A stretch of DNA of 64,000 nucleotides from a virus, in IMG/VR virus record IMGVR_UViG_3300017963_000201, positions 32,001 through 96,000 of that record; one strand, written 5' to 3'. Made by a program: the position numbers and the translations under genes. The notes below the pieces were generated by a model. That model was not told the origin of the DNA and did no database searches. It saw only the letters and a list, made by a program, of their open reading frames with translations. How positions within the stretch are numbered: position 1 is the stretch's first letter; each line of letters opens with the position of its first letter. Below, one piece after another: positions 1 to 64,000 of the stretch.

Positions 1-115
1 CTATAATCTCGTCTTCGGGATGTGTTTTCCGGGCAGATCTAATCATAGGAGTTGCCGCTATAACATCCCCACACCCACCCTGAACTAAAAGAATAATCTT
101 TTGTCTATCTGACAT
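1..115 (-). CDS. N-terminus of a glycosyltransferase family 9-like protein (runs off window edge)
   Basis: Manual translation from ATG at 115 (RBS GGAGGG): MSDRQKIILLVQGGCGDVIAATPMIRSARKTHPEDEII, resembling the GT9 heptosyltransferase N-terminal GDV..TP motif; not in ORF track. Confidence 0.6.
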   Translation of the reverse strand, partial: MSDRQKIILLVQGGCGDVIAATPMIRSARKTHPEDEII

Positions 116-189
116 GTACCCTCCAAAGTGTAGTCTCTGAAGGGTATAATACAAGAATACTAAGAATCCCATTCGAGACTTAAACTATG

Positions 190-1392
190 CTAAAATTGGT
201 TAACACAGCTGCTCGATTCCTGCTCAACCAAGAGTTTCGTCTTCCCTTTGATGGAAAGACCAGCGCTCTCAGGGCAGCAGGCTGTCACCGCGTAGGTCGC
301 GGCCAATTGTTTCAAATTTTCTGCAGCGTTCTCATCCCGGTCGTGCTTTGTCCCGCACTCACAAAACCAGTGGCGTTCGCTGAGGCTAAGCGCGTCGTAG
401 ACAAGACCACAGGTCGAACAAGTTTTGCTCGAAGCGAACCAGCGGTTTGCTCGAACGACCGTTGTACCGGCAAACTTAGCTTTGTAGTTGAGCTGCCGTC
501 CGACTTCGGCCATCGCGGCGTCCATTATGGACTTAGCGAGACGGCGATTCGCTACCATTCCTCTGATGTTCAAGTCTTCAATGCCGATCCAACGGAAACG
601 TCGGACCAACTGCGCAGTCAATTTGTGCGTCACGTTCTTACGTACGTTGGTGCTTCGTTCGTACAGCCGCTGGAGCTTTGTTCTCGTCTTTTGCCAGTTC
701 TTCCCTCCTTTGTGTCGACGAGACAACTCTTTGTTCAACATCCGCTGACGCTTTTCTATTTGACGCAACGCTCTAGGTGCTTCGATACGTTCTCCGGTCG
801 AAAGAACGGCAAGGTTTACGACGCCCAAATCTACTCCGACAGCTGCTTGGGTTTCACAGCGGTGGGGATAAGACCAGCGGGCTTCGTCGACCTTGACCTG
901 TACCGATACATACCAGTGCCCTGCGTGCTTAGAGAAGCGTGCAGAAAGGATGTTGCCCGGAAAGCGCAACGCTTGCCGGGTTCTAATCCATCCAATCTTT
1001 GGCACTTTGATTCGGAGTGCGTCAAACTGTATTGCTCTTCCCTCAATGCTAAAAGCAGGTTTTGTCCGCTTTTTACTTTTGAAACGCGGGTAACCGGGCT
1101 TTTCTCCGATTTTTACGCGCCGAAAAAAGTGCTGAAAAGCGTTGTTCAAATCTTGCAGAGCGCTATTGGGTACCGCCCAGGGAAGTTCTTTGAGCCAAAA
1201 CAGGTCGCTTCGTTTGCGCGCATTAACTTCGCGATTAATGCTTTGCCAGTTGGGCTTGCCGCCCGCTTTATATACCTGCTGCCAGCGATCCAAACCGAGA
1301 TTGTAAACAAAACGCGCCGCACCAGCAAACCGTTCCAGCTGCGTCATTTGCACGTTGTTCGGGTCGAGCCGAATCCGCTGTCCCAAAATCAT
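190..1392 (-). CDS. tnpB: TnpB RNA-guided endonuclease (IS200/IS605/IS607 type)
   Basis: N-terminal HTH (ARFVYN), PRFKSK motif, RuvC-I GVDLG, RuvC-II IEDL, Zn finger CSTC..CECG, RuvC-III DRDENAA; catalytic D-E-D intact. Confidence 0.93.
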   Translation of the reverse strand: MILGQRIRLDPNNVQMTQLERFAGAARFVYNLGLDRWQQVYKAGGKPNWQSINREVNARKRSDLFWLKELPWAVPNSALQDLNNAFQHFFRRVKIGEKPGYPRFKSKKRTKPAFSIEGRAIQFDALRIKVPKIGWIRTRQALRFPGNILSARFSKHAGHWYVSVQVKVDEARWSYPHRCETQAAVGVDLGVVNLAVLSTGERIEAPRALRQIEKRQRMLNKELSRRHKGGKNWQKTRTKLQRLYERSTNVRKNVTHKLTAQLVRRFRWIGIEDLNIRGMVANRRLAKSIMDAAMAEVGRQLNYKAKFAGTTVVRANRWFASSKTCSTCGLVYDALSLSERHWFCECGTKHDRDENAAENLKQLAATYAVTACCPESAGLSIKGKTKLLVEQESSSCVNQF

Positions 1393-1544
1393 TTGGCGTT
1401 CATTGCCTTTCGTACGATCCGCCGAAGAATTTCGGATATCGACACGTCGTTGCGTTTGGCTTCAAGTCGCAGCCACGCCAAAAGCGGCGGGTCAAAGGAC
1501 AGTTTGATACTCGGCATTCGTTGTAGCTTTTTCGGAGCAGGCAT
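1389..1544 (-). CDS. Ribbon-helix-helix (CopG/Arc-like) protein, 51 aa
   Basis: Manual translation MPAPKKLQRMPSIKLSFDPPLLAWLRLEAKRNDVSISEILRRIVRKAMNAK; ATGA overlap with tnpB start. Confidence 0.75.
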   Translation of the reverse strand: MPAPKKLQRMPSIKLSFDPPLLAWLRLEAKRNDVSISEILRRIVRKAMNAK

Positions 1545-1551
1545 GGTGGAG

Positions 1552-1580
1552 AGTATAGCTACGCCCAACGATTACGTCAA
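1552..1580 (-). promoter_or_regulatory. sigma70 promoter for RHH-tnpB
   Basis: TTGACG-N17-TATACT on minus strand, 7 nt before ATG (near-leaderless). Confidence 0.75.
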
Positions 1581-1620
1581 GAGGCAACTTGATGGCTGTC
1601 TAGTTAACAAAGGATACACC

Positions 1621-3692
1621 GTGGAAAATACAAGCGAATTAAAATTTCGTCGGAAAGGTTGAATGGGATTATTGCCCATATTGACGCAGGCAAGACCACC
1701 GTAACCGAAAGGTTTTTGTACTATACGGGCGTGACTCATCGCATGGGAGAGGTCCACGATGGACAGGCCGTCATGGACTGGATGCCCCAGGAACAAGAAC
1801 GTGGTATTACCATTACCTCGGCGGTCACCGTGCTGCCCTGGCGCAAACATGAAATCCACCTCATCGACACACCGGGGCACGTGGATTTTACCGTTGAAGT
1901 CGAACGCAGCTTGCGAGTCCTCGACGCAGCGGTTGTGGTCTTTTGTGCCGTGGGAGGAGTCGAGCCCCAATCAGAGACAGTATGGCGACAAGCAGATCGC
2001 TACCAGATCCCCAGATTGGCCTTTATCAACAAAATGGATCGTGTCGGGGCAGACTACGAAGGTTGTGTCGAGCAAATGGTCGACAAGCTGGGCTGCGTTC
2101 CCATGCCAATCCAGATTCCCCTGGGAAAAGAAGAAAACCTCCAGGGAGTGGTCGATCTAGTCAGAATGGAGATATTGCGCTGGCATACTGAAGACCTTGG
2201 GGCCACCTTCGACCGCTCACCCCTCAATGACGACCCTGAAATTGCCGCCCTAGCCGCTCCGTGGAGAGACCGGCTGCTCGAGATTCTGGCGGATGACGAC
2301 GACCAAATCGCCGAGGCTTATCTTGCCGGAGATACCATTGCCACTGAAAAAATCATGGCCGCGGTTCGCAAGCAGTGCCTGTCCAACCGTGCGGTGCCGG
2401 TTTTGTGTGGCTCGGCCCTCAAGAACAAGGGAGTTCAACCCTTGCTCGATGCAGTCGTCGACTTTTTACCAGCGCCGGTGGAATTGCCTCCAGTCCAGGG
2501 GACCCATCCCCAGACCAAAGAACCGGTCGTCATGGAGCGTAATCGCAACGAGCCCTTTTCCGGCGTCGCGTTCAAGGTCCAACTCTGGGACGGACGCAAA
2601 CACACGTATCTACGCATCTACTCGGGCTCGCTGAGCGCCACTGACACGGTCTACAACCCGAACAAGGACGCCAATGAAAAAATAGCTCGCCTTCTGAAGC
2701 TGCACGCCGACAAGAAGTCCCGTATCCAACGGGCTGACGCAGGCGACATCGTGGGCGTCGTGGGGCTGAAAAAGGCGACAACCGGAGACACCCTGTGCAC
2801 CCGAGCCCATCCGGTCGTCTTTGGGCAAATGACGTTCATGACCCCAGTCATCTCCATGGCGGTGGAGGCCAAAACCAGCCGAGTGGAAGAAAAACTCAAA
2901 GAGGTCCTGGTAAAAATGGTCGAAGAAGACCCCACCTTTACCGTGACCCAGGATCCCGACACTGGGCAAACCATTTTGAGCGGTATGGGCGAGCTCCACC
3001 TCGAAATCATCTGTGATCGTCTGGAGCGAGAATTCCACGTTCCGGTCAATGTCGGCAAACCCCAGGTTGTCTATCGCGAGACCTTGTCACAGGCAACCGA
3101 AGCCTCGGAACGCTTCGAGAGAAAATTCGACGAGACAGCCAAGGCCAAAAACATGTTCGCTGGGATAACCCTCAAGGCCGAACCTCTAGGTCGGGGACTC
3201 GGTCTAAAGTTCACAAACACCATCGTCCGCCCCCCGGAAGCACCCCCGATTCCCGCAGACTTCATCCAGGCCGCAGAAGAAGGGGTCCGGGAGGCTGCTG
3301 GCGCCGGGCCGCAGTCAGGCTATCCCATCACCGACATAGCGGTCTCGCTCAAGGGCATCGAGTTCAAAGAGGGTGACACAACGCCCATTGCGGTTCACAT
3401 CGCCGCAGCGGGTGCTTTTCGGCGTGCCTGCGAAAAAGCCGGAACGGAGCTACTGCTTCCCATAATGGCGTTGGAAGCAGTGACGCCCGAAGATTTCACG
3501 GGGGCCGTTATTGGAGACATCAACTCACGGGGAGGCAAGGTCGAAGAGCTCGAGAAGAAAGCATCCAGGACCATCATCCGGGCCCAGGTTCCGATGACCA
3601 AGATGTTCGGCTATGCCACCAGCCTCCGTTCATTGACTGAAGGCCGGGGTACTTTTAGCATGCGGTTTCTCAAGTTTGATAGGGCGTCCTGA
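1621..3692 (+). CDS. fusA: Elongation factor G with a small frameshift/stop lesion at ~1654-1664 (main ORF 1659-3692)
   Basis: G1 [10 protein letters not shown]2 RGITI, G3 DTPGH, G4 [33 protein letters not shown]; natural N-terminus [11 protein letters not shown] (GTG 1621, RBS AAAGGA) is in another frame and stops at 1660-1662. Confidence 0.9.
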
Positions 3693-3698
3693 CCGGGT

Positions 3699-3890
3699 AT
3701 GAGCAACCAGCCCCCAACCAGTAGCGAATCACGGTGTTACAGGGGCCTGGTCTTGTGGCTTGTGTTGGTCGCAGCCGGAATCCTAGGCATGCTTTTGGGG
3801 TTTTGGATAGGACGTCGGGCCGATTCGTCTTACCTCGAGCTTCAGGTTGTCTCCGATCGTATAAATACCAGACAAAAACGTCAAGAGTAA
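3699..3890 (+). CDS. Short membrane-anchored ORF, probably a truncated host gene at the insert junction
   Basis: One hydrophobic segment; 6 nt after fusA; ends at the GC-to-AT transition. Confidence 0.4.
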   Translation: MSNQPPTSSESRCYRGLVLWLVLVAAGILGMLLGFWIGRRADSSYLELQVVSDRINTRQKRQE

Positions 3891-3988
3891 TTATTTTAAA
3901 TTCCAATCTAACAAATTTATAAATATATCTTTTAGGCTATTATTATTACTAAAACACCTAATTATATTTTTAGTTAGTTTCAAAATTC

Positions 3989-4004
3989 TGGCATAAAACT
4001 TGCT
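3989..4004 (+). promoter_or_regulatory. sigma54 (-24/-12) promoter candidate
   Basis: TGGCATA-AAAC-TTGCT. Confidence 0.5.
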
Positions 4005-4385
4005 TAAACTAAATAAAAATCTTACCAAAGAAAACGCGGATTCATACTGTGAATAAAGGGTGAAACGAGAAAAAGCCACTGACACAAAAAATTACACATA
4101 TATCAAACAACAAATCAAAGAATGGCATATTCTTTTGTACATTTAGGATTATAAGACCGATTTTTTTGATTAAATTTAAGTTATATAAAACAATGACATA
4201 AAAACACAAACAGAAATAATTCCGTAGTTGAACAAAAAACACAGGAATTTTTAGATTAAGGTTTGTATGGAGCACCTCAATAATTAAGGCATTTTTATCG
4301 AAAAAATACAAAAAAAATCCAGGGAATAATTCTCTATATATTACATAGTTATACCCCCATGTACGATTTAACTTGACAAAGTTTT

Positions 4386-4401
4386 TGGCTTGCGATTTGC
4401 T
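4386..4401 (+). promoter_or_regulatory. sigma54 promoter candidate ahead of a hairpin cluster
   Basis: TGGCTTG-CGAT-TTGCT; predicted start ~4413 coincides with first hairpin. Confidence 0.45.
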
Positions 4402-4988
4402 ACCTTTCTTGCAAGAAGCCGAACAGCGATAGCTGTTTGGATCGCGCAAGCACGGACCCCGTAAGGGGTTCGTGGACCTAACATTTGCCCCTTGCCTCTT
4501 ATGTTTTTATCATGCATGTTAAAAAATATACAAGCCATTTAGAGTATGCCATTCATGGTGGGTTTTAACCCACCATTAGAAGGCATTTAAATCAATTGAG
4601 GCCGAGCAGGTTGATACTGCTCGGGTGATAATTGGTTTGAATGACTTCTCTTTCGTTTGATATTTGATTTATGATTTGCAAAACATATCTTAAAACTTAG
4701 ATTTTGTCCTTGTAAGCAGAGATCTGTCTTTTTGGTAAATCAAAATATTCAGTAATAATTAATAAGTTAATGTTCTTTCAAAGGGGATGTGAATGGAACT
4801 ATAGTCTCATTTACCCTATCGGGTATGGGTGATGGTGCTACGCACCTATCACCCACCATTCGACTCGTTCCATCCACATCCGAAACATGAGAATAGGCAG
4901 AAGCCTGCACTCGTGCTTCGCTTATGCGAAGCACTCCTTTGTTCCTGCCTAGCTACCGGCTCAGAAAAAATCCGGTATTATATTCTCT

Positions 4989-5366
4989 ATGAAAACCATC
5001 ATTGCAGGATCCAGAAATATAGAAGACTATATTTTAGTCTGTGATGCTGTGGCAGAATCTAAGTTTACTATTACTGAGGTAGTATCTGGTAGTGCTAAGG
5101 GTATTGATCAACTTGGAGAACGTTGGGCAAAAGAGAATAATATACCTATTACTAAATTTCCTGCTGATTGGGAAAAGTATGCTAAGAAAGCAGGATATAT
5201 CCGTAATCAAAAAATGGCCAAGTATGCTGATCAATTAATCCTAGTTTGGGATGGATTTTCTCGTGGATCTAGTGGTATGCTTCGCACAGCTTATTTTTTA
5301 GGTTTGAAAGTCTATGTCAAACTTGTTAGTAAAGGAGGGCCATATGCCCAGAAAAAAGAAGGTTAG
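4989..5366 (+). CDS. SLOG-superfamily (YspA/DUF2493-like) protein
   Basis: IIAGSR, VVSGSAKGIDQLGERWA, PADW, AGYIRNQKM, WDGFSRGS motifs. Confidence 0.8.
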   Translation: MKTIIAGSRNIEDYILVCDAVAESKFTITEVVSGSAKGIDQLGERWAKENNIPITKFPADWEKYAKKAGYIRNQKMAKYADQLILVWDGFSRGSSGMLRTAYFLGLKVYVKLVSKGGPYAQKKEG

Positions 5367-5853
5367 GAAGGAACCCCTTAGTTACGATCCAATTAATGAT
5401 TACGTCGTAGACATGGCAAATCAGCTTATCGCTAAACACCATCCCCACCTTGCAGATGCTAAAATGGCATATCTTTGGCGCAATAAACCTTTGATGGAAT
5501 CTGGACAAGCGGTATTTGCTAAAGCCAAAAAAATCACAGGAGAGATGCACGCTCTTTGTGATAAAGAATTTTTGATCGTGATTGTCTACCCTATGTGGAA
5601 TGATTTAAAAGAAGAAGAAAAGTGGGCCATATTGGATCATGAACTTACTCATTGCTTTGTAGACGAAGACGAAGAAGGCGAACGAGTATGTAAGATCCTA
5701 CCCCATGACTTTAGTGATTTTGGAGAAATTATAGTCAGACATGGTTTATACGGGAATCTAAAAGTCATTGCTGAAGCTATGAAAATAAGAAAGCTAAAGA
5801 AAGAAACAAAAGTTACAAAAGCGGCTCAAGAAGAAGCACCGGCTCTACAGTGA
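5344..5853 (+). CDS. Putative phage metallopeptidase (HExxH)
   Basis: LDHELTH plus PHD motif; RBS GGAGG before ATG 5344. Confidence 0.7.
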   Translation: MPRKKKVRKEPLSYDPINDYVVDMANQLIAKHHPHLADAKMAYLWRNKPLMESGQAVFAKAKKITGEMHALCDKEFLIVIVYPMWNDLKEEEKWAILDHELTHCFVDEDEEGERVCKILPHDFSDFGEIIVRHGLYGNLKVIAEAMKIRKLKKETKVTKAAQEEAPALQ

Positions 5854-6677
5854 AACTTGTCCTAGCAGACTGCTTCGATCTTTGTAAGCGTATCCCTTCT
5901 GGTAAGATTAATCTTGTCTATGTGGATCCCCCATTCAACACAGGTAAAAAACAAAAAGGAGGGCGTATAAAGTTTACATCCTCTAACTCTGGATCTCGAA
6001 AAGGTTATGCTGGTAGAAAATACAAAACTGAAAGCATACCTGGCCCCTCATACCAAGACATCTACAAAGATTATATTTCTTATTGGGGGCCGAGATTTTT
6101 AGAGATGGCTCGAATATTAACTTCTAACGGATCTTTGTTTATTCATATTGATTACCGCCAAGCCCCTTACGTGCGGGTATTTCTTGATCAGCATCTTTAT
6201 TTTATGAACGAAATAATTTGGGCATACGACTATGGAGCACGCACAAAAAAGAGGTGGCCAGCAAAACACGATAATATACTTTGGTACGTAAAGGATCCTG
6301 CAAATTATGTTTTTAACTATTCGAAAATTGATCGGATACCTTACTTGGCTCCCAGCCTTCAAACTCCAGAACGAAGACAATTGGGAAAAACACCGACTAC
6401 CGTTTGGTGGGGTACCATTGTCCCAACCAATTCAAAAGAACGCACAGGATACCCAACCCAAAAACCAAGATGGCTACTAGAGCGGATTTTGAAGGTGCAT
6501 ACAAAGCCCCGAGATTGGGTCTGTGACCCTTGTGCTGGTTCAGGTACCCTAGGGGCTGTAGCTAGTTCCCTAGACCGTAGGTGCCTTCTCGGGGACTCTA
6601 GCGAAGAAGCAATAGAGTGTATGCAGAAAAGACTCTCTCAGTACAGTCCCCAAATCATTAAAATAGGCAAAAAATAA
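5850..6677 (+). CDS. Site-specific DNA methyltransferase (N6A/N4C, beta class)
   Basis: DPPF catalytic motif N-terminal; YPTQKP; DPCAGSGT SAM-binding motif C-terminal. Confidence 0.9.
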   Translation: MKLVLADCFDLCKRIPSGKINLVYVDPPFNTGKKQKGGRIKFTSSNSGSRKGYAGRKYKTESIPGPSYQDIYKDYISYWGPRFLEMARILTSNGSLFIHIDYRQAPYVRVFLDQHLYFMNEIIWAYDYGARTKKRWPAKHDNILWYVKDPANYVFNYSKIDRIPYLAPSLQTPERRQLGKTPTTVWWGTIVPTNSKERTGYPTQKPRWLLERILKVHTKPRDWVCDPCAGSGTLGAVASSLDRRCLLGDSSEEAIECMQKRLSQYSPQIIKIGKK

Positions 6678-6681
6678 AGGA

Positions 6682-6711
6682 TTGACATCTGTAACGCAAT
6701 AGTGTTACACT
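6682..6711 (+). promoter_or_regulatory. sigma70 promoter with palindromic operator
   Basis: TTGACA-N18-TACACT containing GTAACGC-N4-GTGTTAC. Confidence 0.75.
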
Positions 6712-6728
6712 CGCATTAGGAGGACGGT

Positions 6729-6935
6729 ATGCTACACAACACTTCAATAAGGCTATCGAAGCAAGAAAAAAAATGGCTTGCTTCGTTTGGGAGACCAGTT
6801 GGGGAGCAAATCAGGATACACAATAGGCTTGTGCGAAAGTTGTATGCCCTGGCCGAAAAAAACAAGACGATTACCTTAGCAGAAGCTCTATCAATATTAG
6901 ATAGCGATCCACTTGAGGAGTCTGATGCAGAATAA
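6729..6935 (+). CDS. Ribbon-helix-helix-like DNA-binding protein
   Basis: TSIRLSKQEKKWL beta-helix pattern; RBS GGAGG. Confidence 0.55.
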   Translation: MLHNTSIRLSKQEKKWLASFGRPVGEQIRIHNRLVRKLYALAEKNKTITLAEALSILDSDPLEESDAE

Positions 6936-7899
6936 GTACGAAATTATCCGAGAGCTGTTCAAAGAATATAGCTTGCTAAACTACCCACTAGCAAGCTACG
7001 ACGAGTTTATTCAACGAATAATGCCCGAAAGGTGCTTCAAGCTACTCTACGCGGCGACTCAAAAAATGGGCTACAGCCAAGCTGATTTTGTCGCAATGCC
7101 CCAACTAATGTACACGGTTTGGGTAACTGAAAAAACAGGTCGTCCTGTTTTTGAAGTCCGTCCCGATATTATGGAAGCCTTACGGGATACGGACATTCCA
7201 GACTTTCCTTTGGAAGATCTAAAACTACCATTCGAAGGAATAATATTAAAGATCGATCAAGACACTTTTCATGGGCCTGCAGCTAACACGGGAGTTTTGT
7301 ACGTAACCCAAGTAGACTCTGATCGCTTTCGTGTCGTCTTTGATATTAACGACGAAGATACACATTTTATGAACCTTACCACAGATGGGTGCCATACTCT
7401 TAAACAATCAATTGAGAAATCGACACAGGCCACAAAAGAGATCCCCGAGCATATTCTTAAGCAATACGAAGAGTCACGAATCTACTTTGATTACTATGAC
7501 TCTGATGTTTTTCGCTTTGTAATTAATCTTGTTTTGTACATTACAAGTCCAGATAGCGATGTGAAGCAAGACAAAACCAAGATACATGCTTTACATCAAA
7601 AGTTACAAGCGACAAAAAAGAAAAACAAAAGAGAAATTATTCTAAAGCAACTTAGAAAAGCTAAAGACCACAAAAGATATATCGTAGGTGCAAATACTAA
7701 ACTTACGAAAGAGTACAAGGCATCGCTGACTGATGCCGGAAAAAAGTGGGCACTCACTCACAGATTCAAAGTACGGGGACACTTCAGAAAGCAAGCCTGT
7801 GGTAAAGGTTATCAAGACCACAAGCGCATTTGGGTTTCTCCGTATTGGAAAGGTCCTACCTACGCAGAAATGCTAGGTATGAATTACGTGGTAACATGA
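6925..7899 (+). CDS. Hypothetical phage protein
   Basis: Long ORF; C-terminal VRGHFR..RIWVSPYWKG motif typical of phage proteins. Confidence 0.6.
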   Translation: MQNKYEIIRELFKEYSLLNYPLASYDEFIQRIMPERCFKLLYAATQKMGYSQADFVAMPQLMYTVWVTEKTGRPVFEVRPDIMEALRDTDIPDFPLEDLKLPFEGIILKIDQDTFHGPAANTGVLYVTQVDSDRFRVVFDINDEDTHFMNLTTDGCHTLKQSIEKSTQATKEIPEHILKQYEESRIYFDYYDSDVFRFVINLVLYITSPDSDVKQDKTKIHALHQKLQATKKKNKREIILKQLRKAKDHKRYIVGANTKLTKEYKASLTDAGKKWALTHRFKVRGHFRKQACGKGYQDHKRIWVSPYWKGPTYAEMLGMNYVVT

Positions 7900-8219
7900 C
7901 AGATAGAAAAAAAGGCATCGAAAATATTTTAATCTTCCTAACAAACAGCGTACCTAAAAAGTATAAAAAGTATATCGGGATTAGCATAGAACCCGCACAG
8001 TTAATAACGGATATTATAACTATTGGATCCGAGTTTGCCATACAAATGATCTATGTTTTGCATCGTATGAGTGCTTCTAATACTGCAGCATCCCAAGAGT
8101 TTTTCAATATGCTAATCGTAAAATTAATCTATCGAGCAAACGAAGAAGGTTTTCTAGCAGAAAAACTAAAAAAACAGCTAGAAGGTTGGATCATACCCGA
8201 AAACGCTTTACTTAACTAG
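7896..8219 (+). CDS. Hypothetical protein
   Basis: ATG overlapping upstream stop. Confidence 0.5.
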   Translation: MTDRKKGIENILIFLTNSVPKKYKKYIGISIEPAQLITDIITIGSEFAIQMIYVLHRMSASNTAASQEFFNMLIVKLIYRANEEGFLAEKLKKQLEGWIIPENALLN

Positions 8220-8238
8220 GAATCAAATAGGAATCAAA

Positions 8239-10113
8239 ATGGATATCGAAAAATTAGCTAAGAAACTAAAGAAAGCCCAAGACGCTTATTACAATAAGTC
8301 ACCGATACTAACCGATTCTGAATACGACAGACTTTATCTGACTTTGAAAGAATGGGATCCAAATCATCCCGTCCTAAAGAACGTAGGGGCTCCACCAAGT
8401 AACCATTTAAAAAAAGTCAAACACACTATCCCAATGGGTAGCCTGAATAACGTATTTACCACGGAGGAGTTTCTATCTTGGGCAAGAAAAACCAAAGCCG
8501 AGTTTTTTGTCATCCAGGAAAAACTAGATGGGATTTCTATCGAGTTAGAATATAAAAATGGGTGTCTCTTGCAAGCATCTACTCGTGGTGATGGTCGGGT
8601 AGGCGAAGACATTACGTTTAATGTCCGGAAAATGAAAAACGTTGTGCATCGGTTCAAAAAACCGTTCACGGGTACTTTACGCGGAGAAATTATTTGTCGC
8701 AATTACGAATTCAATGAATACTTAGCAGAGAATTATGCTAATCCTCGCAATGCAGCATCCGGTATCTCAAGAAGAAAAGATGGTTGGTATTCAGAACATC
8801 TTACCATTCTTTATTTTGATGTCTTCTCAGAGTTAGTACCACCCGTTAAAGAATCCCAAAAATTGTATTTTATCGAAGATACTCTAAATCTTTCTACAGT
8901 ACCTTCTAAAATAGTCCGGATAGACAATGCGGTCGAGTGGTATAATTGGTATTTAGATACTGGAAGAGCGGGCCTCAATTATATGATCGATGGCCTAGTT
9001 ATCAAAGTTAATAGACTGTCCATCCAAGAAAGTTTAGGTACAGTAAATAATCGACCAAAAGGTCAGATAGCTTGGAAGTTCCCTGCAGCGGTAAAGACTA
9101 CGGACGTTACCGAGATTCGTTGGGAGGTAGGCAGAACGGGGCGTATAACGCCTGTGGCGCATTTAGAGCCCATAGAGGTAGGTGGGGTTACCATCTCAAA
9201 AGCAACGCTCCACAACGTATCTAACGCCATAAATCTTGGGGTAGTAGAAAAATGCACTGTGATAGTTAGTCGAGCAGGGGATGTTATTCCTCAGATAGAC
9301 AGAGTTGTCACAAAAGTGGGCGACTATGTTTTAGACGTTCCACTGCATTGTCCTGTTTGTGGTGCCAAGACTAAATTTGAAGGTGAGTTTTTGATCTGCC
9401 ATAATAATGCATGCCCAGCTCGGCATAAAGGCGACATTGACAAATGGATCGAAATTACGCAGATCGATCTGGCCGGAAAGAGCTTTATTGAAGATGTTTA
9501 TCGATCACAACTAGTAAAGGACCCATCTGATCTCTATACTTTGACAGTCCATGATCTATTAAAGATCCCGGGGTACAAAAAAACTAAGGCAAGTAAAATC
9601 TTAAAAAATATCCAGGACAAAAAAATACTCAGGTTAGAAGTGTTCATGGCAGGGCTAAATATCCCCAACGCTTCTTTATCTACGTTCCAAGAGCTTGTAG
9701 AAAATGGCTTTGACACCTTAGAAAAAATAAGAAAAGCCACGGTAAAAAAATTGTCTAGGGTACATTCCATTGGGGAAATCACAGCCGAGAGTATTGCTGT
9801 GGGTATCGAAAATAAAGATGCAATCATTGATAAGTTATTAAAGAATGGGGTTATTATAGAAGAGTGCAAACAAGGGGAGCTTAGTGGGATGTCCTTTTGT
9901 TTTACCGGATCACTTTCTGAGATGAAAAGAGGTGACGCACAAAACTTAGTCAAAGAAAAAGGTGGAATAGTAAAAAGCGGGGTATCAAAAGGGCTAACAT
10001 ACTTAGTCCAAGCTTTCCCTGATTCGCAATCAAGCAAAAGTCAAAAAGCTAAAAAATACGGAACCAAGATTATTAACGAGCATGAATTTTACAAAATAGT
10101 GGGTTTGCTGTAA
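8239..10113 (+). CDS. ligA: NAD-dependent DNA ligase
   Basis: EKLDG adenylation motif, TRGDG..GEDIT, NPRNAASG, DGLVIK, IAWKF, OB fold, Zn finger, HhH, BRCT. Confidence 0.96.
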   Translation: MDIEKLAKKLKKAQDAYYNKSPILTDSEYDRLYLTLKEWDPNHPVLKNVGAPPSNHLKKVKHTIPMGSLNNVFTTEEFLSWARKTKAEFFVIQEKLDGISIELEYKNGCLLQASTRGDGRVGEDITFNVRKMKNVVHRFKKPFTGTLRGEIICRNYEFNEYLAENYANPRNAASGISRRKDGWYSEHLTILYFDVFSELVPPVKESQKLYFIEDTLNLSTVPSKIVRIDNAVEWYNWYLDTGRAGLNYMIDGLVIKVNRLSIQESLGTVNNRPKGQIAWKFPAAVKTTDVTEIRWEVGRTGRITPVAHLEPIEVGGVTISKATLHNVSNAINLGVVEKCTVIVSRAGDVIPQIDRVVTKVGDYVLDVPLHCPVCGAKTKFEGEFLICHNNACPARHKGDIDKWIEITQIDLAGKSFIEDVYRSQLVKDPSDLYTLTVHDLLKIPGYKKTKASKILKNIQDKKILRLEVFMAGLNIPNASLSTFQELVENGFDTLEKIRKATVKKLSRVHSIGEITAESIAVGIENKDAIIDKLLKNGVIIEECKQGELSGMSFCFTGSLSEMKRGDAQNLVKEKGGIVKSGVSKGLTYLVQAFPDSQSSKSQKAKKYGTKIINEHEFYKIVGLL

Positions 10114-10186
10114 ATTCGTTTTGCTATTTTTTCAAGTTAATATAGATACATAGTAACAAACTGAAAACTAATTTTGGAGAAATCTC

Positions 10187-10474
10187 GTGGAAGTATTCGT
10201 TTCGTACCAAAAAAATATAATTGAAGATTCCATCTTATTTACTGAGATCCAAGATAAGTTTGCTTATAGAGTTAAAAAGATAGTACAAAAGCACTTCCCC
10301 GATACTGATAAATGTTGGGCGGTTTGGTATCAGTTCCCCAAAAATGTACCAGGACCATGTGTAATAATTTTTGATTCTCCCTTTGATCCCATAAATGTTA
10401 AACTTATTGAAGAAGAAATTGCGTCTTTAGTATTGGGTGTTGCTAAAGAAATCGAAATAGAGTATGGGCGGTAG
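10187..10474 (+). CDS. Hypothetical protein
   Basis: RBS GGAGA, GTG start. Confidence 0.55.
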   Translation: MEVFVSYQKNIIEDSILFTEIQDKFAYRVKKIVQKHFPDTDKCWAVWYQFPKNVPGPCVIIFDSPFDPINVKLIEEEIASLVLGVAKEIEIEYGR

Positions 10475-10949
10475 GAAGTATTACAGAGTCCCAATTTGTG
10501 CCCAAGGTATATTGACCAGAGACAATTATGTCTTTTGGCTAAGACGAGAGAGCCGCGCAATTTATCAACGTTTTGGGATATACTCGCAAGTAAAACCCCA
10601 ACCTACTTGCAAAGAAATCGTAGAACAGATAAATACCTTAGCGCACTTAAAAGGTTATCGTTGTTATTATACAAACGTATTATTGGATTGGTCACTGTTA
10701 CTATACAGCGAACGTTTGCCAAAAAGAAATAGAAGAAATCCGCTATTAAGTAAATTCGATAAAATGCCTGCCGTAGACATTGCATTACAACCTACAGGGA
10801 AGTACAATCTTCGTATATGTTCTTGGTTAGTTGCTGAAATGAAATATAATGTTTTGGAACCAGAATTCATCGATATATGTTCTGCTATTTCCTTGAATAT
10901 GAAATTACCACGTTGGGAGGGAAAAAATGGAAAAATATCTTCTACCTAA
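10464..10949 (+). CDS. Hypothetical protein
   Basis: Operonic overlap. Confidence 0.5.
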   Translation: MGGRKYYRVPICAQGILTRDNYVFWLRRESRAIYQRFGIYSQVKPQPTCKEIVEQINTLAHLKGYRCYYTNVLLDWSLLLYSERLPKRNRRNPLLSKFDKMPAVDIALQPTGKYNLRICSWLVAEMKYNVLEPEFIDICSAISLNMKLPRWEGKNGKISST

Positions 10950-11367
10950 ATTTTTAAAAAACATATTATCCCCTAAAGATTATCGAAAGTGGCTTGAAAA
11001 TCGCGCTAATGCGTTACACAGAAGAGATAAAGCAAACAATAAGGCAATAGGACCCAGATCAAAGTATAAAGAATTAATTAATAAAGCAGTATGTCGAGAT
11101 ACCAATGTTTGTCATCATACGGGTTGGATTATGGATTGGTCTTTAATTAATCTTTTGGATGACAAAGAAGCTCAAGCTAAAAGAAATGGATACAAAAGAA
11201 AGTTCGATATGCTTCCGACCGTGGATCATGAATGGAACGGAAAAAACTACGATTTTAGTATTTGCTGTTGGATAATCCACGATATTAAAAACAACCTCTC
11301 AATGCCAGAACTGATTGATGTTTGTGGTGCGGTAGTGCGGCATTACACACCCAACCAACAAACTTAA
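10927..11367 (+). CDS. Hypothetical protein, possible HNH-like fold
   Basis: CHHTG..PTVDH..CCWIIHDIK pattern. Confidence 0.5.
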   Translation: MEKYLLPKFLKNILSPKDYRKWLENRANALHRRDKANNKAIGPRSKYKELINKAVCRDTNVCHHTGWIMDWSLINLLDDKEAQAKRNGYKRKFDMLPTVDHEWNGKNYDFSICCWIIHDIKNNLSMPELIDVCGAVVRHYTPNQQT

Positions 11368-11467
11368 TCCCTTTATTTTTACCAACATACGCAAATTCAA
11401 AAATTTTTGTTGACTTTTTACTTTTTCTTATTTACGGTCACTCCGAATATTTAATAAGGAGATAACC

Positions 11468-12052
11468 ATGCGTATTGTCATCCCAGAAGAGAAAAATTAT
11501 ATTAAGCGTCTCAGGGAAAACTCAGTTAGAGGGGAATTAGAATTTGAAAACTTGTGTAAAATCTACGAAGAAATTTACGATCATAAGTATTGGGCATATT
11601 GGAATTATCCTAGTTTTAGAAGTTTCTGCATGGCAACCAATAAAGATTACGGTCTATACTCCTTTGGTATGGTCCGATTATATCTTCGTTGTGCTAAATT
11701 ATTGCCTGCCTATTACTTTCGGATTTATTCTAGAGGGCAATGCCTAGCCATTGCGCATGGAGCAACCGAAGATATTCGAGATGCTATTTCACAAGCCACA
11801 GATCAATTGCGGGTAAAAGATCTAACCCGCCTTGCCCTAAATCTAAATAAAGAGTATAAGAATGGAAATAAAAAATCGGAATTACCGCTTCGAATCCCAA
11901 GTCAGGGGGAATTCGAAGTTAATCTATTGACCAAAAAACCTAGATCATATCAAGGTTATTTATCATTAAATAATCAAAACTATATCGATATTACGTTCAA
12001 TCCACGAGCTAAAAAAGCATTTTATATAATACGTAGCTGTAATATTGATTAG
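11468..12052 (+). CDS. Hypothetical protein
   Basis: RBS AAGGAG; own upstream TTGACT. Confidence 0.55.
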   Translation: MRIVIPEEKNYIKRLRENSVRGELEFENLCKIYEEIYDHKYWAYWNYPSFRSFCMATNKDYGLYSFGMVRLYLRCAKLLPAYYFRIYSRGQCLAIAHGATEDIRDAISQATDQLRVKDLTRLALNLNKEYKNGNKKSELPLRIPSQGEFEVNLLTKKPRSYQGYLSLNNQNYIDITFNPRAKKAFYIIRSCNID

Positions 12053-12172
12053 TAATTTCAATAATCTGTAAATTAAATTAATGCTAAGTTAATTTAGTGC
12101 TTGACTTAAAAACGTAATCTGTATTACAATCGTGATAATTTCGTAATACTAAACTTTTGGAGGGACTGTACA

Positions 12173-12514
12173 ATGGCAAATACCAAAAAAGAAAAAACCA
12201 CAAAGAAGACGAAAAAAACCCCAACGGGAAAAAGGGGGAAACACTACACCCCCGCACAAAAACAAAAGATCCTTGCAAGGTATAGGGATCTGAGGACGCA
12301 CGGCGTTAAAGCCGTGGAAGCTGCCAAAAAAGTTGGCGTCTCGTATCTTACGATTCAAAAATGGGGAGCTAACGGGCTAGAAAAGGTGCGGACCAAGCCC
12401 CGCACAAATTTAAAACCAGACCCCTTTGAGGGAATCACGTTGAAAACCCCGGGAGGGTTTGTCATTGAAAACCTATCCCGACAAGATTTAATTGCGGTCC
12501 TTCAAGCTCTTTAA
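12173..12514 (+). CDS. Helix-turn-helix DNA-binding protein
   Basis: YTPAQKQKIL..AAKKVGVSYLTIQKW; promoter TTGACT..TACAAT at ~12101-12130. Confidence 0.7.
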   Translation: MANTKKEKTTKKTKKTPTGKRGKHYTPAQKQKILARYRDLRTHGVKAVEAAKKVGVSYLTIQKWGANGLEKVRTKPRTNLKPDPFEGITLKTPGGFVIENLSRQDLIAVLQAL

Positions 12515-12549
12515 TTTTTGTGTCAGATCCAACCGGGAAGAACGTCTTA

Positions 12550-12861
12550 AGAGGAAAAGGAGGGATTGATATGTTAGACAAAAACGACGTAGGTTTCGGA
12601 CGGCGGGCCATTCGGATGGCCGTAAAGATGGACCCCGATGGTGGCCCCCACGGGTTGGGCGTAAACCTGGGAGTGCCCCCTGAGGACAATTGGGGGTGGA
12701 GATGGTGGCTCCATCCGTCCGGGAGGGTGGTCCGAGTACGTCAGGGAGGGGATCTAGATCAGATCCCAGAAGACGTTGGTGAGATCACCTTGGACCTCCA
12801 GGGTGCGATTTTCCTGGCCCGGATGATCACGGGCGACTGGGGGGAGGATTACAATTTCTGA
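12550..12861 (+). CDS. Hypothetical protein
   Basis: RBS GGAGG before ATG 12550. Confidence 0.5.
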   Translation, partial: RGKGGIDMLDKNDVGFGRRAIRMAVKMDPDGGPHGLGVNLGVPPEDNWGWRWWLHPSGRVVRVRQGGDLDQIPEDVGEITLDLQGAIFLARMITGDWGEDYNF

Positions 12862-12995
12862 CCCTCTCCCCTCCCCCCTCCCCCCGGAAAAAAGTTCCTA
12901 AACTTTTTTCCAATCCCGCAACTTATTCATACCATTTTCCCCTCAAAAAAACGACCAACATCAAATAAAATGAACACTTATGTGTAATACATCTG

Positions 12996-13011
12996 TGGTA
13001 CACATTTTGCA
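12996..13011 (+). promoter_or_regulatory. sigma54 promoter
   Basis: TGGTACA-CATT-TTGCA; upstream sequence homologous to that of the 50940 promoter. Confidence 0.6.
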
Positions 13012-13027
13012 TAAGTTAATGATCGGT

Positions 13028-13534
13028 ATGCGTGATTCACTTAAAAAGGGGCTCAAAGGGGTAGCAGAAGTCACCAGGATTTCTGTCTCCCGATGGGGCT
13101 CAGAGTACTACCAGATCCGCTATCTAAAAGGCCCACGGAAGGGCCAGTCCTACCGCGTAAGGATTTCCAACCACAATACCACGGGAAGTTACCAGGGCCA
13201 ACAACAAGGCGTGTCTGGAGACTTCCGGACTGTGCCAGAAGCCGTAGAAGATCTTCTGCAGTGGAACACCGCAGAAGATATCGCTGACCAAGCCCAAGAA
13301 CTCAAAAAAGCACAGGAACAAAAGGATAGGTCAGAAGACCTAAATCGCAAAGCCGCTGAGATTCGACAATTAGTTTTTCGCGGCCTGGTTGACCGTGGGT
13401 ATTCAAAGCGGAAAGCGAAAAAAATTGTCGCTGACGCTACAGTTACGAAACAGGCTGCGGTAGCAGCCAAAGAGGGCATAAGTTTTGAAGTGGCTTCCGA
13501 AAAAATTTTGGAGGAAATATTCAATGTCAGCTAA
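13028..13534 (+). CDS. Hypothetical early protein
   Basis: In-frame ATG just downstream of sigma54 promoter. Confidence 0.55.
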   Translation: MRDSLKKGLKGVAEVTRISVSRWGSEYYQIRYLKGPRKGQSYRVRISNHNTTGSYQGQQQGVSGDFRTVPEAVEDLLQWNTAEDIADQAQELKKAQEQKDRSEDLNRKAAEIRQLVFRGLVDRGYSKRKAKKIVADATVTKQAAVAAKEGISFEVASEKILEEIFNVS

Positions 13535-13700
13535 AATATACTACAACACCGAATTATGCGAAAAATGCGGGAGTTCTATTTGCTTGCTGCCGAGCGAGCG
13601 AGAGAACCCCCCTCTTCTATGCAAGCACTGCGAACTCGAAGAGAGAACCACGAGATCTTTCAAAGCCGTCGCAAGAGACGGCGGTATACTTTTTGATTAA
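13524..13700 (+). CDS. Small Zn-ribbon protein
   Basis: CEKC..CKHC; RBS GGAGG. Confidence 0.5.
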   Translation: MSAKIYYNTELCEKCGSSICLLPSERENPPLLCKHCELEERTTRSFKAVARDGGILFD

Positions 13701-13715
13701 AAGGAGAAAAAAAAA

Positions 13716-13931
13716 ATGAAAAGCTGGAAAATTTACAACAGGACCACTGGTATTGAGCTTGGTATCTACCGGGCTCATACAGAAGAAGGGGCGCTTGATG
13801 CCCTAGCCAGGGATGCCGGATACGTAAGCCACGCCCTTGCGGTCGGCGAGATCCTTGGTACCAATGACGATATGGTCGTAGAAGAAGCCAAAAAAGACGA
13901 GGATAACTTTTCAAGGGGAGAAAAATCATGA
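13716..13931 (+). CDS. Hypothetical protein
   Basis: RBS AAGGAG. Confidence 0.55.
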   Translation: MKSWKIYNRTTGIELGIYRAHTEEGALDALARDAGYVSHALAVGEILGTNDDMVVEEAKKDEDNFSRGEKS

Positions 13932-14164
13932 TTGCATATTGTGGGCTGCTTGGATCGGTCCATCACCGATGGGTCAGAGTTGGTCGCTCGAAAAAAGAGG
14001 CATGGGCCGAAGCCGAAAGGCTTTGGCGCGAGGAACAGGACACACACCCGGCATGGGTCGGAAACTACGGGGTGATGACCGAGCGGGAAGCGGAAAAACA
14101 ACGCTATCGGGACGGGACGAAAATTTATCCGACCCGCGATAGCCAGGGATATAATCCCTACTAA
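13928..14164 (+). CDS. Hypothetical protein
   Basis: ATGA coupling. Confidence 0.5.
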   Translation: MIAYCGLLGSVHHRWVRVGRSKKEAWAEAERLWREEQDTHPAWVGNYGVMTEREAEKQRYRDGTKIYPTRDSQGYNPY

Positions 14165-14177
14165 AAAGGAGAAAAAA

Positions 14178-14840
14178 ATGAAGACCTCATTTCTATTTAT
14201 TTTAATTTTCGTTGTGGGTTGTGGGGGTAGCGATACGATCCCTCCGGGATTTTCGCCGGATCAAATTAAAACATTCTGTGAAACAAGCGAGGATTGTTCC
14301 ACAAAGGAAGAATGCGTTTCGGGTGCCTGTGTATCTGATCAGCATGTGATGGAATGTTATGCCGATCAAGATTGCGAAAAGCAAAACAAATGCATTTCTA
14401 ATGTTTGCGTTTTTCAACCGGAATGTTTAGAAACAGAGAATTGTGACGATCCTCGCATGGAATGTATTTTGGGTCGGTGCGTGGATTATATTGAGCTGGA
14501 TGCCTGCACCGAAAAAGAATGCTCAGATTCCTGTGCTGAATGCGGTCCCTATACCTTATGTAATGAAAAAAACATCTGCGAGGATGCTTGCGTCTATCGG
14601 GAGCGCATAGAGTTAATTGCGATGAAAATGGCTTGTGCTGATTTTACCGGGTGTGTCTTCTGTGATTGTTGGTCTATCGGACTAAAATACGATGGTGGGA
14701 TTCATGGGTGTGGGGATCCGTTCACAATGGGTTGCAATTTTAATAATACCTATGCAGACGATTTAAGGAAAATTAAAGATTGGGAAGGGGTATTGTCTGA
14801 TAACATACAAGAGCATGCCGAATCAATGTGTGACTTATAA
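14178..14840 (+). CDS. Cysteine-rich lipoprotein
   Basis: Signal peptide with lipobox VVGC; repeated CxxxxDC..C..G.C modules. Confidence 0.75.
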   Translation: MKTSFLFILIFVVGCGGSDTIPPGFSPDQIKTFCETSEDCSTKEECVSGACVSDQHVMECYADQDCEKQNKCISNVCVFQPECLETENCDDPRMECILGRCVDYIELDACTEKECSDSCAECGPYTLCNEKNICEDACVYRERIELIAMKMACADFTGCVFCDCWSIGLKYDGGIHGCGDPFTMGCNFNNTYADDLRKIKDWEGVLSDNIQEHAESMCDL

Positions 14841-17618
14841 TGCGCCCATAGTACACATTGGAATTGCTAGAGTATGCGTATCAACCCCATCATAATACCT
14901 AACAATAACTGCTGCGTGTAAAGCCCCCGTCCCGGTTACTGAACACCGATCAAATGCTAAGGACCCAGAACCAAACTCAGCCATAATATTATCCCCTATG
15001 CCTAAGTTTACAAAAAGACCTGCTGTATCCGCATCAGCTCCGTACACACCAACACCATTACCGATTCCCCATACACCCGTAGATGCTGCACCTATAACCC
15101 CATAAACGTCCCCATTGCCCCGAACTCCAATACTGTCCCCTTCCCCATAGATACCCGTAATCGCTGTAGCCACAATACCCGTAGCATTAGCTGCTGTAGC
15201 AGCCGCATCAGTGCAAGCAAAAAAACCGGCTGTATTTGTTATAGCTTCGCCGTATAGTCCCGTTTCGGTTTTTGCCGTAAAAGAACCGCCGTAATTAGCA
15301 GCTTTGCCGCAGACCCCCACATCCCCAAATGCTGTACCAAAAACACCTGAATTAGTAGCAGCACTACCATATACCCCAAAATTTTTACCCCGACCATATA
15401 CGCCAAAATCCTCGTCCGCAGTCCCATAAACTCCAAAATCATTTTTTGCTGAACCGTAAACTCCATAATCAGAGTCGGCTATGCCTTTAACACCCGCATT
15501 ATTTTTCGCTGACCCAAATACCCCAGAGTTGGTAGCTGCAATTCCATATACGCCTTCATTAGGTGCTGATCCGTAAATTCCGGTTGCCGTAGCTGCAATC
15601 CCACAAACAGCGGTATTTGGGGCTGAACCGTAAACCCCATAAACATTATCAGCTTCTCCATAAACCCCATAGTCATTAGTCGCTGAACCATAAACCCCAT
15701 AATCATTATCGGCTTCCGCATAAACTCCGTAGTCGCTGGCTTTAAAATAACCACCGTAAGATCCGGCAGCGGTTCCTTGAACCGCTACATCCCCAGTTTT
15801 CACTTCACCATAAATAGCCGATCCACTCTCGGCTGTAGCAATAAAAGCGTTAGACTCAACTGCGACTCTAAGTTGATTTCTAAAAGCCTTTGTGTGATAA
15901 CCATCCTCGTCGTGTTCTTGCTCTAGTATTGGTCTAGTATCCGAAGTAGTAAATCTTCTAATATCTCTTAGATTAGATAAAAGTTCTGTAGTATCTCTCC
16001 AATGCACAATAGCTAATTTTAGTAAGCTATCCTCGGGGTAATCAGTTTCATCCATATCAATTGTAACCGTACTATTGTTTGCAGCCCCTAACGCACCTGT
16101 GATATTAACAATAATCCAATTATCCGTATCACTAGAAAATAATTTGTAATAACCGCTTGGGTTCGACCCAGTTGCGAACGTAGTTCCTGCTACATGTACC
16201 TCATCCCCAGCAGCCCCATCTCCAGGGGCCTGCCAAGTTAAAGTCTCAGTGGTATCATCCCAAGTTATAGTTCCATTGCCAGCGGTCTTATTTCTAATAT
16301 CTATTAGCTCAATGTCTGAATCCCAAAATGGCTGTGCAGCATCTCTACCCGCAACAAGTAGTTTTTGCGGGGCACCAGAACTATCTAAGTATATTAAATA
16401 ATCACCACTATCAGGTATCGGTACTATATCAAATGCAACCGAACCGTTACTGCCAACATTAACTCCTGTTATATTCTCATACGTAACACCATCGATTAGA
16501 AAAGAATTCTTAAAACCACCGTTGTTATTTATTAATATTTGATCATTAACGGCATCGATTTGACACTGAAGCTGTGTAGAATCCGCATCGTTTGAGATAC
16601 CGTTTATATGAAATAGATCTTGGTGATCAAAACCACCCCCGGATATGTCATCTAGACTTAATCCATGTGGGTTATTAGTGCTTAAAGTCCCGCTCCCAAC
16701 CATATCTCTGTGCTCTTGATCAATAGCGCATGCCATCGGTATATCCCGACCGTATAAAGATGTAATCTCTACGGTATCGGTAACGTTTGCTGCAGGAAGC
16801 GATGTAAATACAACAGCTATAATAATATAATAGGATGTATTGTTTGAGTAGACAGTATAAGTGCCAGACGAAGGGGCAGCCGTTCCAGATCCCTCGGCAT
16901 CACCGGGGGCAGTAAAATATATTGTATTTGTAGCAGATACATATCTTAAAGTTGCCGTACCTATAGGCGTTTCGTCAGAACAAGAATTTACGGTAACACC
17001 CGTTAAAGTATCAGGGTCCGAAGATACGGGGTGGGTTTTTGGTTGAATAAACTGATCAATACTAGCCGATGTCAAAGCATTGCCAGCGCCGTTAGCTGTA
17101 ACAATTGCAACCAATATTAAGTTTGATAATTCTACCGTACTAAAAGCCGCAAACTGAATCCTTGTATATACTTGTACACTAAATGTTTCGGATATAATAG
17201 TGTTATGAGAAGTAAGTGGATAAAACCTTTGGGCCAAAGGGGTACTTGAAGATTCGTCGTACTCCAAGCAAATATAGTTTTTTGTCCCGTTGGAATAATC
17301 AGCTAAAGCAACACCCGTAGCAGTAGGGGTATATCCCGGAGTACCAGATCCTGCATCAGTCAAGGTAGAGATACGTTCCCCAGATCCCGTATCACGAACA
17401 TTAACATCCGGATAAAACCCTCCTGTATACCCATCACCCGGACCTATATCTATCTTAGTTGTGTTACCCGAATTGACCGTAACACGGAAACCAGTTCTAA
17501 TACCGAATTGATTGTTTGAGCGCATTCGGTACAGAATTGCTCTAATCTTAGAGTCCTCAGTGTTGTTTAGCTGCGTCTGAGATGGCTTCGTATGATTAAA
17601 ATATTCTGTGCGTTCCAT
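14835..17618 (-). CDS. Tail fibre/baseplate-attached protein with ~12-aa GVYG repeats
   Basis: End of tail operon; many YGVYGxA repeats in C-terminal third. Confidence 0.75.
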   Translation of the reverse strand: MERTEYFNHTKPSQTQLNNTEDSKIRAILYRMRSNNQFGIRTGFRVTVNSGNTTKIDIGPGDGYTGGFYPDVNVRDTGSGERISTLTDAGSGTPGYTPTATGVALADYSNGTKNYICLEYDESSSTPLAQRFYPLTSHNTIISETFSVQVYTRIQFAAFSTVELSNLILVAIVTANGAGNALTSASIDQFIQPKTHPVSSDPDTLTGVTVNSCSDETPIGTATLRYVSATNTIYFTAPGDAEGSGTAAPSSGTYTVYSNNTSYYIIIAVVFTSLPAANVTDTVEITSLYGRDIPMACAIDQEHRDMVGSGTLSTNNPHGLSLDDISGGGFDHQDLFHINGISNDADSTQLQCQIDAVNDQILINNNGGFKNSFLIDGVTYENITGVNVGSNGSVAFDIVPIPDSGDYLIYLDSSGAPQKLLVAGRDAAQPFWDSDIELIDIRNKTAGNGTITWDDTTETLTWQAPGDGAAGDEVHVAGTTFATGSNPSGYYKLFSSDTDNWIIVNITGALGAANNSTVTIDMDETDYPEDSLLKLAIVHWRDTTELLSNLRDIRRFTTSDTRPILEQEHDEDGYHTKAFRNQLRVAVESNAFIATAESGSAIYGEVKTGDVAVQGTAAGSYGGYFKASDYGVYAEADNDYGVYGSATNDYGVYGEADNVYGVYGSAPNTAVCGIAATATGIYGSAPNEGVYGIAATNSGVFGSAKNNAGVKGIADSDYGVYGSAKNDFGVYGTADEDFGVYGRGKNFGVYGSAATNSGVFGTAFGDVGVCGKAANYGGSFTAKTETGLYGEAITNTAGFFACTDAAATAANATGIVATAITGIYGEGDSIGVRGNGDVYGVIGAASTGVWGIGNGVGVYGADADTAGLFVNLGIGDNIMAEFGSGSLAFDRCSVTGTGALHAAVIVRYYDGVDTHTLAIPMCTMGAL

Positions 17619-17627
17619 GGATCACTC

Positions 17628-19295
17628 CTAAGGCTGTCTCTGGGTCCAATCCCTGCTACAATAGTACGGTCTGAAGCATAAGCCTATAAACTCATAATCT
17701 ATACGTCTTAATAGATCTACTACCGTTAGTTTAATCTGAATATACGTAGAAGTTAAAGTAATGACTTCCCCAATCGGGTATGTTACCTCCGTCCAACCAC
17801 TCATCGAACTAAGATCTTCACCTTGTCTGTAATAAATCTTACGTGTAATATTTTCGGAGTATACACGATCCAATACCGATAATTCAACATCCCCTGAAGC
17901 CGAAGCAGTAGCTGTAGTAGTTGCGACCATAAGAAGGGGGGTATGTAAACTTGCATCTTGATCAATATCGTGTACATCTATATTAAAGTCTTCGTTATAA
18001 CGCATATTGCTTAGGAGACAATTCTCAAAACCATTCCACCGCTCAGTAAAGAGATAATAATTTGGGGGTTGGGGCTCATGATGCAAAACCCAGTAAACCG
18101 GAGCTATGTCAGCAACCGAACTCATAACGTTGTTGTAACACTCTCCCGAAGCATTAGTGGACAGAGTAGAAAGACCTAATACGTCTATAGCAATCCCGTA
18201 TTTTTGATCTTCCATACCTAACAGATAATTATCATAATCAACATCGGATACGGATATGATCCACCCATCTTCATAATCTTCGAGCCTTTTGAAAAAACTT
18301 GGGAATAAATTATACCCACCTATGGCATTGTTATATGCCGTCAAAGTCCCCACATTCTGACTAGCATACCACATATCCATAACTCGTTTATTAAACTTTG
18401 TGCCACTTGCAAAATAAGCATACATGGGCCAAAGCTCAGAAAAACGGGTCACAGAGGTTGCCGTTTTTATATAATAGTTGGCCTCCATACTCTTTTCAGC
18501 CAGATCACTATTAACGATACCTCGGCTTTGCATTGCTTTAATAAATGAGGTTTCCCCAGAATAAGGATCTTGTACATTCCAAAAATCGTTATCTATAAGC
18601 TCGTAGTGATAATCTTTCTTTGCTGTCTCTTCGTCAGTAACCTCACTTTGAATTCCCCCAATAGATGGGTATGTATCTTCAGTAGGATTTGCCGTTCCCG
18701 TGTTTACTAATATTGATATATGGTCTGGAGTAAGATCATCGTTTTCCTCATCCATATAAACAATCTGTTCATTGTCTACAGTTGATCCTTCGTTGAAGGC
18801 CCCTCCAGTATACAATGATCCAAGGTTATAATACTTAACATAGTCAGCCGTAACTGTTGTCCCTGCTCCCAAAGTAAACCCTACCGCTGTGACGTAGTAT
18901 CTAGTATTTGGGTATGCCGACAATGCTATATTGTAGAATTCCCCAGATACATTAGTTACAATACACTGCATACAGTTATGGGCTGTTAGGTTATAGACTT
19001 TCAAAGTTGTTATCGAATCAAAGTAGAATCCACGATCACATCGACTAGCAACATTATAAAAAGGAAAAACGTCTGTACAATTTGAAAACTCAAAACCAGT
19101 GCTTTGTGTCTTAGCCTTTAATCTTATGCACTTATTATCTTTTGCTCTAACAGTATCTGCATGTGTAACTTTAATTCCAGTAATAGTGCCCCCATAAATA
19201 TCCGATACTACATTCCCACGGACAGAGGTAGTACGGGACGCTATAACATTCACATTGTCTGGGTAAAAAGTAGGTACTGTCATTTTATGGCCCAT
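17628..19295 (-). CDS. Virion baseplate/tail-associated protein
   Basis: Position in tail operon; beta-helix-like N-terminus. Confidence 0.55.
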   Translation of the reverse strand: MGHKMTVPTFYPDNVNVIASRTTSVRGNVVSDIYGGTITGIKVTHADTVRAKDNKCIRLKAKTQSTGFEFSNCTDVFPFYNVASRCDRGFYFDSITTLKVYNLTAHNCMQCIVTNVSGEFYNIALSAYPNTRYYVTAVGFTLGAGTTVTADYVKYYNLGSLYTGGAFNEGSTVDNEQIVYMDEENDDLTPDHISILVNTGTANPTEDTYPSIGGIQSEVTDEETAKKDYHYELIDNDFWNVQDPYSGETSFIKAMQSRGIVNSDLAEKSMEANYYIKTATSVTRFSELWPMYAYFASGTKFNKRVMDMWYASQNVGTLTAYNNAIGGYNLFPSFFKRLEDYEDGWIISVSDVDYDNYLLGMEDQKYGIAIDVLGLSTLSTNASGECYNNVMSSVADIAPVYWVLHHEPQPPNYYLFTERWNGFENCLLSNMRYNEDFNIDVHDIDQDASLHTPLLMVATTTATASASGDVELSVLDRVYSENITRKIYYRQGEDLSSMSGWTEVTYPIGEVITLTSTYIQIKLTVVDLLRRIDYEFIGLCFRPYYCSRDWTQRQP

Positions 19296-20625
19296 TCAAG
19301 ATAGGGGTTCCAACAACATTCCAAATATAAGGGGCATTCGTTCCACTACTTATCTCTGATTCGTAAGTGGCTCCAACGGCTTTGTGAAAGTCTACATAAC
19401 ACATTGGACTAAAATCCCAGGGTTTTGCGGTTCCATTGTACAAAGCATTTAAATTAGCGTCCGATAATTGACTATTGTAAAAGGCTGCCCAATATAAATG
19501 ACCTTTGAAGTAATTAATGGTCATAGGTGCTTCATCAATAACTTCCCCAGCAAGGTAAACATCAATGCCCGCATTTTGTTGTGGAGGCCAAGGTAAAATT
19601 AAACTAGACTTCTTATCTTGCCCTATTACAGAATTAATCTGATATAAATACTCTTCGTTATTAGCTGCCCCCACATGATTAACTGTCATAGCATACAGAG
19701 TTGTCGTTCCTGCTGGATTAATCAAACTAGTAAGTGGGTAATCAAAATTGTTATTTCCTGTGAATTGGCATAATCTATGCCTAAGATCCCAAACTCTATC
19801 CCCAACAGCAGCACCATAACGTTTATTTGCTAAACAAGAATCCCCAGCGGCATTATCTTTGTTGGCAAGCATAACAATGGAAAAACTGTCTGCGGGTAAC
19901 CAGTCTTGCTCCATACTACCGTTACCAAGAATTAAGTAAGCATCAACCCCATTGAAATACCACCACGAAGCTGTAGGATCAGCTTCGTATGGTTGTATGG
20001 CTGGAGTATTCCCTCCTGGTGTTACATCTCCTGGCACAAACCCGATCTCTATTGGAACAACATCGCAGTTGCTTGTTCCACTCAACTCTAGTACAGAACA
20101 GTCTATAACATCGAATCCAGAAGTCTTTATTCCCCTAAGAGTATCACCACCACAAATAATATCGGAGACACTACAATTTTCTATCCGACCTAAAGATCCA
20201 AAAGCATAGATCCCATAGGCATTACCGCTAGGGACATCAAATCCAGTTACGTTAACGGTATAGCACAGGAATTTATCAACGTCCTCTGCGTATAGCCCGA
20301 TAAAGCTATTATTAGTATTAGATGCCTGTAATATATTTATTCCCTGTACATGAAACCTTGGAGAATTAATTATTGCGATAACAGCCTGATGCTTTTCTGT
20401 TTTGATTGGTTGTATAGTAACCGTATCTTTATTTTCTGCAAAAATAGATCCTTCTAACCCAGAGATTACTAAAGAATCTGTTGGGATATATTTACCGTCA
20501 AGGATTCTTATCTGATCCCCACTTGAAAAGTTGTCAATTGCTTTTTCTAAAGTAGCATAGGGCAGATCTCTAGATCCGTTTCCTGTTGTGTCACTGCCAG
20601 AAGTTGATACCCAAATAATTGTCAT
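19285..20625 (-). CDS. Virion protein: beta-helix N-terminus + LamG/ConA-like domain (paralog 2)
   Basis: IIWVSTSGSDTTGNGSRDLPYATLEKA motif; FKGHLYWAAFYNSQLS LamG-like end; start overlaps upstream TGA. Confidence 0.7.
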   Translation of the reverse strand: MTIIWVSTSGSDTTGNGSRDLPYATLEKAIDNFSSGDQIRILDGKYIPTDSLVISGLEGSIFAENKDTVTIQPIKTEKHQAVIAIINSPRFHVQGINILQASNTNNSFIGLYAEDVDKFLCYTVNVTGFDVPSGNAYGIYAFGSLGRIENCSVSDIICGGDTLRGIKTSGFDVIDCSVLELSGTSNCDVVPIEIGFVPGDVTPGGNTPAIQPYEADPTASWWYFNGVDAYLILGNGSMEQDWLPADSFSIVMLANKDNAAGDSCLANKRYGAAVGDRVWDLRHRLCQFTGNNNFDYPLTSLINPAGTTTLYAMTVNHVGAANNEEYLYQINSVIGQDKKSSLILPWPPQQNAGIDVYLAGEVIDEAPMTINYFKGHLYWAAFYNSQLSDANLNALYNGTAKPWDFSPMCYVDFHKAVGATYESEISSGTNAPYIWNVVGTPILNGP

Positions 20626-22784
20626 CCTGGTATACCGTTGGTCCAATCGTATTGCGTGATTCCACCACTCGAAACAAAATTATAGTTGCCTATCTCAGAC
20701 ACGTAGTTTGCGCCCGCTGCTTTGTCGAAATAGATTGCCATAAGTGGATTCGTGTCTGCTATGCTTACAGCACCGCACCTAAGATTTTCAACTTCTGTGG
20801 GTGTCAAACACCTTTGCCAATACGCAACCCAATAAAAATGCGCCCTGGTGCTTGCACCCGCATGCGCTTTATTGATGCACAGATCGCTCGGCGATCCAAC
20901 GAACACGGGACCGCAAGCATCACTTCTGCTGACGACCGATTTGTTATAGTATAAATGCATTTCGTTGTTCAGGGCACCGCCATTATAGTGATATGTTCCA
21001 CACAAAAAACTGATGGGGTGCCAATATCTCGGAGATCCTTGGCAGTTGTACACCGTTATTCCGAGTTCCCCATTCACAGGATCGTAAGCACCTGTATCCG
21101 TCACCCAAAATCGAAAATCAACATGATCAATACTGCCATCATCATATTGCCCCAAAGACCATGAACGTTGCCCTACTCCCGCGCCTCCAGTGTTCCACTT
21201 TGAAAAGAAATGTTTGTATCCCACCGCTGCTGGATTTACAATCGCTGAGAATGCTGCAACAGAAAAATCGTGCCCGTTGTTTGCTGGATTGAAGTCATCA
21301 GCTTGGGCATCAGGCAAAGTATAATCAGTGCCATCAGGTAAATAATGGTTGTGCTGCACCCATTCGCCTCTATGCCTTGCAAGCTCATGATCGGGGTTGC
21401 CAACGATCTGTGTCTTGGTCAATATATATGGCGCAGCAGAACCCGTGCCTATCTCTGTTTGATAATTCATGGCTCCCGTGCTGTTTTCATACTTGGAGAA
21501 GTCAATATACATTTGCGGACTGGCGTTGTATGGCATCACAACGCCATCTTTCAAATTTTCAATCTCTGTATCTGTCAAAGCACGCGGCCAAAAAGCCAAC
21601 CAAAAATACTTTGAATAAAAACACTCATTGCCAGTATTATCAAACGCACCTATCAACAAAGGATAGCTTCTAGTCGATATCAACCACGCTGAATTATTTG
21701 TATACGTATCAGTGTTGATCCAAAACTTCATCAGAGAAGAACCTTGACCAACCGCTGTATATCTCCCACACACGAAAAATAATTTCTCTCTGAATAGATC
21801 GGTGCTAGGACCTGCGACGGTATCACCGAAACCAGCGCGACCAATTTTAAACTTGAAAGCTGGCGAAGTAGAATATTTTTCTATGGCCCACTCTACGCCT
21901 GCACCGCCGAATTGGCGTTTGCCGATCATAGTTTCTGTGTATATCGAACTTCTTAGTTGACAGTTGGGCATGATCACGCCCATCACGGTAAAATCACCAC
22001 CCCATTCTGCTGGAGAAAAATCAGACATCACAGGATCGCCAGCAGCGACGGTCAAGTAACCACCACGATTATTTATCGACGGTGCGAACCGATCAAACTG
22101 CCAATAGTAAAAATACGGATCATAATAAGTAGGACCAGGACTAGGACCAGGACTAGGACCAGGGCCAGGTGGTGTATAAGGACCAATCTCTACAGGAACA
22201 ACCGTACAATTCCCTGCCCCACTTAAGTTTCTAACACTACAATCTATAATATCAAGACCCCCAGATGCCCCGCTACTAGCCGTAAAAATACCCTTAAGAT
22301 TATTTCCACCACATACTAAATCTTCTACCTGACATTGTTCAATTCGACCTAAACCACCATGAGCCAAAATTCCATAAACATCACCGCTAGGTGATGTAAA
22401 ATCAGAGATAAAACAAGTAGAGCATAAAAAATTTTCTACATTTTCAGCGTAGATTCCCATTAAGTTATTGTTAGAGTCTATAGCCTGAATTACATTTATA
22501 CCCTGAATAGAAAATCGATTACTAGAAGCAATCTTTATACAAGCTGTGCTTGTAGTTGTTTTTCTTGGTCGGATAGTTGCCCCACCCGGGTTTTCTGAAA
22601 ATAAAGATCCTTCTTTGTTAGAAATTACTAAAGAGTCAGATGGGTAATAAACCCCATCTAATAGTCTAATTTGATCTCCGTTTTCAAAAACAGTTAATGC
22701 CTTATCCAAAGTTGCATAGGGTAAATCTTTACTACCATCCCCTGTTGTATCGCTGCCTGTTGTAGCAACCCAAATAATTTTCAT
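20622..22784 (-). CDS. Virion protein: beta-helix N-terminus, PGPS linker, two LamG-like domains (paralog 1)
   Basis: IIWVATTGSDTTGDGSKDLPYATLDKA; WPRALTDTEIENL and WQRCLTPTEVENL repeats. Confidence 0.7.
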   Translation of the reverse strand: MKIIWVATTGSDTTGDGSKDLPYATLDKALTVFENGDQIRLLDGVYYPSDSLVISNKEGSLFSENPGGATIRPRKTTTSTACIKIASSNRFSIQGINVIQAIDSNNNLMGIYAENVENFLCSTCFISDFTSPSGDVYGILAHGGLGRIEQCQVEDLVCGGNNLKGIFTASSGASGGLDIIDCSVRNLSGAGNCTVVPVEIGPYTPPGPGPSPGPSPGPTYYDPYFYYWQFDRFAPSINNRGGYLTVAAGDPVMSDFSPAEWGGDFTVMGVIMPNCQLRSSIYTETMIGKRQFGGAGVEWAIEKYSTSPAFKFKIGRAGFGDTVAGPSTDLFREKLFFVCGRYTAVGQGSSLMKFWINTDTYTNNSAWLISTRSYPLLIGAFDNTGNECFYSKYFWLAFWPRALTDTEIENLKDGVVMPYNASPQMYIDFSKYENSTGAMNYQTEIGTGSAAPYILTKTQIVGNPDHELARHRGEWVQHNHYLPDGTDYTLPDAQADDFNPANNGHDFSVAAFSAIVNPAAVGYKHFFSKWNTGGAGVGQRSWSLGQYDDGSIDHVDFRFWVTDTGAYDPVNGELGITVYNCQGSPRYWHPISFLCGTYHYNGGALNNEMHLYYNKSVVSRSDACGPVFVGSPSDLCINKAHAGASTRAHFYWVAYWQRCLTPTEVENLRCGAVSIADTNPLMAIYFDKAAGANYVSEIGNYNFVSSGGITQYDWTNGIPG
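22130..22172. repeat. 12-nt tandem repeat encoding Pro-Gly-Pro-Ser linker
   Basis: AGGACCAGGACT repeated. Confidence 0.8.
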
Positions 22785-24196
22785 ATTAACGTGGCACTCC
22801 CATACAGAGCATATTCTTTATTTGATACCGTAATAACCTCACTTACAGGACTTCTTTGTGTACCCGAAGAATCTTGAAGGTAGTAGCTACTCAATACTAC
22901 AGCATCTACCTCTGTAACCGTATAATCGCCATACCCGTTTTGTAAAACAACTATAAGATCTGACTTTTGAATAGCATCACCTAATCGATATGTAGCCATG
23001 AATTGCCCAAGAGCATTCTTAATCCTATTTCTTGTTGTAGGCCCATCGGCATTCGATTTTAATGTTAGAGTAGCATTCAGATAGAGATAAAGGGGTATTG
23101 CTCTTTTTACCAATGGATCCGCCGTAAGAACATTATTCGCATTGAGATCCAAAGTTCCTTGAACTTGCCTTACTAAAGACGCATAGTTATAGGTTACAGT
23201 CATAACCTCCCCTGCCGACATATTAGCAGAATGATCTATAACTATATAATCTTGTGCATAGATACTCCTTCTTAATCCCGTTGTGTTATCTATATAAGCG
23301 CTGTATTGTGAGCTACTCAAAGTACCAACTATTGATCCTACAACCCCTGTGACTGCAATTACTGGTCTTTGGGTAAGGTAATATCTTGTTTGAGCAGGAT
23401 CGTAGGTCATGGTTTCGGTATAGGCAGTAGAAGATGTATTAATTACAAAAACGTCAATCCCAGTAGCCCTTTCAGCATCGGCATCCTCCACACGCACTGG
23501 GTATGCATCAAGAAAACCAGCAGTACGCATATACTCTTGAAGCCCACTAACTGTATTTAGGTCTCTTCCGGTCTTAGCTTTTTTGATTCTTTCGCCCAAA
23601 TCGTCATCGGATTCTGAATCAGAACCACCAGTAGCAGCGGTAAGATTAGTAACCCCAGAAATACCAGATATGGTACTAGACAATTTGGTAATCAGATTTG
23701 AAGCTACGTTACCAATACTTCCAATAGTTGTAGCAATAGCTGTAACCGGAAATTCATAACGATCTCTGTCGTAGTTATAGTACGATTCAAAATCGCTTAA
23801 AGAAAATCGACTTTCAGCAACGGTAGAAAAAACAACAGGCGATACGAAAGAAGTCCCTGCAGTGGTCGCCTGCGTATTTCCGGGTATCACAACATCAGAG
23901 GTCGGTGCTGTAGTGGTATAAAATGTTAAAGTGGCTGCAGCATAGTTTCCAGGTAATCTTTCTAGGTTATAATTTGTAGCCTCTTGATCTAAGTTTGTTC
24001 CAGTTAATTTTGACAGTATACCCAAATCTCTTGCAATAGCTACCTGATCCATTACAGCAGCAATGCCTATGGAATACGGCAACAAAAGAAGATCCTTGGC
24101 CAAACTATTATCACTAGTATCTAAGCTATTGTTGTATGCTTTCAAAAATGCACGGAACTCAGAAAGCAAAGTATCTTTAGATTTAATATCGACCAT
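22781..24196 (-). CDS. Baseplate J/gp47-family wedge protein
   Basis: GTNLD..YNLER, GNV..ITKL..GISGVTN..ATGGSDSESDDDL..RI motifs. Confidence 0.85.
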   Translation of the reverse strand: MVDIKSKDTLLSEFRAFLKAYNNSLDTSDNSLAKDLLLLPYSIGIAAVMDQVAIARDLGILSKLTGTNLDQEATNYNLERLPGNYAAATLTFYTTTAPTSDVVIPGNTQATTAGTSFVSPVVFSTVAESRFSLSDFESYYNYDRDRYEFPVTAIATTIGSIGNVASNLITKLSSTISGISGVTNLTAATGGSDSESDDDLGERIKKAKTGRDLNTVSGLQEYMRTAGFLDAYPVRVEDADAERATGIDVFVINTSSTAYTETMTYDPAQTRYYLTQRPVIAVTGVVGSIVGTLSSSQYSAYIDNTTGLRRSIYAQDYIVIDHSANMSAGEVMTVTYNYASLVRQVQGTLDLNANNVLTADPLVKRAIPLYLYLNATLTLKSNADGPTTRNRIKNALGQFMATYRLGDAIQKSDLIVVLQNGYGDYTVTEVDAVVLSSYYLQDSSGTQRSPVSEVITVSNKEYALYGSATLI

Positions 24197-24930
24197 TACG
24201 CCCTCAAATTGGATGCCATTAATCTATAGGCGGTTAAGTTGTTTTTATTCCCTAAATGGTCTTCTACTGTAAACTCTACAGTGTATTTTCTAGGATCTGT
24301 TTTACTTTGGGTTACGTAAATATTACTAATTTCCTCGGATAATTCGGATGCCTTAAACAATCTATTATAATTTACGTAAAATGTAATATTCTTATTCCCA
24401 GACATTGCAACTACGTCTTGCCCCATAACTGTTCTTTGGTTCGTAGCATTAGAAGAGGGCCTTATCGAGAATTTATCTAAATAACTTGTCTCAAATGTAT
24501 TTCTAAATACTTTGGTTACCCCATATTCATATAAAGTATCATTGAATAAATTATTATCTATGAATCGCCACTTCACGGGATTCTTAGACACTAAAGCATA
24601 AGTACCTCGGGTTCCTGCTGCTCTACGATAAAAGTTAAAACCATTAAAATTTACATCGGTAGTATTTACTTCCTCAACCTGTACCGATCTGAAATTACGA
24701 AATACAGAAGTTAGTAGGGCTGTAAGGCTCCTTTCAAGATTAACTTTTTCATTAATCATATTTCTGGTAATAGTATCTTCGTTTACTACTGCCCGGATAA
24801 GCTGGCTTACTAATTTCTCAGTCCCATCACATGTTACAAGATCTCCTGTTTCTGATATTTGTAAAGTGCATCGCTGATGCACATCCCCCGGCAAATTAAT
24901 CTTAAAATCTGTTTGTACTGGCGTGGTCAT
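24196..24930 (-). CDS. Baseplate wedge protein (gp25/gpW-like)
   Basis: GDLVTCDGTEKLVSQLIRAV; upstream of baseplate J. Confidence 0.55.
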   Translation of the reverse strand: MTTPVQTDFKINLPGDVHQRCTLQISETGDLVTCDGTEKLVSQLIRAVVNEDTITRNMINEKVNLERSLTALLTSVFRNFRSVQVEEVNTTDVNFNGFNFYRRAAGTRGTYALVSKNPVKWRFIDNNLFNDTLYEYGVTKVFRNTFETSYLDKFSIRPSSNATNQRTVMGQDVVAMSGNKNITFYVNYNRLFKASELSEEISNIYVTQSKTDPRKYTVEFTVEDHLGNKNNLTAYRLMASNLRA

Positions 24931-25385
24931 TCGATACATTGCTCCAAAGCGTCTTTAATGTTTTGCAAAGCATCAATCATCCTATCTATGTAATCTATCT
25001 CTCTATCCTTAGATTCCATAGCTTCTAAGTATTGCTCGGCTTCGTAATACGCTTCGTATACGGCTCCAAATACGTAATTTTTTACTTGCTTTACAATTTT
25101 TGCAAAATTATTTACAGGAGGACAATCAGAAAAAGGTTTTGTATAACCCAATACTATAGAAAAAGGTGCTTCTACCGGAACTAGTACAAGATCCACGGAT
25201 TCGAGTAATAACTCCAATGCTTGCTGTCTAGCCAAATCCTCTAGGTCAACGTTAGCAAGTTGTATAATGACTTTTATAGCGTATAATTGCGCAACAAGGG
25301 CATCTATGAGCCCTACAATGGTAGCCTTTGTCGGACCAAGTAATTTAGCAAAACCACATATACATTTTTCTAAATCATTTGACAC
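24927..25385 (-). CDS. Hypothetical baseplate-region protein
   Basis: Operon position. Confidence 0.5.
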   Translation of the reverse strand: MSNDLEKCICGFAKLLGPTKATIVGLIDALVAQLYAIKVIIQLANVDLEDLARQQALELLLESVDLVLVPVEAPFSIVLGYTKPFSDCPPVNNFAKIVKQVKNYVFGAVYEAYYEAEQYLEAMESKDREIDYIDRMIDALQNIKDALEQCIE

Positions 25386-25493
25386 AAAGCACCACCATAT
25401 AAAGTTTCGCGAATCTTAATGTACCATATGGCCAGAATTTTAGTTTAATTATCGTCTGTTTCTTCTTGTATTATGTTTTCAAGGAGGTCATTT

Positions 25494-26438
25494 ATGCCAC
25501 AAAAAAATTACCTAATTACCCATGGCGATCTAGACGGAGTAGGATGCGCTGTACTAGTAAAAGCGCTCCTTCATCAATACTATTGGGATGTATCTTTTGT
25601 TAATTACCAAAACATCGATGACATAGTTTTAGAAAAGATAGAACAACTAAGAAAAAATCCCGACTCATCCCTACTAATAACAGATATCTGCCCTACGGAA
25701 GAAATATGCAAGATAATCGATCAAGCGTATAAGAAAAATTTATCTATTAAAGTAATAGATCACCACAAAACAAGATCTTTTGTCTGTAAGTACCCATGGG
25801 CCATATTTAATACAGAATACTCAGGTACCTTATTAACTTACGCTATGCTTTTAGAGGTACCACCGGATCGGGCATTCCAAGAACAAGAAGAGGCTGTGTA
25901 CTTCTTCCGGTTTGTAAGAGGAATTGATGCATGGGATCGGTGGCAATTAAAAGATCCATACCGAAAGCTTGGAGAAGATCTCAATTCTCTAAGGTATGCC
26001 GTGGGAAACCAAAAGGCCCTTCAGATCTGGATCAATGACGTAGCTGCTCACGAAAAAGAGCCATACCGGACTATATTAGAAAACATTGAGGATGATAAGA
26101 AAAAAGCTATTGCCAAAGGTATAGCAGAAGCGCAAAAGACAGAATACCAAATGGATGGATTAGGAAATACCTATAAATTAATATTTGGATCCGAATTTAC
26201 ATCTGAAGTTGCAAGTGCCATTCTATCTCATAGTGACTTTTCAGATCTTCATTATGTCGCAATCATTAATATTCAATACGATAAATGCGAATTACGCTCT
26301 AAAGAAAATGGTACTGACGTAAGCTATATTGCAAAAACTATGAGGGGTGGGGGTCACCCAACAGCAGCCGGATTTCCTTTAAATGAATTAAGAAAAATAT
26401 ACCGTAGATTAAGTGCTAAACTTCAAGATATTAACTAG
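25494..26438 (+). CDS. DHH/DHHA1 phosphoesterase
   Basis: THGDLDG, ITD, IDHH, GGGHPTAAG; RBS AGGAGG. Confidence 0.9.
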   Translation: MPQKNYLITHGDLDGVGCAVLVKALLHQYYWDVSFVNYQNIDDIVLEKIEQLRKNPDSSLLITDICPTEEICKIIDQAYKKNLSIKVIDHHKTRSFVCKYPWAIFNTEYSGTLLTYAMLLEVPPDRAFQEQEEAVYFFRFVRGIDAWDRWQLKDPYRKLGEDLNSLRYAVGNQKALQIWINDVAAHEKEPYRTILENIEDDKKKAIAKGIAEAQKTEYQMDGLGNTYKLIFGSEFTSEVASAILSHSDFSDLHYVAIINIQYDKCELRSKENGTDVSYIAKTMRGGGHPTAAGFPLNELRKIYRRLSAKLQDIN

Positions 26439-27480
26439 TCATAGTTTTGGCTGACAAAGCAGCACTTCTAGCGCTGTCGTAGGTGCTCACAGCCGTAGCC
26501 AATGTATTAGCAAGTGCTCCAATAGCTTGCACCGCAGCCGTAGTGCTTCCCGGATCAACAGCCCCTGCAGCGGCTGTACCAACCCCCTGAGCAAAGGTAC
26601 TCAATGCACCTAAAAAGGTTGATTCGTAACCTAAATACTCTGTTCCCTTAATTACAGGTTGCGCTGCAGTGAGGCCACCCAACTGAATCATTGTGCCATC
26701 AAACATCACAACCGCAGCCGAAGAAGAAAGCTCTATATTGCCCGCTTCGTCGATTTTCAAAGCTGCATTTGTAACCCCTGCAATTGCCGTTTCCAAAATC
26801 GCTCTTAGTCTACCACCCCAACTTCCTGTCTCGGGTATAGCATTCGCATCGACTACATAACCCAGATGAAGCCTTGCTATTCTAAGCAGCGACAACGATA
26901 CGTCAATAAGTCCCTCTACCGCAGGTATTGTAGGACCTAAATCACTAGGGACAGCATATAAACTTCCATTTGTCGCATAGCGATAAACAGATCCAAAAGC
27001 TACGTTGGCACCATTCCCCATTAATCTTAAAGCCATACCAGCCAAGCGTAAAAACCTCTTCTGTTTAATGTACTTTAGCCCATCATTCATCCCGTTCATT
27101 AAAGAGAAATCACCACTGGGGGCTATACTCATCCAAACCCTCTTTACTAGATTACCAAACCATATGCCCCCTTCGGCAACTAATCTGGCTTGTATGGGCT
27201 CTCCCGTACTTGGATCGACAACATTGCCCCTTTCTAACTTTTTAGAGTACCCAAACTGGACAACACCCACACAATAAGCTTGCTCATCTGCAGCTATTAT
27301 TAAGCAATGATCGCCGGTTTTAGGGAACGAATAGTTACCCGGAGGTGCAACAACGCGGACATTATTTCGACCGCGATCTGTGCCCATATAATTAACATCT
27401 ACTGTTCTGTTAGACTCGTCAGTGGCTTTTATCGTTCCTAACAAAACTCTAGGGTATTGTGTTTCTCCTGGTCTTGGCAT
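26431..27480 (-). CDS. Baseplate spike/hub protein (gpV/gp5 OB-fold-like)
   Basis: N-terminal OB-like GTIKATD..PKTGDHCLI; C-terminal QPVIKG..LSAK pattern. Confidence 0.65.
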   Translation of the reverse strand: MPRPGETQYPRVLLGTIKATDESNRTVDVNYMGTDRGRNNVRVVAPPGNYSFPKTGDHCLIIAADEQAYCVGVVQFGYSKKLERGNVVDPSTGEPIQARLVAEGGIWFGNLVKRVWMSIAPSGDFSLMNGMNDGLKYIKQKRFLRLAGMALRLMGNGANVAFGSVYRYATNGSLYAVPSDLGPTIPAVEGLIDVSLSLLRIARLHLGYVVDANAIPETGSWGGRLRAILETAIAGVTNAALKIDEAGNIELSSSAAVVMFDGTMIQLGGLTAAQPVIKGTEYLGYESTFLGALSTFAQGVGTAAAGAVDPGSTTAAVQAIGALANTLATAVSTYDSARSAALSAKTMTS

Positions 27481-27481
27481 A

Positions 27482-29674
27482 TTACAAATTCCTTAAAGCA
27501 TTAAGTCTTTTTTGGAATTGGGCAGCTTGTTTTTTATCTTGAAATTGAGGATCATCCGCATTATACTCAGGTTCCAGTGCTTCCAAAATTTCTTTGTCCT
27601 CCTCACTTGCAGATATCTGAATATAATCTTCGTTGTCTAACGTTTCAATCCATTTTCCGGCAGGGACTGATTGATCAGCAATACCATCAGTAAACTCAGA
27701 TAATTTATAAGAATCCTGTGCAGCCTCCAAAGTAGCTATAAAATCCGGGCTATTTGTATAATAGGCTTCTGTAGCCAACATAAAACTAGATAAATCTGCC
27801 GGATGTTGTGAATCTAGGCGACCAAAGCTACAACTGATAGTAGTTGAAGCGTCACCACCAACGGTTATAGAATGCGAAATACTATTAATATAAAAAACAT
27901 TATTGTTATCTGGAAAAACCACGGGCAAAGCCAGCTCTAGCTCTGGTCTAAATACCAATGTGGTATTATTTGTGTGCAGCTCGGCATTCATATAACGCAT
28001 CAGTACATGCGCAGCCACGTCTAGAAAATGCATAGCGTCATCAGATGACCCACTAATTTCACTGCCATGAATCTTTTCATTAACATTAAACATAGGATTT
28101 TCTACTTCTCTTCTTCTGTATCCATACCTCTCCATTAATCTCTTATCAACCGCACTACCAACAAGCTCTAGTTGCTCAGGTGGTGTATCCGTAAGCGTTA
28201 CGTGCTTTCCGTGTAATCGTAGGAAGGTTACCATCTCTTCTAAATTAAGAGCCACATTGGTACTTATTATTTCATCAGCACCTACAGTTTGAACCCCAAA
28301 AAAGCAGTGCTCGTGTTTTTCTTTTGCTATAATATCATATTTAAAGTAATCGTTACTTAGTCTCATAGGGTGATAGTTAATGGTTCCGTACCCATCAACA
28401 TATAACTCATAGTATACCATACCAGCAATATCTCTAAGGACATCTAATCTACTTGAAAATTCAGATGTATATATCTGTGGGGTTTGAAAATTAAACATTC
28501 GGTACGGAGTAATCTTCTCACCCCATGCAGCCGTTGCCCTTGGTCTATATATATGAGATGTCTTTTCTACTAAATTTCTCATATTGAAATTATCTTTGTA
28601 AATAAATTTTTCTTCTGAAATATTATATATAGAGTTTTTCCCGTCTGCGGAATCATCTGCTCTAACAAAGTTGCCTAAGCTAGTTAAACTAAGCAATTCC
28701 TGTGTACTGTAAGACTCTCTTGGTATTTGGGATAAAATATCCTCTGGTGAGACTATTTCACCACCACCTTTTCCGATATAATTACCATCCTCGTCTTTTT
28801 CTGGTTCCCTATACCTGATTAATCCACCATGGATCATTGTATCGAAGATAACTAAGTGGTCTTGTCCGTATAGCGGTTTTGCAAATATATTTATTGCAGT
28901 TTGCTTTTCAAATTCCTTTATTTGCAAAATTGCCGGATTGAGCATTTCTTGGCTAATACGAGCAAGCTCCAATGTATCCTTACAAGTGATATTTAATGAC
29001 GCATAACCTTGTGCAGTAGATGGGGAACACATAATAGTATACCCATCAAAAATAGGAAAATACCAATCCTTATATAACCGCCCACGAGCCCATATGGAAA
29101 TTGGTAACATTGGGACGAACAATTGCTCCAAAATACTCATATAGCGGTCATTAAATACATTAATCTTTTTTCCATTCTTATAGTTATTGTTATCTTTAAT
29201 TACTACGGTAGCAGAACCAATACCATTCCTTGATCTATCAACGTTAACAGAAGTTAAAAAGTAATTCATTATTGTATTGATAAATATTACCATCTTCTTT
29301 TCATCTTGCGTTGATGCTATATCAGAAAATAATTTCTTAGTCGTAGTATCATTAATACTTAATACATATTCAAAATAATAATACACATACGATGCTAATT
29401 TTCTAGTTATGTCCTGAAGCCTCTGCTTAGATACTGGTCGTTTACCAGTCATGCCTTCCTTCTCACCAGTAAAAACAAACTGATGAGAAAAATCTATACA
29501 TACTCTTATTTCTGGGTGATAAAACTGATCGGCTACTAAGTGGGGAACTTCTTTTAGTACACTACTAAAGTAAGTTCTAGATTCAAAGTATTGTTCATAT
29601 GCATGATCATTTGGACCGCATCTATATCCATAATTAAAATACCTATTGAGTATAACTTGTATTAGATCTTCCAT
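27482..29674 (-). CDS. Baseplate hub/tail protein (gp27/gpD-like)
   Basis: ELYVDGYGTINYHP, RPELEL..FYINSISHS motifs; position after tube initiator. Confidence 0.65.
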   Translation of the reverse strand: MEDLIQVILNRYFNYGYRCGPNDHAYEQYFESRTYFSSVLKEVPHLVADQFYHPEIRVCIDFSHQFVFTGEKEGMTGKRPVSKQRLQDITRKLASYVYYYFEYVLSINDTTTKKLFSDIASTQDEKKMVIFINTIMNYFLTSVNVDRSRNGIGSATVVIKDNNNYKNGKKINVFNDRYMSILEQLFVPMLPISIWARGRLYKDWYFPIFDGYTIMCSPSTAQGYASLNITCKDTLELARISQEMLNPAILQIKEFEKQTAINIFAKPLYGQDHLVIFDTMIHGGLIRYREPEKDEDGNYIGKGGGEIVSPEDILSQIPRESYSTQELLSLTSLGNFVRADDSADGKNSIYNISEEKFIYKDNFNMRNLVEKTSHIYRPRATAAWGEKITPYRMFNFQTPQIYTSEFSSRLDVLRDIAGMVYYELYVDGYGTINYHPMRLSNDYFKYDIIAKEKHEHCFFGVQTVGADEIISTNVALNLEEMVTFLRLHGKHVTLTDTPPEQLELVGSAVDKRLMERYGYRRREVENPMFNVNEKIHGSEISGSSDDAMHFLDVAAHVLMRYMNAELHTNNTTLVFRPELELALPVVFPDNNNVFYINSISHSITVGGDASTTISCSFGRLDSQHPADLSSFMLATEAYYTNSPDFIATLEAAQDSYKLSEFTDGIADQSVPAGKWIETLDNEDYIQISASEEDKEILEALEPEYNADDPQFQDKKQAAQFQKRLNALRNL

Positions 29675-30412
29675 TTACGATGCCTGAATATTTCCATGGT
29701 AGCTTGAATTCTCTATTTTTAATGCAATCGTTAGATCATCTAGAGCTACGAAACTTATAGTGTACTTCCAATTCCAAGGGTTATCTGCAGTCATAGTAAA
29801 GGAGAAATCCATAAAGTACCCTCGGTAGACCTTCTCATCCATTTCTAAAGTCAAGACATCATAATCCCCATCAAATTTTTTGTATAGCATTCTTAATTTC
29901 TCAAACGTTCTATATTTTGTGGACATATTTAATACTTCATAATATGTCATACTTCCAATAACTATATCACTGATAAATGAATTAACAGAACCAAGAGCGG
30001 ACGTGGTTTGCTTTCTAGCCTTAACTGTCGCAGCACCACCACCTAATTCACTTAGTTCAACTGCCATAGACGTAAACGGATCTTTGTAACCTTCCGCAAT
30101 AATACTAGGAAGCATATTTCCTGTATTACCTGAGATATTCATTGAAAGCAAATCTGTACCCCAATCAAAAATAATAAATCGATTTGGGTGACTTGTTTGT
30201 ACCTTTTGCGTTATTTTTGGTTCAGAAAAAGCTATCTCCTGTGGATTAATCTTCAGAGTGACAGACTCTACTTTCACTTTTGATGAATCAAAGTTTGCTG
30301 CAGCCTGAGCTAAAGAATAACCATCATATCTTCTGAATTTTAACTTTGATACTTGGGTTGTAGCTAAAGCCGCATTAATCGATTTTTTTGCAAGCTGCCC
30401 TAATTTGCTCAT
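29675..30412 (-). CDS. Tail tube initiator-like protein
   Basis: LKINPQEI..YRGYFMDFSFT..PWNWKYTISF. Confidence 0.6.
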   Translation of the reverse strand: MSKLGQLAKKSINAALATTQVSKLKFRRYDGYSLAQAAANFDSSKVKVESVTLKINPQEIAFSEPKITQKVQTSHPNRFIIFDWGTDLLSMNISGNTGNMLPSIIAEGYKDPFTSMAVELSELGGGAATVKARKQTTSALGSVNSFISDIVIGSMTYYEVLNMSTKYRTFEKLRMLYKKFDGDYDVLTLEMDEKVYRGYFMDFSFTMTADNPWNWKYTISFVALDDLTIALKIENSSYHGNIQAS

Positions 30413-30422
30413 ATGTTAAACC

Positions 30423-32426
30423 TCAACCAACTTCTGCGTATTTAGAAGTAGGTTCTTTAGTTTTTACAGCCCTTTCTCTATTTTGATTCTCTTTTAAGAT
30501 TCTTTGTACTTCTTGTAGAATTATATCCCGGTCTCTTGTTTGTCCGGCTTTGAGTAATTCTTGTATAGCAGCGTTTCCTCCCACTCTAGCTAATGACCCA
30601 AGTTTTTCGTAAGCTGCACCTTGCCGAAAAGTTGCTGGTGCGGCATTCTTTAATAAGGCACTTCGAACAGACTTATATCTATTAATTTCTTCTTTAGTTA
30701 AATCAGATCTAATAGCTGATATTAATTCACTAGCACCAGCCTTACCAGAATATAATTTAGAAAATTCTTTAGCTTCTATTGTTTTTTCAAGTACTTTTTC
30801 CCCTCTTACAGTAGCAGCCGGTAAACCTGATCGCACATTGTATGTCGATTTCCCCCCGACAATATCAATGATAGTATTCATTAAATCAAATATCGTTTCG
30901 AACCATTTTCTTAGTGTAGTTTCAATCCACTTCTTTATTCTAGCCTCCGTACCCGCTAACTTTTTAGCAATTTCAGCACCTTTATTTACAAGTACGTTTC
31001 TATTCTTTTTATACTCCGCTTCAGCATCTTTCATTTTTTCTCTGGCTTTACCAACCTCTTTAGCAAACTTAGCCAACCCTTCCCCACCTAACCCACCTCG
31101 GGTAAATGCTTGAGCCATTACCTTTTGTACTTCTTCAGAAGTAAAATTAAATTGTTTTAATAGTTTTCTAACCGCAATCTCTCGGGTATCTCCCGTAAAT
31201 TGCTGTGTATGCTTTTGTATAAATTGCCCTATGCGTTCAAACTGCTGCTCAGGAAATAAGCGTTCAAATTGTAATATCCGCGATGCTGCCGTAGATCCCT
31301 CACCTAAAGCAGCCTTCCATCCGTCTTCTAACTCGGAAGAAAATCCGGATATTGTTTTAACAATCTCTTTTCTAACTTCTCGGGGTGCCTCCCCTAGACC
31401 CAACTTCTTTGCTACATCTTTACTGATCAGAGTATTATATAAACCAAGTACACCCAAAAGGTCGGCACTATATGATCTAGTTTTATCGGTTAATTCCTTT
31501 ATGTCGCTTATAGCCTCATCCATAGAAAGCATAGGTATTGTTGCAGACGCTTCTCTAATCGTATTAAGATAACCCGCTGCCACAGACGATGTTTTATTAT
31601 AGTTTGTAACTAAATTCTTAATACCTTCAACTTGGGATTGTACATTTTGCCCATGTAGATATTCAACGGCTAATAACTCCTTTGATAGTCTTTTCATATC
31701 TTCCATTTCAAAGCCAGCACGAGCCAAACTTACATTATACTCCCCAGCAACTTCTAAGCTCTTTATAAAACTTTGTTCTATCTTGCTAATAGACGAAGAT
31801 GCAACACTGAAATTTTTATTCCCAGCAGCCCATTGCACATTTATCTGCTGGCTCATAGCACCAATTTTATCCAATTGATCCTTAAATCCTATTAATAATT
31901 TAATTATCCCACCGAGAGTCAAAGGTATAGCAGCCATATTAGCGGACCACTTACCAACCGCAGCTCCATATCTTTGAGTATCTTTAAGTATAGACCGACT
32001 AGCTTTAAGTTCTTCTTCTTTTATCTTTACGTTTTGATTACCAATTTTTATGTACTTTTCACCAAATTCAACTTTTCTTTGCTCTTCCTTAACTCGTCGT
32101 CGTGCCTTTCTAGTTAGTTGATCCCACTTTACAACTTCTGCACCAACCAACTCGGCTTCTTGTCTACGATATTTTAATAGCTCTTTCAGTTCACCTCCTT
32201 GAGCAATAATACTCTGTTCCATTTTTTTAGCAGCAGCCACAGCAGCTTGTGCTAACTTTGGATCTATTATAGACAGTTCTGGGATTTGTGCGCGTATCTG
32301 AGCTACTTCTTGCATTGCTTGTTTAATGCGCTCAGTTTGCTCTGCTGTACTTTTTGCGTGAATAGAACCTTGCTCAAATAGTAAAGTAGCCTGTTCTATA
32401 CTCGATACGTCAAAAACATCTGCCAT
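30423..32426 (-). CDS. Tape measure protein
   Basis: Helical, Ala/Lys-rich; follows frameshifted chaperone pair. Confidence 0.7.
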   Translation of the reverse strand: MADVFDVSSIEQATLLFEQGSIHAKSTAEQTERIKQAMQEVAQIRAQIPELSIIDPKLAQAAVAAAKKMEQSIIAQGGELKELLKYRRQEAELVGAEVVKWDQLTRKARRRVKEEQRKVEFGEKYIKIGNQNVKIKEEELKASRSILKDTQRYGAAVGKWSANMAAIPLTLGGIIKLLIGFKDQLDKIGAMSQQINVQWAAGNKNFSVASSSISKIEQSFIKSLEVAGEYNVSLARAGFEMEDMKRLSKELLAVEYLHGQNVQSQVEGIKNLVTNYNKTSSVAAGYLNTIREASATIPMLSMDEAISDIKELTDKTRSYSADLLGVLGLYNTLISKDVAKKLGLGEAPREVRKEIVKTISGFSSELEDGWKAALGEGSTAASRILQFERLFPEQQFERIGQFIQKHTQQFTGDTREIAVRKLLKQFNFTSEEVQKVMAQAFTRGGLGGEGLAKFAKEVGKAREKMKDAEAEYKKNRNVLVNKGAEIAKKLAGTEARIKKWIETTLRKWFETIFDLMNTIIDIVGGKSTYNVRSGLPAATVRGEKVLEKTIEAKEFSKLYSGKAGASELISAIRSDLTKEEINRYKSVRSALLKNAAPATFRQGAAYEKLGSLARVGGNAAIQELLKAGQTRDRDIILQEVQRILKENQNRERAVKTKEPTSKYAEVG

Positions 32427-32429
32427 TAG

Positions 32430-32878
32430 TTACCCCAAGATATCGTCATAATCTTCATTTTGTACTCTTGTCTCTGGATCTTCGAGATTTACTCGGACAA
32501 CTTTACCTTTTTTGACACCTTCTTTAATAGAATTTATAGCATCATTGACATAATCTGGAACCCATGCCTTACCAGTAGCATGACCAATGGCACTTTGCTT
32601 ATCAAAAGTCTCATTTACATGAATACCCTCAGTGCTACCTTTTTCCTCAAATTCTTTCTCTGCAGCATAGATTTGAGGATTAATATAAAATTTAACAGAA
32701 TCAATCATATCTTTTGCAAGCATAATCTTATCATAAAGATCTTTGTCTATCGCAGATAATAACACTATTTTTTGTAGAAGGTTTAAACTTTGATAATTCG
32801 GATCAGTTGGTAGGACTTTAAAGTACGTAATCAAAGCTAGATCGACTCGGAAGACTTCTGACTTTTCAATTTTTTTTT
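32430..32878 (-). CDS. Tail assembly chaperone, -1 frameshift extension (gpT-like)
   Basis: Open -1 frame from A9 run: IEKSEVFRVDLALITYFKVLP..; no own RBS/ATG. Confidence 0.75.
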
Positions 32879-33349
32879 AATATCCTGAAACTCTTTACTA
32901 ACTTTTTCTGTAAATTCTACATAAGCCTCATACATGAGATCTAGTAAGTCAGGGGATTTTATCTTTTGCTTAAAGATAATCTGAGCTTGTTCCAATGGGG
33001 TAGGATTACGTTCTGCTTTATCGTAGAATTCTTTTATTTCGTTGTTCGGTAACAGTAAAGGCATACCATTAATCAACTTAACCGCTCTGGACAGTGTTTC
33101 GAGTTTACGGGTTACTTCCTGAGCCATATATGTCTCGTACTTGCCCATAGCTGTAAATATGTCTCTATGTTCTATGGGAGTTAAAGTACGAAATTGCACG
33201 GTAAGCTCTACCTTTTTTGCTTCGTCTTTAAATAAGGTAATAGGATCGGACTGTGTATAACCTAAATAAAATACGTCCTCTAATATGGGAAAGGATCCTG
33301 AGATTGGGGATTCTAGGCTATTATTCTCTTGTGTGGGATCGAATGTCAT
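32837..33349 (-). CDS. Tail assembly chaperone (gpG-like)
   Basis: Between tube and TMP; slippery A9 near 3' end. Confidence 0.75.
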   Translation of the reverse strand: MTFDPTQENNSLESPISGSFPILEDVFYLGYTQSDPITLFKDEAKKVELTVQFRTLTPIEHRDIFTAMGKYETYMAQEVTRKLETLSRAVKLINGMPLLLPNNEIKEFYDKAERNPTPLEQAQIIFKQKIKSPDLLDLMYEAYVEFTEKVSKEFQDIKKKLKSQKSSESI

Positions 33350-33389
33350 TTTCTACTCTTTTCGTGGATACAACAACAACTAAATTATA

Positions 33390-33848
33390 CTATTCACGCT
33401 TTCCTGTAATTGTCCTAACTTCCAAAGTCATACTTTCGACAGTTCTAACTGTCCCTGTATCGATATCTTTACTCCAGGATGAAGGGACACAATCCGTGTA
33501 ATGGATAATTCTTTTTGAACTATTTGTTGGGTTTTTTTGAATTTCCATTACCTGGATCGGTTGATTAAAGTCCTCAATCGAATAGATATCGAAACCGAAA
33601 GCTTCGTACAGGGAAAGCGTATACATCTCTACCCGAGATAGATCTATACTTATATCCGTACCACCCCATACAATCTCAACAACCTCGGGGCCTGTTTTAA
33701 ATAGGATTTCTCGAATCCTCTCTGTGTTTCGAGAAGCCCTAATCGATAAGCGCTCAAACGATCCGATATTAACACCACCAACCTGAATTGTGTGGCTATA
33801 AAAGACCGTGTGGCGCGTGTTTGGCACTTGGGTCTGTGGATAGGCCAT
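33390..33848 (-). CDS. Tail tube protein
   Basis: 152 aa directly after sheath; YTDCVPSSWS motif. Confidence 0.8.
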   Translation of the reverse strand: MAYPQTQVPNTRHTVFYSHTIQVGGVNIGSFERLSIRASRNTERIREILFKTGPEVVEIVWGGTDISIDLSRVEMYTLSLYEAFGFDIYSIEDFNQPIQVMEIQKNPTNSSKRIIHYTDCVPSSWSKDIDTGTVRTVESMTLEVRTITGKRE

Positions 33849-33858
33849 TCCCTAACTC

Positions 33859-35226
33859 CTAAGAGCTGAAGCTCAAAACGAACGTAAAGGTGATATCCAT
33901 ATACTGCATGCCAAATGCTGGTTGGACACTAGCAGTCACATTAATTTTTCGTGGCTCAGTAGAATCCTGAGTTACAGATACATTTTTGTAATCTGCTATG
34001 ACTACTTCCTTTATTAAATATTTTAGAATATTAGTTACAGATCCATCGACACTAGTAAGTAAATCTTCATTAATCGGTTTATTACGATAGAGCACCCACA
34101 ACTGCTCTCGTAGGTATTTCTTAACATAGTCTCCAACGTCTTGTACCCCTAGATCTTCTGTCAAAGCACTAGTGGTATCAGTTGTTCCTATGAATACGTT
34201 GCGAAGAACCTCACCCTTGATTCTTACTGGACCTACACCACGACCAACTAGCCACGTTTCAACCTCTGGGCTGTAATTATCGGTTACGGTAACATTGGGT
34301 ATAATCTCATCGGAGATATTAATACCAATACCTACTGAACAAATCTTACCAGCTAAAGCCGCACTATAGAACCGCGAATCGTAATTACTAGTAAAACCAT
34401 TTACCTTAGAAATACCATTGTACGGAAATGGCACAACCATCCGACTATGGGCATAACTCATAGCAAATGCTGCAGCGTCTGTGTATGCTGTACTTTGTGG
34501 CAAAGAAGCAATTACGGTTCGTTCCTGCTTTTGTGTTGGTTCTGAGGCAAGAACCGCATGATTAAACATGATATTGGCTGCAGATGTTGTATTGAGTGTA
34601 CCAGAAGACATAGGAACAAGGAATAATTTATATCCTGTGATCTTTTCTAGTTCATCCACCATTGCCGTGAAGGCATTTTCTAACTCTTGTCCCGTAGGGC
34701 TATCTGGATCTGTTGCCGAACTTAGATCTAATTGTGCGATAATTACACCCGTAGATCCAGCTTGAAGACCTAAATACCCCCCAACGGATACATCATTTAT
34801 ATTTCCATTGGTCCTTGTTTTGTTTCCATGGTCTTCGTAAATAAGATTTTCATTAAAATAAAGGGTAGGAACATAGGCAGAAGCTGCACGGGTTTCTGTG
34901 AACGTTACATAGTAATTGTTTCCGACAGTAGGCTCACTACCTGCGGGGTTCCAACTAATTTTATTCCCGGTTACCAAAGTATAGTCGGTTCCATCGACAT
35001 ACTTAGCAACCCCCGGCAAGTCACCCACAGAAACAATTTCGTTGATTGTACTACCAGAAACTAAATTGTCTACTACCCCCGCAGATCTAACTACCCTTTG
35101 ATTACTAATTAGCTTGTATGGGTCACCTTCACCGATATAAACAGGATACCGTTCATATAAAGGTGGGGCAACAATACCCGTATCGTTTACAATTCTAACT
35201 ATGATACCTGGAAGTTGTAATGCCAT
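33859..35226 (-). CDS. Tail sheath protein
   Basis: LPGII N-terminus; C-terminal VTQDSTEPRKINVTASVQPAFGMQYMDITF. Confidence 0.85.
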   Translation of the reverse strand: MALQLPGIIVRIVNDTGIVAPPLYERYPVYIGEGDPYKLISNQRVVRSAGVVDNLVSGSTINEIVSVGDLPGVAKYVDGTDYTLVTGNKISWNPAGSEPTVGNNYYVTFTETRAASAYVPTLYFNENLIYEDHGNKTRTNGNINDVSVGGYLGLQAGSTGVIIAQLDLSSATDPDSPTGQELENAFTAMVDELEKITGYKLFLVPMSSGTLNTTSAANIMFNHAVLASEPTQKQERTVIASLPQSTAYTDAAAFAMSYAHSRMVVPFPYNGISKVNGFTSNYDSRFYSAALAGKICSVGIGINISDEIIPNVTVTDNYSPEVETWLVGRGVGPVRIKGEVLRNVFIGTTDTTSALTEDLGVQDVGDYVKKYLREQLWVLYRNKPINEDLLTSVDGSVTNILKYLIKEVVIADYKNVSVTQDSTEPRKINVTASVQPAFGMQYMDITFTFVLSFSS

Positions 35227-35324
35227 AGTATAGAGATCTCCGCAAAGGTTAGAAATCTTGCGCTATTCAAGTCTAATTATATGGGAATTAAGACTAAATG
35301 ATTTAACTAGCGTTCAGATCTAAA

Positions 35325-35918
35325 CTATGAGTCTAAATCTATGGAAAGTGTAATATTGATAAATAGTTCAGAAAGTGTATCTGGTGAACCTGTTGAGTCA
35401 CGCCAAGTACCAATCGCTCGCATTGTTACGTTATTTCGATACACAGGATAATCAATTTGAGGTTGCATTACCTCCCCACCATCCCTAAACGATGCAGCTT
35501 CGGGCAATCGAATATAGTATTTTTCAAAATAAGTACGGGCCATAGGATGCGAAAGATAAATACAAACGATATCCGTTAACTTATCCCGCTCTTCCATGCT
35601 ACTTGCCCAAATTTCAAACTCAATACTAGTTTCTATATCCCCACCGTACTCAATATTGGTGGTGCCGTAATCAATCAAATCATTGGTAAATGATATGATC
35701 TTAAAGTTTCCAGAAGCTGCCCCAATCAAAACACAGGGAATTGATCTAAAATCCCAGGCAGCTCTCTTAATGGCTTTGGGGCGACTAGAAAATTTAGCTT
35801 GGCGATTACCGTCCCAAAAGGATACTTGTTCCTTTTCTTCCGCAAGGAAAATATAATTAAGATACTTAACAAAATGATCTTTAATAAACTCTACACCACG
35901 ATAGTAACGAACACTCAT
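35325..35918 (-). CDS. Tail terminator/neck protein
   Basis: FEIWASSMEERDKLTD motif; upstream of sheath. Confidence 0.6.
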   Translation of the reverse strand: MSVRYYRGVEFIKDHFVKYLNYIFLAEEKEQVSFWDGNRQAKFSSRPKAIKRAAWDFRSIPCVLIGAASGNFKIISFTNDLIDYGTTNIEYGGDIETSIEFEIWASSMEERDKLTDIVCIYLSHPMARTYFEKYYIRLPEAASFRDGGEVMQPQIDYPVYRNNVTMRAIGTWRDSTGSPDTLSELFINITLSIDLDS

Positions 35919-36838
35919 TAGACCGTCCTAATGCTTACGCTATAAAGACTTGATCTAGGATCAATCTCAGCCAAGTCAAAGTGCTGACTCACTAGGATAT
36001 CTTCGATATAAATAGGAGTATAGTTTACTATTTGGAATCTTTGGCTTGTAGCAACACGAATTACCATATCGTGTTCGACCGCTGTAGGGCTGTAAGGAGG
36101 TGGTGTTGTCCAATATGCTGCCCTAGATTCCCGAAGCAAGCCTGAGTCTGTGATCGTAAAGTCTGTTAGGGTACCGGGGAACGCTAGTAAAAACTGATTA
36201 GGCGAAATCTTTGTACGGATCCTAGCATCTGATTTTAACCATTGTTCAAATCCCCAAAGCGATCTATAATATCCAGTCTCAGTATCCCGGACAGGTTGCA
36301 TGCCTTCAAACTTAACTAACGGATTTATTGTCCCGTAGGTAAAGGTAGCAATACTAGATGTGTGCATAGGGGGCGTATTAAAGACAACATACACAGCGTC
36401 CTCAATAGGTTCCCCATCGCTGTCTACTTCATCTTGATAAATGTCGAATGCGTACTCATTCCAGCCAGAAATAAAAGTGTACTTGTCAATTGCAGATTCC
36501 CAAACATCGGTAGACCCCGTAGCAGCTACCGTGGTTGTAAATACACCAATGTCTGGGTATTCATCAACAGGATCAGAGTTGCGACCCCAAAGTTTGAATC
36601 TTAAACAACCCGTATCTGGATCAGTTGAGTATGATGAAGCAACTTTAGTTATTGTTGATACTCTTCTACTATCAACTTGAAATGGAGCACTTGCCCGAGC
36701 TTGGCGTTTGAATAGGTAACAAGCCTCCCCGCCTGTATTTAATAAATCCCAATTTTGTCTGACAGCAAAAGACAAAATTTGAGTGCTACGTCTTATTTTG
36801 TATGGCTGTACCCAGAAAGGCAAAATACTATCCTCCAC
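35918..36838 (-). CDS. Head closure/neck protein
   Basis: GGEACYLFKR N-terminus; synteny. Confidence 0.55.
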   Translation of the reverse strand: MEDSILPFWVQPYKIRRSTQILSFAVRQNWDLLNTGGEACYLFKRQARASAPFQVDSRRVSTITKVASSYSTDPDTGCLRFKLWGRNSDPVDEYPDIGVFTTTVAATGSTDVWESAIDKYTFISGWNEYAFDIYQDEVDSDGEPIEDAVYVVFNTPPMHTSSIATFTYGTINPLVKFEGMQPVRDTETGYYRSLWGFEQWLKSDARIRTKISPNQFLLAFPGTLTDFTITDSGLLRESRAAYWTTPPPYSPTAVEHDMVIRVATSQRFQIVNYTPIYIEDILVSQHFDLAEIDPRSSLYSVSIRTV

Positions 36839-36881
36839 TCAAAAGTATAGAGAAGGATAGTAAGTATTGTTTAACAGACGG

Positions 36882-37397
36882 CTATTTAGTAAACAACGGT
36901 TCTTTAGCTTTTGGAGGACAAGAGCACATAAGTTTCCAACATTCGGGTGCCTTGAACGCTAGTCCATAATTTTTGTACATGCCCAAGACATAAAGATCGT
37001 CATCGAACGAAACTAAAGATTCTGATGCATAGGGTACGTATGGAAGGATTTTTTGATTAAGAATTCGCTCTTTATGCTCTGTTCCTGTACTTAGCTCACC
37101 ATTGGGGCGCATATAAAGATTAATGTTCTCTTTATGAAGCGGAAAATAATTAGAAATCCATAGCAAGGTTACACTTCTAAGTCTTTCGTTCCGTCCAGTT
37201 ACAAAATGGACAGAGCTAGACTCTACGATTAATTTTGCCACACATTCTACAGAGTATGGCATGGGTGTGTCTCTTAGAACTAAGGTTGGTGATGTAAAGG
37301 TTTTCCAATCTTCTATAGTAGGTTCGTCCTTGTCTACTATGTTTTGTCTGTGAGAAAAATCACTCAAAGTCCCATCAATATCCAGGATGGTAATCAT
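36882..37397 (-). CDS. HAD-family phosphatase (polynucleotide kinase 3'-phosphatase-like)
   Basis: DIDGT, VTGR, LYMRP, FDDD. Confidence 0.8.
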   Translation of the reverse strand: MITILDIDGTLSDFSHRQNIVDKDEPTIEDWKTFTSPTLVLRDTPMPYSVECVAKLIVESSSVHFVTGRNERLRSVTLLWISNYFPLHKENINLYMRPNGELSTGTEHKERILNQKILPYVPYASESLVSFDDDLYVLGMYKNYGLAFKAPECWKLMCSCPPKAKEPLFTK

Positions 37398-37478
37398 TAA
37401 TAAACTTTCTTTTAATGCCCGTCACAGATTTACATGTATTATACCCATACTACAACAAAAAGTTTACCTGAGGTACGT

Positions 37479-38792
37479 ATGCCATACAACCCAAACGAGC
37501 TAAAAAACAAGATAATTGGTAAGGAAATAAACATTGGTATTGTGGGTTTAGGATATGTAGGTTTACCCTTAGCTATTCAGTTTTGTAAGAAGGGATTCAA
37601 TGTTATAGGATTTGACATTGATCCGTATAAAGTGTATTGCCTTAAGCACGGAACAAGTTACCTAAGCCACGTTGATCCAGAATCTTTTATTGAGTACATC
37701 CAAGCAAAAAAGTTTTTTCCTACTAGTTTCTTCAAAAATTTAACATTTTGCACTGTAACAATAGTATGTGTACCAACCCCCCTTACAGCAAATAGAGAAC
37801 CAGACTTAAGTTACATAAAAGCAACCATGGAAAGTATTCAGCCCTATGTTGGAAAATACGTAAACATCGTATCTCTAGAAAGCACGACGTATCCAGGAAC
37901 AACCAACGAGGTAGTAAGACCAATCTTAGAAAAAGAAGCTGCTGTTGGTAAGGATTTTGCTCTGATTTACTCTCCGGAACGTGAGGACCCAGGAAACCCT
38001 TTTTTTAGTATAGGTAATACTCCCAAAGTTGTAGGAGGCCAAACAGAAACATGCGGATTACTTGGTAAGGTACTGTATCAACAAATCGTAGACACTGTAA
38101 TATTAGTAAGTTCTACCAATACCGCAGAGATGGTCAAAATCTTAGAAAATACCTATCGAGCAGTCAATATATCTTTTGTAAATGAACTAAAGATGCTGTG
38201 CCATAAAATGGGCATAGATATTTTTGAAGTCATACGAGCAGCACAAACCAAACCTTTTGGCTTTCAAGCCTTTCGTCCTAGTTGCGGTTTTGGTGGGCAT
38301 TGCATAAAGGAAGATCCGTTTTATCTCACTTGGAAAGCACGGCAATATGACATTAACACAAAGTTTATAGAACTGGCTGGAGAAATAAATTCGTATATGC
38401 CAGAATATGTTTCCAATCGAATTCAAGATGCATTAAATTCTAGAGAAAAAAGTATTAAAAACTCGGTTATATTAATTATTGGGGTTGCGTATAAGCCAAA
38501 TGTCAACGACACCCGAGAAAGCCCTGCTTTTAGAATTATAGATCTGCTACATAAAAAAGGTGGGCATATACTATACCATGATCCTTTTATTCCTATTCTG
38601 CCAGAAACTAGGAAATACAATTTCAAACTTAAATCGCAAGATTTATCTAAGGATTTATTAAATATTGTGGACTGTGTTGTTATAGTAACGGCGCATAAAG
38701 ATATCGATTACAAATTTATCCAAAAATATGCCAAGATCATCGTTGATACCTGCGACACGTTTAGGGATAAAACAAACGTCTACTGCGCATAA
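37479..38792 (+). CDS. Nucleotide-sugar (UDP-GlcNAc/ManNAc-type) dehydrogenase
   Basis: GLGYVG, CVPTP, ESTTYPGTT, SPERED, GGHCI, AYKPNVNDTRESP. Confidence 0.93.
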   Translation: MPYNPNELKNKIIGKEINIGIVGLGYVGLPLAIQFCKKGFNVIGFDIDPYKVYCLKHGTSYLSHVDPESFIEYIQAKKFFPTSFFKNLTFCTVTIVCVPTPLTANREPDLSYIKATMESIQPYVGKYVNIVSLESTTYPGTTNEVVRPILEKEAAVGKDFALIYSPEREDPGNPFFSIGNTPKVVGGQTETCGLLGKVLYQQIVDTVILVSSTNTAEMVKILENTYRAVNISFVNELKMLCHKMGIDIFEVIRAAQTKPFGFQAFRPSCGFGGHCIKEDPFYLTWKARQYDINTKFIELAGEINSYMPEYVSNRIQDALNSREKSIKNSVILIIGVAYKPNVNDTRESPAFRIIDLLHKKGGHILYHDPFIPILPETRKYNFKLKSQDLSKDLLNIVDCVVIVTAHKDIDYKFIQKYAKIIVDTCDTFRDKTNVYCA

Positions 38793-38803
38793 AGGAGACG
38801 GTC

Positions 38804-39196
38804 ATGGAGGACGCAAAAATAATCAATAGTAGTGTTTTTAACTTTGGGCTCATTGGGATTGGTACTACTATCGTGGGTTCCCTAGTTGGTCTTTTGCTCT
38901 TGAACTACTCTTTAGGCTTGCGTATCCAAGACGAGCGTGCTAAACAGGATGAGTTACGTACCCAACTAGCAGATCAACAAAATACAATTTACGACCTAAG
39001 AAGAGCATTGGATAGGACAGAGGGGCGGTTGGGAGTTTACGAGGATTTTTTAATCGGAACACAAGTACATGCACTCAAACGTATGGTGCGGGACTTTTTA
39101 AGGAGCAACAAAGTTAAATCTACAGAAGTAACCTTGCTAGAGTTTGAGCAGTGGGCAAACCAAAAGGTATCTTATCCTGTAGGTATCGGAGGGTAG
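38804..39196 (+). CDS. Membrane-anchored coiled-coil protein
   Basis: One TM segment then heptad pattern. Confidence 0.55.
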   Translation: MEDAKIINSSVFNFGLIGIGTTIVGSLVGLLLLNYSLGLRIQDERAKQDELRTQLADQQNTIYDLRRALDRTEGRLGVYEDFLIGTQVHALKRMVRDFLRSNKVKSTEVTLLEFEQWANQKVSYPVGIGG

Positions 39197-39197
39197 C

Positions 39198-40385
39198 TTG
39201 GATTTCTCTATAGCAGATCACACTAGTTATTTAGTGGTTGCAGGATCGCATGCCTATAAGACACACCACCAAGATAGCGACTATGATGTTAGAGGTTGGG
39301 GAATACCCCCACTAAAATACCAATTTGCTTTTGACAAACATTTTGATCAATACGATGCAAAGCATACCTATCGAAATTACCCTTTTAGGGTAGATCTAAA
39401 TTCGTATATTAAATCTCATAACCTTAGGCCACTTCCAGAAGACGAAATGATAGATCAAACTGTTTACTCAATTTCTAAATTTTTCAAGCTGGCATCAGAT
39501 TGCAACCCTAATGTGATTGAGTTATTATTTGTTGACGATACAGATATATTAATCTGTGATCCCTATGCCACAGAAGTTAAAAAACACCGAGACTTATTTT
39601 TGTCTGCCCGCGCCAAATTTAGCTATTTAGGGTATGCAATCAGTCAACTGAAGCGTATTAAAACTCATCGGAGGTGGTTACTTAATCCACCTAAAGAAAA
39701 ACCCACTAGGACTAAATACGAGCTTCCAGAGCAATCTTTAATACCACCAGAGCAACGAGGTGCTGCAGAAGCCTTGGTAAAAGCAAAAGTACGGGAATGG
39801 ACCTTACAAGATGCCGATCTTTTTTCAAAGACTGAATTAAATATGGTCCATGTAAATCACCTATCAGAGTTTGTAGGGTATCTAATAGACCGTAAAACGG
39901 ATATACAAGAAATGCTTACAGCAGCTCGCATAGCTGCAATGCACTACTACGGACTGTCAAAAAATATGATCGAAGTTTTACAAGCTGAAAAATCATATAA
40001 GGCGGCATTAATAGAATGGAACCAATACAAGAATTGGAAAGAAACCAGAAATCCTTATAGAGCTGGATTAGAAAGGGACTATGGCTATGATTTAAAACAC
40101 GCCATGCACCTTGTTAGACTAATTTTTCAAGGCGAAGAATTACTCACTAGAGGAAAAATTACAGTAAGGTGTAATCACATTCCAGAGATCGAAGAAGTAA
40201 AAGAAGGTAAGTGGAGCTACGAAAAATTAATTTATTTTGTAGAGACTAAAGAAAAAGAATTTAATATTTTGTATAATGACAAGAAGTACGTCGTACCAAA
40301 GAAGCCGAATATAAAGGCTCTGAGTAAGCTAAATACGGATCTATTAAAGAGGTATTACCATGAGAAAATTTTTCTACGACACTGA
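39198..40385 (+). CDS. Pol-beta superfamily nucleotidyltransferase (RlaP/YcgL-like)
   Basis: GSHAY..DSDYDVRG, NPNVIELLF, YDLKHAMHLVRL. Confidence 0.85.
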   Translation: MDFSIADHTSYLVVAGSHAYKTHHQDSDYDVRGWGIPPLKYQFAFDKHFDQYDAKHTYRNYPFRVDLNSYIKSHNLRPLPEDEMIDQTVYSISKFFKLASDCNPNVIELLFVDDTDILICDPYATEVKKHRDLFLSARAKFSYLGYAISQLKRIKTHRRWLLNPPKEKPTRTKYELPEQSLIPPEQRGAAEALVKAKVREWTLQDADLFSKTELNMVHVNHLSEFVGYLIDRKTDIQEMLTAARIAAMHYYGLSKNMIEVLQAEKSYKAALIEWNQYKNWKETRNPYRAGLERDYGYDLKHAMHLVRLIFQGEELLTRGKITVRCNHIPEIEEVKEGKWSYEKLIYFVETKEKEFNILYNDKKYVVPKKPNIKALSKLNTDLLKRYYHEKIFLRH

Positions 40386-40866
40386 ATTCATAGAATACCC
40401 TAGCCACATTGATCTAATATCCATAGCGCTTGTATCTGAGTCCGGGGGGTTTTTTTACGCAGTCAATAATGAGTGTGACTTTAGTAAAGCAAATCCGTGG
40501 GTCAAGGAAAACATAATTGACCATCTAGAGCCCCAGTCAGATCCTTCCTGGATGACAAGGGAAAAAATAAAAAGTGATCTGTTAAACTACTTAAAACCTG
40601 AGATAGAAGATCCTGTTCAGCTCTGGGGATATTACGCAGATTACGATCATGTAGCTTTGTGTTGGCTATTTGGGCCTATGATTAATTTACCAAAAGGTAT
40701 GCCCATGTATACCTTGGACCTAAAGCAATTGGCTTATCACCTTGGTAATCCACCATTACCGACACAGGATCTCCCAGAGCACAACGCAAAGCACGATGCC
40801 CTATGGAATCGAAGAGTTTATTTTTACCTAAAGCAGATAGCCAAACAAAAAAATATTGAGGTTTGA
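40360..40866 (+). CDS. DEDDh 3'-5' exoribonuclease (Rv2179c/RNase AS-like)
   Basis: FYDTEF, YADYDHV, DLKQ, HNAKHDA. Confidence 0.85.
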   Translation: MRKFFYDTEFIEYPSHIDLISIALVSESGGFFYAVNNECDFSKANPWVKENIIDHLEPQSDPSWMTREKIKSDLLNYLKPEIEDPVQLWGYYADYDHVALCWLFGPMINLPKGMPMYTLDLKQLAYHLGNPPLPTQDLPEHNAKHDALWNRRVYFYLKQIAKQKNIEV

Positions 40867-41077
40867 TGTGCAAGAAGCATTGATGGTTATGTTAGTTGTA
40901 TTGGGTATAATCGGTTTGGTACTACTTAGTAGATCGATAATATATGGTAGACTGCTTTGCCAAGGAAAAATTAGTAGCTATAGTTACACAAAAGTAAAAA
41001 CAAGAGAAGCAACAAATTTTATCTATGGGATCATGTTTTTAATTGCATCCATATCCTTATTTATTGTCCTCCCATGA
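40856..41077 (+). CDS. Small two-TM membrane protein
   Basis: Two hydrophobic segments. Confidence 0.5.
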   Translation: MRFDVQEALMVMLVVLGIIGLVLLSRSIIYGRLLCQGKISSYSYTKVKTREATNFIYGIMFLIASISLFIVLP

Positions 41078-41379
41078 AAAAAGAAGTTACTGATAAAGAC
41101 CTAGCGAAGATGTACAATTGGGGTGCTGCCCTTAGACTGTTACGTAAAATGACTGGATTAGGTCTTATAAAGTTCGGTTACGAAGTTGGTTATTTCAACG
41201 GACAAATATGCAATTGGGAAAACAATAAAATGTTACCCGATCTTAGAACGCTATATCGCTATTGTTTTGCCCTTAATGTCCCTTTATCGTTCATTGCCTA
41301 TCTAGCAGAGAATGAAAACGTAAGGGATCAAATTAATAAAGGACTCTCCTATTACAAGCGAGGATTCCATGTCGTATGA
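41074..41379 (+). CDS. XRE-family HTH protein
   Basis: LRLLRK..ICNWENNKMLPDL..ALNVPL. Confidence 0.75.
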   Translation: MKKEVTDKDLAKMYNWGAALRLLRKMTGLGLIKFGYEVGYFNGQICNWENNKMLPDLRTLYRYCFALNVPLSFIAYLAENENVRDQINKGLSYYKRGFHVV

Positions 41380-41554
41380 TGACGAAACAGTAGAAATCGA
41401 AATAGTGAATAAAGTACATGAAACCGATCATGCTGTCTTGTTCAATATCGAAGGTGATGAATTTTGGATTCCCAAGTCAGTAATTGATGATATGGACGAA
41501 TGCATGGTTGTGGTGCAAAAATGGTTTGCAAAAAAGGAAGGATTTATCGAATGA
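41369..41554 (+). CDS. Small conserved phage protein
   Basis: HETDHAVL..WIPKS..KWFA motif. Confidence 0.6.
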   Translation: MSYDDETVEIEIVNKVHETDHAVLFNIEGDEFWIPKSVIDDMDECMVVVQKWFAKKEGFIE

Positions 41555-42096
41555 AAATTAGAAGTTTTCTATCGTATAGTTCCTATGTAATAAAGCACAA
41601 ATGGTATGTTTTTTTAGAGTGCTGTAAACGAGGTATACCTATTCGTGGGTTGCTTCATGATTGGCATAAATTTTTACCTGACGAGTTTATCCCCTATATG
41701 AACTACTTTGGTCCTAAAGGGATTCAAAGAGGTAGAAATAAAACTGGCTACTATAAGCCAAACGATACAGGGGATAGTGCTTTTGACCGAGCTTTTTTTC
41801 TACATCAAAAACGCGGAAGCCACCATTGGCAATACTGGGTGATGCCTCTTTCTAAAGAAGAAAACACAGAAGGTATGCGGATTTTTGAGATGCCACCTAA
41901 AGCGAGATTAGAAATGCTATGCGATTTTTACGGGGCAAGCCGTGCCCAAAAAAGTACAGGAACAGTGCGTGATTGGTATTTACAAAATGGTAGTAAGTTA
42001 GTTTTGCATCCAAATACTAGGCAATGGTTAGAAGATAAGCTAAACATTAATACGGGAGAAGAAAATGTGCGACCTATTCGTGTTCAAAAATCCTGA
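41551..42096 (+). CDS. HD-like (DUF5662-type) protein
   Basis: HKWYV, LHDWHK, HHWQYW, EMLCD. Confidence 0.65.
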   Translation: MKIRSFLSYSSYVIKHKWYVFLECCKRGIPIRGLLHDWHKFLPDEFIPYMNYFGPKGIQRGRNKTGYYKPNDTGDSAFDRAFFLHQKRGSHHWQYWVMPLSKEENTEGMRIFEMPPKARLEMLCDFYGASRAQKSTGTVRDWYLQNGSKLVLHPNTRQWLEDKLNINTGEENVRPIRVQKS

Positions 42097-42442
42097 CGGT
42101 ATGGTAGTATTTGCTGTAAGACTAGCAAATAATAAATTAATGACGGCAGCAGCTTGCTGCAATCCTCTTGATTTAAATACCCCAAAAAGGATAAGGACAA
42201 AACGAGCAATAGCTATCGCTACTAACAGACTGAAGAGATACCGTCTGGCTTTAATAATCCCACCACAGTTAGATCTTAATAAACCAATTTCTGAACAAAG
42301 AAAAATTGTTTGGGATTATCTAAGAGAGCATTTGTTAAGATATAAACAACATAATATGGGGTTACGAAGATATCAAGGAGATCCAGAAAAAAGCGAATTC
42401 CATAAATGGTTGGGGAAATTCGTAAAACACTATGAGAGGTAG
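42065..42442 (+). CDS. Hypothetical protein
   Basis: ORF with RBS GGAG. Confidence 0.5.
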   Translation: MCDLFVFKNPDGMVVFAVRLANNKLMTAAACCNPLDLNTPKRIRTKRAIAIATNRLKRYRLALIIPPQLDLNKPISEQRKIVWDYLREHLLRYKQHNMGLRRYQGDPEKSEFHKWLGKFVKHYER

Positions 42443-42444
42443 GT

Positions 42445-43053
42445 ATGTTTATTGTCATCGAGGGTATTGACGGATCTGGAACGACTACACAAACAAAGCT
42501 ATTAGCAAGTTACATCAATAAGCAAAAAGGTCAAGTAGCGATTGAAACAAAAGAGCCCACAGAACAAACTGTTGGAAGATTAATCAGAGAGATCCTAAGA
42601 AACAAATGGATTAAGATTAATGAATTGAGTATGGCCTTATTGTTTGCTGCAGATCGACTGGATCATATGGAACGTATGGAGCAACATTTGGATAGAGGAC
42701 TGCATATCGTATGTGATCGCTACCTCCATTCTTCTTTATGCTATCAGGGAACCCAGGAAACTTTAGACTTTGTTGCAGCAATAAACGCAAAAGCAAAAAT
42801 ACCTGACGTGACGTATATTTTAGAAATTGATCCAAAGATAGCCCATGAAAGAATCCTCTCTCGGGGCGAACAAGAACAACGATATGATGCTATAGAAAAG
42901 CAAAAACAAATAGCAGACAACTACGATAAAGTATTAAGATCTATGTTTGATGCTAATAAGTTAGTATATCTTCAAGGGGACCGCCCAAAAGATCAGGTAC
43001 ACAAGGACATAGTAAATGATTTTAATAAAAGGATAGGTAATGGTAAAGTTTAG
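42445..43053 (+). CDS. tmk: Thymidylate kinase
   Basis: IEGIDGSGTTTQ P-loop, KEP, LLFAADR, CDRY..SSLCYQG. Confidence 0.92.
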   Translation: MFIVIEGIDGSGTTTQTKLLASYINKQKGQVAIETKEPTEQTVGRLIREILRNKWIKINELSMALLFAADRLDHMERMEQHLDRGLHIVCDRYLHSSLCYQGTQETLDFVAAINAKAKIPDVTYILEIDPKIAHERILSRGEQEQRYDAIEKQKQIADNYDKVLRSMFDANKLVYLQGDRPKDQVHKDIVNDFNKRIGNGKV

Positions 43054-43372
43054 AAAACCGATACCAACAATTGAAAAAGAATTCAATATAGAAGAGCATG
43101 TACCCCCAAGGGAAGAGATACCCAAAGAGTTTAAGACATTTATAGGCCAAAGAAACAAATGGGTAGTTGCCGCTGAGGATTGGTTCTATTTTGGGCTATC
43201 CAAGGACAGTCTTAAACCTAAAGATGGTATTGATCTAAATGCCGCACTTATACATCTACAACGATTACTCCACTCTTTTAGTCTAGAGCACAACCACAAA
43301 ATAGCTGCGGCATCTTACCTAATGTCTTTGTGGTTTCAGGAATATACCCCGAGCAAAAGAGATATACCCTAG
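43040..43372 (+). CDS. Hypothetical phage protein
   Basis: ORF in operon. Confidence 0.55.
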   Translation: MVKFRKPIPTIEKEFNIEEHVPPREEIPKEFKTFIGQRNKWVVAAEDWFYFGLSKDSLKPKDGIDLNAALIHLQRLLHSFSLEHNHKIAAASYLMSLWFQEYTPSKRDIP

Positions 43373-43463
43373 TGCGGGGTACTGTGTCAAGCCAATTCTT
43401 AATGTTTAGGAAAGTGCCTAGAACCTAAATCTTTTTCCTTGAAAAAATTAATCTTTTTATTGC

Positions 43464-43491
43464 TTGACGTACCCAAAAACTTTTGTATTAT
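43464..43491 (+). promoter_or_regulatory. sigma70 promoter of the ncRNA/tRNA operon
   Basis: TTGACG-N16-TATTAT with AT-rich upstream element. Confidence 0.65.
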
Positions 43492-43519
43492 ACACTAAGC
43501 AGCACAAAGAATGATAAGG

Positions 43520-43532
43520 GATCTTTGACAAT
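43520..43532 (+). promoter_or_regulatory. boxA antitermination element (rRNA-operon type)
   Basis: GATCTTTGACAAT ~25 nt after predicted TSS. Confidence 0.6.
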
Positions 43533-43543
43533 CGGTTGTGGTT

Positions 43544-43651
43544 TTCCCTCTGGGATCTTTAACTCTTTTCGCTTGGACGTTTTAGTCATGCCAGAGGGAA
43601 TTAATGTGCCCTTGTTCCGGTAACGCTAGGCACGGGACCCTAACAAGGGTA
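43544..43651 (+). ncRNA. Two stem/large-loop RNA elements
   Basis: TTCCCTCTGG/CCAGAGGGAA (43544-43600); TGCCCTTGTT/AACAAGGGTA (43607-43651). Confidence 0.5.
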
Positions 43652-43657
43652 GCCTTT

Positions 43658-43794
43658 GGGCAAATGCTGTATGGCACTCCATAGCTTATATAAGTTCGAA
43701 TCTTATTATACCCTTCGGGGTATATAGCCTAACTGGTAAGGCAGCTTCTTATAAAGAAGCCAAGCGAAAATGTGCCACACAATACTTGTTGCCC
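43658..43794 (+). ncRNA. Y RNA 1 (YrlA-like) with permuted tRNA opened in the variable arm
   Basis: GGGCAA-ATG..CTTG-TTGCCC terminal helix; order T arm, acceptor closed by cUUCGg, D arm, anticodon arm (loop TTATAAA). Confidence 0.8.
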
Positions 43795-43809
43795 TTTATT
43801 AGTCAGATT

Positions 43810-43883
43810 TCTTGCTGAATGCAGTTTATGATTACATTTTTGTGTAAAAAAATCAGATCACAAACTAATCCTTGTCAGCAAGA
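43810..43883 (+). ncRNA. Y RNA 2 (minimal, no tRNA module)
   Basis: TCTTGCTGA-ATGCAG..GATTACATT..CCTTG-TCAGCAAGA; same conserved motifs as the other Y RNAs. Confidence 0.7.
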
Positions 43884-43892
43884 TTAATCCTT

Positions 43893-44123
43893 GGGGATCT
43901 AAATGCGCGTCAGGATTACATTGCACTTAACTGTTAATTAAGAGGTTGTTGGTTCGAGTCCAACCTGGCCCATCTCCGCTAGTGGGGGTAGGAATCCATG
44001 TCATAGGTTTACAGTCCCTCCCGTATGCTTGTGGCTTCCGCTCTTTTCTTACCCTCACTTTTATGGGCCAGTAGCTCAATTGGTAGAGATAATATGGTCT
44101 TGGCAAATACTTGTTAGATTCCC
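43893..44123 (+). ncRNA. Y RNA 3 containing permuted tRNA-Asn(GTT) with ~90-nt insert in acceptor loop
   Basis: GGGGATCTAA/TTAGATTCCC helix; anticodon arm CTTAA-CTGTTAA-TTAAG, T arm, CTGGCCC..GGGCCAG, D arm. Confidence 0.8.
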
Positions 44124-44135
44124 TTTTTATTATAA

Positions 44136-44363
44136 AATAACTGCATAAGAACGTACACTAACTTAATAAAAATTTTCGATGCACGCCTGCTCTACTCTTA
44201 TGCAGTTATTATTTTTTGGGGCATTCAGTTTTGTTTAAATATTTGGGGCAATAAAAATATTTCCTGAGTGCCTCTCTTAATTGTACTAAGAAATCGACGT
44301 TGACCATCCTTACCCCGCATCCCTACCTCAGCTTTCTAGACTTCCCTGGCAACGTCGATTTCT
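44136..44363 (+). ncRNA. Three stem/large-loop RNA elements
   Basis: Stems 44136-44210 (15 bp), 44218-44274 (11 bp), 44289-44363 (14 bp) separated by U-rich spacers. Confidence 0.55.
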
Positions 44364-44369
44364 AATTTT

Positions 44370-44464
44370 GGAGCGTCCGAAGCGTGACTGGATCATTTAA
44401 CATCCAAAAAATCAGCACTAGTTTTTACTTTGGAGTCTAGTATGCCTTCTGTGGATAACGTCTT
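44370..44464 (+). ncRNA. Possible further Y-like RNA
   Basis: GTCCGAAG 5' motif; GCGTGACTGGA/TCTAGTATGC stem; 3' motif deviates. Confidence 0.35.
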
Positions 44465-44530
44465 TAATTTGATTATGGCTTTATTTGCTTCCTGGATTAT
44501 AGTAGTATTTATAGCATCGCACTTTGGCAA

Positions 44531-44603
44531 GGGGCACTAGCCTAACGGATAAGGCATCGGCCTTCTAAGCCGACCAATCGGGGTTCGATTCCTCGGTGTC
44601 CCG
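44531..44603 (+). tRNA. tRNA-Arg(TCT)
   Basis: Full cloverleaf, loop CTTCTAA, no encoded CCA. Confidence 0.92.
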
Positions 44604-44614
44604 TAGGAGATGCT

Positions 44615-44800
44615 ATGAATGATAAGGAAATCGTTGCGGAGCTAAGAAGAATTGGATCTGATGTTTTGAATAAACTTTGGAAAGCTCACCATGATTATCA
44701 TTTCAAAACCATAGATGCCCAAGAGTTTATCAAAATATTTAAACAAGCTGTAGCTAAGTTTAATGAAGCAAATACTATCATAGAAAGAGAAAGACATTAG
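44615..44800 (+). CDS. Small hypothetical protein between tRNAs
   Basis: RBS AGGAG, 61 aa. Confidence 0.55.
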   Translation: MNDKEIVAELRRIGSDVLNKLWKAHHDYHFKTIDAQEFIKIFKQAVAKFNEANTIIERERH

Positions 44801-44883
44801 GCTGCTGTGACGGAATGGTATACGTATCAGACTTAAAATCTGATGCCCAGATGGGATTGAGGGTTCGAGTCCCCCCAGCAGCA
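44801..44883 (+). tRNA. tRNA-Leu(TAA)
   Basis: Cloverleaf with long variable arm, loop CTTAAAA. Confidence 0.92.
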
Positions 44884-44886
44884 TAC

Positions 44887-44970
44887 GGATCGGTGCCCGA
44901 GCTGGTCAAAGGGGACGGGCTGTAAACCCGTTGTCATGTGGCTACGATGGTTCGAATCCATCCCGATCCA
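44887..44970 (+). tRNA. tRNA-Tyr(GTA)
   Basis: Cloverleaf with long variable arm, loop CTGTAAA. Confidence 0.92.
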
Positions 44971-44980
44971 TATATAAGTC

Positions 44981-45119
44981 TTACTCCGAATGCAGTAAGA
45001 GATTACATTGCTCTTCGAAAGCCGTGGTTGCGGGTTCAAGTCCCGCTCCCCCGATTTCGGGGGATAGCTCAATTGGTAGAGCACGTAAAATAATCTCTTG
45101 CAACCCTTGTCGGAGTAAA
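44981..45119 (+). ncRNA. Y RNA 4 (YrlA-like) containing permuted tRNA-Arg(TCG)
   Basis: TTACTCCGA-ATG..CTTG-TCGGAGTAA helix; GCT-CTTCGAA-AGC, T arm, TCCCCCG-ATTT-CGGGGGA, D arm. Confidence 0.85.
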
Positions 45120-45133
45120 TTTTTGGAGGTTTT

Positions 45134-45718
45134 ATGAATACGCATATTGAGTACGAACGAAAGTTTTTGATTGGGAAGAGCGATTGGATGCACTATGTCT
45201 CTAAGACAGTTTACATAGTTCAAGGCTACCTGTCTTTTGATATCCCTAGTGTTCGTATTCGAAAACAATGCTCCGTAAATCAATGTGATAATTTATTTTG
45301 CAATCAATGCACCTTTGGGGATAAATTTACAATTCAACTATCGTACAATATAACAATTAAAGGTACTAAAAACAAAGAAGACCTAGCATGTAGGGATGAA
45401 TTTAACATACCTGTTAGCCCCACTATTGGAGATCATATTCTTCGCCAAGTAAAAAAAGATTTTATAGTTAAACAAAGACACTTTGTCAAATACGATGATA
45501 TCATTTGGACCATTGACGAGTTTAAGAGAGATAACCAAGATCTTATAGTAGCAGAGGTTGAGAATAGTAATAACTTACCAAAAGATGAATTTAATAAATC
45601 GGTAAATACTCATATGCCAACATGGGTACTAGAAGAAGTAACACAAGATCCAGATTATTTAAACGTAAATTTAGCTAGGCATCCCTATAACACATGGGAC
45701 TTAAACAAAAACAAATAA
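45134..45718 (+). CDS. CYTH (triphosphate tunnel) domain protein
   Basis: EYERKFL, QGYL, VRIR, WTIDEF, VAEVE, EVTQDPDYLN. Confidence 0.88.
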   Translation: MNTHIEYERKFLIGKSDWMHYVSKTVYIVQGYLSFDIPSVRIRKQCSVNQCDNLFCNQCTFGDKFTIQLSYNITIKGTKNKEDLACRDEFNIPVSPTIGDHILRQVKKDFIVKQRHFVKYDDIIWTIDEFKRDNQDLIVAEVENSNNLPKDEFNKSVNTHMPTWVLEEVTQDPDYLNVNLARHPYNTWDLNKNK

Positions 45719-45909
45719 CCGCAACCGATAAATTTATTAATGAGCTACAAAAATTAATAGGATCTAGAATTACTCAAATCGATCTTTGGTACAAAGATGG
45801 TATTATAAGAATGGAGTTCAGAGATAGAGAAGGCATCCAGGTAGACATTAAAAAAGGGCTAATAGAAATTTTTAAGGAAGATAAGTTAATACAAATAAAA
45901 ATATTTTAG
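45694..45909 (+). CDS. Hypothetical protein
   Basis: Operonic ORF. Confidence 0.45.
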   Translation: MGLKQKQITATDKFINELQKLIGSRITQIDLWYKDGIIRMEFRDREGIQVDIKKGLIEIFKEDKLIQIKIF

Positions 45910-45971
45910 GCAGCGGTAGTGTACTAATCTTTCCCAAAACAGTGTCAAATGTGTCCATGCCTATCGCTGCC
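45909..45971 (+). ncRNA. Stem/large-loop element directly upstream of rsr
   Basis: GGCAGCGGTAG/CTATCGCTGCC 11-bp stem. Confidence 0.45.
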
Positions 45972-45999
45972 ATTGTCCTCACAGAAAGGGGAATGCATT

Positions 46000-47553
46000 A
46001 TGAATAAACAAGTCTTCAAAACGACTAGAGGGAAAATACCCGAAAGGGCTAATACCTACAATAAGGCAGGAGGTAAAGCTTATACGAGATCCCCAGAGGC
46101 ATCTTTAGTACAGATGGCTTTGACAGGAACTTTCTATAATACGTTCTATTGCTCCGGTAGAGCACAACTGAACGAAACGATAGATTTGTGCAAAAAGGTA
46201 GATCCTAGATTCGTAGCACAGACAGCTATCTACGCAAGAAGCAAAGGGCTCATGAAAGATATGCCTATGTTTCTTTGTGCTCATTTAGCAAAAGAAGATC
46301 CTAAACTTTTGGAGCTGATCTTTCCACAGGTAATGAGCAATGGGATAGTCCTCAAGAAGTTTGTACACATGCTTAGGTCTGGGGTTGTCGGGCGTAAAAG
46401 TATGGGGACCACGATCAAAAGAGCTGTTACTAATTGGATCCAGAATCGATCTTACCATGGGTTGTTCCGAGACGCTATCGGTGGGGATGTCACGATTGCA
46501 GACATAATAAAAATGGTTCACCCCAGACCTCAAGATAAATCAAGAGAAGCGTTCTATGCTTATTTGATCGGTAAGAAATATAATCATGAATCACTGCCTA
46601 CTATTGTAAAAGAATATGAGGCTTTCAAAAAAGGAGAAACCAAAGAAGTACCCAATGTAGAGTTTCGTTACTTAACTTCTCTGAAACTGGGTAAAACCGA
46701 ATGGACCCAAATTGCCTTGAACGCCCCTTGGCATATGTGTCGAATGAACTTGAATACCTTTGATCGCCATGGGGTATTCAAGGATAAAAAAGTGACAAAA
46801 AGAATTGCCGACAAAATCAGGGACCGCGAATCAATAAGAAAGGTTGGCGTATTCCCCTACCAACTTTTGGCAGCATACAAAGCAGAGAAGGATTTGCCAC
46901 GAGAGATCATTGAGTCTCTGCACGATGCAATGGAAATCGCAACCAAGAATGTGCCCACTGTTGAAGGGAAAGTTGTATTGTGCCCGGACGTATCAGGTTC
47001 TATGCAAAGCTATAGCGTTACAGGGTCAAAAAATTCTAGTATAAAGCCGTTAGACGTTGCCGCTTTAGTTACAGCCGTGGTATTGAGAAATAACCCAGAC
47101 GCTTTGGTTTTACCCTTCGATACAGGATTACACAATATAAGACTCGAACCTAGAGATACGGTTATGACTAATGCAAACAAACTAGGGAGAATTTATGGTG
47201 GAGGTACCTCAGTAAGTGTACCCATGCGGTATCTTATAGACAAAAGGATCAAAGCCGATGTCATTATCTACATAAGCGACAACGAGTCTTGGGCAGATCC
47301 TTATCACCGAAGTACTGCTTTAGAAGGGTACTGGCAACAATTCAAATCAAAGAATAGAAACGCTAAACTTATTTGTATCGACACTTATGTAGAGAAAAAC
47401 GTACAGGCTAAAGATGCTCCAGATGTATTAAACATTGGTGGTTTTTCAGACAACGTTTTTACGCTAATAAATCTTTTTCTTAATGGAAGCATTGGTACTG
47501 AGGGTATCGTAAGCGAAGTCAAAAAAATTAACATGGGAGAGCGTGATGCCTAA
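46000..47553 (+). CDS. rsr: Ro60/TROVE RNA-binding protein (Rsr)
   Basis: NKAGGKAY, TGTFYNTFY, IKMVHPRP, RMNLNTF, VFPYQLL, vWA MIDAS DVSGSM, GGT, SDNESW, IGGFSD. Confidence 0.93.
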   Translation: MNKQVFKTTRGKIPERANTYNKAGGKAYTRSPEASLVQMALTGTFYNTFYCSGRAQLNETIDLCKKVDPRFVAQTAIYARSKGLMKDMPMFLCAHLAKEDPKLLELIFPQVMSNGIVLKKFVHMLRSGVVGRKSMGTTIKRAVTNWIQNRSYHGLFRDAIGGDVTIADIIKMVHPRPQDKSREAFYAYLIGKKYNHESLPTIVKEYEAFKKGETKEVPNVEFRYLTSLKLGKTEWTQIALNAPWHMCRMNLNTFDRHGVFKDKKVTKRIADKIRDRESIRKVGVFPYQLLAAYKAEKDLPREIIESLHDAMEIATKNVPTVEGKVVLCPDVSGSMQSYSVTGSKNSSIKPLDVAALVTAVVLRNNPDALVLPFDTGLHNIRLEPRDTVMTNANKLGRIYGGGTSVSVPMRYLIDKRIKADVIIYISDNESWADPYHRSTALEGYWQQFKSKNRNAKLICIDTYVEKNVQAKDAPDVLNIGGFSDNVFTLINLFLNGSIGTEGIVSEVKKINMGERDA

Positions 47554-48304
47554 ACTTCATGAATTATTGGCAGTAGAGTCAGATCTAAAAAATCAATTTG
47601 ATAAGATCTTGCAAGAGACTATTGTTACATTCACCAAAAAGCAAGATCATTTTATGGGCGTGCATAAGACTCTAAAAATGATCGATGATAATCGGGCTCA
47701 TGAGGAAGAAGCAGCTACTCAGTACAAAGAGCTTGATGATACCGTAGACGGTAAATTGGACTATACTTGGAAGTATGTTTCCAAGTATATTAATGCGATT
47801 CATCAGAAGGAAAGTACAAACCAAACTGCTAAAGCAGACCTGGTTGTGGAAGGTAAGGTTTTAGCCAAAGACCTTCCTGCCACTTTACTTTTGAGCATGG
47901 AATCGAAGCTAAAGTTTCTTCGTGGGGTCTACGAAAAGATACCCACGCTACAACCCGGAGTAAAGTGGGTACCAGATCCACAAAGAGGTAAAGGTGTGTT
48001 TCAGGCAGAGCCTCCAGAGATGACCCATAAAACGGAGAAGGATCTGAAATCGAAAACTCTGTTTGAGGGTAATAAAGAACACCCACCACAAATTGAAAAG
48101 TGGATGGAATCTTTCGTTGTGGGTACCTACACAAAAGATATGTGGTCTGGTATGTATTCTCCAGCCAAGAAGTCTGAGGTTTTGGGTAGATTGGATACCC
48201 TGATTCAAAGCATCAAAAAAGCCCGTATGCGTGCAAACGATACAGAGGTTTTGAAGACCGAAGTTAATCTTGCGGGTGCGTTGTATAGCTATTTGACAAA
48301 GTGA
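47546..48304 (+). CDS. Uncharacterised helical protein coupled to rsr
   Basis: 253 aa, overlaps rsr stop; MPKLHELLAVE..LPATLLL..IPTL..HPPQ..ARMRAN. Confidence 0.75.
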   Translation: MPKLHELLAVESDLKNQFDKILQETIVTFTKKQDHFMGVHKTLKMIDDNRAHEEEAATQYKELDDTVDGKLDYTWKYVSKYINAIHQKESTNQTAKADLVVEGKVLAKDLPATLLLSMESKLKFLRGVYEKIPTLQPGVKWVPDPQRGKGVFQAEPPEMTHKTEKDLKSKTLFEGNKEHPPQIEKWMESFVVGTYTKDMWSGMYSPAKKSEVLGRLDTLIQSIKKARMRANDTEVLKTEVNLAGALYSYLTK

Positions 48305-48312
48305 ACAAGCTT

Positions 48313-48622
48313 TGGGCCAGCATCATAATTAGTCTCTGTTGTTAATTTTGTCCTTGGTGTTTTGCCCACAGCTTTAAACCTAAAGACGGATCAATTACTG
48401 GGCATGAATAAAAACCGCGTGCAGTGCGGGTTCAAGTCCCGTTCCGACCACCATATGGTCGGATAGTTCAATGGTAGAACGCATGCTTGATCAGATTCTA
48501 AATCGTGTGCCAGGAAAGATTCGGTACAGGGGGCTCGCTGGATGCCCTGTATCCCAGCACTTGGGTGGGATTGCTGTTGTGAAAAATGGTGATTTTTTAT
48601 AGCGGGCAATCCCATCTCTTTT
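48313..48622 (+). ncRNA. Structured RNA with permuted tRNA-like module, ending in a terminator
   Basis: T arm 48426-42, acceptor TCCGACC-ACCA-TAT-GGTCGGA, D arm 48466-80, closed by GCGTGC/GCATGC; several flanking stems; hairpin+U tract at 48564-48622. Confidence 0.75.
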
Positions 48623-49109
48623 TATTATGAAAAGTATAAATTTTACTATAGATATACCATACCGCTTATACCAACATTTTAATCTTAATTTTTACTTAAT
48701 TATAGGAAAGAATGAATTCCAGGTATCCCCCTTAAATTATTTTTGTCTCAATAATCCCCCCATAGAAAGCATGCGAAAGCTTATAGTTGATACACTGGTA
48801 TCCTATGACAAAGACAAAAAATAATTCTTTAGATGCGGACATGGGAGATCTTAGATTAAAGATTATACCGAATCCTTATTTAGAAAGTAGAACTATAGTA
48901 GTTTCTTTGGACGTATTTCGAGATCTCGGGTTTGCTTACCAGGAATTTAGGGATGAAAGAAACGATACTGGAAGAAAAAAAGACTGAGTATAAAAGATCT
49001 ATGACAGGATGCGTACCGATAGATCACGGAAAAACATATATTAAATTATATAGATCTTTATTTTGGTACCAACAAAAACATGCTTTATATGATGCCCTAC
49101 TAGAGTTAT

Positions 49110-49370
49110 GTGAAAATGATTAAGAATATCTTAGAAACTATATTTATCGTACTGAGCCTTGCTGCCGGGATAACGGGGTATGTTGGCTTCCTTATACTAG
49201 GTTTGTATTCTTTTTGGTGTACTTTAGAATATTTTAATAATCATGAAAGTATACTAGTTGGCATAATTGTCGGGGTATTCCCATTGGTACTAATATCTGC
49301 GCTAACCTTTATCTTTGGTCGATTATTTTTTGAATGGTGGCTCATAAAATATAGGAGGAGTCACCTATGA
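49110..49370 (+). CDS. Two-TM membrane protein
   Basis: Two hydrophobic segments. Confidence 0.55.
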   Translation: MKMIKNILETIFIVLSLAAGITGYVGFLILGLYSFWCTLEYFNNHESILVGIIVGVFPLVLISALTFIFGRLFFEWWLIKYRRSHL

Positions 49371-49687
49371 TTGATTACGCTAAATTAAAAATGGATCTCG
49401 CCAAGGCTAAACAGAGAGCAAAAGACGCAGCAGATAAAGTGGAAGACACAGGGTCCTGCAACACGGATCACGTATTTATTCCTGTAGGATCGTGTAATAA
49501 GATCAAAAGAGGTAGCAAGAAATTATCAGAAATTTTCGGGGATGTCATTTTTCATAGTGGTTGGCACCATGGGTATTTTGCACCTATACCCACGTATGGC
49601 TTAGGATATAAAAATACTGTTGCTCAGGAAGCTGCAGCAAAGGCACTTCGAGAATATGGGGCATACGTATTTTACCAACTTGATTAA
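49367..49687 (+). CDS. Hypothetical phage protein
   Basis: RBS AGGAGG. Confidence 0.55.
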   Translation: MIDYAKLKMDLAKAKQRAKDAADKVEDTGSCNTDHVFIPVGSCNKIKRGSKKLSEIFGDVIFHSGWHHGYFAPIPTYGLGYKNTVAQEAAAKALREYGAYVFYQLD

Positions 49688-49890
49688 TGAAAAAAAGATT
49701 ATTAAAGGAATTAGAAAAACAAAGGTTTTGGAAAATAGCCAAGAAAGTAGGCTTTCTAAAACTAGACTATGAAGATCAGCATTTATTAATTTTCAAAATT
49801 TATCAGATTGCGGAAGAAATGAGTAGCAGGAAAATGGATACTACCCCAATGATCGGTGAGCTAGTATCTAAATACCTTATCGAGGACTAA
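49687..49890 (+). CDS. Hypothetical protein
   Basis: TAATG coupling. Confidence 0.5.
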   Translation: MKKRLLKELEKQRFWKIAKKVGFLKLDYEDQHLLIFKIYQIAEEMSSRKMDTTPMIGELVSKYLIED

Positions 49891-49892
49891 TT

Positions 49893-50213
49893 ATGGGATT
49901 TGGAGATCAAAAGTTAATAGAAGAACAAAAAAGATTAGCCAAAATAGAAAAAGCAGAAAAAGAACATAAGCCCGTATTATATAAAGTTGTGGGTGAGAGG
50001 CAAGTGTCGGTCAAGACAGAATTAACTATTAAAGCCAGATCGGAAGAGGAAGCTGAAGATTTGTTTTTCAAAGAAATTAAAAACTACGATTTAAATCAAT
50101 TTGATTATTGCCCTGGAAATGAGGACATCGAAATTGAATCGATTGAAGCTTTACAAGCCATAGAAGAACCAGATGATAAAACGCTAAATCTTTTTAATAC
50201 AAAATCCTCATGA
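49893..50213 (+). CDS. Hypothetical protein
   Basis: Operonic ORF. Confidence 0.5.
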   Translation: MGFGDQKLIEEQKRLAKIEKAEKEHKPVLYKVVGERQVSVKTELTIKARSEEEAEDLFFKEIKNYDLNQFDYCPGNEDIEIESIEALQAIEEPDDKTLNLFNTKSS

Positions 50214-50794
50214 TATTTTTTACGGCTGATACGCACTTTAACCATACAAATATTTTAAAGTTATGTATGCGTCCTTATTACTGTATCAAGGAAATGAACG
50301 AGGATATAATTGAAAGGTGGAATACCACAGTAACAACAAATGATATTGTTTTTCATTTGGGTGACTTTAGCTTTTCAGACCCAAGACCCTTTTTAGCTCG
50401 ATTAAATGGGCAAATTATTATTATAAAAGGTAACCACGACAACAGATCTGTACGTAAAAAGTTTAATATATATTCACACCAAATGCGCATGAGGATTGGC
50501 AACTTTTTTTGTTTATTAAATCACCGACCCCTATACTCAGGGACTAATAAAGATCACCACGATCCAAAAGAAGAAATAGCTTATCCAGCAAGATACGATT
50601 TTATAATTTCCGGCCACGTTCACGAGAAATGGCTCTGGACGGGCCGATCTTTAAATGTAGGGGTTGATCAACACGAATTTACGCCTCTGAGTTACCCCCT
50701 TGTCCTAAACTTACTTTATGCTCGTAAAGAGCACCTTATGACTAAACATGCTACATCGTGGGATAAAATTAAACAAAAAAACTTAGACGAATAG
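50210..50794 (+). CDS. Calcineurin-like metallophosphoesterase
   Basis: DTHF, HLGD, GNHD, GHVH, NVGVD. Confidence 0.9.
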   Translation: MIFFTADTHFNHTNILKLCMRPYYCIKEMNEDIIERWNTTVTTNDIVFHLGDFSFSDPRPFLARLNGQIIIIKGNHDNRSVRKKFNIYSHQMRMRIGNFFCLLNHRPLYSGTNKDHHDPKEEIAYPARYDFIISGHVHEKWLWTGRSLNVGVDQHEFTPLSYPLVLNLLYARKEHLMTKHATSWDKIKQKNLDE

Positions 50795-50939
50795 TTGGTT
50801 CATTCAACCAACTTACCTACCTAAACTAAGCAAACTTTACCTACTAAAATTTTCCAAAATTGCAAAATTTATATAGGATTTTCGTGTAGGTTTTATGCCT
50901 ACTTCTTTATAATTCGAATACTTATACGTAATACAATTG

Positions 50940-50955
50940 TGGCACGCTATTTGCT
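50940..50955 (+). promoter_or_regulatory. sigma54 promoter (consensus match)
   Basis: TGGCACG-CTAT-TTGCT. Confidence 0.75.
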
Positions 50956-51061
50956 AATTATATAAATTGTAATGGCTACCGGACTCAAAAAAATAGGGCT
51001 AGTGGTTATGGTCGCCCTGGCCATCTGCAAAACCGAGCCCGGTGGCTATCGAAAAAATACC

Positions 51062-51091
51062 TTGACAAACGTAACACGTTTGTGTTACGTT
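51062..51091 (+). promoter_or_regulatory. sigma70 promoter with palindromic operator
   Basis: TTGACA-N18-TACGTT containing GTAACAC-N4-GTGTTAC. Confidence 0.75.
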
Positions 51092-51113
51092 AGACGGTAG
51101 AAAGGGAATTTCC

Positions 51114-53099
51114 ATGAAAATCCATTACAGCGCACAACAAAAATTATACTATGCGGAAGCGACGAAGGAAGAGCGCTTCCCACTAAAAGAAGCGGGGTTC
51201 TGGTTCCACGGGCCAGAATACCGTTGCAGCTTCTCTGGGTGCAAATGCTGTGCCATCAAACTAGAGTGGGTTTGGTGGACCACCAAACCTGAAATCGCAG
51301 CCAGACTCCTGGAAGTCTGTGACGATGACGCAAAATGTGCCCTCACGGGGCACGTCGAGAGCGTGGAGGCTTCCCGAGCCTCCGACGCTGAGATAGATAT
51401 TCCCTGCCCCGAAAATCTCGCTTACCGCCCCTTCCAGCGGGCCGGTGTAGCCTACGCAGCCGAGCGTAGCGCTACAATGATCGCCGACGAAATGGGGCTT
51501 GGAAAAACAATACAAGCCCTGGGGATTGCCAACTATAAAAAAGCAAAAAACATCTTAATTGTTTGCCCCGCGTCTCTACGATTAAATTGGAAGCGGGAGG
51601 CCCAGAAATGGCTCGTAGAGCCACACACGATCCAAGTTGTCACCAAGCCATCGGACGACGTGAGCGCTGCTGATATCGTAATCATTAATTATGACCGCTG
51701 TAAAGGTCAGCACCTTGAAGCGCTGAAAGCCAGAGAGTGGGATCTTATAGTAGTGGACGAGGTTCACTATTGCAAAAACCCGAAAGCCCAGCGGACCAAG
51801 AATATCCTGGGCTATTGGGATCGCAAAAACCGTACAGCGGTCCCCGGCCTGGTAGACCGAGCGAAAATTAAACTTTTTCTCACGGGCACCCCGATCACAA
51901 ACCGCCCCATTGAGCTGCACCCACTGGCCGCAAAACTCGATCTCCGAGAGTTTGGAAATTTTATGCGCTTCGCCAAACGCTACTGTGACGCCCACGAGAC
52001 CAGATACGGATGGGACTTTTCGGGCGCGAGTCATCTAGACGAACTCCAAGCCAAACTTCGCGGAAGTTTTATGGTTCGCAGGCTAAAGAAAGACGTGCTC
52101 AAAGAGCTTCCGGCAAAAGTCAGACAGGTTGTCATTTTGAACCAAAATGGGTGCGCAAACGCGGTAAAAGCCGAACAAAAGGCATGGGCGCAAGCCGGGG
52201 GAGCGGACTTTGAAGCACTAAAAGCTAACGTGGAGCTTGCCGCTGCCAGTGAAGATCAAAATGCTTACAGGTCTGCAGTACATGCCCTTAATTCAGCAAT
52301 CCGGGTCGCTTTTGAAGATATGGCCGAAATTCGACATGAAACAGCAGAAAAGAAAACCCCAGCAGTGCTTGAACACTGCGATGACATACTTGAAAATGTC
52401 AGCAAGCTGGTGATTTTTGCACACCACAAAAAAGTAATTGCAGGGATCAAAGAGCATTATGGCGAAAAAGCAGTAGTCGTGGATGGATCAACTCCTAATG
52501 ATGCCCGGCAAGCAGCTGTAGACGCATTTCAAAACGATCCTAGCATTAAAGTTTTCATCGGATCGATCAAGGCTGCTGGTGTTGGCCTAACACTGACCGC
52601 AGCCTCCCACGTTGTTTTTGCCGAGCTGGATTGGACACCAGCAAACATGACGCAAGCGGAAGATCGTTGCCACCGGATCGGGCAAACCGATTCCGTCACT
52701 GTCCAGCACTTGGTTGTCAATGGCAGCCTTGACGCCAGGATGGCTGAAATCCTCGTGTGGAAACAGGAAATTATTGAAGCTGCGCTGGATAATCCTGAGA
52801 AGGCCATAGAGGTTCCTGAGCCCACCGAACTCCCCAAACCCAAATATCCCAAAGCGACTGATGAGCAGCGCAAGGCTTGCACCGATGCCCTCCGAATGCT
52901 TGCAGGACTGTGTGATGGGGCACTTAAAATAGATGGGCATGGATTCAATAAATGCGATAGTACAATTGGAAAAAGTTTAGCTTCGCGCTCTATGGATCGT
53001 GAGCTAACGGACGGCGAAGTGTTCTTGGCCAAACGAATCCTGCCAAAATACCACAGGCAGGTCGGTAGCGATCTCATTGAAAAGGTAAAAGCGGCATGA
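51114..53099 (+). CDS. SNF2-family (SMARCAL1/HARP-like) helicase
   Basis: ADEMGLGKT, DEVH, LTGTP, RRLK, GVGLTL, QAEDRCHRIGQ. Confidence 0.92.
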   Translation: MKIHYSAQQKLYYAEATKEERFPLKEAGFWFHGPEYRCSFSGCKCCAIKLEWVWWTTKPEIAARLLEVCDDDAKCALTGHVESVEASRASDAEIDIPCPENLAYRPFQRAGVAYAAERSATMIADEMGLGKTIQALGIANYKKAKNILIVCPASLRLNWKREAQKWLVEPHTIQVVTKPSDDVSAADIVIINYDRCKGQHLEALKAREWDLIVVDEVHYCKNPKAQRTKNILGYWDRKNRTAVPGLVDRAKIKLFLTGTPITNRPIELHPLAAKLDLREFGNFMRFAKRYCDAHETRYGWDFSGASHLDELQAKLRGSFMVRRLKKDVLKELPAKVRQVVILNQNGCANAVKAEQKAWAQAGGADFEALKANVELAAASEDQNAYRSAVHALNSAIRVAFEDMAEIRHETAEKKTPAVLEHCDDILENVSKLVIFAHHKKVIAGIKEHYGEKAVVVDGSTPNDARQAAVDAFQNDPSIKVFIGSIKAAGVGLTLTAASHVVFAELDWTPANMTQAEDRCHRIGQTDSVTVQHLVVNGSLDARMAEILVWKQEIIEAALDNPEKAIEVPEPTELPKPKYPKATDEQRKACTDALRMLAGLCDGALKIDGHGFNKCDSTIGKSLASRSMDRELTDGEVFLAKRILPKYHRQVGSDLIEKVKAA

Positions 53100-53317
53100 G
53101 TCACTACATATGGTCATGCGGGCATAAGACTGCTAAGTCTTACAAAACCTATCCGATGTGCCCTGTTTGCGCAGTAGAGCAAGGCAAATATGCGGCTATG
53201 ATTGCTCAGATTGAGGCGATAAGAGATCAAGAGAATGAGCGAAACAGAAGAGAAGGGATTGCTTGGTCCAAAATTTTCAACCGGCAAGGTTGCCCTTACT
53301 GTGGGGGAATCACATGA
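53096..53317 (+). CDS. Small Cys-containing protein
   Basis: ATGA coupling; CPVC, CPYC. Confidence 0.5.
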   Translation: MSHYIWSCGHKTAKSYKTYPMCPVCAVEQGKYAAMIAQIEAIRDQENERNRREGIAWSKIFNRQGCPYCGGIT

Positions 53318-53565
53318 AAGCTCAAGTTACTTTTCACTTTGACATGGAAGACATTATATCGATATGTATTCATTGCTATCGGTACACCGGAGTTAGCTTA
53401 ATCAAAAGTAAAAAACATATACTTAAAACAGTCCGTAACCATTTTGAAAACTACGGCTACTGTTTGCTACAGACGGAAGTACCGTCTTGGGATAAACGCC
53501 TAGATCTAACTATGGAAGAAAAATTGTTCGCAGCATGGTGCAAAGAACAAAAGTGGGGAAACTAG
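53314..53565 (+). CDS. Hypothetical protein
   Basis: ATGA coupling. Confidence 0.45.
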   Translation: MKAQVTFHFDMEDIISICIHCYRYTGVSLIKSKKHILKTVRNHFENYGYCLLQTEVPSWDKRLDLTMEEKLFAAWCKEQKWGN

Positions 53566-53657
53566 GCCATGTCTAGATTCCATTGTTATCACGATTGGGC
53601 TAGCGAGCCCGCTTTGCTTACTCATACAAAAAATGGCTATTGAATACGAGAAAAATA

Positions 53658-53888
53658 ATGCAAGATAAAAACCAAATACAAGTACGTGCTTGCCAATGTA
53701 TCCGTTGTGGGCATCTTTGGGTTGCGAGAGTTATACTATCAAGCAATACAACCAACCTATCAGGGGAAGCTACAAAGTGGTGCCCTTCTTGCGGATCAAA
53801 AGCGGGATACTGTGGCCCAATACAGATATTAAAATTTGAGGAAAACCATGAAAACAATCTGCGCACAATGCGGAAAAATACTTACTGA
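53658..53888 (+). CDS. Zn-ribbon protein
   Basis: CIRCGHLW..CPSCGS. Confidence 0.45.
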   Translation: MQDKNQIQVRACQCIRCGHLWVARVILSSNTTNLSGEATKWCPSCGSKAGYCGPIQILKFEENHENNLRTMRKNTY

Positions 53889-54232
53889 TGAGTTTGGGAA
53901 TCGTTTACATTCTGCTAATTTTGATTCAGAAATACCACACCCAACTAAGTACTTTACGTATGCATGGTGTAATATATGTGCAGCAAAACGCAAAAAATGG
54001 TGAAAAGAAACGGTATGTACGTATATATTTTAGAGATCACAACAGAAAAGCTAAATGGTATTGGGCTATAAAGATTAAGAATAAAAAATATATAAGATGC
54101 AAAAAAGATGGTGATGATTTTTCTTACATGAGAAAATGTGGTACTGAAATAGAGAAATTGTATATTATGTTTGGAGAGCCGGAAAAAGAGATCCCGTTTA
54201 GGGTATATAGAATATTTTAAACGAGGTAGGAG

Positions 54233-54922
54233 ATGTGGAGTTACTACGGTAGCAAAAAAAAAAAGATTGCAAAACTTTACCCTTTTCCCAAATACGAATT
54301 AATTATAGAACCGTTTGCAGGTGCAGCTTGGTATAGTGTTTTGCACCGAGATAAAAATATATTGCTTAACGAAAAGTATATTGTAATATATAATATTTGG
54401 AATTGGTTAATAAACAGAGCAAGTTCTAAATTGATTTTGGAAAATGCAGACTTCTATAACGGCCAAGATATTAGCTAAATTGATTTGGAAAAACCGCATA
54501 AAGACTTGATAGGTTTTTGTATCAATAGAGGTAGCATAGCACCTAAAAATATTGTTCAAAAATGGAGTTGCCAAGTAGCATCTAAGCCCAATTGGGCAAG
54601 CACAACTAACTTTTTTTTAAAGAGAGTAGCAAAACTATTGCCTTAAATTAAGCACTGGAAAACACAATTTGGCGATTACAAAAAACTACCTAATGTTAAG
54701 GCAACTTGGTTCATTGACCCGCCTTATCAGTTTGGGGGCGAACACTACGCAATCAATGATATTAACTATCATGAACTTAGTGACTGGTGCAAAACACGAA
54801 AGGGGCAAGTAATTGTCTGTGAAAATAATAAGTCTGATTGGCTGCCATTTGTAGCTTTAACAGGAATTACAGGACAGCGTTGTAACACAACAGAATCGGT
54901 TTGGATAAATGAAAATCTATAA
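54233..54922 (+). pseudogene. DNA adenine methyltransferase (Dam/D12 class) with two in-frame TAA stops
   Basis: YYGSK, EPFAG, then same-frame continuation to IDPPY and VIVCE; stops at 54476 and 54644. Confidence 0.8.
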
Positions 54923-55207
54923 GATTTAGTTATGAAACAGGGAATGCGTCAAATATACAATGGGTTTACTCGAGGTACTGGTGGATTAAAGTGCTATTGT
55001 TGCGGTGCCCGCTATAGAGCTATGAAAGCTATAAGAGCAAAAAACAAAATAAAAAATAAGCAAATTACCCGCGAAGCAAACTCTAATGGGTTACACACCC
55101 GATAACCACTCTTTGTATTGGGTTTATGGGTGTGGTGATAAGAATAGGGCTTTTACTGAGCTAGATCCCTACCTAAGTTTCATAAGATAACTGGTATTAT
55201 ACACTTT

Positions 55208-55639
55208 ATGAAATCTATTACAAGCTTCCGTGGTGAATACGCTTTTCTAAGTAATTTCTATCCAGCATCAGTCCCCTTTCGGGGTATCATCTTCCCTACC
55301 GCCGAGCATGCTTATCAAGCGCAAAAGTCAAAAAGCCTAGAAGACCAAAAAAGGATAGCACAAGTCAAAACTCCCGGAGAAGCTAAAAGACTAGGTAGAT
55401 TTCTTAATCTTTATTCCGGATGGGATCAGATACGTATCCCCATCATGTTTGCAATTATTTACCGCAAATTTACTCACAACAAATATTTAGGTAAAAAGTT
55501 AGTAGCGACTAACCCAAAGATACTTATTGAAGAGAATACCTGGGGCGATAAATACTGGGGAAAAGTAAACGGAGATGGGCTTAATCTATTAGGATCACAG
55601 CTAATGCAGGTACGTTGGCTTCTCATAGAAAAAGGTTGA
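55208..55639 (+). CDS. NADAR (YbiA-like) family protein
   Basis: FLSNFYP, PTAEHAYQAQK, AKRLGR, WGDKYWG..GLNLLG..LMQVR. Confidence 0.9.
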   Translation: MKSITSFRGEYAFLSNFYPASVPFRGIIFPTAEHAYQAQKSKSLEDQKRIAQVKTPGEAKRLGRFLNLYSGWDQIRIPIMFAIIYRKFTHNKYLGKKLVATNPKILIEENTWGDKYWGKVNGDGLNLLGSQLMQVRWLLIEKG

Positions 55640-56041
55640 CACACTCAAGTACTATTATTAATATAGGTACTAGAGAGTCGATTCAGCTTGGTATCCTGGT
55701 TCGATGTCTAAGTTGGCAGACTCTCTTGCTCCTAAGCTAAATGCTTAGGAGTTTTTATTTGACAGGATTAGCCTAATACAGTATATTACCTTTTGGGTGT
55801 TAGAAGTGGCCTTGGATTGATGATCGCTCCCGGAATTATCCGGGAGCACTTTTTTATTGACACGTATTACTATTTTGATAAGTTAGCTAACGAACGTGAT
55901 CTCCGGAATAACCCCCTTCAATTACCGCTACGATTGAAGGGGGGTTTTCCTTGACACTGTGAATTAATTAAGATATAAGAAAAATACTGCGTATCCGTCT
56001 GGCCCCTCAGACTTTGGCAAGAGTTTGGGGGGTACTTTTTT
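55636..56041 (+). ncRNA. Array of four small-RNA genes, each with promoter and intrinsic terminator
   Basis: TTGACA at 55636, 55759, 55857, 55951, each with a -10 box and a hairpin+T tract 60-100 nt later. Confidence 0.7.
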
Positions 56042-56912
56042 AATCACTTCTAGCAGAAGAAAAGAATCTGGACCAGAATCCTGCAGGTAGTGCGGAGTAG
56101 ATTCTCCCGGCCCCCATATAGCCCCCAGGGCCAACCTGATGCAAAACAGTACCCTTGGTCCTATATTGTTGTTTGAAGCCCACAGAAGCCTTTGTAAAGC
56201 GGTTCAGGATGGCGCTAATCATCCCAGACAACTTTCCGTAGTGATCAATGACTAGACTATTCCCACCCAAAGCATAATTGAAATCAGTATCGATAGAAAA
56301 GATTCCCTGAGATTCCAAAGCTGCTATAGTAGCAGCATCGATTAAAATTGTACCGTATTGAGCAAATGGGTAGTTGTCTACGGTCAAACTCGTATAAGGT
56401 GGAATTGCATTTATGAATTGAACACCGCGATCTAGGTAAAAGATTAAATGTTTATCATCATATCCATAGAAAAGCTGAATGTCGGGGTCGGTAGAAGCCC
56501 GATCCATGTTTTCGATATAATCACTGATTGACTTTCTTGCCTTATCTACTTGGACTCTGAGTTGAGCCGCGTATGCATAATACTTGGTAGAAACGGATTT
56601 TACAAAAACGTTATTACTGACAGTGACGTTTTCTAATATGCATCTCGTAGCCAGTAAATACTCTTCGTTATAGGTAGAAGCATCAAAGGAATATTGATAT
56701 ATCCCTGTACCCGCGTGAGTAATACTAGTCCCGCCAGATGCCGTAAATGATCCTGAATCTTCCGATGAATCATCTGATATGTTAATCAAATTAAAAGAAC
56801 TAGTGCCTGCTACATCTGTTAGGGAGTTTGTCAACGTATCCCGAACATAGAAAGTAATGGGCTCGGTTTGGTTAGCCAACACTACATGAAAATCGGTAAA
56901 TGATTGGCTCAT
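56040..56912 (-). CDS. Head completion/neck adaptor protein
   Basis: Structural-module position; INAIPPYT..DFNY.LGGNSL. Confidence 0.55.
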   Translation of the reverse strand: MSQSFTDFHVVLANQTEPITFYVRDTLTNSLTDVAGTSSFNLINISDDSSEDSGSFTASGGTSITHAGTGIYQYSFDASTYNEEYLLATRCILENVTVSNNVFVKSVSTKYYAYAAQLRVQVDKARKSISDYIENMDRASTDPDIQLFYGYDDKHLIFYLDRGVQFINAIPPYTSLTVDNYPFAQYGTILIDAATIAALESQGIFSIDTDFNYALGGNSLVIDHYGKLSGMISAILNRFTKASVGFKQQYRTKGTVLHQVGPGGYMGAGRIYSALPAGFWSRFFSSARSD

Positions 56913-57166
56913 GCTGTCCTCTGGGCAAAGAGTAATTTCTTTAGCTTTCTTATAGCATCGTCAAAGATAGCACAATCGGAATTTACATACTGATATTGTA
57001 AGCTCTGAATTCTAGGCTCATCCTTAAAAGAAAACTTATAGCTAGTCCCTAGCCTTCTAGCGTCAATAAGTTTGATTCGATGCATAAGCAGGTAAGCTGC
57101 TAAAGGTAGGTCGTTTGTAACAAAGACCTTTACAGAGACAACCTTTTCTTTATCTTGCTCATTCAC
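56909..57166 (-). CDS. DUF5659-like small protein
   Basis: FVTNDLPLAAYL..FSF pattern. Confidence 0.55.
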   Translation of the reverse strand: MNEQDKEKVVSVKVFVTNDLPLAAYLLMHRIKLIDARRLGTSYKFSFKDEPRIQSLQYQYVNSDCAIFDDAIRKLKKLLFAQRTA

Positions 57167-57365
57167 TATTGTTTAGCATATCCATGATACTTTGAAATTG
57201 ATCTTCCGTGGCCGCGTCAGCAATAGACTCAAAGATAATATCTGGATGTAGATCAAATAACCTGTCTAGCATAGTATATTGTTGGTTAGCATCAAATTGA
57301 TCTAAGAACAGATCAATAACTGCCATACGTTCTTGCTTGGTTAAATCGTATAGATATTTTGGCAT
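57159..57365 (-). CDS. Small acidic protein
   Basis: RBS GGAG; ATG 57365. Confidence 0.5.
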   Translation of the reverse strand: MPKYLYDLTKQERMAVIDLFLDQFDANQQYTMLDRLFDLHPDIIFESIADAATEDQFQSIMDMLNNSE

Positions 57366-57571
57366 TAATAACTCCAATCAAAGTCAGGCATCCTATCACC
57401 ATATATCTCGTAATAATCTGTCAGATAAATGGGTATATAGGAATGTCCATTTCCTCAATCGATTCTAAAGTATCCCTAACATGCTCTGGCAATATATCTA
57501 GGGCTTTGTCTAACGATATAGTAATACTTACACTATCTTTTTGGGCAAATCTTGAGCGCATCATCATAACC

Positions 57572-58276
57572 TCAAAAGCTAATATTCCAAACATCCATTA
57601 CATAGCTAACATTACCAAAATCGTCCTGGACAATTAGGAATGGTTCATTGTCAACTTCTAACACTTGGAAGTCTTCCCCAGGAAATGCTGCGTGCTTTAC
57701 CCAGTCTCCTGGTTGTATATCAATTGGGAACTTTCTGCCTGTAATCTTTTTCTCAAGCATGTATGCTTGATGGTTCATCCTAGAAGCAATAGTCCTAAGC
57801 TCTTTACCTTGTGAAGTCTTGGATAGGATGTATTCGCTATATAGCTTAGATCCAAAGTCAGGCATACGGGCATTGAGATAAATCATAGCCTGATCTTCTT
57901 CGTCAAATACCGCAGCATGCTCCATCAAGCTTATGAAATTTTGAGGAGTAATACCCAAAGACATATACCAATGTTTTGGGTAAGGATCTTTAATATGGTT
58001 TTCCACAACCTGAGCAATGAAATCCTTGAAGCTCTTTTTCGCTGCAGTCTTCAACAAACGGTTGGCACCACGAAACAGACCGAATAGAAATAGATGCAAA
58101 CTCTCGGTCCAGTCTTCCGGGTTTTGAATCTCTGCATTCTTAGCAAACTCTAAAACCTTATCGTAATCCCCTTCCATTTCTTGCCAAAATACAGCCCATT
58201 CGGGTCGGTGCTCTTCCGCAAACTGGTACACACCTTGAGGCTTTGGATCTAGCCAGGGTCTTTGTGCAAAGGGCAT
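57572..58276 (-). CDS. Hypothetical virion-region protein
   Basis: RBS AAGGAG. Confidence 0.55.
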   Translation of the reverse strand: MPFAQRPWLDPKPQGVYQFAEEHRPEWAVFWQEMEGDYDKVLEFAKNAEIQNPEDWTESLHLFLFGLFRGANRLLKTAAKKSFKDFIAQVVENHIKDPYPKHWYMSLGITPQNFISLMEHAAVFDEEDQAMIYLNARMPDFGSKLYSEYILSKTSQGKELRTIASRMNHQAYMLEKKITGRKFPIDIQPGDWVKHAAFPGEDFQVLEVDNEPFLIVQDDFGNVSYVMDVWNISF

Positions 58277-58287
58277 ATTAGTACTCC

Positions 58288-58503
58288 TTAATACATCATA
58301 CGAGTTCCAGGCTCATATACTTCTCTAAAATACTCTAAGGCCAGAGTCTTAGCATCTGACTTACTTCTAGCTTCTTCACGCGCAAGCTCTAACGCTTCCT
58401 GCCAGGTATTATAGTCTACTCTAATACCGCGTTCAGCTTTGAATTCCTCAATCGCTTGATCTACACCTTTATCGATCATGGGACCTTTGGCCGTGTAGTG
58501 CAT
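58288..58503 (-). CDS. Hypothetical protein
   Basis: RBS GGAAAGG. Confidence 0.5.
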   Translation of the reverse strand: MHYTAKGPMIDKGVDQAIEEFKAERGIRVDYNTWQEALELAREEARSKSDAKTLALEYFREVYEPGTRMMY

Positions 58504-58765
58504 GGCAAGACCTTTCCTATAGTAAACTCCTAGTGCTTAGGACAGCACTATCCAAAGTTTCTGTCGATACAATACCGTAAACCGCTGCGAATTTTACTTC
58601 TGTATCGTCTTTATCTACGTATAAAGCATCTATATCGGAAGCTATTTCTACCAATCTATCTTTTTTCATACCCCGAAGCAAGCCCATCTAATAGGAACTC
58701 TAGATCCTCCTTGCACCATTGACCCCAATCCTCCTCTTCCATAAAAGGTAGGGAATAATCTTTAC

Positions 58766-59194
58766 TTACTCCTCTTGGTTAGCGCGTACAAACGTACAAT
58801 TGTTATAGCCTTTGAAAATAGCCATGACTTCAAAAGATCGATTCCCTGAACTATTATTGGTAATAGTAATTTGTACAGGTAAACCTATATACACATTTCG
58901 ATTTGGATCAAAATATTTTGGTATCGTATCTACTCCAACATTAGCAGGGAACCAAACATTAGGATAGTTCATATGCGCTACGACTCTAGCAGCACCGTCA
59001 GGGTAATTATGGCTCTCAGATAATTCCCCATTGAAATAAACATCCACTTGGTAAGTAACAATAGCTTCCAAAGGTCGAACAATTAAAGTCAAATCTGTAA
59101 ATGGTGTATTGCTTCTTACGGGTATTACTGAAGCCGTACCAGATGCACTCGTAGTAACAGTACTGACAACCTGATTGACAATAGGATAGTTCAT
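58766..59194 (-). CDS. Beta-rich virion protein
   Basis: S/T/V-rich; RBS GAGG. Confidence 0.55.
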   Translation of the reverse strand: MNYPIVNQVVSTVTTSASGTASVIPVRSNTPFTDLTLIVRPLEAIVTYQVDVYFNGELSESHNYPDGAARVVAHMNYPNVWFPANVGVDTIPKYFDPNRNVYIGLPVQITITNNSSGNRSFEVMAIFKGYNNCTFVRANQEE

Positions 59195-59275
59195 CAAAAC
59201 CTCACAAAATGCAAGGAAGGGGGATAATGCCGAGGTGGGGGGATTGTCCTAACATTATCCCCTTTCCTTTGCTAA

Positions 59276-59905
59276 CTATTTAATCGCTTTTTCAATAGGA
59301 TCGTTTAATTTATTCAATCGATCCTGTGCCCACTTCTTTACTTTATCGTATACACCATGCTTCTCAATATAAGCATAGTCAGCTTCTTTCAAAATCTTTT
59401 GAATCTCTCTAAAACTTTCCATGACATTCAGCTCTGGGACTTTACGGCTTGCTATCTGCGAACAGATATTTTCAACCTTCGGATGAATCAAACTCTCAGG
59501 CTGCTCTACCGCAGGGGGGATAAGAACGTCAGGAAGATTACGACGTACTCTATTAATCTTGTCTTTAGAAATTGCCCTACGTTCACGGTTGATCCGATAA
59601 TACTCTTCAGCTTTATCCGGATCTAATAATTCTAAAGCACCCGCATTCACTGCAGCATATAGGTCACGGCACGTTCTCAAAGATTCAGGATCCATCTGAT
59701 CCGTAATACACACAGGATCATCTCCCGGTGGAATAATAACCCTACCACGAGTTTCACCCGCACCGACCTGTAACGGGATGAAACCGGGTTCTTTAGTAAT
59801 CCCAGGATCTCCGGTAGCATTTCTTACCCAAATGGGTAATCGCTTATTAATAAGGTATTGCAAAGTTAATTTCACAGGTTTTTCACTTCTCTTCTTGGCT
59901 TGCAT
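59276..59905 (-). CDS. Hypothetical head-region protein
   Basis: RBS AAGGAG before ATG 59905. Confidence 0.55.
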   Translation of the reverse strand: MQAKKRSEKPVKLTLQYLINKRLPIWVRNATGDPGITKEPGFIPLQVGAGETRGRVIIPPGDDPVCITDQMDPESLRTCRDLYAAVNAGALELLDPDKAEEYYRINRERRAISKDKINRVRRNLPDVLIPPAVEQPESLIHPKVENICSQIASRKVPELNVMESFREIQKILKEADYAYIEKHGVYDKVKKWAQDRLNKLNDPIEKAIK

Positions 59906-59977
59906 TTTTTTCTCCTTTTCGTTGGCAAAGCAAAAATAATAATACAATACTAACAAGTATACATAGTATAAAGTTAA

Positions 59978-60305
59978 CTATTGTATGCTATCTTTGATAA
60001 AGTTAATAAGATGATCAATAGTAACTAAAGATTTTTGTACCTTAACTTTTTTCCCATCTAACAACACAGATCCAAGACTAAGATCTTCCCCATTGGGTGC
60101 TTCTATCTGACCACCAATTATAGATCCTCTTTCTGTCTCAGTCTCAGTCTTGTTTAATATAAAGCCCATCTCTTTTAGTTCAGGTACTCTGTCACTTAGT
60201 CTATCTATAGCTATGGGGTTAAAGTATACATCCTCTACCTTGAATTGATCCGATAATATATTAATTATCTTTTCTATCTTTAGTCCTAGTTCGTGAGGAA
60301 CCATA
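59978..60305 (-). CDS. Hypothetical protein
   Basis: RBS GGAGG. Confidence 0.5.
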
Positions 60306-60314
60306 AAACCCTCC

Positions 60315-60355
60315 AATAAAAAGGGCGCAATCAAGGATCCCTCGAATGCGCCCTA
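60315..60355 (-). terminator. Intrinsic terminator after capsid operon
   Basis: AGGGCGCA..TGCGCCCT followed by TTTTTATT on minus strand. Confidence 0.7.
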
Positions 60356-60377
60356 ATGCATACATATCTAAATTTGG

Positions 60378-60860
60378 TTACCGAAATCGCCTACGAGGAA
60401 GCGGACGCCTAGAGATACTGGCCCTTCTTCGTGCCCTACGCAAAGAAGCTAATCGGGGGCTTACTCTTCGAGCTTGCCTCATGCGACGTTGTGCTGCTCT
60501 ACGCGCCAAAGCTCGAAGCCTTGCTCTACGTACTGCTTCTGCGGCACGAAGGGGTCTACGTCGAGCTACGGGCCTTCTGCTAATAGGTCTCCGAGCAACA
60601 GCCCGCCTACGTGCCACCGGGCGTCTACGTGCTAACGGTCGCCGCCTAGCTACCGGGCGACGTGATCTACGATCTTCGAGTTGATTATAAATGCGCTCTA
60701 GGCCACGCTCAACCATAGCTACTGTGCGCAAGTCCCTAGCACGCATAAGCATATCGTTATATCTATCCACTTTAGCCGCCAAGTCATTTCGACCTTCACG
60801 CTCAAGATACTCAGCCGCTTTGTCCAATTCGTTTCTAAGTGCGATTTTATTGATCCGCAT
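60378..60860 (-). CDS. Arginine-rich protamine-like protein
   Basis: RBS GGAG; C-terminal ~95 aa of RRPVARRRP repeats; synonymous variation in repeats. Confidence 0.8.
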   Translation of the reverse strand: MRINKIALRNELDKAAEYLEREGRNDLAAKVDRYNDMLMRARDLRTVAMVERGLERIYNQLEDRRSRRPVARRRPLARRRPVARRRAVARRPISRRPVARRRPLRAAEAVRRARLRALARRAAQRRMRQARRVSPRLASLRRARRRASISRRPLPRRRFR

Positions 60861-60955
60861 AGCCCTACTCTCCTTAGTATAGATTAGAAAAGTGGTTACC
60901 CTGACCAAGGGCTAGTTGATCAAGGTAACCGATACGAAGCACTCGCCACAAGTAA

Positions 60956-62092
60956 CTACAGCCGCGAACCGTAGGCAACACCAGCAGCATTGCCAAGGTA
61001 CATAGAGATCAGCTCATAGAAGAACCAACCCTCGCGGGGTCTACCTTCCATGAATTCATCCGTGGGTTTCGAGAACAGCTCAACCCGGATAGGCATGCCA
61101 CCCAGGTACTCAGGAGCCGCAACACCGTAAACCTCTCCCGGACTCAAGATCTCATAGGTGTTTGTGCCAGCGGTCGTAATAACCATAGCATTGAGAATCA
61201 CACCGATATAACCAGCAAGAATTAATTCACGTTGCGCAATCGGGTCTACCTGCTGGCTTACGGTGGTTACGAGATCAGAGATCTCTTGACGATGGACGAT
61301 GAATTTGTCCAAGACAAGGCGATGCCGTTCAACCTGATATCGAATACTCTCTAAGGCAGCCAGGTTCAGAGCCGCAAAGAAAGTAGTCGTATTAGCCGCA
61401 TTCGCGCCAGCGGCAAACAGGTTAATCATAGCCAGGTCTTCTTGGTATTCGATGGCTTGACGTGCCTTATCTTGCGCTCGTTGCACGATATCAAACTGTG
61501 CGCGGAACTTATCCTTGATCTCAATCGAAGGATAGGCGGTAACTTCAAACTCCGGTGGGTAGTAGTAGCGACCCTCAACTACGCTCTGTGGAGTCTGACC
61601 ATCCTCGGCAATCTGAAAGCCAAGGACATACGGATCTTTATCATAACGAATAACATCGCCTGATCCTACGGTACGGGGCATCCAAACTTTTCGAGCAAGA
61701 CCCTCGTAGTCAATCACTTCTTTGATCACGTTGATTATGCCCTGGCCAACCATCCTAAATCCCTGAGACGTGGGATCCGAGAAAGCCTCTTTCAAGATAG
61801 CTTCAGCTTCGGCATCCTCCATACCATCTGAAAAAGAAGCTTCACGAGCAATCTGATACTTACCACTCGCAACACCGTCCAATACGCCTTGGATCTTATC
61901 CAGAGCTTCTGGGTTATTGGATGCATTCAGCTCGCCATGCTGACTAAATAAACGTTCGGAAGAAGACTCAGGACGCTTACCGTTCCGAGCCACCCTACCG
62001 AAACTAGGCGGATTGAATTCGTCTCCCGTCCGCTTGTCAATAGAGACCGTGGCAGCGGCGGCTTTTTTAAGATACGGATTATTGAAGCGCAT
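60956..62092 (-). CDS. Major capsid protein (HK97-like)
   Basis: 378 aa, strong RBS AGGAGGAGG, biased codons; IKEVIDYEGLARK, AEDGQTP, QEDLAM patterns. Confidence 0.8.
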   Translation of the reverse strand: MRFNNPYLKKAAAATVSIDKRTGDEFNPPSFGRVARNGKRPESSSERLFSQHGELNASNNPEALDKIQGVLDGVASGKYQIAREASFSDGMEDAEAEAILKEAFSDPTSQGFRMVGQGIINVIKEVIDYEGLARKVWMPRTVGSGDVIRYDKDPYVLGFQIAEDGQTPQSVVEGRYYYPPEFEVTAYPSIEIKDKFRAQFDIVQRAQDKARQAIEYQEDLAMINLFAAGANAANTTTFFAALNLAALESIRYQVERHRLVLDKFIVHRQEISDLVTTVSQQVDPIAQRELILAGYIGVILNAMVITTAGTNTYEILSPGEVYGVAAPEYLGGMPIRVELFSKPTDEFMEGRPREGWFFYELISMYLGNAAGVAYGSRL

Positions 62093-62130
62093 TCTTAGTC
62101 CTCCTCCTTACGATTTATTTTTATTATTGT

Positions 62131-62865
62131 TTACGCAGTCACACGAACTTGGGCAACCCCAAGGAACGGGTTAGCAGCAGTAGGAACGTTAATACAGCGA
62201 CCACAAACAGAACTGATAGCACCACCGGCAATCCCAGCACTTGTCCACAGGCTGTTAGCATCGGAGCGCAGCGCACAATTCAAAGTGTAGGTTTGCGCTA
62301 CATCGTATTGATCGGTGTAGAGAATTGCATCGCCTTCGGCAATCGCAATCCGATCACTCCCTAAAGTGTCGTTACGGCACCGATCATAATTCTGACTCGT
62401 ACTCCACCTAGTCGAAGACATCTCGTACTGAAGCTGAGAGCTACTTACCGAATACTCATACCAAATAACCACAGTCTGGCCTGCCGTGATTGCACCTGCA
62501 GCAATTCGAGTCACAACACCATTAGCCGTCGAGATAGAGTAATCGGTACCCTGCGTATAGGTGGTCGTGCCCGCAGAGTTAGTAACCTTAATCTTCGTGG
62601 TACCAGTGATATTGCCACCGCGAAGATTAATAGTTCCGGTCGTAGTTGAGAAGCTCTGAGATTCTACCGTTGTTCTAATATAAGTAGAAGCAGCATCCTT
62701 CCAAAAGGTCCCAATAGGAACCGTACCCGAAGCTGCGGTTGTAGCAACGGTAACACCGCTGGCATCAGTAGCCAAAAAGGCAATCATACCAGCAACGATA
62801 CTAACATTGCTATCCACATGGTAAAATGGACGATAGTAAGCATAGGATACTTGTTTGTCGATCAT
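62131..62865 (-). CDS. Head decoration/cement protein
   Basis: Directly upstream of MCP; T/A/G-rich; YTDQYD motif. Confidence 0.65.
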   Translation of the reverse strand: MIDKQVSYAYYRPFYHVDSNVSIVAGMIAFLATDASGVTVATTAASGTVPIGTFWKDAASTYIRTTVESQSFSTTTGTINLRGGNITGTTKIKVTNSAGTTTYTQGTDYSISTANGVVTRIAAGAITAGQTVVIWYEYSVSSSQLQYEMSSTRWSTSQNYDRCRNDTLGSDRIAIAEGDAILYTDQYDVAQTYTLNCALRSDANSLWTSAGIAGGAISSVCGRCINVPTAANPFLGVAQVRVTA

Positions 62866-62918
62866 AGTTTATCTCCTTTGTAGAAAAACAAAAATATAGG
62901 TTTACTCAGAACAATGGC

Positions 62919-64000
62919 TTACATCTTTTTTACATACTGCCCGACATGGGACAGTCTTGGTTTAGGTAATGCACGTTGAATTCTCTGTGCTAACGATTCA
63001 GCTTCATTAGGGGTATAATCACTTGCTGTCGAAATATTTAAAGAGTTGTGAGACGCCTGCCTTCGAAGATCTTGCGCCTTTTGTGACAATTTAGATCCAG
63101 AAGAAGCAACCTTGGGAACATCAGTGTTCATCTCACCAATGGCAGCTTCAATCTCAACAAAAGCTTCATCGCTCTTAGCTAAGTATTTTGCGGTCTCATT
63201 AAGCGCTACATCGAAATGATCCATAGACGCCTTATGGAAAGTGCCTTCTATAGCCGTAATGGCATCCGAAGCTTCAATGCCAAAGTTGTCTAAAACCTCA
63301 AGCATGGAAGCCTTGAGCGGATTCGAAACTAGATTTTTATTCATAGCGGTCAAAGCCAATTTGAAAGCACGGACAAACCGTCTGTGGTGATCTTTACCGC
63401 TTGCGGTCTTGTGTGCCTTTTTCTTAACCACGATGCGTTTGGCATTGTACTTTTTGAGTGTATTTACAACACCTCTAGCCTTCATTTGCCGCAAAAGATT
63501 AATCCCGAAAGATCTGGTAGCCTGAATAGGATTTTTAACCGGGACGATACAAAATGGGATTTCTTTTCCCGCTTTCTTCTGTAAGACGATCCAATTCCTT
63601 TTGTCTCTACCAAGCTCCAACTCGATATTAGCAATCTTGAACATATCGGGGGCCGGATCTGCCTTAACCTTAGTATTAGGGGCAGAGGGAATCGTGCTTT
63701 TGTACTTCTTACTCTTTGCCTTATCGTAACTAAAAGAATCACCAAGATCCTTAAACGGAGTCATGCTCTCGGACTTCTTGTATAGACGGGCCTTTCTCGC
63801 AGCTCTTAATTTTGATTTAACGCTCATTGGATCCTCTTTGCTCACGACCAGATTATCGGGATTGATACCGAATTCCTCCGCAGTGAAATCTTCGCTTTCT
63901 TCCTCTTGGGCTTCATCCAGCTCTTCTTCCATCCCAGAATCATCAACACCTTTTTCAATAACCTTTTTAATATCTTCTAAGGAATCCACGATGACTTCGT
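62919..64000 (-). CDS. Capsid scaffold/prohead core protein (C-terminal part; begins beyond window)
   Basis: Acidic low-complexity stretch then helical region; upstream of decoration protein and MCP. Confidence 0.55.
   Translation of the reverse strand, partial: EVIVDSLEDIKKVIEKGVDDSGMEEELDEAQEEESEDFTAEEFGINPDNLVVSKEDPMSVKSKLRAARKARLYKKSESMTPFKDLGDSFSYDKAKSKKYKSTIPSAPNTKVKADPAPDMFKIANIELELGRDKRNWIVLQKKAGKEIPFCIVPVKNPIQATRSFGINLLRQMKARGVVNTLKKYNAKRIVVKKKAHKTASGKDHHRRFVRAFKLALTAMNKNLVSNPLKASMLEVLDNFGIEASDAITAIEGTFHKASMDHFDVALNETAKYLAKSDEAFVEIEAAIGEMNTDVPKVASSGSKLSQKAQDLRRQASHNSLNISTASDYTPNEAESLAQRIQRALPKPRLSHVGQYVKKM

What the first reader, a model, noticed from the sequence alone, without database searches (positions are those of the whole stretch)
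43658..47553. Phage Ro60 locus with an array of Y RNAs carrying complete, differently permuted tRNAs that retain anticodons
Seen: four RNAs share a terminal helix with 5' RAATGC and 3' CTTGT motifs, and three also share GATTACATT; they lie upstream of a TROVE/Ro60 gene. Three contain all four tRNA arms in permuted order (T arm before D arm, acceptor stem closed by a loop). The Ro-binding stem is attached at a different place in each: variable arm (Y1), D/anticodon junction (Y3), within the anticodon stem (Y4). Known: bacterial YrlA RNAs mimic tRNA with D, acceptor and T arms, with the Ro-binding stem in place of the anticodon arm. Inference: this is a diversified set of anticodon-bearing Ro RNPs. 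They could act as decoys for host anticodon nucleases, as Ro-protected tRNA reserves, or as permuted tRNA precursors. They may also record Y RNAs arising repeatedly from tRNAs.
Basis: partly seen in the sequence, partly recalled or inferred. Interest (0 to 1): 0.95.

Follow-up and report, generated by a model that had tools for sequence, protein, structure and literature searches.

The report
Phage Ro60 gene with Y RNA array
A large phage carries a Ro60 RNA-binding protein gene preceded by four Y RNA genes mixed with three tRNA genes; three of the Y RNAs imitate tRNA down to an anticodon-like hairpin, which proves to be a common, little-noticed trait of this known RNA family rather than a one-off.

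Summary
Four Y RNAs (43657-43798, 43810-43886, 43896-44120, 44983-45119) lie on the same strand upstream of a Ro60 gene (45949-47553) in a 145-kb phage record, interleaved with its only three tRNA genes. All four match Y RNA models. Y3 holds a 5-bp, tRNA-Asn-like anticodon arm, a 5-nt variable loop, a T arm, a 7-bp acceptor stem and a D arm.

The interpretation needs trimming. Y3 and Y4 have the same connectivity, and only Y1 differs. Y4's "anticodon" hairpin is the published "V" stem-loop of YrlA. Y1's hairpin may be a 7-bp stem with a triloop. ARAGORN calls on re-permuted sequences are uninformative, because it still calls tRNAs when the arm is shuffled.

New context: V hairpins with an anticodon-type 7-nt loop occur in 26 of 52 phage and 16 of 88 bacterial Y RNAs (about 4-5 expected). 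Arrays of Y RNAs beside Ro60 are widespread in both. The triplets are not conserved among homologues.

Most likely this is a Ro60/YrlA-type RNP module with unusually complete tRNA mimics. A decoy or decoding role is unsupported. The first-stage reader also noted these RNAs separately on this genome. Verdict: new variant of a known kind, moderate interest.

The parts
43464..43491 (+). sigma-70-like promoter candidate upstream of Y1 (TTGACG, 16 nt, TATTAT)
   Evidence: 10 of 12 matches, the best site in the region. The total number of sites in the region is no more than chance, so this is a candidate only.
43657..43798 (+). Y1: YrlA-class Y RNA. Terminal helix GGGCAA/UUGCCC, T arm 43690-43706, acceptor hairpin 43707-43724 closed by UUCG, D arm 43727-43742, extra hairpin 43744-43760 directly after the D arm. 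It has no hairpin at the usual V position.
   Evidence: Rfam YrlA 40.7 bits, E 8e-7. R1 43.9 bits, with the V positions deleted and a 19-nt insert after the D arm. MFE -47.8 kcal/mol, z -4.0. The 5-bp/7-nt-loop form is 2.1 kcal/mol worse than the 7-bp/triloop form.
43810..43886 (+). Y2: short Y RNA (YrlB-like) with the terminal helix, GAAUGC, GAUUACAUU and CUUGUC, but no tRNA-like core
   Evidence: R1 36.2 bits, full-length alignment with the 68 core positions deleted. MFE z -4.2.
43896..44120 (+). Y3: Y RNA with a full tRNA-Asn-like module. Anticodon-type arm 43926-43942 (loop CUGUUAA), variable loop AGGUU, T arm 43948-43964, acceptor 3' strand 43965-43971 plus A, ~93-nt insert hairpin 43972-44064, acceptor 5' strand 44065-44071, D arm 44074-44089.
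   Evidence: Rfam tRNA 35.1 bits for 43907-43972. R1 about 30 bits. The best blastn hits of 43923-43973 are annotated phage tRNA-Asn genes, 81-87% identical. The constrained cloverleaf fold is -69.0 vs MFE -69.1 kcal/mol.
44531..44603 (+). tRNA-Arg (UCU)
   Evidence: ARAGORN; Rfam tRNA 60 bits
44615..44800 (+). 61-codon ORF between tRNA genes, no family found
44801..44883 (+). tRNA-Leu (UAA)
44887..44970 (+). tRNA-Tyr (GUA)
44983..45119 (+). Y4: canonical YrlA-class Y RNA. V hairpin 45010-45022 (GCU/AGC stem, loop CUUCGAA), T arm 45030-45046, acceptor hairpin 45047-45064, D arm 45067-45082.
   Evidence: Rfam YrlA 60.7 bits, E 1e-12. R1 99.4 bits. MFE z -5.3.
45134..45718 (+). 194-aa CYTH-like (triphosphate tunnel) protein; not shown to belong to the module
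   Evidence: N-terminal IEYERKF motif. ESM Atlas feature score 0.95 and structure TM 0.76-0.82 to CYTH clusters. No Pfam hit. Absent from the other Y RNA loci.
45694..45909 (+). 71-codon ORF, no family found
45949..47553 (+). Ro60 (Rsr) gene, 534 aa
47543..48304 (+). DUF7873 protein whose start overlaps the Ro60 stop; not found in the other Y RNA loci
   Evidence: Pfam 2.9e-64; tblastn found none in other loci
48385..48530 (+). fifth tRNA-like module (T arm, acceptor hairpin with ACCA in its loop, D arm; core 48426-48484) without the Ro-binding motifs
   Evidence: Rfam YrlA partial match, 30.7 bits. R1 31.1 bits for core positions 46-103 only. Fold z -3.0.

Best explanation
This is a phage-borne copy of the bacterial Ro60 (Rsr)/Y RNA module. 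Four Y RNA genes of the YrlA/YrlB family sit inside the phage's small tRNA cluster, just upstream of Ro60.

Shown here: the RNAs have the family's covarying terminal helix with the RAAUGC and CUUGUC motifs, the second stem, the conserved UUACAU element and, in Y1, Y3 and Y4, the permuted T arm-acceptor hairpin-D arm core.

Inferred from published work on D. radiodurans, S. Typhimurium and Thermus phage phiLo: the terminal helix binds Ro60, and the tRNA-like domain tethers the RNP to a tRNA-recognising partner such as host PNPase, for handling of structured or damaged RNA during infection.

The anticodon-like hairpins are versions of the family's 'V' stem-loop. It is short in Y4 and full-length and tRNA-Asn-like in Y3. 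In Y1 an analogous hairpin sits on the other side of the junction. They make the mimicry of the tRNA long arm more complete. The RNAs do not decode.
For: Ro60 identity. All four RNAs match Y RNA models. The composite signature occurs only here in the genome. In 30 phage relatives the terminal helix has 15-18 double compensatory changes per pair at five of its seven pairs (6 at the sixth; the seventh is invariant), and the second stem and T arm also covary. The same architecture and arrays occur beside Ro60 on the same strand in 80 bacterial loci (284 hits) and in many large phage contigs (203 hits in 58 sources); 18 of the fetched phage stretches also hold a Ro60 gene. The hairpin position equals the published V stem-loop and YUAY element. 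V hairpins with a 7-nt loop, U at loop position 2 and a purine at position 6 occur in 26 of 52 phage and 16 of 88 bacterial Y RNAs, against 3.9 and 5.2 in shuffles (0 of 300 shuffles reach either). Phage phiLo Ro60 binds two phage Y RNAs and host PNPase (PMC12135203).
Against: No expression, processing or binding data exist for this phage. Rfam's own gathering score for YrlA is not reached. The 5' motif is degenerate in Y1 (GCAAAUG) and Y3 (CUAAAUG) compared with the published GNCGAA. No partner protein is identified. No close relative of this phage was found, so the individual RNAs cannot be tested for conservation. The phage comparison set was fetched with a sequence pattern, which may bias it.
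Confidence: 0.72

Rival explanations
1. The anticodon-like hairpins make the Y RNAs decoys, sponges or sensors for host anticodon nucleases or other anticodon-loop-targeting defence enzymes. Ro60 would protect or process the cleaved mimic.
For: The loops keep the U-turn signature (U33, A37, A38) while the middle triplet varies widely. Phage Y RNAs carry such loops more often, and on longer stems, than bacterial ones (26/52 vs 16/88, Fisher p 1e-4). The arrays sit in phage tRNA clusters. Ro60 is linked in the literature to RNA repair operons induced by damaged tRNA (PMC7790460, listed) and to RNA repair in jumbo phages (PMC7824862).
Against: No nuclease, ligase or RtcB is linked to the module here. 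Stems are mostly 3-4 bp, shorter than a real anticodon stem. The triplets are not conserved among homologues and cover many amino acids, so no specific target stands out. The same loops occur in free-living bacteria, where a phage-defence decoy makes less sense.
Confidence: 0.12
2. The hairpins are leftovers of descent from tRNA genes (the dimeric-tRNA origin model) or simple structural spacers, with no anticodon-related function.
For: The dimeric-tRNA model is published. In Y3 an upstream 7-mer (GCGUCAG) can also pair 6 of 7 with the acceptor 3' strand, so the 5' part looks like a nearly whole tRNA. Y3's arm resembles phage tRNA-Asn genes. Triplets drift among homologues. Many family members have other loops (GNRA-type) or no hairpin at this position.
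Against: Across a family old enough to span several bacterial phyla and many phages, the 7-nt loop length, U33 and A37/A38 remain enriched five-fold or more over shuffles. This points to selection on loop shape.
Confidence: 0.2
3. Y3 (and perhaps others) is a permuted or split tRNA precursor that is cut in the acceptor loop, receives CCA and works in translation or is aminoacylated.
For: Y3 has a 7-bp acceptor stem followed by a discriminator-like A. M. smegmatis YrlA is cut by RNase P and extended by the CCA-adding enzyme. The phage has no tRNA-Asn gene. Several related Y RNAs and the downstream module at 48426-48484 carry ACCA right after the acceptor 3' strand.
Against: The ~50-nt Ro-binding stem would remain inserted between the D arm and the anticodon arm, and bacteria have no known way to remove it. 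Y1 and Y4 acceptors are sealed by 4-nt loops. Y1's formal anticodon AUA is not normally used. ARAGORN calls on re-permuted sequences carry no weight.
Confidence: 0.03

Closest known systems
YrlA (Rfam RF02553), the tRNA-like Y RNA of S. Typhimurium, M. smegmatis and mycobacteriophages (Chen et al. 2014, PMC4201824; Wang et al. 2018, bioRxiv 10.1101/312249)
   Same: Lies next to Ro60 on the same strand. Has the terminal helix with the CGAA-type motif, the YUAY element, the optional V stem-loop, and a T arm-closed acceptor hairpin-D arm core.
   Different: Y3 has a 5-bp stem, a canonical anticodon-type loop and a 5-nt variable loop, so all four tRNA arms are present. The solved Salmonella YrlA has no such loop. 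Y1 carries its extra hairpin after the D arm. There are four copies mixed with tRNA genes. Rfam scores are below the gathering threshold.
D. radiodurans Yrn1
   Same: A Ro60-bound Y RNA with a T-like arm and a modelled 'anticodon arm' (5-bp stem), attached in a different orientation from YrlA.
   Different: Yrn1's loop has 6 nt and it lacks a full D arm. The window's RNAs are YrlA-type, not Yrn1-type.
Thermus phage phiLo Ro60 with Yrl1/Yrl2 (PMC12135203)
   Same: A phage-encoded Ro60 with more than one Y RNA gene upstream. Binding to Ro60 and to host PNPase has been shown experimentally.
   Different: The phiLo Y RNAs are described as stem-bulge-stem RNAs, not as tRNA mimics with anticodon-like arms. 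Its Ro60 is only distantly related (E 3e-23).
Circularly permuted tRNA genes (the alga Cyanidioschyzon merolae and some archaea; named from my own knowledge, alluded to without species names)
   Same: The 3' half (anticodon arm, T arm, acceptor 3' strand) precedes the 5' half (acceptor 5' strand, D arm), with an intervening sequence in the acceptor position.
   Different: Those precursors are circularised and re-cut to give ordinary tRNAs. Here the ends are locked in a Ro-binding helix, and no such processing pathway is known in bacteria.

Membership tests
YrlA-type Y RNA | Encoded within about 4 kb of a Ro60 gene, on the same strand | tested here: met
   Y1-Y4 lie 0.8-2.3 kb upstream of the Ro60 gene, on the + strand
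YrlA-type Y RNA | 5' and 3' ends pair in a helix that carries the GNCGAA(N)G-type motif and the 3' CUUGUC | tested here: met
   The helices have 6-7 of 7 pairs. The motif is CCGAAUG in Y4 and CUGAAUG in Y2, and weaker in Y1 (GCAAAUG) and Y3 (CUAAAUG). The helix covaries in 30 relatives.
YrlA-type Y RNA | Conserved T and D stem-loops with a closed acceptor-like hairpin between them | tested here: met
   Met for Y1, Y3 and Y4. Y2 lacks the core and is YrlB-like.
YrlA-type Y RNA | Score at or above Rfam RF02553 gathering threshold (69 bits) | tested here: not met
   60.7 bits (Y4) and 40.7 bits (Y1), with E 1e-12 and 8e-7. The family model R1 built here gives 99.4, 43.9, 36.2 and about 30 bits.
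YrlA-type Y RNA | Bound by Ro60 in vivo; tRNA-type modifications (pseudouridine 55, dihydrouridine) | not testable with these tools
   Needs pull-down and modification mapping
Ro60/Rsr protein | TROVE HEAT-repeat ring followed by a vWA domain | tested here: met
   vWA_Ro60 4e-23; TROVE 1.8e-4, below Pfam's cut-off. Near full-length matches to Rsr 2NVO (2e-25) and phiLo Ro60 (3e-23). About 50% identity to many bacterial Ro60 proteins.
Bona fide tRNA (for Y3, Y1, Y4 after re-permutation) | Recognised as a tRNA because of its anticodon arm, not only its other arms | tested here: inconclusive
   ARAGORN calls Asn-GUU, Tyr-AUA and Arg-UCG. But it still calls a tRNA in 42-96% of constructs whose anticodon-arm segment was shuffled or replaced by random window DNA.
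Bona fide tRNA | Free 5' end and a 3' CCA end on the acceptor stem; contiguous D arm-anticodon arm junction | tested here: not met
   The acceptor stems are closed by loops (UUCG, AUUU, or a ~93-nt insert). No CCA follows the acceptor 3' strand in Y1, Y3 or Y4. The Ro stem interrupts the junction.
Anticodon stem-loop mimic (V hairpin) | 7-nt loop with U at position 2 and a purine at position 6, on a stem next to the variable loop and T arm | tested here: met
   Y3 has 5 bp with loop CUGUUAA and Y4 has 3 bp with loop CUUCGAA. The feature is enriched in the family at 26/52 and 16/88, against 3.9 and 5.2 expected. Y1 is ambiguous.

The most novel reading that the evidence does not exclude
YrlA-class Y RNAs, above all the phage ones, are complete tRNA mimics. 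Their 'V' stem-loop would really be an anticodon stem-loop stacked on a short helix next to the D arm. Arrays of such RNAs with different loop triplets would present a panel of tRNA look-alikes on Ro60. These could bait, titrate or report on enzymes that attack or read anticodon loops during infection, such as defence anticodon nucleases.
Probability: 0.12. Interest if true: 0.85.

Novelty: new variant of a known kind. Interest (0 to 1): 0.55.

Why it matters
Ro60/Y RNA particles are conserved from bacteria to humans, yet the partner of the bacterial tRNA-like domain is still unknown. The published view is that this domain lacks an anticodon loop. This locus, and the roughly 140 relatives compared here, show that a hairpin with the anticodon-loop signature is frequent, especially in phages. 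They also show that full-length versions exist (Y3), and that Y RNAs come in arrays embedded in tRNA clusters. That narrows the search for partners towards proteins that read the whole tRNA shape. It offers natural variants for binding and structural work. Y3 also looks like an intermediate of the proposed dimeric-tRNA origin of Y RNAs.

Tried and rejected
1. Re-permuting Y1, Y3 and Y4 and running ARAGORN. Rejected as evidence, because controls with shuffled or random anticodon-arm segments are still called tRNA in 42-96% of cases.

2. A loose pattern, AATGC...GATTACATT, in IMG/VR. It gave mostly chance hits and was not used.

3. Looking for close relatives of this phage to test conservation of each RNA.

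4. A scan for Y1-type hairpins after a D arm. It was swamped by tandem real tRNA genes, and the candidate at L175 6490-6580 is an ordinary tRNA. A cleaner measure of linker length was used instead.

5. Two of my boundary-finding scripts were too loose or too strict and were replaced. A first regex for the bacterial set missed their GGAACUACAU form of the motif and was corrected.

6. Conserved gene neighbours. The CYTH-like, 71-aa and DUF7873 genes are not found in any other Y RNA locus fetched.

7. RNA repair context. There is no RtcB in the genome, and only a sub-threshold RNA-ligase match elsewhere (16 bits).

8. Link between Y loop triplets and neighbouring tRNA anticodons: 5 of 26, so no clear link.

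9. The two Wolin-lab reviews (PMC10870794, PMC6047535) are not held. I therefore cannot exclude that they mention anticodon-like V loops or Y RNA arrays.

Full report
WHAT IS THERE. The window is part of a 144,959-base IMG/VR virus record, about 79% complete and 39.8% G+C. On the + strand, from 43.4 to 48.6 kb, the elements run in this order:
- a promoter-like site, 43464-43491
- Y1, 43657-43798
- Y2, 43810-43886
- Y3, 43896-44120
- about 400 nt with long hairpins
- tRNA-Arg(UCU), 44531-44603
- a 61-codon ORF
- tRNA-Leu(UAA) and tRNA-Tyr(GUA)
- Y4, 44983-45119
- a 194-aa ORF and a 71-aa ORF
- the 534-aa Ro60 gene, 45949-47553
- a DUF7873 gene that overlaps its stop
- a further tRNA-like module near 48426-48484

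The three tRNAs are the only ones in the whole record.

CHECK OF THE OBSERVATION. I defined a composite signature: a 7-nt helix strand running into RAATGC and, 30-260 nt later, CTTGT running into the complementary strand (at least 6 of 7 pairs). It occurs four times in the 145-kb genome on both strands together. All four are here, and shuffled genomes give 1.12 hits anywhere.

Each RNA folds better than its shuffles: z -4.0, -4.2 and -5.3 for Y1, Y2 and Y4 and -2.5 for Y3. Rfam's YrlA model matches Y4 (60.7 bits, E 1e-12) and Y1 (40.7 bits, E 8e-7). Both are below its gathering score of 69, so a default scan shows only tRNAs. The ORF is a true Ro60: Pfam vWA_Ro60 4e-23, near full-length matches to D. 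radiodurans Rsr and to phage phiLo Ro60, and about 50% identity to many bacterial Ro60 proteins.

THE tRNA-LIKE MODULES.

Y3 is the clearest. After GAUUACAUUGCA come these elements:
- a 5-bp stem with loop CUGUUAA
- a 5-nt variable loop (AGGUU)
- a T arm
- the strand CUGGCCC plus A
- a ~93-nt insert that folds into its own long hairpin
- GGGCCAG (a perfect 7-bp acceptor stem)
- UA and a D arm
- the 3' strand of the Y stem

Rfam's tRNA model scores the 3' part above threshold (35.1 bits). That stretch is most like annotated phage tRNA-Asn genes, at 81-87% identity. A fold constrained to the cloverleaf is as stable as the unconstrained optimum (-69.0 vs -69.1 kcal/mol).

Y4 is a standard YrlA with a 16-nt insertion relative to Rfam's consensus. 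The insertion forms a 3-bp hairpin with loop CUUCGAA. It is followed at once by CGU, which can pair with ACG after the D arm.

Y1 has no hairpin at that place. Instead it has a 17-nt hairpin one nucleotide after the D arm. The family model aligns Y1 with the usual hairpin positions deleted and a 19-nt insert after the D arm.

So Y3 and Y4 share one connectivity, with the Y stem leaving the core between the D arm and the hairpin. Only Y1 differs. That is two topologies, not three.

A TEST THAT DOES NOT DISCRIMINATE. Re-permuted Y3, Y1 and Y4 are called tRNA-Asn(GUU), tRNA-Tyr(AUA) and tRNA-Arg(UCG) by ARAGORN. ARAGORN still calls a tRNA in 42-96% of constructs in which the anticodon-arm segment was shuffled or swapped for random window DNA. 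The T, acceptor and D arms carry the call, so this result says nothing about the anticodon arm.

FAMILY CONTEXT. The motif GAUUACAUU is not private to this phage. A pattern scan of IMG/VR found 78 stretches, mostly in large phage contigs. About 47 of them are Y RNAs with the same layout: helix, GAAUGC, about 7 nt, GGAUUACAU, hairpin, T arm, acceptor hairpin, D arm, CUUGUC, helix.

In an alignment of 30 of them, AAU, UUACAU, the T loop and the 3' GU are invariant. Five of the seven terminal-helix pairs each show 15-18 double compensatory changes; the sixth shows 6 and the seventh never varies. A covariance model built from this alignment (R1) finds 203 matches in 58 sources. These include arrays of up to about a dozen long (~130 nt) and short (~65 nt) Y RNAs per locus, usually inside tRNA clusters. 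Eighteen of the fetched phage stretches also contain a Ro60 gene.

The same model finds 284 matches in 80 bacterial Ro60 loci from Acidobacteriota, Verrucomicrobiota, Planctomycetota, Myxococcota and others. All but one lie on the Ro60 strand, several per locus. Arrays of Y RNAs beside Ro60 are therefore ordinary for this Ro60 clade. I infer that the phage module was acquired from bacteria.

THE HAIRPIN IS THE PUBLISHED 'V' STEM-LOOP, BUT IT LOOKS LIKE AN ANTICODON LOOP. Chen et al. [quoted passage not shown] They call it V and equate it with the variable arm, and they describe a conserved YUAY that begins it (PMC4201824). UUAC within GAUUACAU is that element. Wang et al. 2018 state that Salmonella YrlA 'lacks the anticodon loop'.

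In the model-defined sets, a hairpin of at least 3 bp with a 7-nt loop, U at loop position 2 and a purine at position 6 is present as follows:
- 26 of 52 phage Y RNAs, against 3.9 in shuffles
- 16 of 88 bacterial Y RNAs, against 5.2 in shuffles

None of 300 shuffles reaches either number. The phage excess over bacteria is significant (Fisher p 1e-4). Phage stems are 3-6 bp and bacterial ones about 3 bp (earlier versions). Seven is the preferred loop length. Positions 37 and 38 are mostly A, and position 32 is C, U or A.

One caveat applies: the phage loci were first fetched with a sequence pattern. That pattern does not select for pairing or loop content, but it may bias the sample.

At least one other phage Y RNA (in L128) has, like Y3, a 5-bp stem, loop CUGAUAA and a 5-nt variable loop. 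The middle triplets are diverse. They differ among bacterial homologues that are about 74% identical overall, and they match a neighbouring tRNA's anticodon in only 5 of 26 cases.

Y1 AND THE Y3 INSERT IN CONTEXT. In 105 long Y RNAs the linker between the D arm and the 3' strand of the Y stem is normally 6-13 nt. The few with a hairpin there end in tetraloops. In the related phage locus L002, a Y RNA shares 24 of 25 nt with Y1 across the D arm and the start of the hairpin. Its hairpin has 7 bp and a GGAA loop, and its tRNA-like part is not permuted at all (my reading of the sequence). Y1's own optimum is 7 bp plus an AUA triloop. The 'anticodon AUA' of Y1 is therefore weakly founded.

Long inserts in the acceptor loop like Y3's (80-110 nt) recur in other phage and bacterial members without sequence similarity. 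This fits the published note of longer acceptor stems.

HOW IT MOST LIKELY WORKS. Shown here: the sequence and structure features of a Ro60 gene with four YrlA/YrlB-family RNAs. Inferred from established work: the terminal helix binds Ro60, and the tRNA-like domain tethers the particle to a tRNA-recognising partner. PNPase is the precedent, both in D. radiodurans and with phage phiLo Ro60 and its two Y RNAs. A Listeria phage transcriptome reports three very abundant RNAs just upstream of an Rsr-like gene (PMC12282133).

The anticodon-like hairpin most simply completes the long arm of the tRNA shape. In Y4 the hairpin abuts the 3-bp helix with no linker. Going by the general rule for three-way junctions (my own knowledge), this would favour coaxial stacking into a 6-bp stem with a 7-nt loop, with the Y stem branching off. 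This is inference, not shown.

I found no support for decoding. The acceptor stems are closed, no CCA follows them, and the Ro stem interrupts the body. I found no positive evidence for a decoy role either. There is no RtcB and no conserved neighbour. The adjacent 194-aa protein looks like a CYTH enzyme, but it is not found at other Y RNA loci.

NOVELTY AND VERDICT. Already known:
- phage Ro60 genes with Y RNAs
- tRNA mimicry with the T arm before the D arm
- the V stem-loop
- a modelled 'anticodon arm' in Yrn1
- the idea that Y RNAs derive from tRNA dimers

Not found in the papers I could read:
- the V hairpin carries the anticodon-loop signature in a large share of the family
- full-length versions such as Y3 exist
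- phage versions are more complete than bacterial ones
- Y RNAs form arrays inside phage tRNA clusters

Two reviews could not be read. I class the locus as a new variant of a known kind and of moderate interest. The first-stage reader had also noted Y1, Y3, Y4 and the downstream module separately on this same genome. Those notes agree with what I see in the sequence, but they are not independent evidence.

Noticed in passing
window 48385-48530 (core 48426-48484): A fifth permuted tRNA-like module (T arm, 7-bp acceptor hairpin, D arm) lies downstream of the DUF7873 gene. Its acceptor loop begins ACCA, that is, a discriminator plus CCA. Its outer stem lacks RAAUGC/CUUGUC. The Y RNA models match only the core (30.7 and 31.1 bits).
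   Followed up: partly
window 45134-45718: A 194-aa protein starts with the IEYERKF motif. It looks like a CYTH / triphosphate tunnel metalloenzyme (Atlas feature score 0.95, structure TM 0.76-0.82) but has no Pfam hit. It lies between Y4 and Ro60 and is not seen in other Y RNA loci.
   Followed up: partly
window 43972-44064: The insert in Y3's acceptor loop contains GGUUUACAG and AUGCUUGU. These resemble the family's UUACA element and the fused AAUGC/CUUGU motifs, so it could be a nested or degenerate Y-like unit.
   Followed up: no
window 43907-43913 with 43965-43971: The upstream 7-mer GCGUCAG can pair 6 of 7 with Y3's acceptor 3' strand. This alternative to the perfect downstream partner makes the 5' part of Y3 look like a tRNA with a degenerate D arm, as the dimeric-tRNA origin model predicts.
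   Followed up: partly
L002:7755-7900: A Y RNA whose stem encloses a non-permuted tRNA-like unit (D arm, 7-bp hairpin with a GGAA loop, T arm). Here the Y stem takes the place of the acceptor stem. ARAGORN calls it a tRNA with a 4-nt anticodon.
   Followed up: partly
L124:1363-1474, also L133, L152, L176, L194: tRNA-Lys(UUU)-like genes in five phage contigs, in normal order, carry a ~20-nt insert containing GGAUUACAU between the D arm and the anticodon arm.
   Followed up: no
L128, L141, L171, L197 (Y RNAs listed): Several phage Y RNAs have ACCA directly after the acceptor 3' strand, inside the closing loop. It looks like an encoded CCA end waiting to be exposed by cleavage.
   Followed up: no
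L202-L281 (bacterial Ro60 loci): Bacterial Ro60 genes of Acidobacteriota, Verrucomicrobiota, Planctomycetota and others are flanked by arrays of up to about ten Y RNAs on the same strand (284 model hits in 80 loci).
   Followed up: partly
window 44120-44380: Two long hairpins with large loops lie between Y3 and tRNA-Arg. One looks like a terminator followed by a T run. They match no Rfam family or Y RNA model.
   Followed up: no

What the first reader, a model, noticed from the sequence alone, without database searches (positions are those of the whole stretch)
43893..44123. Y RNA 3 reassembles into a canonical tRNA-Asn(GTT)
Joining 44065-44088 (GGGCCAGTAGCTCAATTGGTAGAG) to 43924-43972 (CACTTAACTGTTAATTAAGAGGTTGTTGGTTCGAGTCCAACCTGGCCCA) gives a standard cloverleaf with a GCTC/GAGC D stem. 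The 3' half precedes the 5' half, separated by a ~90-nt insert with its own 14-bp stem. This resembles the permuted tRNA genes known in some algae and archaea, here embedded in a Y RNA.
Basis: seen in the sequence. Interest (0 to 1): 0.85.

Follow-up and report, generated by a model that had tools for sequence, protein, structure and literature searches.

The report
Phage Y RNA mimicking whole tRNA-Asn
This phage small RNA is a Ro60-binding "Y RNA" of the known YrlA type whose middle part is a complete, back-to-front copy of an asparagine tRNA with a 92-base hairpin plugged into its acceptor end; it is most likely a tRNA look-alike and not a gene for a working tRNA.

Summary
Joining 44065-44088 to 43924-43972 gives a perfect cloverleaf that ARAGORN calls tRNA-Asn(gtt), and a 92-nt structured insert closes the acceptor stem.

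The permuted order (T arm, acceptor hairpin, D arm) is the published architecture of YrlA-class Y RNAs. This RNA lies in a Y RNA/tRNA array 1.8 kb upstream of a phage Ro60 gene.

What goes beyond the papers I read:
- a full anticodon arm with loop CUGUUAA, followed by a canonical 5-nt variable loop;
- a 7-bp acceptor stem;
- the longest acceptor insert among about 90 relatives;
- a fourth D-stem pair that forms only across the junction.

At least 14 other Y RNAs from viral and metagenome contigs carry the same GUU loop on covarying stems. Six such loci also hold an ordinary tRNA-Asn gene. I found no bulge-helix-bulge motif and no RNA ligase. Processing into a mature tRNA is therefore unsupported. 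Opening of the acceptor end by RNase P, as in M. smegmatis YrlA, is plausible.

The scan has noted such tRNA-like Y RNAs before, on the neighbouring Y RNA 4 of this genome and in other genomes. Verdict: a new variant of a known kind.

The parts
43464..43491 (+). Promoter-like site (TTGACG, 16 nt, TATTAT) ahead of the Y RNA/tRNA array
   Evidence: 10 of 12 consensus matches. This is a consensus match only, and the number of sites in the region is not above the shuffles.
43893..43902 (+). 5' strand of the 10-bp terminal (Ro60-handle) stem
   Evidence: Pairs with 44114-44123 in the MFE and centroid folds.
43902..43906 (+). AAUGC motif of the internal loop, shared with the window's other Y RNAs and with YrlA
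   Evidence: Aligned to the AAUGC of the Rfam YrlA consensus in Y RNAs 2 and 4, and to the same motif of my model R1 in this RNA.
43909..43923 (+). 5' strand of the upper Y helix, containing GAUUACAU (43914-43921; its UUAC is the conserved YUAY of YrlA)
   Evidence: Pairs with 44090-44104. Chen 2014 describes the YUAY motif. The motif is invariant in alignment A2.
43924..43925 (+). C and A that act as tRNA positions 25 and 26; C43924 can close the D stem with G44074
   Evidence: Read from the sequence and from the cloverleaf of the join.
43926..43942 (+). Anticodon-like arm: 5-bp stem, 7-nt loop CUGUUAA, GUU at 43933-43935
   Evidence: The same loop on covarying stems occurs in 14 other Y RNAs.
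43943..43947 (+). Variable loop AGGUU (positions 44-48)
   Evidence: Relatives have (A/G)GGUC or ..GU here, and position 48 matches position 15 of the D loop.
43948..43964 (+). T arm
43965..43972 (+). Acceptor 3' strand CUGGCCC plus discriminator A; no encoded CCA (UCU follows)
43973..44064 (+). 92-nt insert closing the acceptor stem: 14-bp stem 43981-43994 / 44046-44059 with an inner hairpin
   Evidence: z = -4.5. Unique in the contig. Not matched by any phage record listed.
44065..44073 (+). Acceptor 5' strand GGGCCAG plus U8 A9
44074..44088 (+). D arm (GCUC, loop AAUUGGUA, GAG), identical to the D arm of Y RNA 4 except for the last stem base
44090..44104 (+). 3' strand of the upper Y helix
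44105..44113 (+). 3' side of the internal loop, with the CUUG(U) motif
   Evidence: Aligned to the UUGUC of YrlA and R1 in the paralogues. Read directly.
44114..44123 (+). 3' strand of the terminal stem
45949..47553 (+). Phage Ro60/Rsr gene, the expected protein partner (gene callers start it at 46000)
   Evidence: Pfam vWA_Ro60 4e-23 and TROVE 1.8e-4. About 50% identical to bacterial TROVE proteins. Gene call of 517 aa.

Best explanation
The RNA at 43893-44123 is a YrlA-class Y RNA of an uncultured phage. Its two ends pair into the handle that the phage's own Ro60 protein, encoded 1.8 kb downstream, is expected to bind. The rest is a complete tRNA-Asn look-alike wired in YrlA order: anticodon arm, variable loop, T arm, acceptor 3' strand, insert, acceptor 5' strand, D arm. 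The handle is attached at tRNA position 25/26. It belongs to an 'Asn-type' subgroup of Y RNAs found beside Ro60 genes in phages and metagenomes. I think the tRNA part is a mimic that presents the shape and anticodon loop of tRNA-Asn to some tRNA-recognising partner while tethered to Ro60. It is not a source of decoding tRNA. This copy has a 7-bp acceptor stem, a discriminator base and a spacer-like structured insert instead of a small loop. I therefore think it about even odds that host RNase P cuts before G44065, that the 3' side is trimmed to A43972 and that CCA is added. That would leave a two-piece Y RNA with an open acceptor end, as shown for M. smegmatis YrlA. Shown here: the sequence, the folds, family membership by covariance model, covariation of the anticodon-like hairpin, and the genomic context. 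Inferred: Ro60 binding, the mimicry function, the partner, and any processing.
For: Context: the Ro60 gene lies at 45949-47553. YrlA hits flank this RNA at 43657-43798 (E 8e-7) and 44983-45119 (E 1e-12).
Shared motifs: it carries AAUGC, GAUUACAU and CUUG(U), and its D arm is identical to that of Y RNA 4.
Family membership: a covariance model built only from eight Asn-type Y RNAs of other contigs hits 43896-44041 at 49.6 bits, E 3.6e-11.
Conserved hairpin: 15 RNAs carry loop CUGUUAA. Stem cells are 88% paired against 49% in shuffles, with 29 double changes and 0 of 500 shuffles reaching this.
Shared reassembly: eight of nine permuted joins (window plus eight others) are called tRNA-Asn by ARAGORN.
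Ro60 linkage of relatives: Ro60 homologues lie within the fetched loci of L124, L138, L082/L158 and L160, and of many other Y RNA loci.
Against a decoding role: ordinary tRNA-Asn genes co-occur in L146, L092, L130, L082, L129 and L133.
Long inserts recur: 21-50 nt in the four Y RNAs of the L130 array, 47 nt in L058.
Acceptor opening in the family: M. smegmatis YrlA, with a 7-bp acceptor stem, is cut by RNase P and gains CCA in vivo (PMC4201824). Thirteen of about 90 related Y RNAs encode N-CCA exactly at positions 73-76 of the closed acceptor loop, where about 1.5 would be expected.
Against: There are no expression, binding or processing data. Rfam's YrlA model does not hit this RNA even at E <= 10 on a 256-nt search. 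My own model aligns only the 5' two-thirds correctly and misplaces the D arm inside the insert. The 5' handle deviates from the published GNCGAAN0-1G motif (CUAAAUG here). No orthologue with the same insert was found. The only other copy (L125) is identical across 4.3 kb, so nothing shows selection on this particular RNA. U-1 and A-2 can pair with A73 and U74 and extend the acceptor to 9 bp, and no CCA is encoded. Both may reduce RNase P cleavage. The perfect cloverleaf and the D-stem pair that forms only across the junction are more than simple mimicry seems to need.
Confidence: 0.72

Rival explanations
1. True permuted tRNA gene. The handle (43893-43923 and 44089-44123) is excised, the ends are ligated at GAG|C to give a circle, and RNase P and RNase Z remove the insert. 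The result is a mature, decoding tRNA-Asn, as in Cyanidioschyzon and Thermofilum.
For: The join is a flawless cloverleaf with all invariant positions. The fourth D-stem pair exists only after the join. No other tRNA-Asn is found in the 145-kb contig. The best phage database matches of the anticodon-to-T-arm stretch are annotated tRNA-Asn genes, 81-87% over 40-45 nt. Wang et al. raised this possibility for YrlA in general.
Against: There is no bulge-helix-bulge at the junction, only a 4-bp plus 10-bp helix with a 1x1 mismatch. Wang et al. state that no splicing endonuclease has been reported in bacteria. No RtcB, Rnl1 or Rnl2 is found in the contig, and the one weak hit is an NAD-dependent DNA ligase. 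Relatives of the same subgroup have cis-closed D stems and 3-4-bp anticodon stems, and they sit beside normal tRNA-Asn genes. The handle carries the conserved Y RNA motifs. The contig is only 79% complete, so the lack of a tRNA-Asn gene is weak evidence.
Confidence: 0.06
2. Two-piece, chargeable tRNA-like Y RNA. After RNase P and RNase Z remove the insert and CCA is added, AsnRS charges the RNA while it stays bound to Ro60. The gene logic is that of permuted two-piece tmRNA.
For: The features listed for acceptor opening apply. In addition there is an intact GUU anticodon loop, the main AsnRS identity element in E. coli (my knowledge). Encoded NCCA is enriched in relatives. CCA addition to M. 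smegmatis YrlA has been shown.
Against: The discriminator is A, whereas E. coli tRNA-Asn uses G73 (my knowledge). The handle at position 25/26 may clash with the synthetase. No CCA is encoded, and no CCA-adding enzyme is found in the contig. There are no data on charging of any Y RNA.
Confidence: 0.12
3. Decaying relic of two tandem tRNA-Asn genes (the 3' two-thirds of one, the spacer, the 5' third of the next) with no function of its own.
For: The layout matches the dimeric-tRNA origin proposed for YrlA. The insert has the size of a tRNA spacer. No orthologue with the insert was found.
Against: The flanks pair over 24 bp and carry the family's AAUGC, GAUUACAU and CUUG motifs. The family model hits at E 3.6e-11. 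All tRNA invariants and every stem are intact. It is not more similar to co-resident tRNA-Asn genes than to others.
Confidence: 0.05
4. A contiguous D-armless tRNA at 43907-43972, as Rfam's tRNA model reports.
For: RF00005 scores 35.1 bits, above its cut-off of 29; GCGUCAG pairs 6 of 7 with CUGGCCC.
Against: The score comes from the anticodon, variable and T regions. ARAGORN does not call it. The alternative partner GGGCCAG pairs 7 of 7 and is followed by a perfect D arm. GUCAG is part of the Y helix. The chance of 6 of 7 pairs is about 1% per position (my arithmetic).
Confidence: 0.02

Closest known systems
YrlA (Y RNA-like A), Rfam RF02553; Chen et al. 2014 (PMC4201824); crystal structure in Wang et al. 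2018 (10.1101/312249)
   Same: Encoded beside Ro60. The ends pair into the handle. Conserved YUAY. T arm, then acceptor-like hairpin, then D arm. Levitt-pair covariation. Described in print as resembling a circularly permuted tRNA.
   Different: The papers say YrlA lacks an anticodon loop and read the hairpin upstream of T as a variable arm. Here that hairpin is a canonical anticodon arm followed by a 5-nt variable loop. The acceptor loop holds 92 nt. The Rfam model does not detect this RNA.
Mycobacterium smegmatis YrlA (Chen et al. 2014)
   Same: A 7-bp acceptor stem. That RNA is cut by RNase P in vitro and in vivo and receives CCA, and both halves stay with Rsr. This is the model for the processing I propose.
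   Different: Per the papers I read it has a small acceptor loop and no described anticodon arm. Processing of the phage RNA is untested.
Circularly permuted tRNA genes of Cyanidioschyzon merolae, some green algae and Thermofilum pendens (Soma 2007; Maruyama 2010; Chan 2011, as cited)
   Same: The 3' half precedes the 5' half. The acceptor ends are joined by an intervening sequence that RNase P and RNase Z could remove. The reassembled sequence is a canonical tRNA.
   Different: Those precursors carry a bulge-helix-bulge at the other junction and use the splicing endonuclease and a ligase. Here that junction is a Ro60 handle, with no such motif and no ligase found.
Two-piece tmRNA from permuted ssrA genes (alpha-proteobacteria, cyanobacteria; my knowledge)
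   Same: A bacterial precedent for a permuted tRNA-like gene whose intervening segment is removed to leave two base-paired pieces with a free CCA end.
   Different: No tag reading frame, no G3-U70, and ARAGORN finds no tmRNA. The partner is Ro60, not SmpB.
Neighbouring Y RNA 4 (44983-45119) and the Asn-type Y RNAs of loci L092, L134, L140, L146, L160 and others
   Same: The same handle motifs, the same GAUUACAU, and an anticodon-like hairpin with a CU...AA loop before the T arm.
   Different: They have 3-4-bp (rarely 5-6-bp) hairpin stems, D stems closed in cis and acceptor loops of 0-17 nt. Y RNA 3 has a 5-bp stem, a trans-closed D stem and a 92-nt insert.

Membership tests
YrlA-class Y RNA | Encoded next to a Ro60/Rsr gene | tested here: met
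   Ro60 (vWA_Ro60 and TROVE domains) at 45949-47553, same strand, 1.8 kb downstream.
YrlA-class Y RNA | 5' and 3' ends pair; GNCGAAN0-1G Ro-binding motif near the 5' end | tested here: inconclusive
   A 10-bp terminal stem and the AAUGC / CUUG internal loop are present. The motif reads CUAAAUG, against CCGAAUG in Y RNA 4, so it matches only in part.
YrlA-class Y RNA | Conserved T arm, acceptor-like hairpin and D arm in that order, with YUAY before the V region | tested here: met
   UUAC lies at 43916-43919.
YrlA-class Y RNA | Match to the family covariance model | tested here: inconclusive
   RF02553 gives no hit even at E <= 10, while its neighbours score 40.7 and 60.7 bits. My model R1, built from eight outside relatives, scores 49.6 bits, E 3.6e-11, but aligns only the part up to the acceptor 3' strand correctly.
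YrlA-class Y RNA | Bound by Ro60; modified by TruB and DusA | not testable with these tools
   Needs immunoprecipitation and modification mapping.
Circularly permuted tRNA gene (algal/archaeal type) | 3' half upstream of 5' half; the reassembled sequence is a canonical tRNA | tested here: met
   ARAGORN calls tRNA-Asn(gtt) and the MFE fold is the cloverleaf.
Circularly permuted tRNA gene (algal/archaeal type) | Bulge-helix-bulge motif at the junction formed by the precursor's ends | tested here: not met
   The junction is a continuous 4-bp plus 10-bp helix with a 1x1 mismatch.
Circularly permuted tRNA gene (algal/archaeal type) | Endonuclease and RNA ligase available to circularise | tested here: not met
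   No RtcB, Rnl1 or Rnl2 in the contig; the Rnl1 search had no positive control. The weak Rnl2 hit is an NAD-dependent DNA ligase. The contig is 79% complete and the host is unknown, so a host enzyme cannot be excluded.
Circularly permuted tRNA gene (algal/archaeal type) | Mature ligated tRNA is produced | not testable with these tools
   Needs RT-PCR across GAG|CAC.
tRNA (RF00005) | Contiguous cloverleaf above the family cut-off | tested here: inconclusive
   35.1 bits against a cut-off of 29 for 43907-43972, but with the D arm missing. ARAGORN makes no call.
Two-piece tmRNA | Permuted tRNA-like domain plus a tag reading frame | tested here: not met
   ARAGORN finds no tmRNA in the window.

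The most novel reading that the evidence does not exclude
Y RNA 3 is not a passive mimic. The 92-nt insert is cut out by RNase P and RNase Z, CCA is added, and the Ro60-tethered two-piece RNA then acts as a real tRNA-Asn substrate. It could be charged by AsnRS, or it could be a bait for a host anticodon nuclease or a modification enzyme that reads the U33-G34-U35 loop. On this reading phage Ro60 particles carry 'addressed' tRNA copies of chosen identity (Asn here, Arg in Y RNA 4; Trp, Lys, Ile, Thr, Pro elsewhere) as part of a tRNA-centred conflict with the host. The layout would also be a living example of the proposed birth of Y RNAs from tandem tRNA genes.
Probability: 0.15. Interest if true: 0.85.

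Novelty: new variant of a known kind. Interest (0 to 1): 0.58.

Why it matters
What the tRNA-like half of bacterial and phage Y RNAs does is still unknown, and published work treats it as a tRNA without an anticodon. This RNA and its Asn-type relatives keep a conserved, identity-bearing anticodon loop. A share of relatives also carry a built-in CCA. That points to partners that read tRNA identity or tRNA ends, and it gives direct tests: Ro60 pull-down, RNase P cleavage, CCA addition and charging. It also shows how annotation can go wrong. Rfam's tRNA model calls part of this RNA a tRNA, and ARAGORN calls a relative (L140) tRNA-Asn.

Tried and rejected
1. An exact scan of viral contigs for the T arm plus acceptor strand found only ordinary tRNA-Tyr genes.

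2. Looking for relatives of the phage: Ro60 gave one 43%-identical locus, and the ORF at 45134-45718 gave none. The protein search found three other contigs with the identical Ro60. The one that covers this RNA (L125) is identical from 42862 to 47219 apart from one SNP, so it gives no comparative signal.

3. The insert has no second copy in the contig and no listed match in phage records.

4. The Rfam YrlA model on the RNA alone gave no hit.

5. I asked whether each Asn-type Y RNA derives from the tRNA-Asn gene next to it. Identities are 53-79% with no preference for the co-resident gene, so this is rejected.

I used tblastn on the fetched loci instead.

7. A promoter or terminator inside the insert that would split the RNA into two transcripts: the scan found nothing there above background.

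8. My first two scripts for picking out Y RNAs were too strict or too loose and dropped the window's own RNA. They were replaced by the covariance-model alignment.

9. The 2020 Annual Review on bacterial Ro60 is not held, and Burroughs and Aravind 2016 did not turn up in my searches of the library. I therefore cannot exclude that they mention anticodon-like arms.

Full report
**Observation**

The window is part of a 145-kb uncultured phage contig. Joining 44065-44088 to 43924-43972 gives 73 nt. Their minimum-free-energy fold is the exact cloverleaf, and ARAGORN calls the join tRNA-Asn(gtt).

All usual invariants are present:
- U8, A14, G18 G19, A21;
- U33 and A37;
- the T-loop UUCGAGU, with G53 and C61;
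- an A15/U48 pair.

The 92 nt between the two acceptor strands fold into a 14-bp stem with an inner hairpin (z = -4.5). The whole RNA folds with a 10-bp terminal stem and a second helix of 14 pairs beneath the tRNA part (z = -3.6).

One refinement: as transcribed, the D stem has three pairs, because G44074 faces A44089. Only C43924, from the other side of the junction, completes it.

**What it is**

The RNA lies in an array that begins after a promoter-like site at 43464. The array contains, in order:
- a YrlA hit at 43657-43798;
- a short Y-like RNA;
- this RNA;
- tRNA-Arg, tRNA-Leu and tRNA-Tyr;
- a YrlA hit at 44983-45119.

Downstream on the same strand is a Ro60 gene (vWA_Ro60 and TROVE domains). 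Nearby genes include an RlaP nucleotidyltransferase, an Rv2179c-like 3'-5' exoribonuclease and a PNKP-type phosphatase.

This RNA shares several features with its neighbours: the AAUGC and CUUG(U) loop motifs, GAUUACAU, and a D arm identical to that of Y RNA 4.

Rfam's YrlA model does not find it, even alone at E <= 10. Rfam's tRNA model reports 43907-43972 at 35 bits with the D arm missing. I built a covariance model from eight Y RNAs of other contigs that have the same loop. It hits Y RNA 4 at 71 bits and this RNA at 49.6 bits, E 3.6e-11. Only the part up to the acceptor 3' strand is aligned correctly, because the model cannot bridge the insert.

**What is already known**

- Chen et al. 2014 showed that YrlA RNAs carry T, acceptor-like and D stem-loops in this order.
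- They noted that many also have a fourth stem-loop upstream of T, which they called V and read as a variable arm.
- They showed that the M. smegmatis YrlA, which has a 7-bp acceptor stem, is cut by RNase P and receives CCA in vivo.
- Wang et al. 2018 wrote that YrlA lacks an anticodon loop, resembles a circularly permuted tRNA with a closed acceptor stem, may have arisen from a dimeric tRNA, and might in some cases be processed towards a tRNA.

**What goes beyond that**

Pattern scans of viral and metagenome contigs gave at least 14 further Y RNAs with the loop CUGUUAA in the V position.
- The closing stems differ in sequence and covary. Cells are 88% paired against 49% in shuffles, with 29 double changes; 0 of 500 shuffles reach this, and slid controls give 30-38%.
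- The hairpin is followed by (A/G)GGUC or a similar 4-6-nt stretch whose last base matches position 15 of the D loop. That is a class I variable loop.
- So the hairpin sits where an anticodon arm sits, not where a variable arm sits.
- When permuted in the same way, eight of nine of these RNAs (window included) are called tRNA-Asn by ARAGORN.

In a model-based collection of 93 distinct Y RNA-like matches from 48 loci, 28 have a hairpin of at least 3 bp with a 7-nt YU...R loop, and 26 of these read CU...AA. The triplets are varied. This sample is biased towards GUU, because part of the loci were fetched with that loop. Ro60 homologues lie in many of these loci.

**How Y RNA 3 differs from its relatives**

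- Its anticodon stem has the full five pairs; most relatives have three or four.
- Its acceptor insert is 89-92 nt. Most relatives have 0-17 nt. The largest others are 50, 42, 29 and 21 nt in the L130 array and 47 nt in L058.
- Its D stem is completed only in trans.
- Its anticodon-to-T-arm stretch finds annotated phage tRNA-Asn genes as best database matches (81-87% over 40-45 nt, weak E-values).

**Is it a permuted tRNA gene?**

I think not.
- The junction where the ends would have to be cut and joined is a regular helix with one mismatch, not a bulge-helix-bulge.
- The contig has no RtcB, Rnl1, Rnl2 or CCA-adding enzyme. The one weak ligase hit is an NAD-dependent DNA ligase.
- Six loci with an Asn-type Y RNA also have a normal tRNA-Asn gene, so the subgroup is not there to supply that tRNA.

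Caveats: the contig is 79% complete, the host is unknown, and this phage contig shows no other tRNA-Asn.

**Is the acceptor end opened?**

The stem is 7 bp with a discriminator base, U at -1 and a self-contained hairpin in the insert, much like a spacer between tRNA genes. The M. smegmatis precedent applies.

There is also a family-level hint. In 13 of about 90 related Y RNAs, the closed acceptor loop begins with N-CCA exactly at positions 73-76 after a 7-bp stem. About 1.5 would be expected by chance, and other offsets show 0-4.

Y RNA 3 encodes no CCA, and its -1/-2 bases can pair with 73/74. I put opening at about even odds.

**Limits**

No orthologue with this insert was found. The only other copy (L125) is identical over 4.3 kb. 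Nothing here shows transcription, Ro60 binding or processing. The function of the tRNA-like module is unknown for every Y RNA.

**Earlier notes of this scan**

They describe the anticodon-like arm on the neighbouring Y RNA 4, a tRNA-mimic RNA after DUF7873 in this genome, and related designs in other genomes. I re-derived the anticodon-arm point independently for the GUU group. My model also hits the DUF7873-linked RNA at 48388-48513.

**Verdict**

This is a new variant of a known kind: a YrlA-class Y RNA with a complete tRNA-Asn module and a giant acceptor insert.

Noticed in passing
window 48388-48513 (+): A further permuted tRNA-like RNA just after the DUF7873 gene (47543-48304). My Y RNA model scores it 37.1 bits. 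Its closed acceptor loop reads ACCA-UAU after a 7-bp stem, so it has a built-in CCA.
   Followed up: partly
window 43812-43882 (+): A short Y-like RNA between Y RNA 2 and Y RNA 3. It has the handle only, with no clear tRNA module (R1 17.4 bits, E 0.003).
   Followed up: no
Loci L160, L138, L016, L097, L114, L040, L049, L134, L035, L042 (coordinates): Thirteen of about 90 Y RNA-like matches encode discriminator plus CCA at tRNA positions 73-76 inside the closed acceptor loop, roughly ten times the chance rate. This suggests that these loops are opened or are read as tRNA ends.
   Followed up: partly
L129:447-573(-), L133:2752-2855(+), L153:170-309(+): 'Half' Y RNAs: handle 5' strand, GUU hairpin, T arm and a conserved ..C(C/A)GAGGC-like tail. 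No D arm follows within 900 nt, and an apparent ORF starts soon after.
   Followed up: no
L130:8632-8923 and 11583-11929 (+): An array of four Y RNAs whose acceptor hairpins all carry 21-50-nt structured inserts. These are the nearest parallel to the 92-nt insert.
   Followed up: partly
L140:883-959 (-): ARAGORN calls a tRNA-Asn inside a Y RNA (821-955). Together with the Rfam tRNA hit at window 43907-43972, this shows that such Y RNAs can be annotated as tRNA genes.
   Followed up: no
window 36882-40866: RNA-repair-type genes without a ligase: a PNKP-type HAD phosphatase (36882-37397, - strand), an RlaP/PHROG 388 nucleotidyltransferase (39198-40385) and an Rv2179c-like 3'-5' exoribonuclease (40360-40866).
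   Followed up: partly
window 42862-47219 compared with L125: A second assembly of the phage is identical across this 4.3-kb block (1 SNP). It differs by 1-2% on both sides, including the 3' third of Ro60. This looks like recent recombination or a sweep of the Y RNA block.
   Followed up: no
window 45134-45718 (+): A 194-aa ORF between Y RNA 4 and Ro60 has no Pfam hit and matches only PHROG 6660 (unknown function). Earlier notes call it CYTH-like; I did not test that.
   Followed up: no

What the first reader, a model, noticed from the sequence alone, without database searches (positions are those of the whole stretch)
44981..45119. Y RNA 4 reassembles into tRNA-Arg(TCG) with a split anticodon stem
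45058-45085 (ending GAGCACG) joined to 45010-45054 (GCTCTTCGAAAGCCGTGGTT-T arm-TCCCCCGA) gives an anticodon stem CGGCT/AGCCG. Two of its pairs come from the downstream segment and three from the upstream one, so the Ro stem branches out of the anticodon helix while a canonical CU-UCG-AA loop stays exposed.
Basis: seen in the sequence. Interest (0 to 1): 0.8.

Follow-up and report, generated by a model that had tools for sequence, protein, structure and literature searches.

The report
Y RNA with rebuilt anticodon arm
This phage small RNA is a known type of Ro60-binding "Y RNA" (YrlA), but it, like about four in ten of its relatives in phages and bacteria, carries a complete copy of a tRNA's anticodon arm, a part that published work said these RNAs lack or read as a different tRNA arm.

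Summary
Window 44981-45119 (+) is a YrlA-type Y RNA (Rfam YrlA 60.7 bits, E 1e-12) lying 830 nt upstream of a phage Ro60 gene. It scores below the Rfam cut-off only because of a 16-nt insertion. That insertion is a 3-bp hairpin with the 7-nt loop CUUCGAA. It abuts two long-range pairs (45023-24 with 45084-85), giving a 5-bp anticodon stem followed by a normal 5-nt variable loop.

This is not chance. Of 139 YrlA-type cores found beside Ro60 genes, 58 have the same composite 5-bp stem with a 7-nt loop (about 2 per group expected from shuffles). They include Rfam-threshold bacterial YrlAs and mycobacteriophage Catera. The loop keeps the tRNA signature: in the bacterial set Y32 32/32, U33 31/32, R37 28/32, A38 27/32. 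The triplet at 34-36 varies freely. The split stem covaries (78% paired vs 42% shuffled, 0/500).

The "Arg" identity is therefore only formal. Chen et al. 2014 saw this hairpin and called it the variable arm; Wang et al. 2018 state that YrlA lacks an anticodon loop. The anticodon-arm reading seems new among the papers I could read.

Earlier scan notes on other genomes describe related "inside-out" tRNA-shaped Y RNAs, not this feature. Function is inferred, not shown.

The parts
44981..44989 (+). 5' strand of the terminal (Ro60-binding) helix, UUACUCCGA. It holds the conserved CGAA(U)G motif together with 44990-44993.
   Evidence: Pairs with 45110-45118 in the MFE fold. Aligned to the Rfam YrlA closing helix. 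Motif as in Chen 2014.
44990..44994 (+). Internal-loop strand AUGCA (conserved AAUGC block of YrlA)
   Evidence: Rfam YrlA alignment, model positions 8-12
44995..45005 (+). 5' strand of stem 2; ends in the conserved YUAY motif (UUAC, 45003-45006)
   Evidence: 11 pairs with 45091-45101; YUAY motif of Chen 2014
45006..45009 (+). Single-stranded linker CAUU between stem 2 and the anticodon hairpin
   Evidence: UACAU(U) is conserved in front of the hairpin in the relatives. The CAU/GUG pairing in the MFE fold is kept in only 3 of 38 relatives.
45010..45022 (+). Anticodon hairpin: stem GCU/AGC (tRNA positions 29-31 / 39-41), loop CUUCGAA (32-38, 45013-45019), formal anticodon UCG at 45015-45017
   Evidence: Sequence. 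Insertion relative to the Rfam YrlA model. Homologous hairpins with 7-nt loops and covarying stems.
45023..45024 (+). C42 G43: 3' strand of the upper two pairs of the anticodon stem
   Evidence: Pairs with 45085-45084. Covariation at these two pairs: CG 25, GC 14; and GC 23, CG 15, AU 4, UA 3.
45025..45029 (+). Variable loop UGGUU (44-48); U48 can form the Levitt pair with A15
   Evidence: NGGUY is the commonest variable loop in the set. 15:48 is G:C in 68 and A:U in 36 of 139.
45030..45046 (+). T arm GCGGG-UUCAAGU-CCCGC
   Evidence: Rfam YrlA alignment; 99.6% paired in the alignment
45047..45064 (+). Acceptor stem closed by a loop: 3' strand 45047-45053, loop AUUU 45054-45057 (A45054 sits at the discriminator position), 5' strand 45058-45064; 7 bp
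   Evidence: A 7-bp stem is the feature linked to RNase P cleavage of M. smegmatis YrlA.
45065..45083 (+). U8 A9, D arm GCUC-AAUUGGUA-GAGC (45067-45082), A26 (45083)
   Evidence: Rfam YrlA alignment; 97.7% paired
45084..45085 (+). C27 G28: 5' strand of the upper two pairs of the anticodon stem, supplied by the downstream segment
45086..45090 (+). A-rich linker UAAAA back to stem 2
   Evidence: A-rich linkers stand at this place in the relatives
45091..45118 (+). 3' strand of stem 2 (45091-45101), internal loop AACCCUUG (45102-45109), 3' strand of the terminal helix (45110-45118)
45949..47553 (+). Ro60/Rsr gene, the presumed protein partner
   Evidence: Pfam Ro60 vWA domain 4e-23, weak TROVE hit. 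About 50% identity to proteins annotated as 60 kDa SS-A/Ro or TROVE.

Best explanation
Y4 is a YrlA-class Y RNA of a large uncultured phage. Its paired 5' and 3' ends form the helix that Ro60 proteins bind. Its distal module folds as a nearly complete tRNA in permuted gene order: anticodon hairpin, variable loop, T arm, loop-capped 7-bp acceptor stem, D arm. The anticodon arm is rebuilt from two long-range pairs (27-28 with 42-43) stacked on a 3-bp hairpin that carries a 7-nt loop of canonical anticodon-loop make-up. The Ro60-binding stems leave as the third arm of a three-way junction, through the nick between positions 28 and 29. This is a conserved design shared by roughly 40% of the YrlA RNAs sampled here, in phages and in several bacterial phyla. 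Selection keeps the loop's shape-determining positions (Y32, U33, R37, A38), the 5-bp stem length and the 5-nt variable loop, and lets the triplet vary. Inferred, not shown: the RNA tethers the phage Ro60 to, or competes for, a tRNA-binding protein that reads the anticodon end as well as the elbow. Candidates are an anticodon nuclease, an anticodon-loop modification enzyme or a repair enzyme. It is not a decoding tRNA. Shown: sequence anatomy, family membership, recurrence, loop signature, covariation. Inferred: coaxial stacking, Ro60 binding, the partner.
For: Rfam YrlA match at E 1.2e-12 with the hairpin as a 16-nt insertion. Ro60 gene 830 nt downstream on the same strand. Fold z-score -6.2. 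Composite 5-bp stem with 7-nt loop in 26/69 viral and 32/70 bacterial YrlA cores, against 1.7 and 2.0 expected; every other loop length occurs 0-9 times. The distance from the YUAC motif to the T stem is sharply peaked, and nearly every RNA in the peak forms the arm: bacterial 24 nt 23/23 and 25 nt 5/5; viral 25 nt 12/12 and 26 nt 3/3. Loop signature in the bacterial set: Y32 32/32, U33 31/32, R37 28/32, A38 27/32, with 21 different triplets. Covariation on 54 RNAs chosen by length only: the five pairs are 78% paired vs 41.9% in shuffles (0/500), score 0.766 vs 0.192, slid registers 31-48%. T, acceptor and D helices serve as positive controls at 97-100%. A canonical NGGUY variable loop with 15:48 covariation already lies between the arm and the T stem. 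The same design is present in Rfam-threshold YrlAs (L209 at 83.2 bits, and others) and in mycobacteriophage Catera (CUC-AUUGCAA-GAG plus AG/CU). A real tRNA-Arg(UCG) in L244 has the identical loop CUUCGAA. Established knowledge: in three-way junctions, helices joined by a zero-length strand tend to stack coaxially, and the hairpin and the 2-bp helix are contiguous at 41/42. In print: YrlA proposed as a competitive inhibitor of an anticodon nuclease (PMC7790460); RNA-repair type genes nearby (RlaP, metallophosphoesterase).
Against: Single-sequence thermodynamics does not favour the split stem. The composite structure is -51.1 kcal/mol, against -54.1 without the two long-range pairs and -57.2 for the MFE fold. 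The long-range pairs have pair probability 0.0 and the hairpin 0.24. There are no probing, expression or binding data. The Rfam score is below the curated cut-off (60.7 vs 69). In the solved S. Typhimurium YrlA, which has no hairpin, stem 2 itself takes the anticodon-stem position (10.1101/312249), so which helix stacks under the D stem in hairpin-bearing YrlAs is unknown. The ARAGORN call is not discriminating: 50 of 58 controls with shuffled arms were still called tRNA. My scanner admits some false positives (L160:509 is a true tRNA). The bacterial sample holds only the 80 Ro60 genes closest to the phage's.
Confidence: 0.75

Rival explanations
1. The hairpin is the equivalent of a tRNA variable arm (the 'V' stem-loop of Chen et al. 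2014). Stem 2 is the anticodon-stem equivalent, as in the S. Typhimurium structure, and there is no anticodon mimicry.
For: This is the published reading (PMC4201824). In the crystal structure of the hairpin-less S. Typhimurium YrlA, stem 2 occupies the anticodon-stem position. One relative (L003/L137, about 5850-5990) seems to have a separate extra hairpin in the variable region.
Against: A complete class I variable loop (NGGUY, with 15:48 covariation) already lies between the hairpin plus two pairs and the T stem. A class II variable arm would sit inside that loop, not 5' of positions 42-43. Variable arms have no fixed 7-nt loop and no Y32-U33...R37-A38 signature. Here 7 nt is favoured about 15-fold over expectation and over every other length. 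The composite stem is exactly 5 bp. Stem 2 is separated from the 2-bp helix by linkers on both strands.
Confidence: 0.12
2. Y4 is a permuted or split pre-tRNA. After cleavage in the acceptor loop, CCA addition and possibly removal of the Ro stems, it yields a chargeable, decoding tRNA-Arg(UCG).
For: All four arms, a 7-bp acceptor stem and A at the discriminator position are present. ARAGORN calls the join tRNA-Arg. M. smegmatis YrlA is cut by RNase P and gains CCA in vivo (PMC4201824). Its loop is identical to that of a real tRNA-Arg(UCG).
Against: Removing the two flanks and joining 28 to 29 would need a splicing system. No RtcB ligase was found in the held 145 kb of the phage, and I see no bulge-helix-bulge motif by eye. 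In relatives the triplets are often ones that real tRNAs do not use (AUG, AUU, AUC: none among 1036 tRNAs of the same loci). The D and T arms do not change with the triplet. Y4 has U20, not the A20 that I recall as a main Arg identity element in bacteria. A branch on the anticodon stem should clash with the ribosome (inference).
Confidence: 0.03
3. The anticodon-like hairpin is a decaying relic of the tRNA(s) from which YrlA arose (dimeric-tRNA origin model), or in Y4 a chance insertion, with no present function.
For: The triplet drifts. About 55-60% of YrlAs do without the hairpin. A dimeric-tRNA origin, which would leave the first tRNA's anticodon arm exactly here, is in print (cited in 10.1101/312249).
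Against: A relic should decay evenly. Here the stems covary, and loop length and positions 32, 33, 37 and 38 are kept across phages and several bacterial phyla while 34-36 vary. The spacing is fixed to the nucleotide.
Confidence: 0.06
4. Y4 is specifically a decoy or sentinel for an arginine-tRNA anticodon nuclease (colicin D-like).
For: Its loop CUUCGAA equals a real tRNA-Arg(UCG) loop. Arg-type NCG loops recur in relatives: L169, L158, L229, L253, L225 and, read by eye, L022. The decoy idea for YrlA is in print. Phage arrays carry Y RNAs with different loops.
Against: NCG triplets are about 7 of 58, against about 4 expected: not significant. Y RNA arms resemble cognate tRNA arms barely more than non-cognate ones (+0.15 of 14 positions, 33/52 positive). 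No such nuclease is known for the unknown host.
Confidence: 0.08

Closest known systems
YrlA (Y RNA-like A), Rfam RF02553; Chen et al. 2014 (PMC4201824); structure of the S. Typhimurium tRNA-like domain, Wang et al. 2018 (10.1101/312249, PDB 6CU1)
   Same: Gene beside Ro60/rsr. Terminal helix with the CGAA(U)G motif. YUAY motif. T arm 5' of the D arm. Acceptor stem closed by a loop. Conserved D/T elbow and Levitt pair. [quoted passage not shown]
   Different: The published reading equates that stem-loop with the variable arm and states that YrlA lacks an anticodon loop. Here it is a 2-3 bp hairpin completed to 5 bp by long-range pairs, with a 7-nt loop of anticodon-loop make-up, upstream of a normal variable loop. 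Y4 itself scores under the Rfam cut-off because the model has no such hairpin.
Mycobacteriophage Bxz1-type YrlA (Catera, DQ398053, L281 about 3330-3480) and M. smegmatis YrlA
   Same: Phage-encoded, upstream of a Ro-like gene. Catera has the same 2+3 split (CUC-AUUGCAA-GAG, AG paired with CU). M. smegmatis YrlA has a 7-bp acceptor stem like Y4 and is cut by RNase P and CCA-tailed in vivo.
   Different: Different triplet (UGC vs UCG). Ro60 is only about 21% identical. I did not look at the M. smegmatis sequence itself.
Circularly permuted tRNA genes (Cyanidioschyzon merolae), split tRNA genes (Nanoarchaeum) and two-piece tmRNA from permuted ssrA genes (from my own knowledge, not checked here)
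   Same: The 3' part of the tRNA fold is encoded before the 5' part, and the acceptor ends are joined by an intervening loop that can be cut.
   Different: Those RNAs mature into working tRNA or tmRNA. Here the break lies inside the anticodon stem, is occupied by a Ro60-binding helix, and nothing indicates splicing or decoding.
'Inside-out' tRNA-shaped Y RNAs noted earlier in this scan on other genomes (e1-5642982, e1-5326859, e1-2307158)
   Same: Small RNAs beside phage Ro60 genes that combine a tRNA fold with a Ro60-binding helix on the anticodon arm.
   Different: In those notes the gene order is the normal tRNA one and the anticodon end is replaced by the Ro module. In Y4 the order is the YrlA one and the anticodon loop is retained. 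I did not test those notes.

Membership tests
YrlA (Rfam RF02553) | Covariance-model score at or above the curated gathering score (69 bits) | tested here: not met
   60.7 bits, E 1.2e-12, full-length match to model positions 1-114. The shortfall comes with a 16-nt insertion. Bacterial relatives with the same insertion reach 70-83 bits.
YrlA (Rfam RF02553) | Encoded next to a Ro60/Rsr (TROVE) gene | tested here: met
   Ro60 ORF at 45949-47553 on the same strand (Pfam PF25045 4e-23; homologs)
YrlA (Rfam RF02553) | Terminal helix from the paired 5' and 3' ends with the GNCGAAN0-1G-type motif | tested here: met
   44981-89 pairs with 45110-18. CCGAAUGC lies at 44986-44993. The first G of the motif is U here.
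YrlA (Rfam RF02553) | tRNA-like module with T arm 5' of D arm, closed acceptor stem, YUAY motif and Levitt pair | tested here: met
   UUAC at 45003-06. A15 (45072) with U48 (45029).
YrlA (Rfam RF02553) | Bound by Ro60/Rsr; carries tRNA modifications | not testable with these tools
   Needs RNP pull-down and modification mapping
tRNA gene (Rfam RF00005 / ARAGORN) | Contiguous cloverleaf detected in the genomic order | tested here: not met
   No tRNA call at 44981-45119. Only the artificial join is called tRNA-Arg(tcg).
tRNA gene (Rfam RF00005 / ARAGORN) | Free acceptor ends and a continuous anticodon stem | tested here: not met
   The acceptor stem is closed by AUUU (45054-57). The 5' strand of the anticodon stem is interrupted between 45085 and 45010.
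tRNA anticodon arm (as a structural motif) | 5-bp stem; 7-nt loop with pyrimidine 32, U33, purine 37; followed by a 4-5 nt variable loop | tested here: met
   Y4: CGGCU/AGCCG, C32 U33 ... A37 A38, UGGUU.
tRNA-Arg identity | Arg identity elements beyond C35/G36 (A20; recalled from the E. coli literature) and conservation of the triplet in orthologs | tested here: not met
   The D loop AAUUGGUA gives U20. The triplet is not conserved among relatives. The only copy with the same triplet in the same place is the near-identical contig L004.

The most novel reading that the evidence does not exclude
Hairpin-bearing YrlAs are whole-tRNA baits. Those with 7-bp acceptor stems, like Y4, are cut by RNase P and CCA-tailed (as shown for M. 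smegmatis YrlA). That gives a two-piece, Ro60-tethered tRNA look-alike whose exposed anticodon loop is recognised by anticodon-directed enzymes. Phage arrays of Y RNAs with different triplets (here UCG, GUU, AUA) would then act as a panel of decoys or sentinels against host anticodon nucleases, coupling their capture or cleavage to Ro60 and RNA-repair functions.
Probability: 0.15. Interest if true: 0.85.

Novelty: new variant of a known kind. Interest (0 to 1): 0.62.

Why it matters
The effector bound by the tRNA-like module of bacterial and phage Y RNAs is an open question. Published thinking points to a protein that reads the tRNA elbow, because YrlA was taken to have no anticodon loop. If about 40% of YrlAs instead present a conserved, correctly spaced anticodon stem-loop with a free triplet, the candidates widen to proteins that read the anticodon end: anticodon nucleases, enzymes that modify positions 34 and 37, and tRNA repair or sensing systems. 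The question becomes directly testable by looking for anticodon-loop modifications or cuts on these RNAs, or by swapping triplets. It also bears on origin. The retained arm is what the dimeric-tRNA or permutation models of YrlA origin predict. For annotation, the Rfam model lacks the hairpin, so members such as Y4 fall below threshold.

Tried and rejected
2. ARAGORN as a test of the arm: 56/58 reassembled RNAs are called tRNA, but so are 50/58 controls with shuffled arms.
3. Thermodynamics: folding Y4 alone neither predicts nor favours the two long-range pairs. The MFE alternative CAU/GUG was checked in relatives and rejected (all three pairs in 3/38).
4. Specific mimicry of the cognate tRNA: Y RNA arms are only marginally closer to tRNAs with the same anticodon (+0.15 of 14 positions, 33/52 positive). 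Not claimed.
5. Enrichment of Arg-type or GUN/AUN triplets: weak, not claimed.
6. Close relatives among cultured phages: none at the DNA level. The best Ro60 match is Myxococcus phage Mx1 at 43%, where neither Rfam (at E 0.001) nor my scanner found a YrlA within 5 kb.
7. RtcB: none in the held 145 kb. One weak ligase-family hit only.
8. Hairpin placed after the D arm (the Y1 type): only 3 of 139 cores, so it is rare.
9. Papers I could not read: Burroughs and Aravind 2016 (NAR), Sim and Wolin 2018 (Microbiol Spectrum), Sim et al. 2020 (Annu Rev Microbiol), Boccitto and Wolin 2019, and the supplement of Chen 2014. The novelty claim is limited accordingly.
10. The first MAFFT alignment (A2) put position 29 in different columns for RNAs with different linker lengths, so I did not use it for counting. 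A3 starts at a fixed distance from the T stem instead.

Full report
WHAT IS THERE. The window is part of a 144,959-bp IMG/VR virus record estimated 79% complete. Positions 44981-45119 (+) lie 10 nt after a tRNA-Tyr gene and 830 nt upstream of a Ro60/Rsr gene (45949-47553; Pfam Ro60 vWA domain 4e-23; about 50% identical to proteins annotated as 60 kDa SS-A/Ro or TROVE). At permissive thresholds Rfam's YrlA (Y RNA-like) model matches 44983-45119 end to end at 60.7 bits, E 1.2e-12. That is below the curated 69 bits, and the alignment shows one 16-nt insertion, AUUGCUCUUCGAAAGC. The fold is far more stable than shuffles (z = -6.2). A near-identical contig from another sample (L004) carries the same RNA.

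THE OBSERVATION. Numbered as a tRNA, the RNA reads as follows:
- acceptor 5' strand 45058-64
- U8 A9
- D arm 45067-82
- A26
- C27 G28 (45084-85)
- then, from the upstream segment, G29 C30 U31 (45010-12)
- loop C32 U33 U34 C35 G36 A37 A38 (45013-19)
- A39 G40 C41 (45020-22)
- C42 G43 (45023-24)
- variable loop UGGUU
- T arm 45030-46
- acceptor 3' strand 45047-53
- A at the discriminator position, in the 4-nt capping loop

In genomic order no tRNA is called. The description is accurate.

IS IT MORE THAN CHANCE? Folding Y4 alone does not settle it. The MFE fold extends the hairpin with CAU/GUG instead. The two long-range pairs have zero pair probability, and the composite structure is 6 kcal/mol above the MFE. 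The evidence is comparative. I collected three sets:
- (i) a related phage contig (L003/L137, Ro60 43% identical) with an array of Y RNAs interleaved with tRNAs
- (ii) 80 viral Ro60 loci, plus loci from a DNA pattern scan
- (iii) 80 bacterial Ro60 loci from Acidobacteriota, Verrucomicrobiota, Planctomycetota, Myxococcota and others

A scanner of my own found 139 non-redundant cores. It looks for the permuted core (T arm, closed acceptor hairpin, D arm), an upstream UAC motif, and a stem 2 complement. It does not use the hairpin. I then asked whether the segment before the T stem, together with the first 0-3 nt after position 26, forms a 5-bp stem closing a loop of 3-12 nt, ahead of a 4-5 nt variable loop. 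A 7-nt loop occurs in 26/69 viral and 32/70 bacterial RNAs. Shuffles give 1.7 and 2.0. No other loop length exceeds 9. One viral case, L160:509, is a genuine tRNA and should be discounted.

The distance from the UAC motif to the T stem is sharply peaked, and almost every RNA in the peak forms the arm. Bacterial: 24 nt 23/23, 25 nt 5/5. Viral: 25 nt 12/12, 26 nt 3/3 (Y4 is one of these), 23 nt 5/7. Hairpin-bearing YrlAs are therefore a discrete class with fixed geometry.

THE LOOP IS AN ANTICODON LOOP IN MAKE-UP. None of these positions was used for selection. In the 32 bacterial RNAs, position 32 is C or U in 32, position 33 is U in 31, position 37 is a purine in 28, and position 38 is A in 27. 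Positions 34-36 show 21 different triplets. The viral set is looser: U33 19/26, R37 24/26, A38 22/26. The conserved positions are those that, by established tRNA structure, shape the loop (the 32-38 pair, the U33 turn, the purine-37 stack). The variable loop is mostly NGGUC or NGGUU. Position 48 covaries with position 15 (G:C 68, A:U 36 of 139), which fixes the register.

COVARIATION. I aligned 54 RNAs chosen only by the length criterion (23-26 nt), from 20 nt before the T stem to 3 nt after position 26. The alignment (A3) is gap-free across the arm. RNAs with 4-nt variable loops, and those where three pairs come from the downstream strand, are out of register and count against the structure. 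Even so, the five pairs of Y4's composite stem are 78.0% paired, against 41.9 +/- 2.4% in shuffles (0/500). The covariation score is 0.766 against 0.192, and slid registers give 31-48%. Pair 28:42 is CG 25, GC 14. Pair 27:43 is GC 23, CG 15, AU 4, UA 3. The T, acceptor and D helices behave as expected (97-100% paired). The MFE alternative for Y4 (CAU/GUG) has all three pairs in only 3 of 38 relatives.

The break point varies: 26/27 (Y3 of this window), 27/28 (L114), 28/29 (Y4 and most others), 29/30 (many bacterial RNAs, L110, L175, L197). The total stays at five pairs.

THESE ARE BONA FIDE YrlAs. In 19 bacterial loci the Rfam YrlA hits above the gathering score coincide with my hairpin-bearing RNAs. 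Examples are L209:2700-2834 at 83.2 bits, L212:5070-5199 at 82.5 and L200:2751-2881 at 74.5. In the alignment that was printed, L209, the hairpin shows as an insertion. Mycobacteriophage Catera (Bxz1 species), from the phage group in which Chen et al. reported YrlAs, has UUAC-CUC-AUUGCAA-GAG-AG-AGGUC before the T arm and G-CU after the D arm. That is the same 2+3 split.

WHAT IS KNOWN.
- Chen et al. 2014 (PMC4201824) defined YrlA. They showed tRNA-type modifications, and showed RNase P cleavage with CCA addition of the M. smegmatis RNA, which has a 7-bp acceptor stem like Y4. [quoted passage not shown]
- Wang et al. 2018 (10.1101/312249) solved the hairpin-less S. Typhimurium module and state that YrlA lacks the anticodon loop. 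They cite a model of origin from dimeric tRNA transcripts.
- Hughes et al. 2020 (PMC7790460) suggest YrlA may competitively inhibit an anticodon nuclease.
- None of the held papers that mention YrlA or phage Ro60 describes the hairpin as an anticodon arm.
- Several reviews and Burroughs and Aravind 2016 were not available, so I cannot exclude that it is in print.

WHY ANTICODON ARM RATHER THAN VARIABLE ARM. A full class I variable loop already sits between the arm and the T stem. The hairpin is contiguous with positions 42-43, whose partners follow position 26 directly. Stem length, loop length and loop signature are those of anticodon arms. Stem 2 is held off by linkers on both strands (CAUU and UAAAA in Y4). 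Coaxial stacking of the hairpin on the 2-bp helix is an inference from general junction behaviour.

WHAT IT DOES. Shown: a conserved, complete tRNA mimic attached to a Ro60-binding helix, beside a Ro60 gene, in a region with RNA-repair type genes (RlaP at 39198-40385, a phosphoesterase at 50210-50794). Inferred: the anticodon arm extends the mimicry so that a partner reading the anticodon end is bound, tethered to Ro60 or titrated.

The triplet is not an identity signal in the usual sense. It varies among relatives. Several triplets (AUG, AUU, AUC) have no counterpart among 1036 real tRNAs of the same loci. Arms are barely closer to cognate than to non-cognate tRNAs. Y4's 7-nt loop is nevertheless identical to that of a real tRNA-Arg(UCG) in L244. 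A decoding role is unlikely, and no RtcB was found in the held part of the genome.

VERDICT. The structural interpretation is supported by comparative evidence and generalises well beyond Y4. The "tRNA-Arg" label is formal. Y4 is a member of a known family. The conserved anticodon-arm mimic is, as far as I could check, an undescribed reading of a feature that was seen in 2014 and classed differently.

Noticed in passing
window 43657-43798 (+): Y RNA 1 (Rfam YrlA 40.7 bits, E 7e-7) carries its anticodon-like hairpin on the other side of the module. GCUUC-UUAUAAA-GAAGC (43744-43760) follows the D arm directly, so the break falls after position 43. This layout is rare: 3 of 139 cores in my set.
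   Followed up: partly
window 43894-44123 (+): Y RNA 3 has a complete 5-bp hairpin, CUUAA-CUGUUAA-UUAAG (43926-43942, loop as in tRNA-Asn GUU), before the variable loop, and an insert of about 95 nt in the acceptor loop. The Rfam tRNA model hits its 5' part at 35 bits (43907-43972).
   Followed up: partly
window 43810-43883 (+): Y RNA 2 has the terminal helix, the AAUGC/CUUG loop and the GAUUACAUU motif but no tRNA-like module (YrlB-like). A similar one lies at L003 about 6020-6088.
   Followed up: no
window 48420-48482 (+), after the DUF7873 gene 47543-48304: This is another permuted tRNA-like module: T arm, acceptor stem closed by ACCAUAU, D arm, then a CAUGC/GCGUG stem open at the loop. It gives a partial YrlA hit of 30.7 bits. 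Earlier scan notes on other genomes report a DUF7873-associated tRNA-mimic RNA.
   Followed up: no
L200, L201, L209, L211, L215, L253 (bacterial Ro60 loci): In several Acidobacteriota (Pyrinomonadaceae, Blastocatellia) MAG contigs, the Ro60 gene and YrlAs sit next to dense arrays of 10 to over 20 tRNA genes within about 2.5 kb. This resembles the phage layout and suggests mobile or prophage islands.
   Followed up: no
L200:2751-2881, L209:2700-2834; L211:2739-2870, L246 about 2700-2790: These YrlAs have the arm GCGGG-CUCAUAA-CCCGC: three G-C pairs next to a CAU loop, which I recall as the hallmark of the initiator tRNA anticodon arm. Close relatives have CUCAAAA, a one-base change in the triplet.
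   Followed up: no
L150:8475-8556, L206:975-1062, L245, L229:6187-6268, L261, L267, L217-L219, L274: Eleven of 32 bacterial and some viral Y RNA loops have A at position 34 (AUG, AUU, AUC, AAA, ACU). These triplets are absent or nearly absent among 1036 real tRNAs of the same loci. They look like G34-to-A34 versions of the His, Asn, Asp, Phe and Ser anticodons.
   Followed up: partly
L003:5850-5990 (= L137 about 6850-6990): One Y RNA of the related phage combines a Leu-like D arm (GCGAAAUUGGUAGACGC), a 2+3 split stem (GG/CC plus GGA/UCC) with loop CAUUAAA, and an extra hairpin (GCU-GUAAAA-AGC) in the variable region. This is a class II-like tRNA mimic. Five RNAs in the set have CA rather than YU at loop positions 32-33.
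   Followed up: no
window 45134-45718 (+): The 194-aa ORF between Y4 and the Ro60 gene has no Pfam hit and matches only a PHROG of unknown function (phrog_6660, 6e-10).
   Followed up: partly
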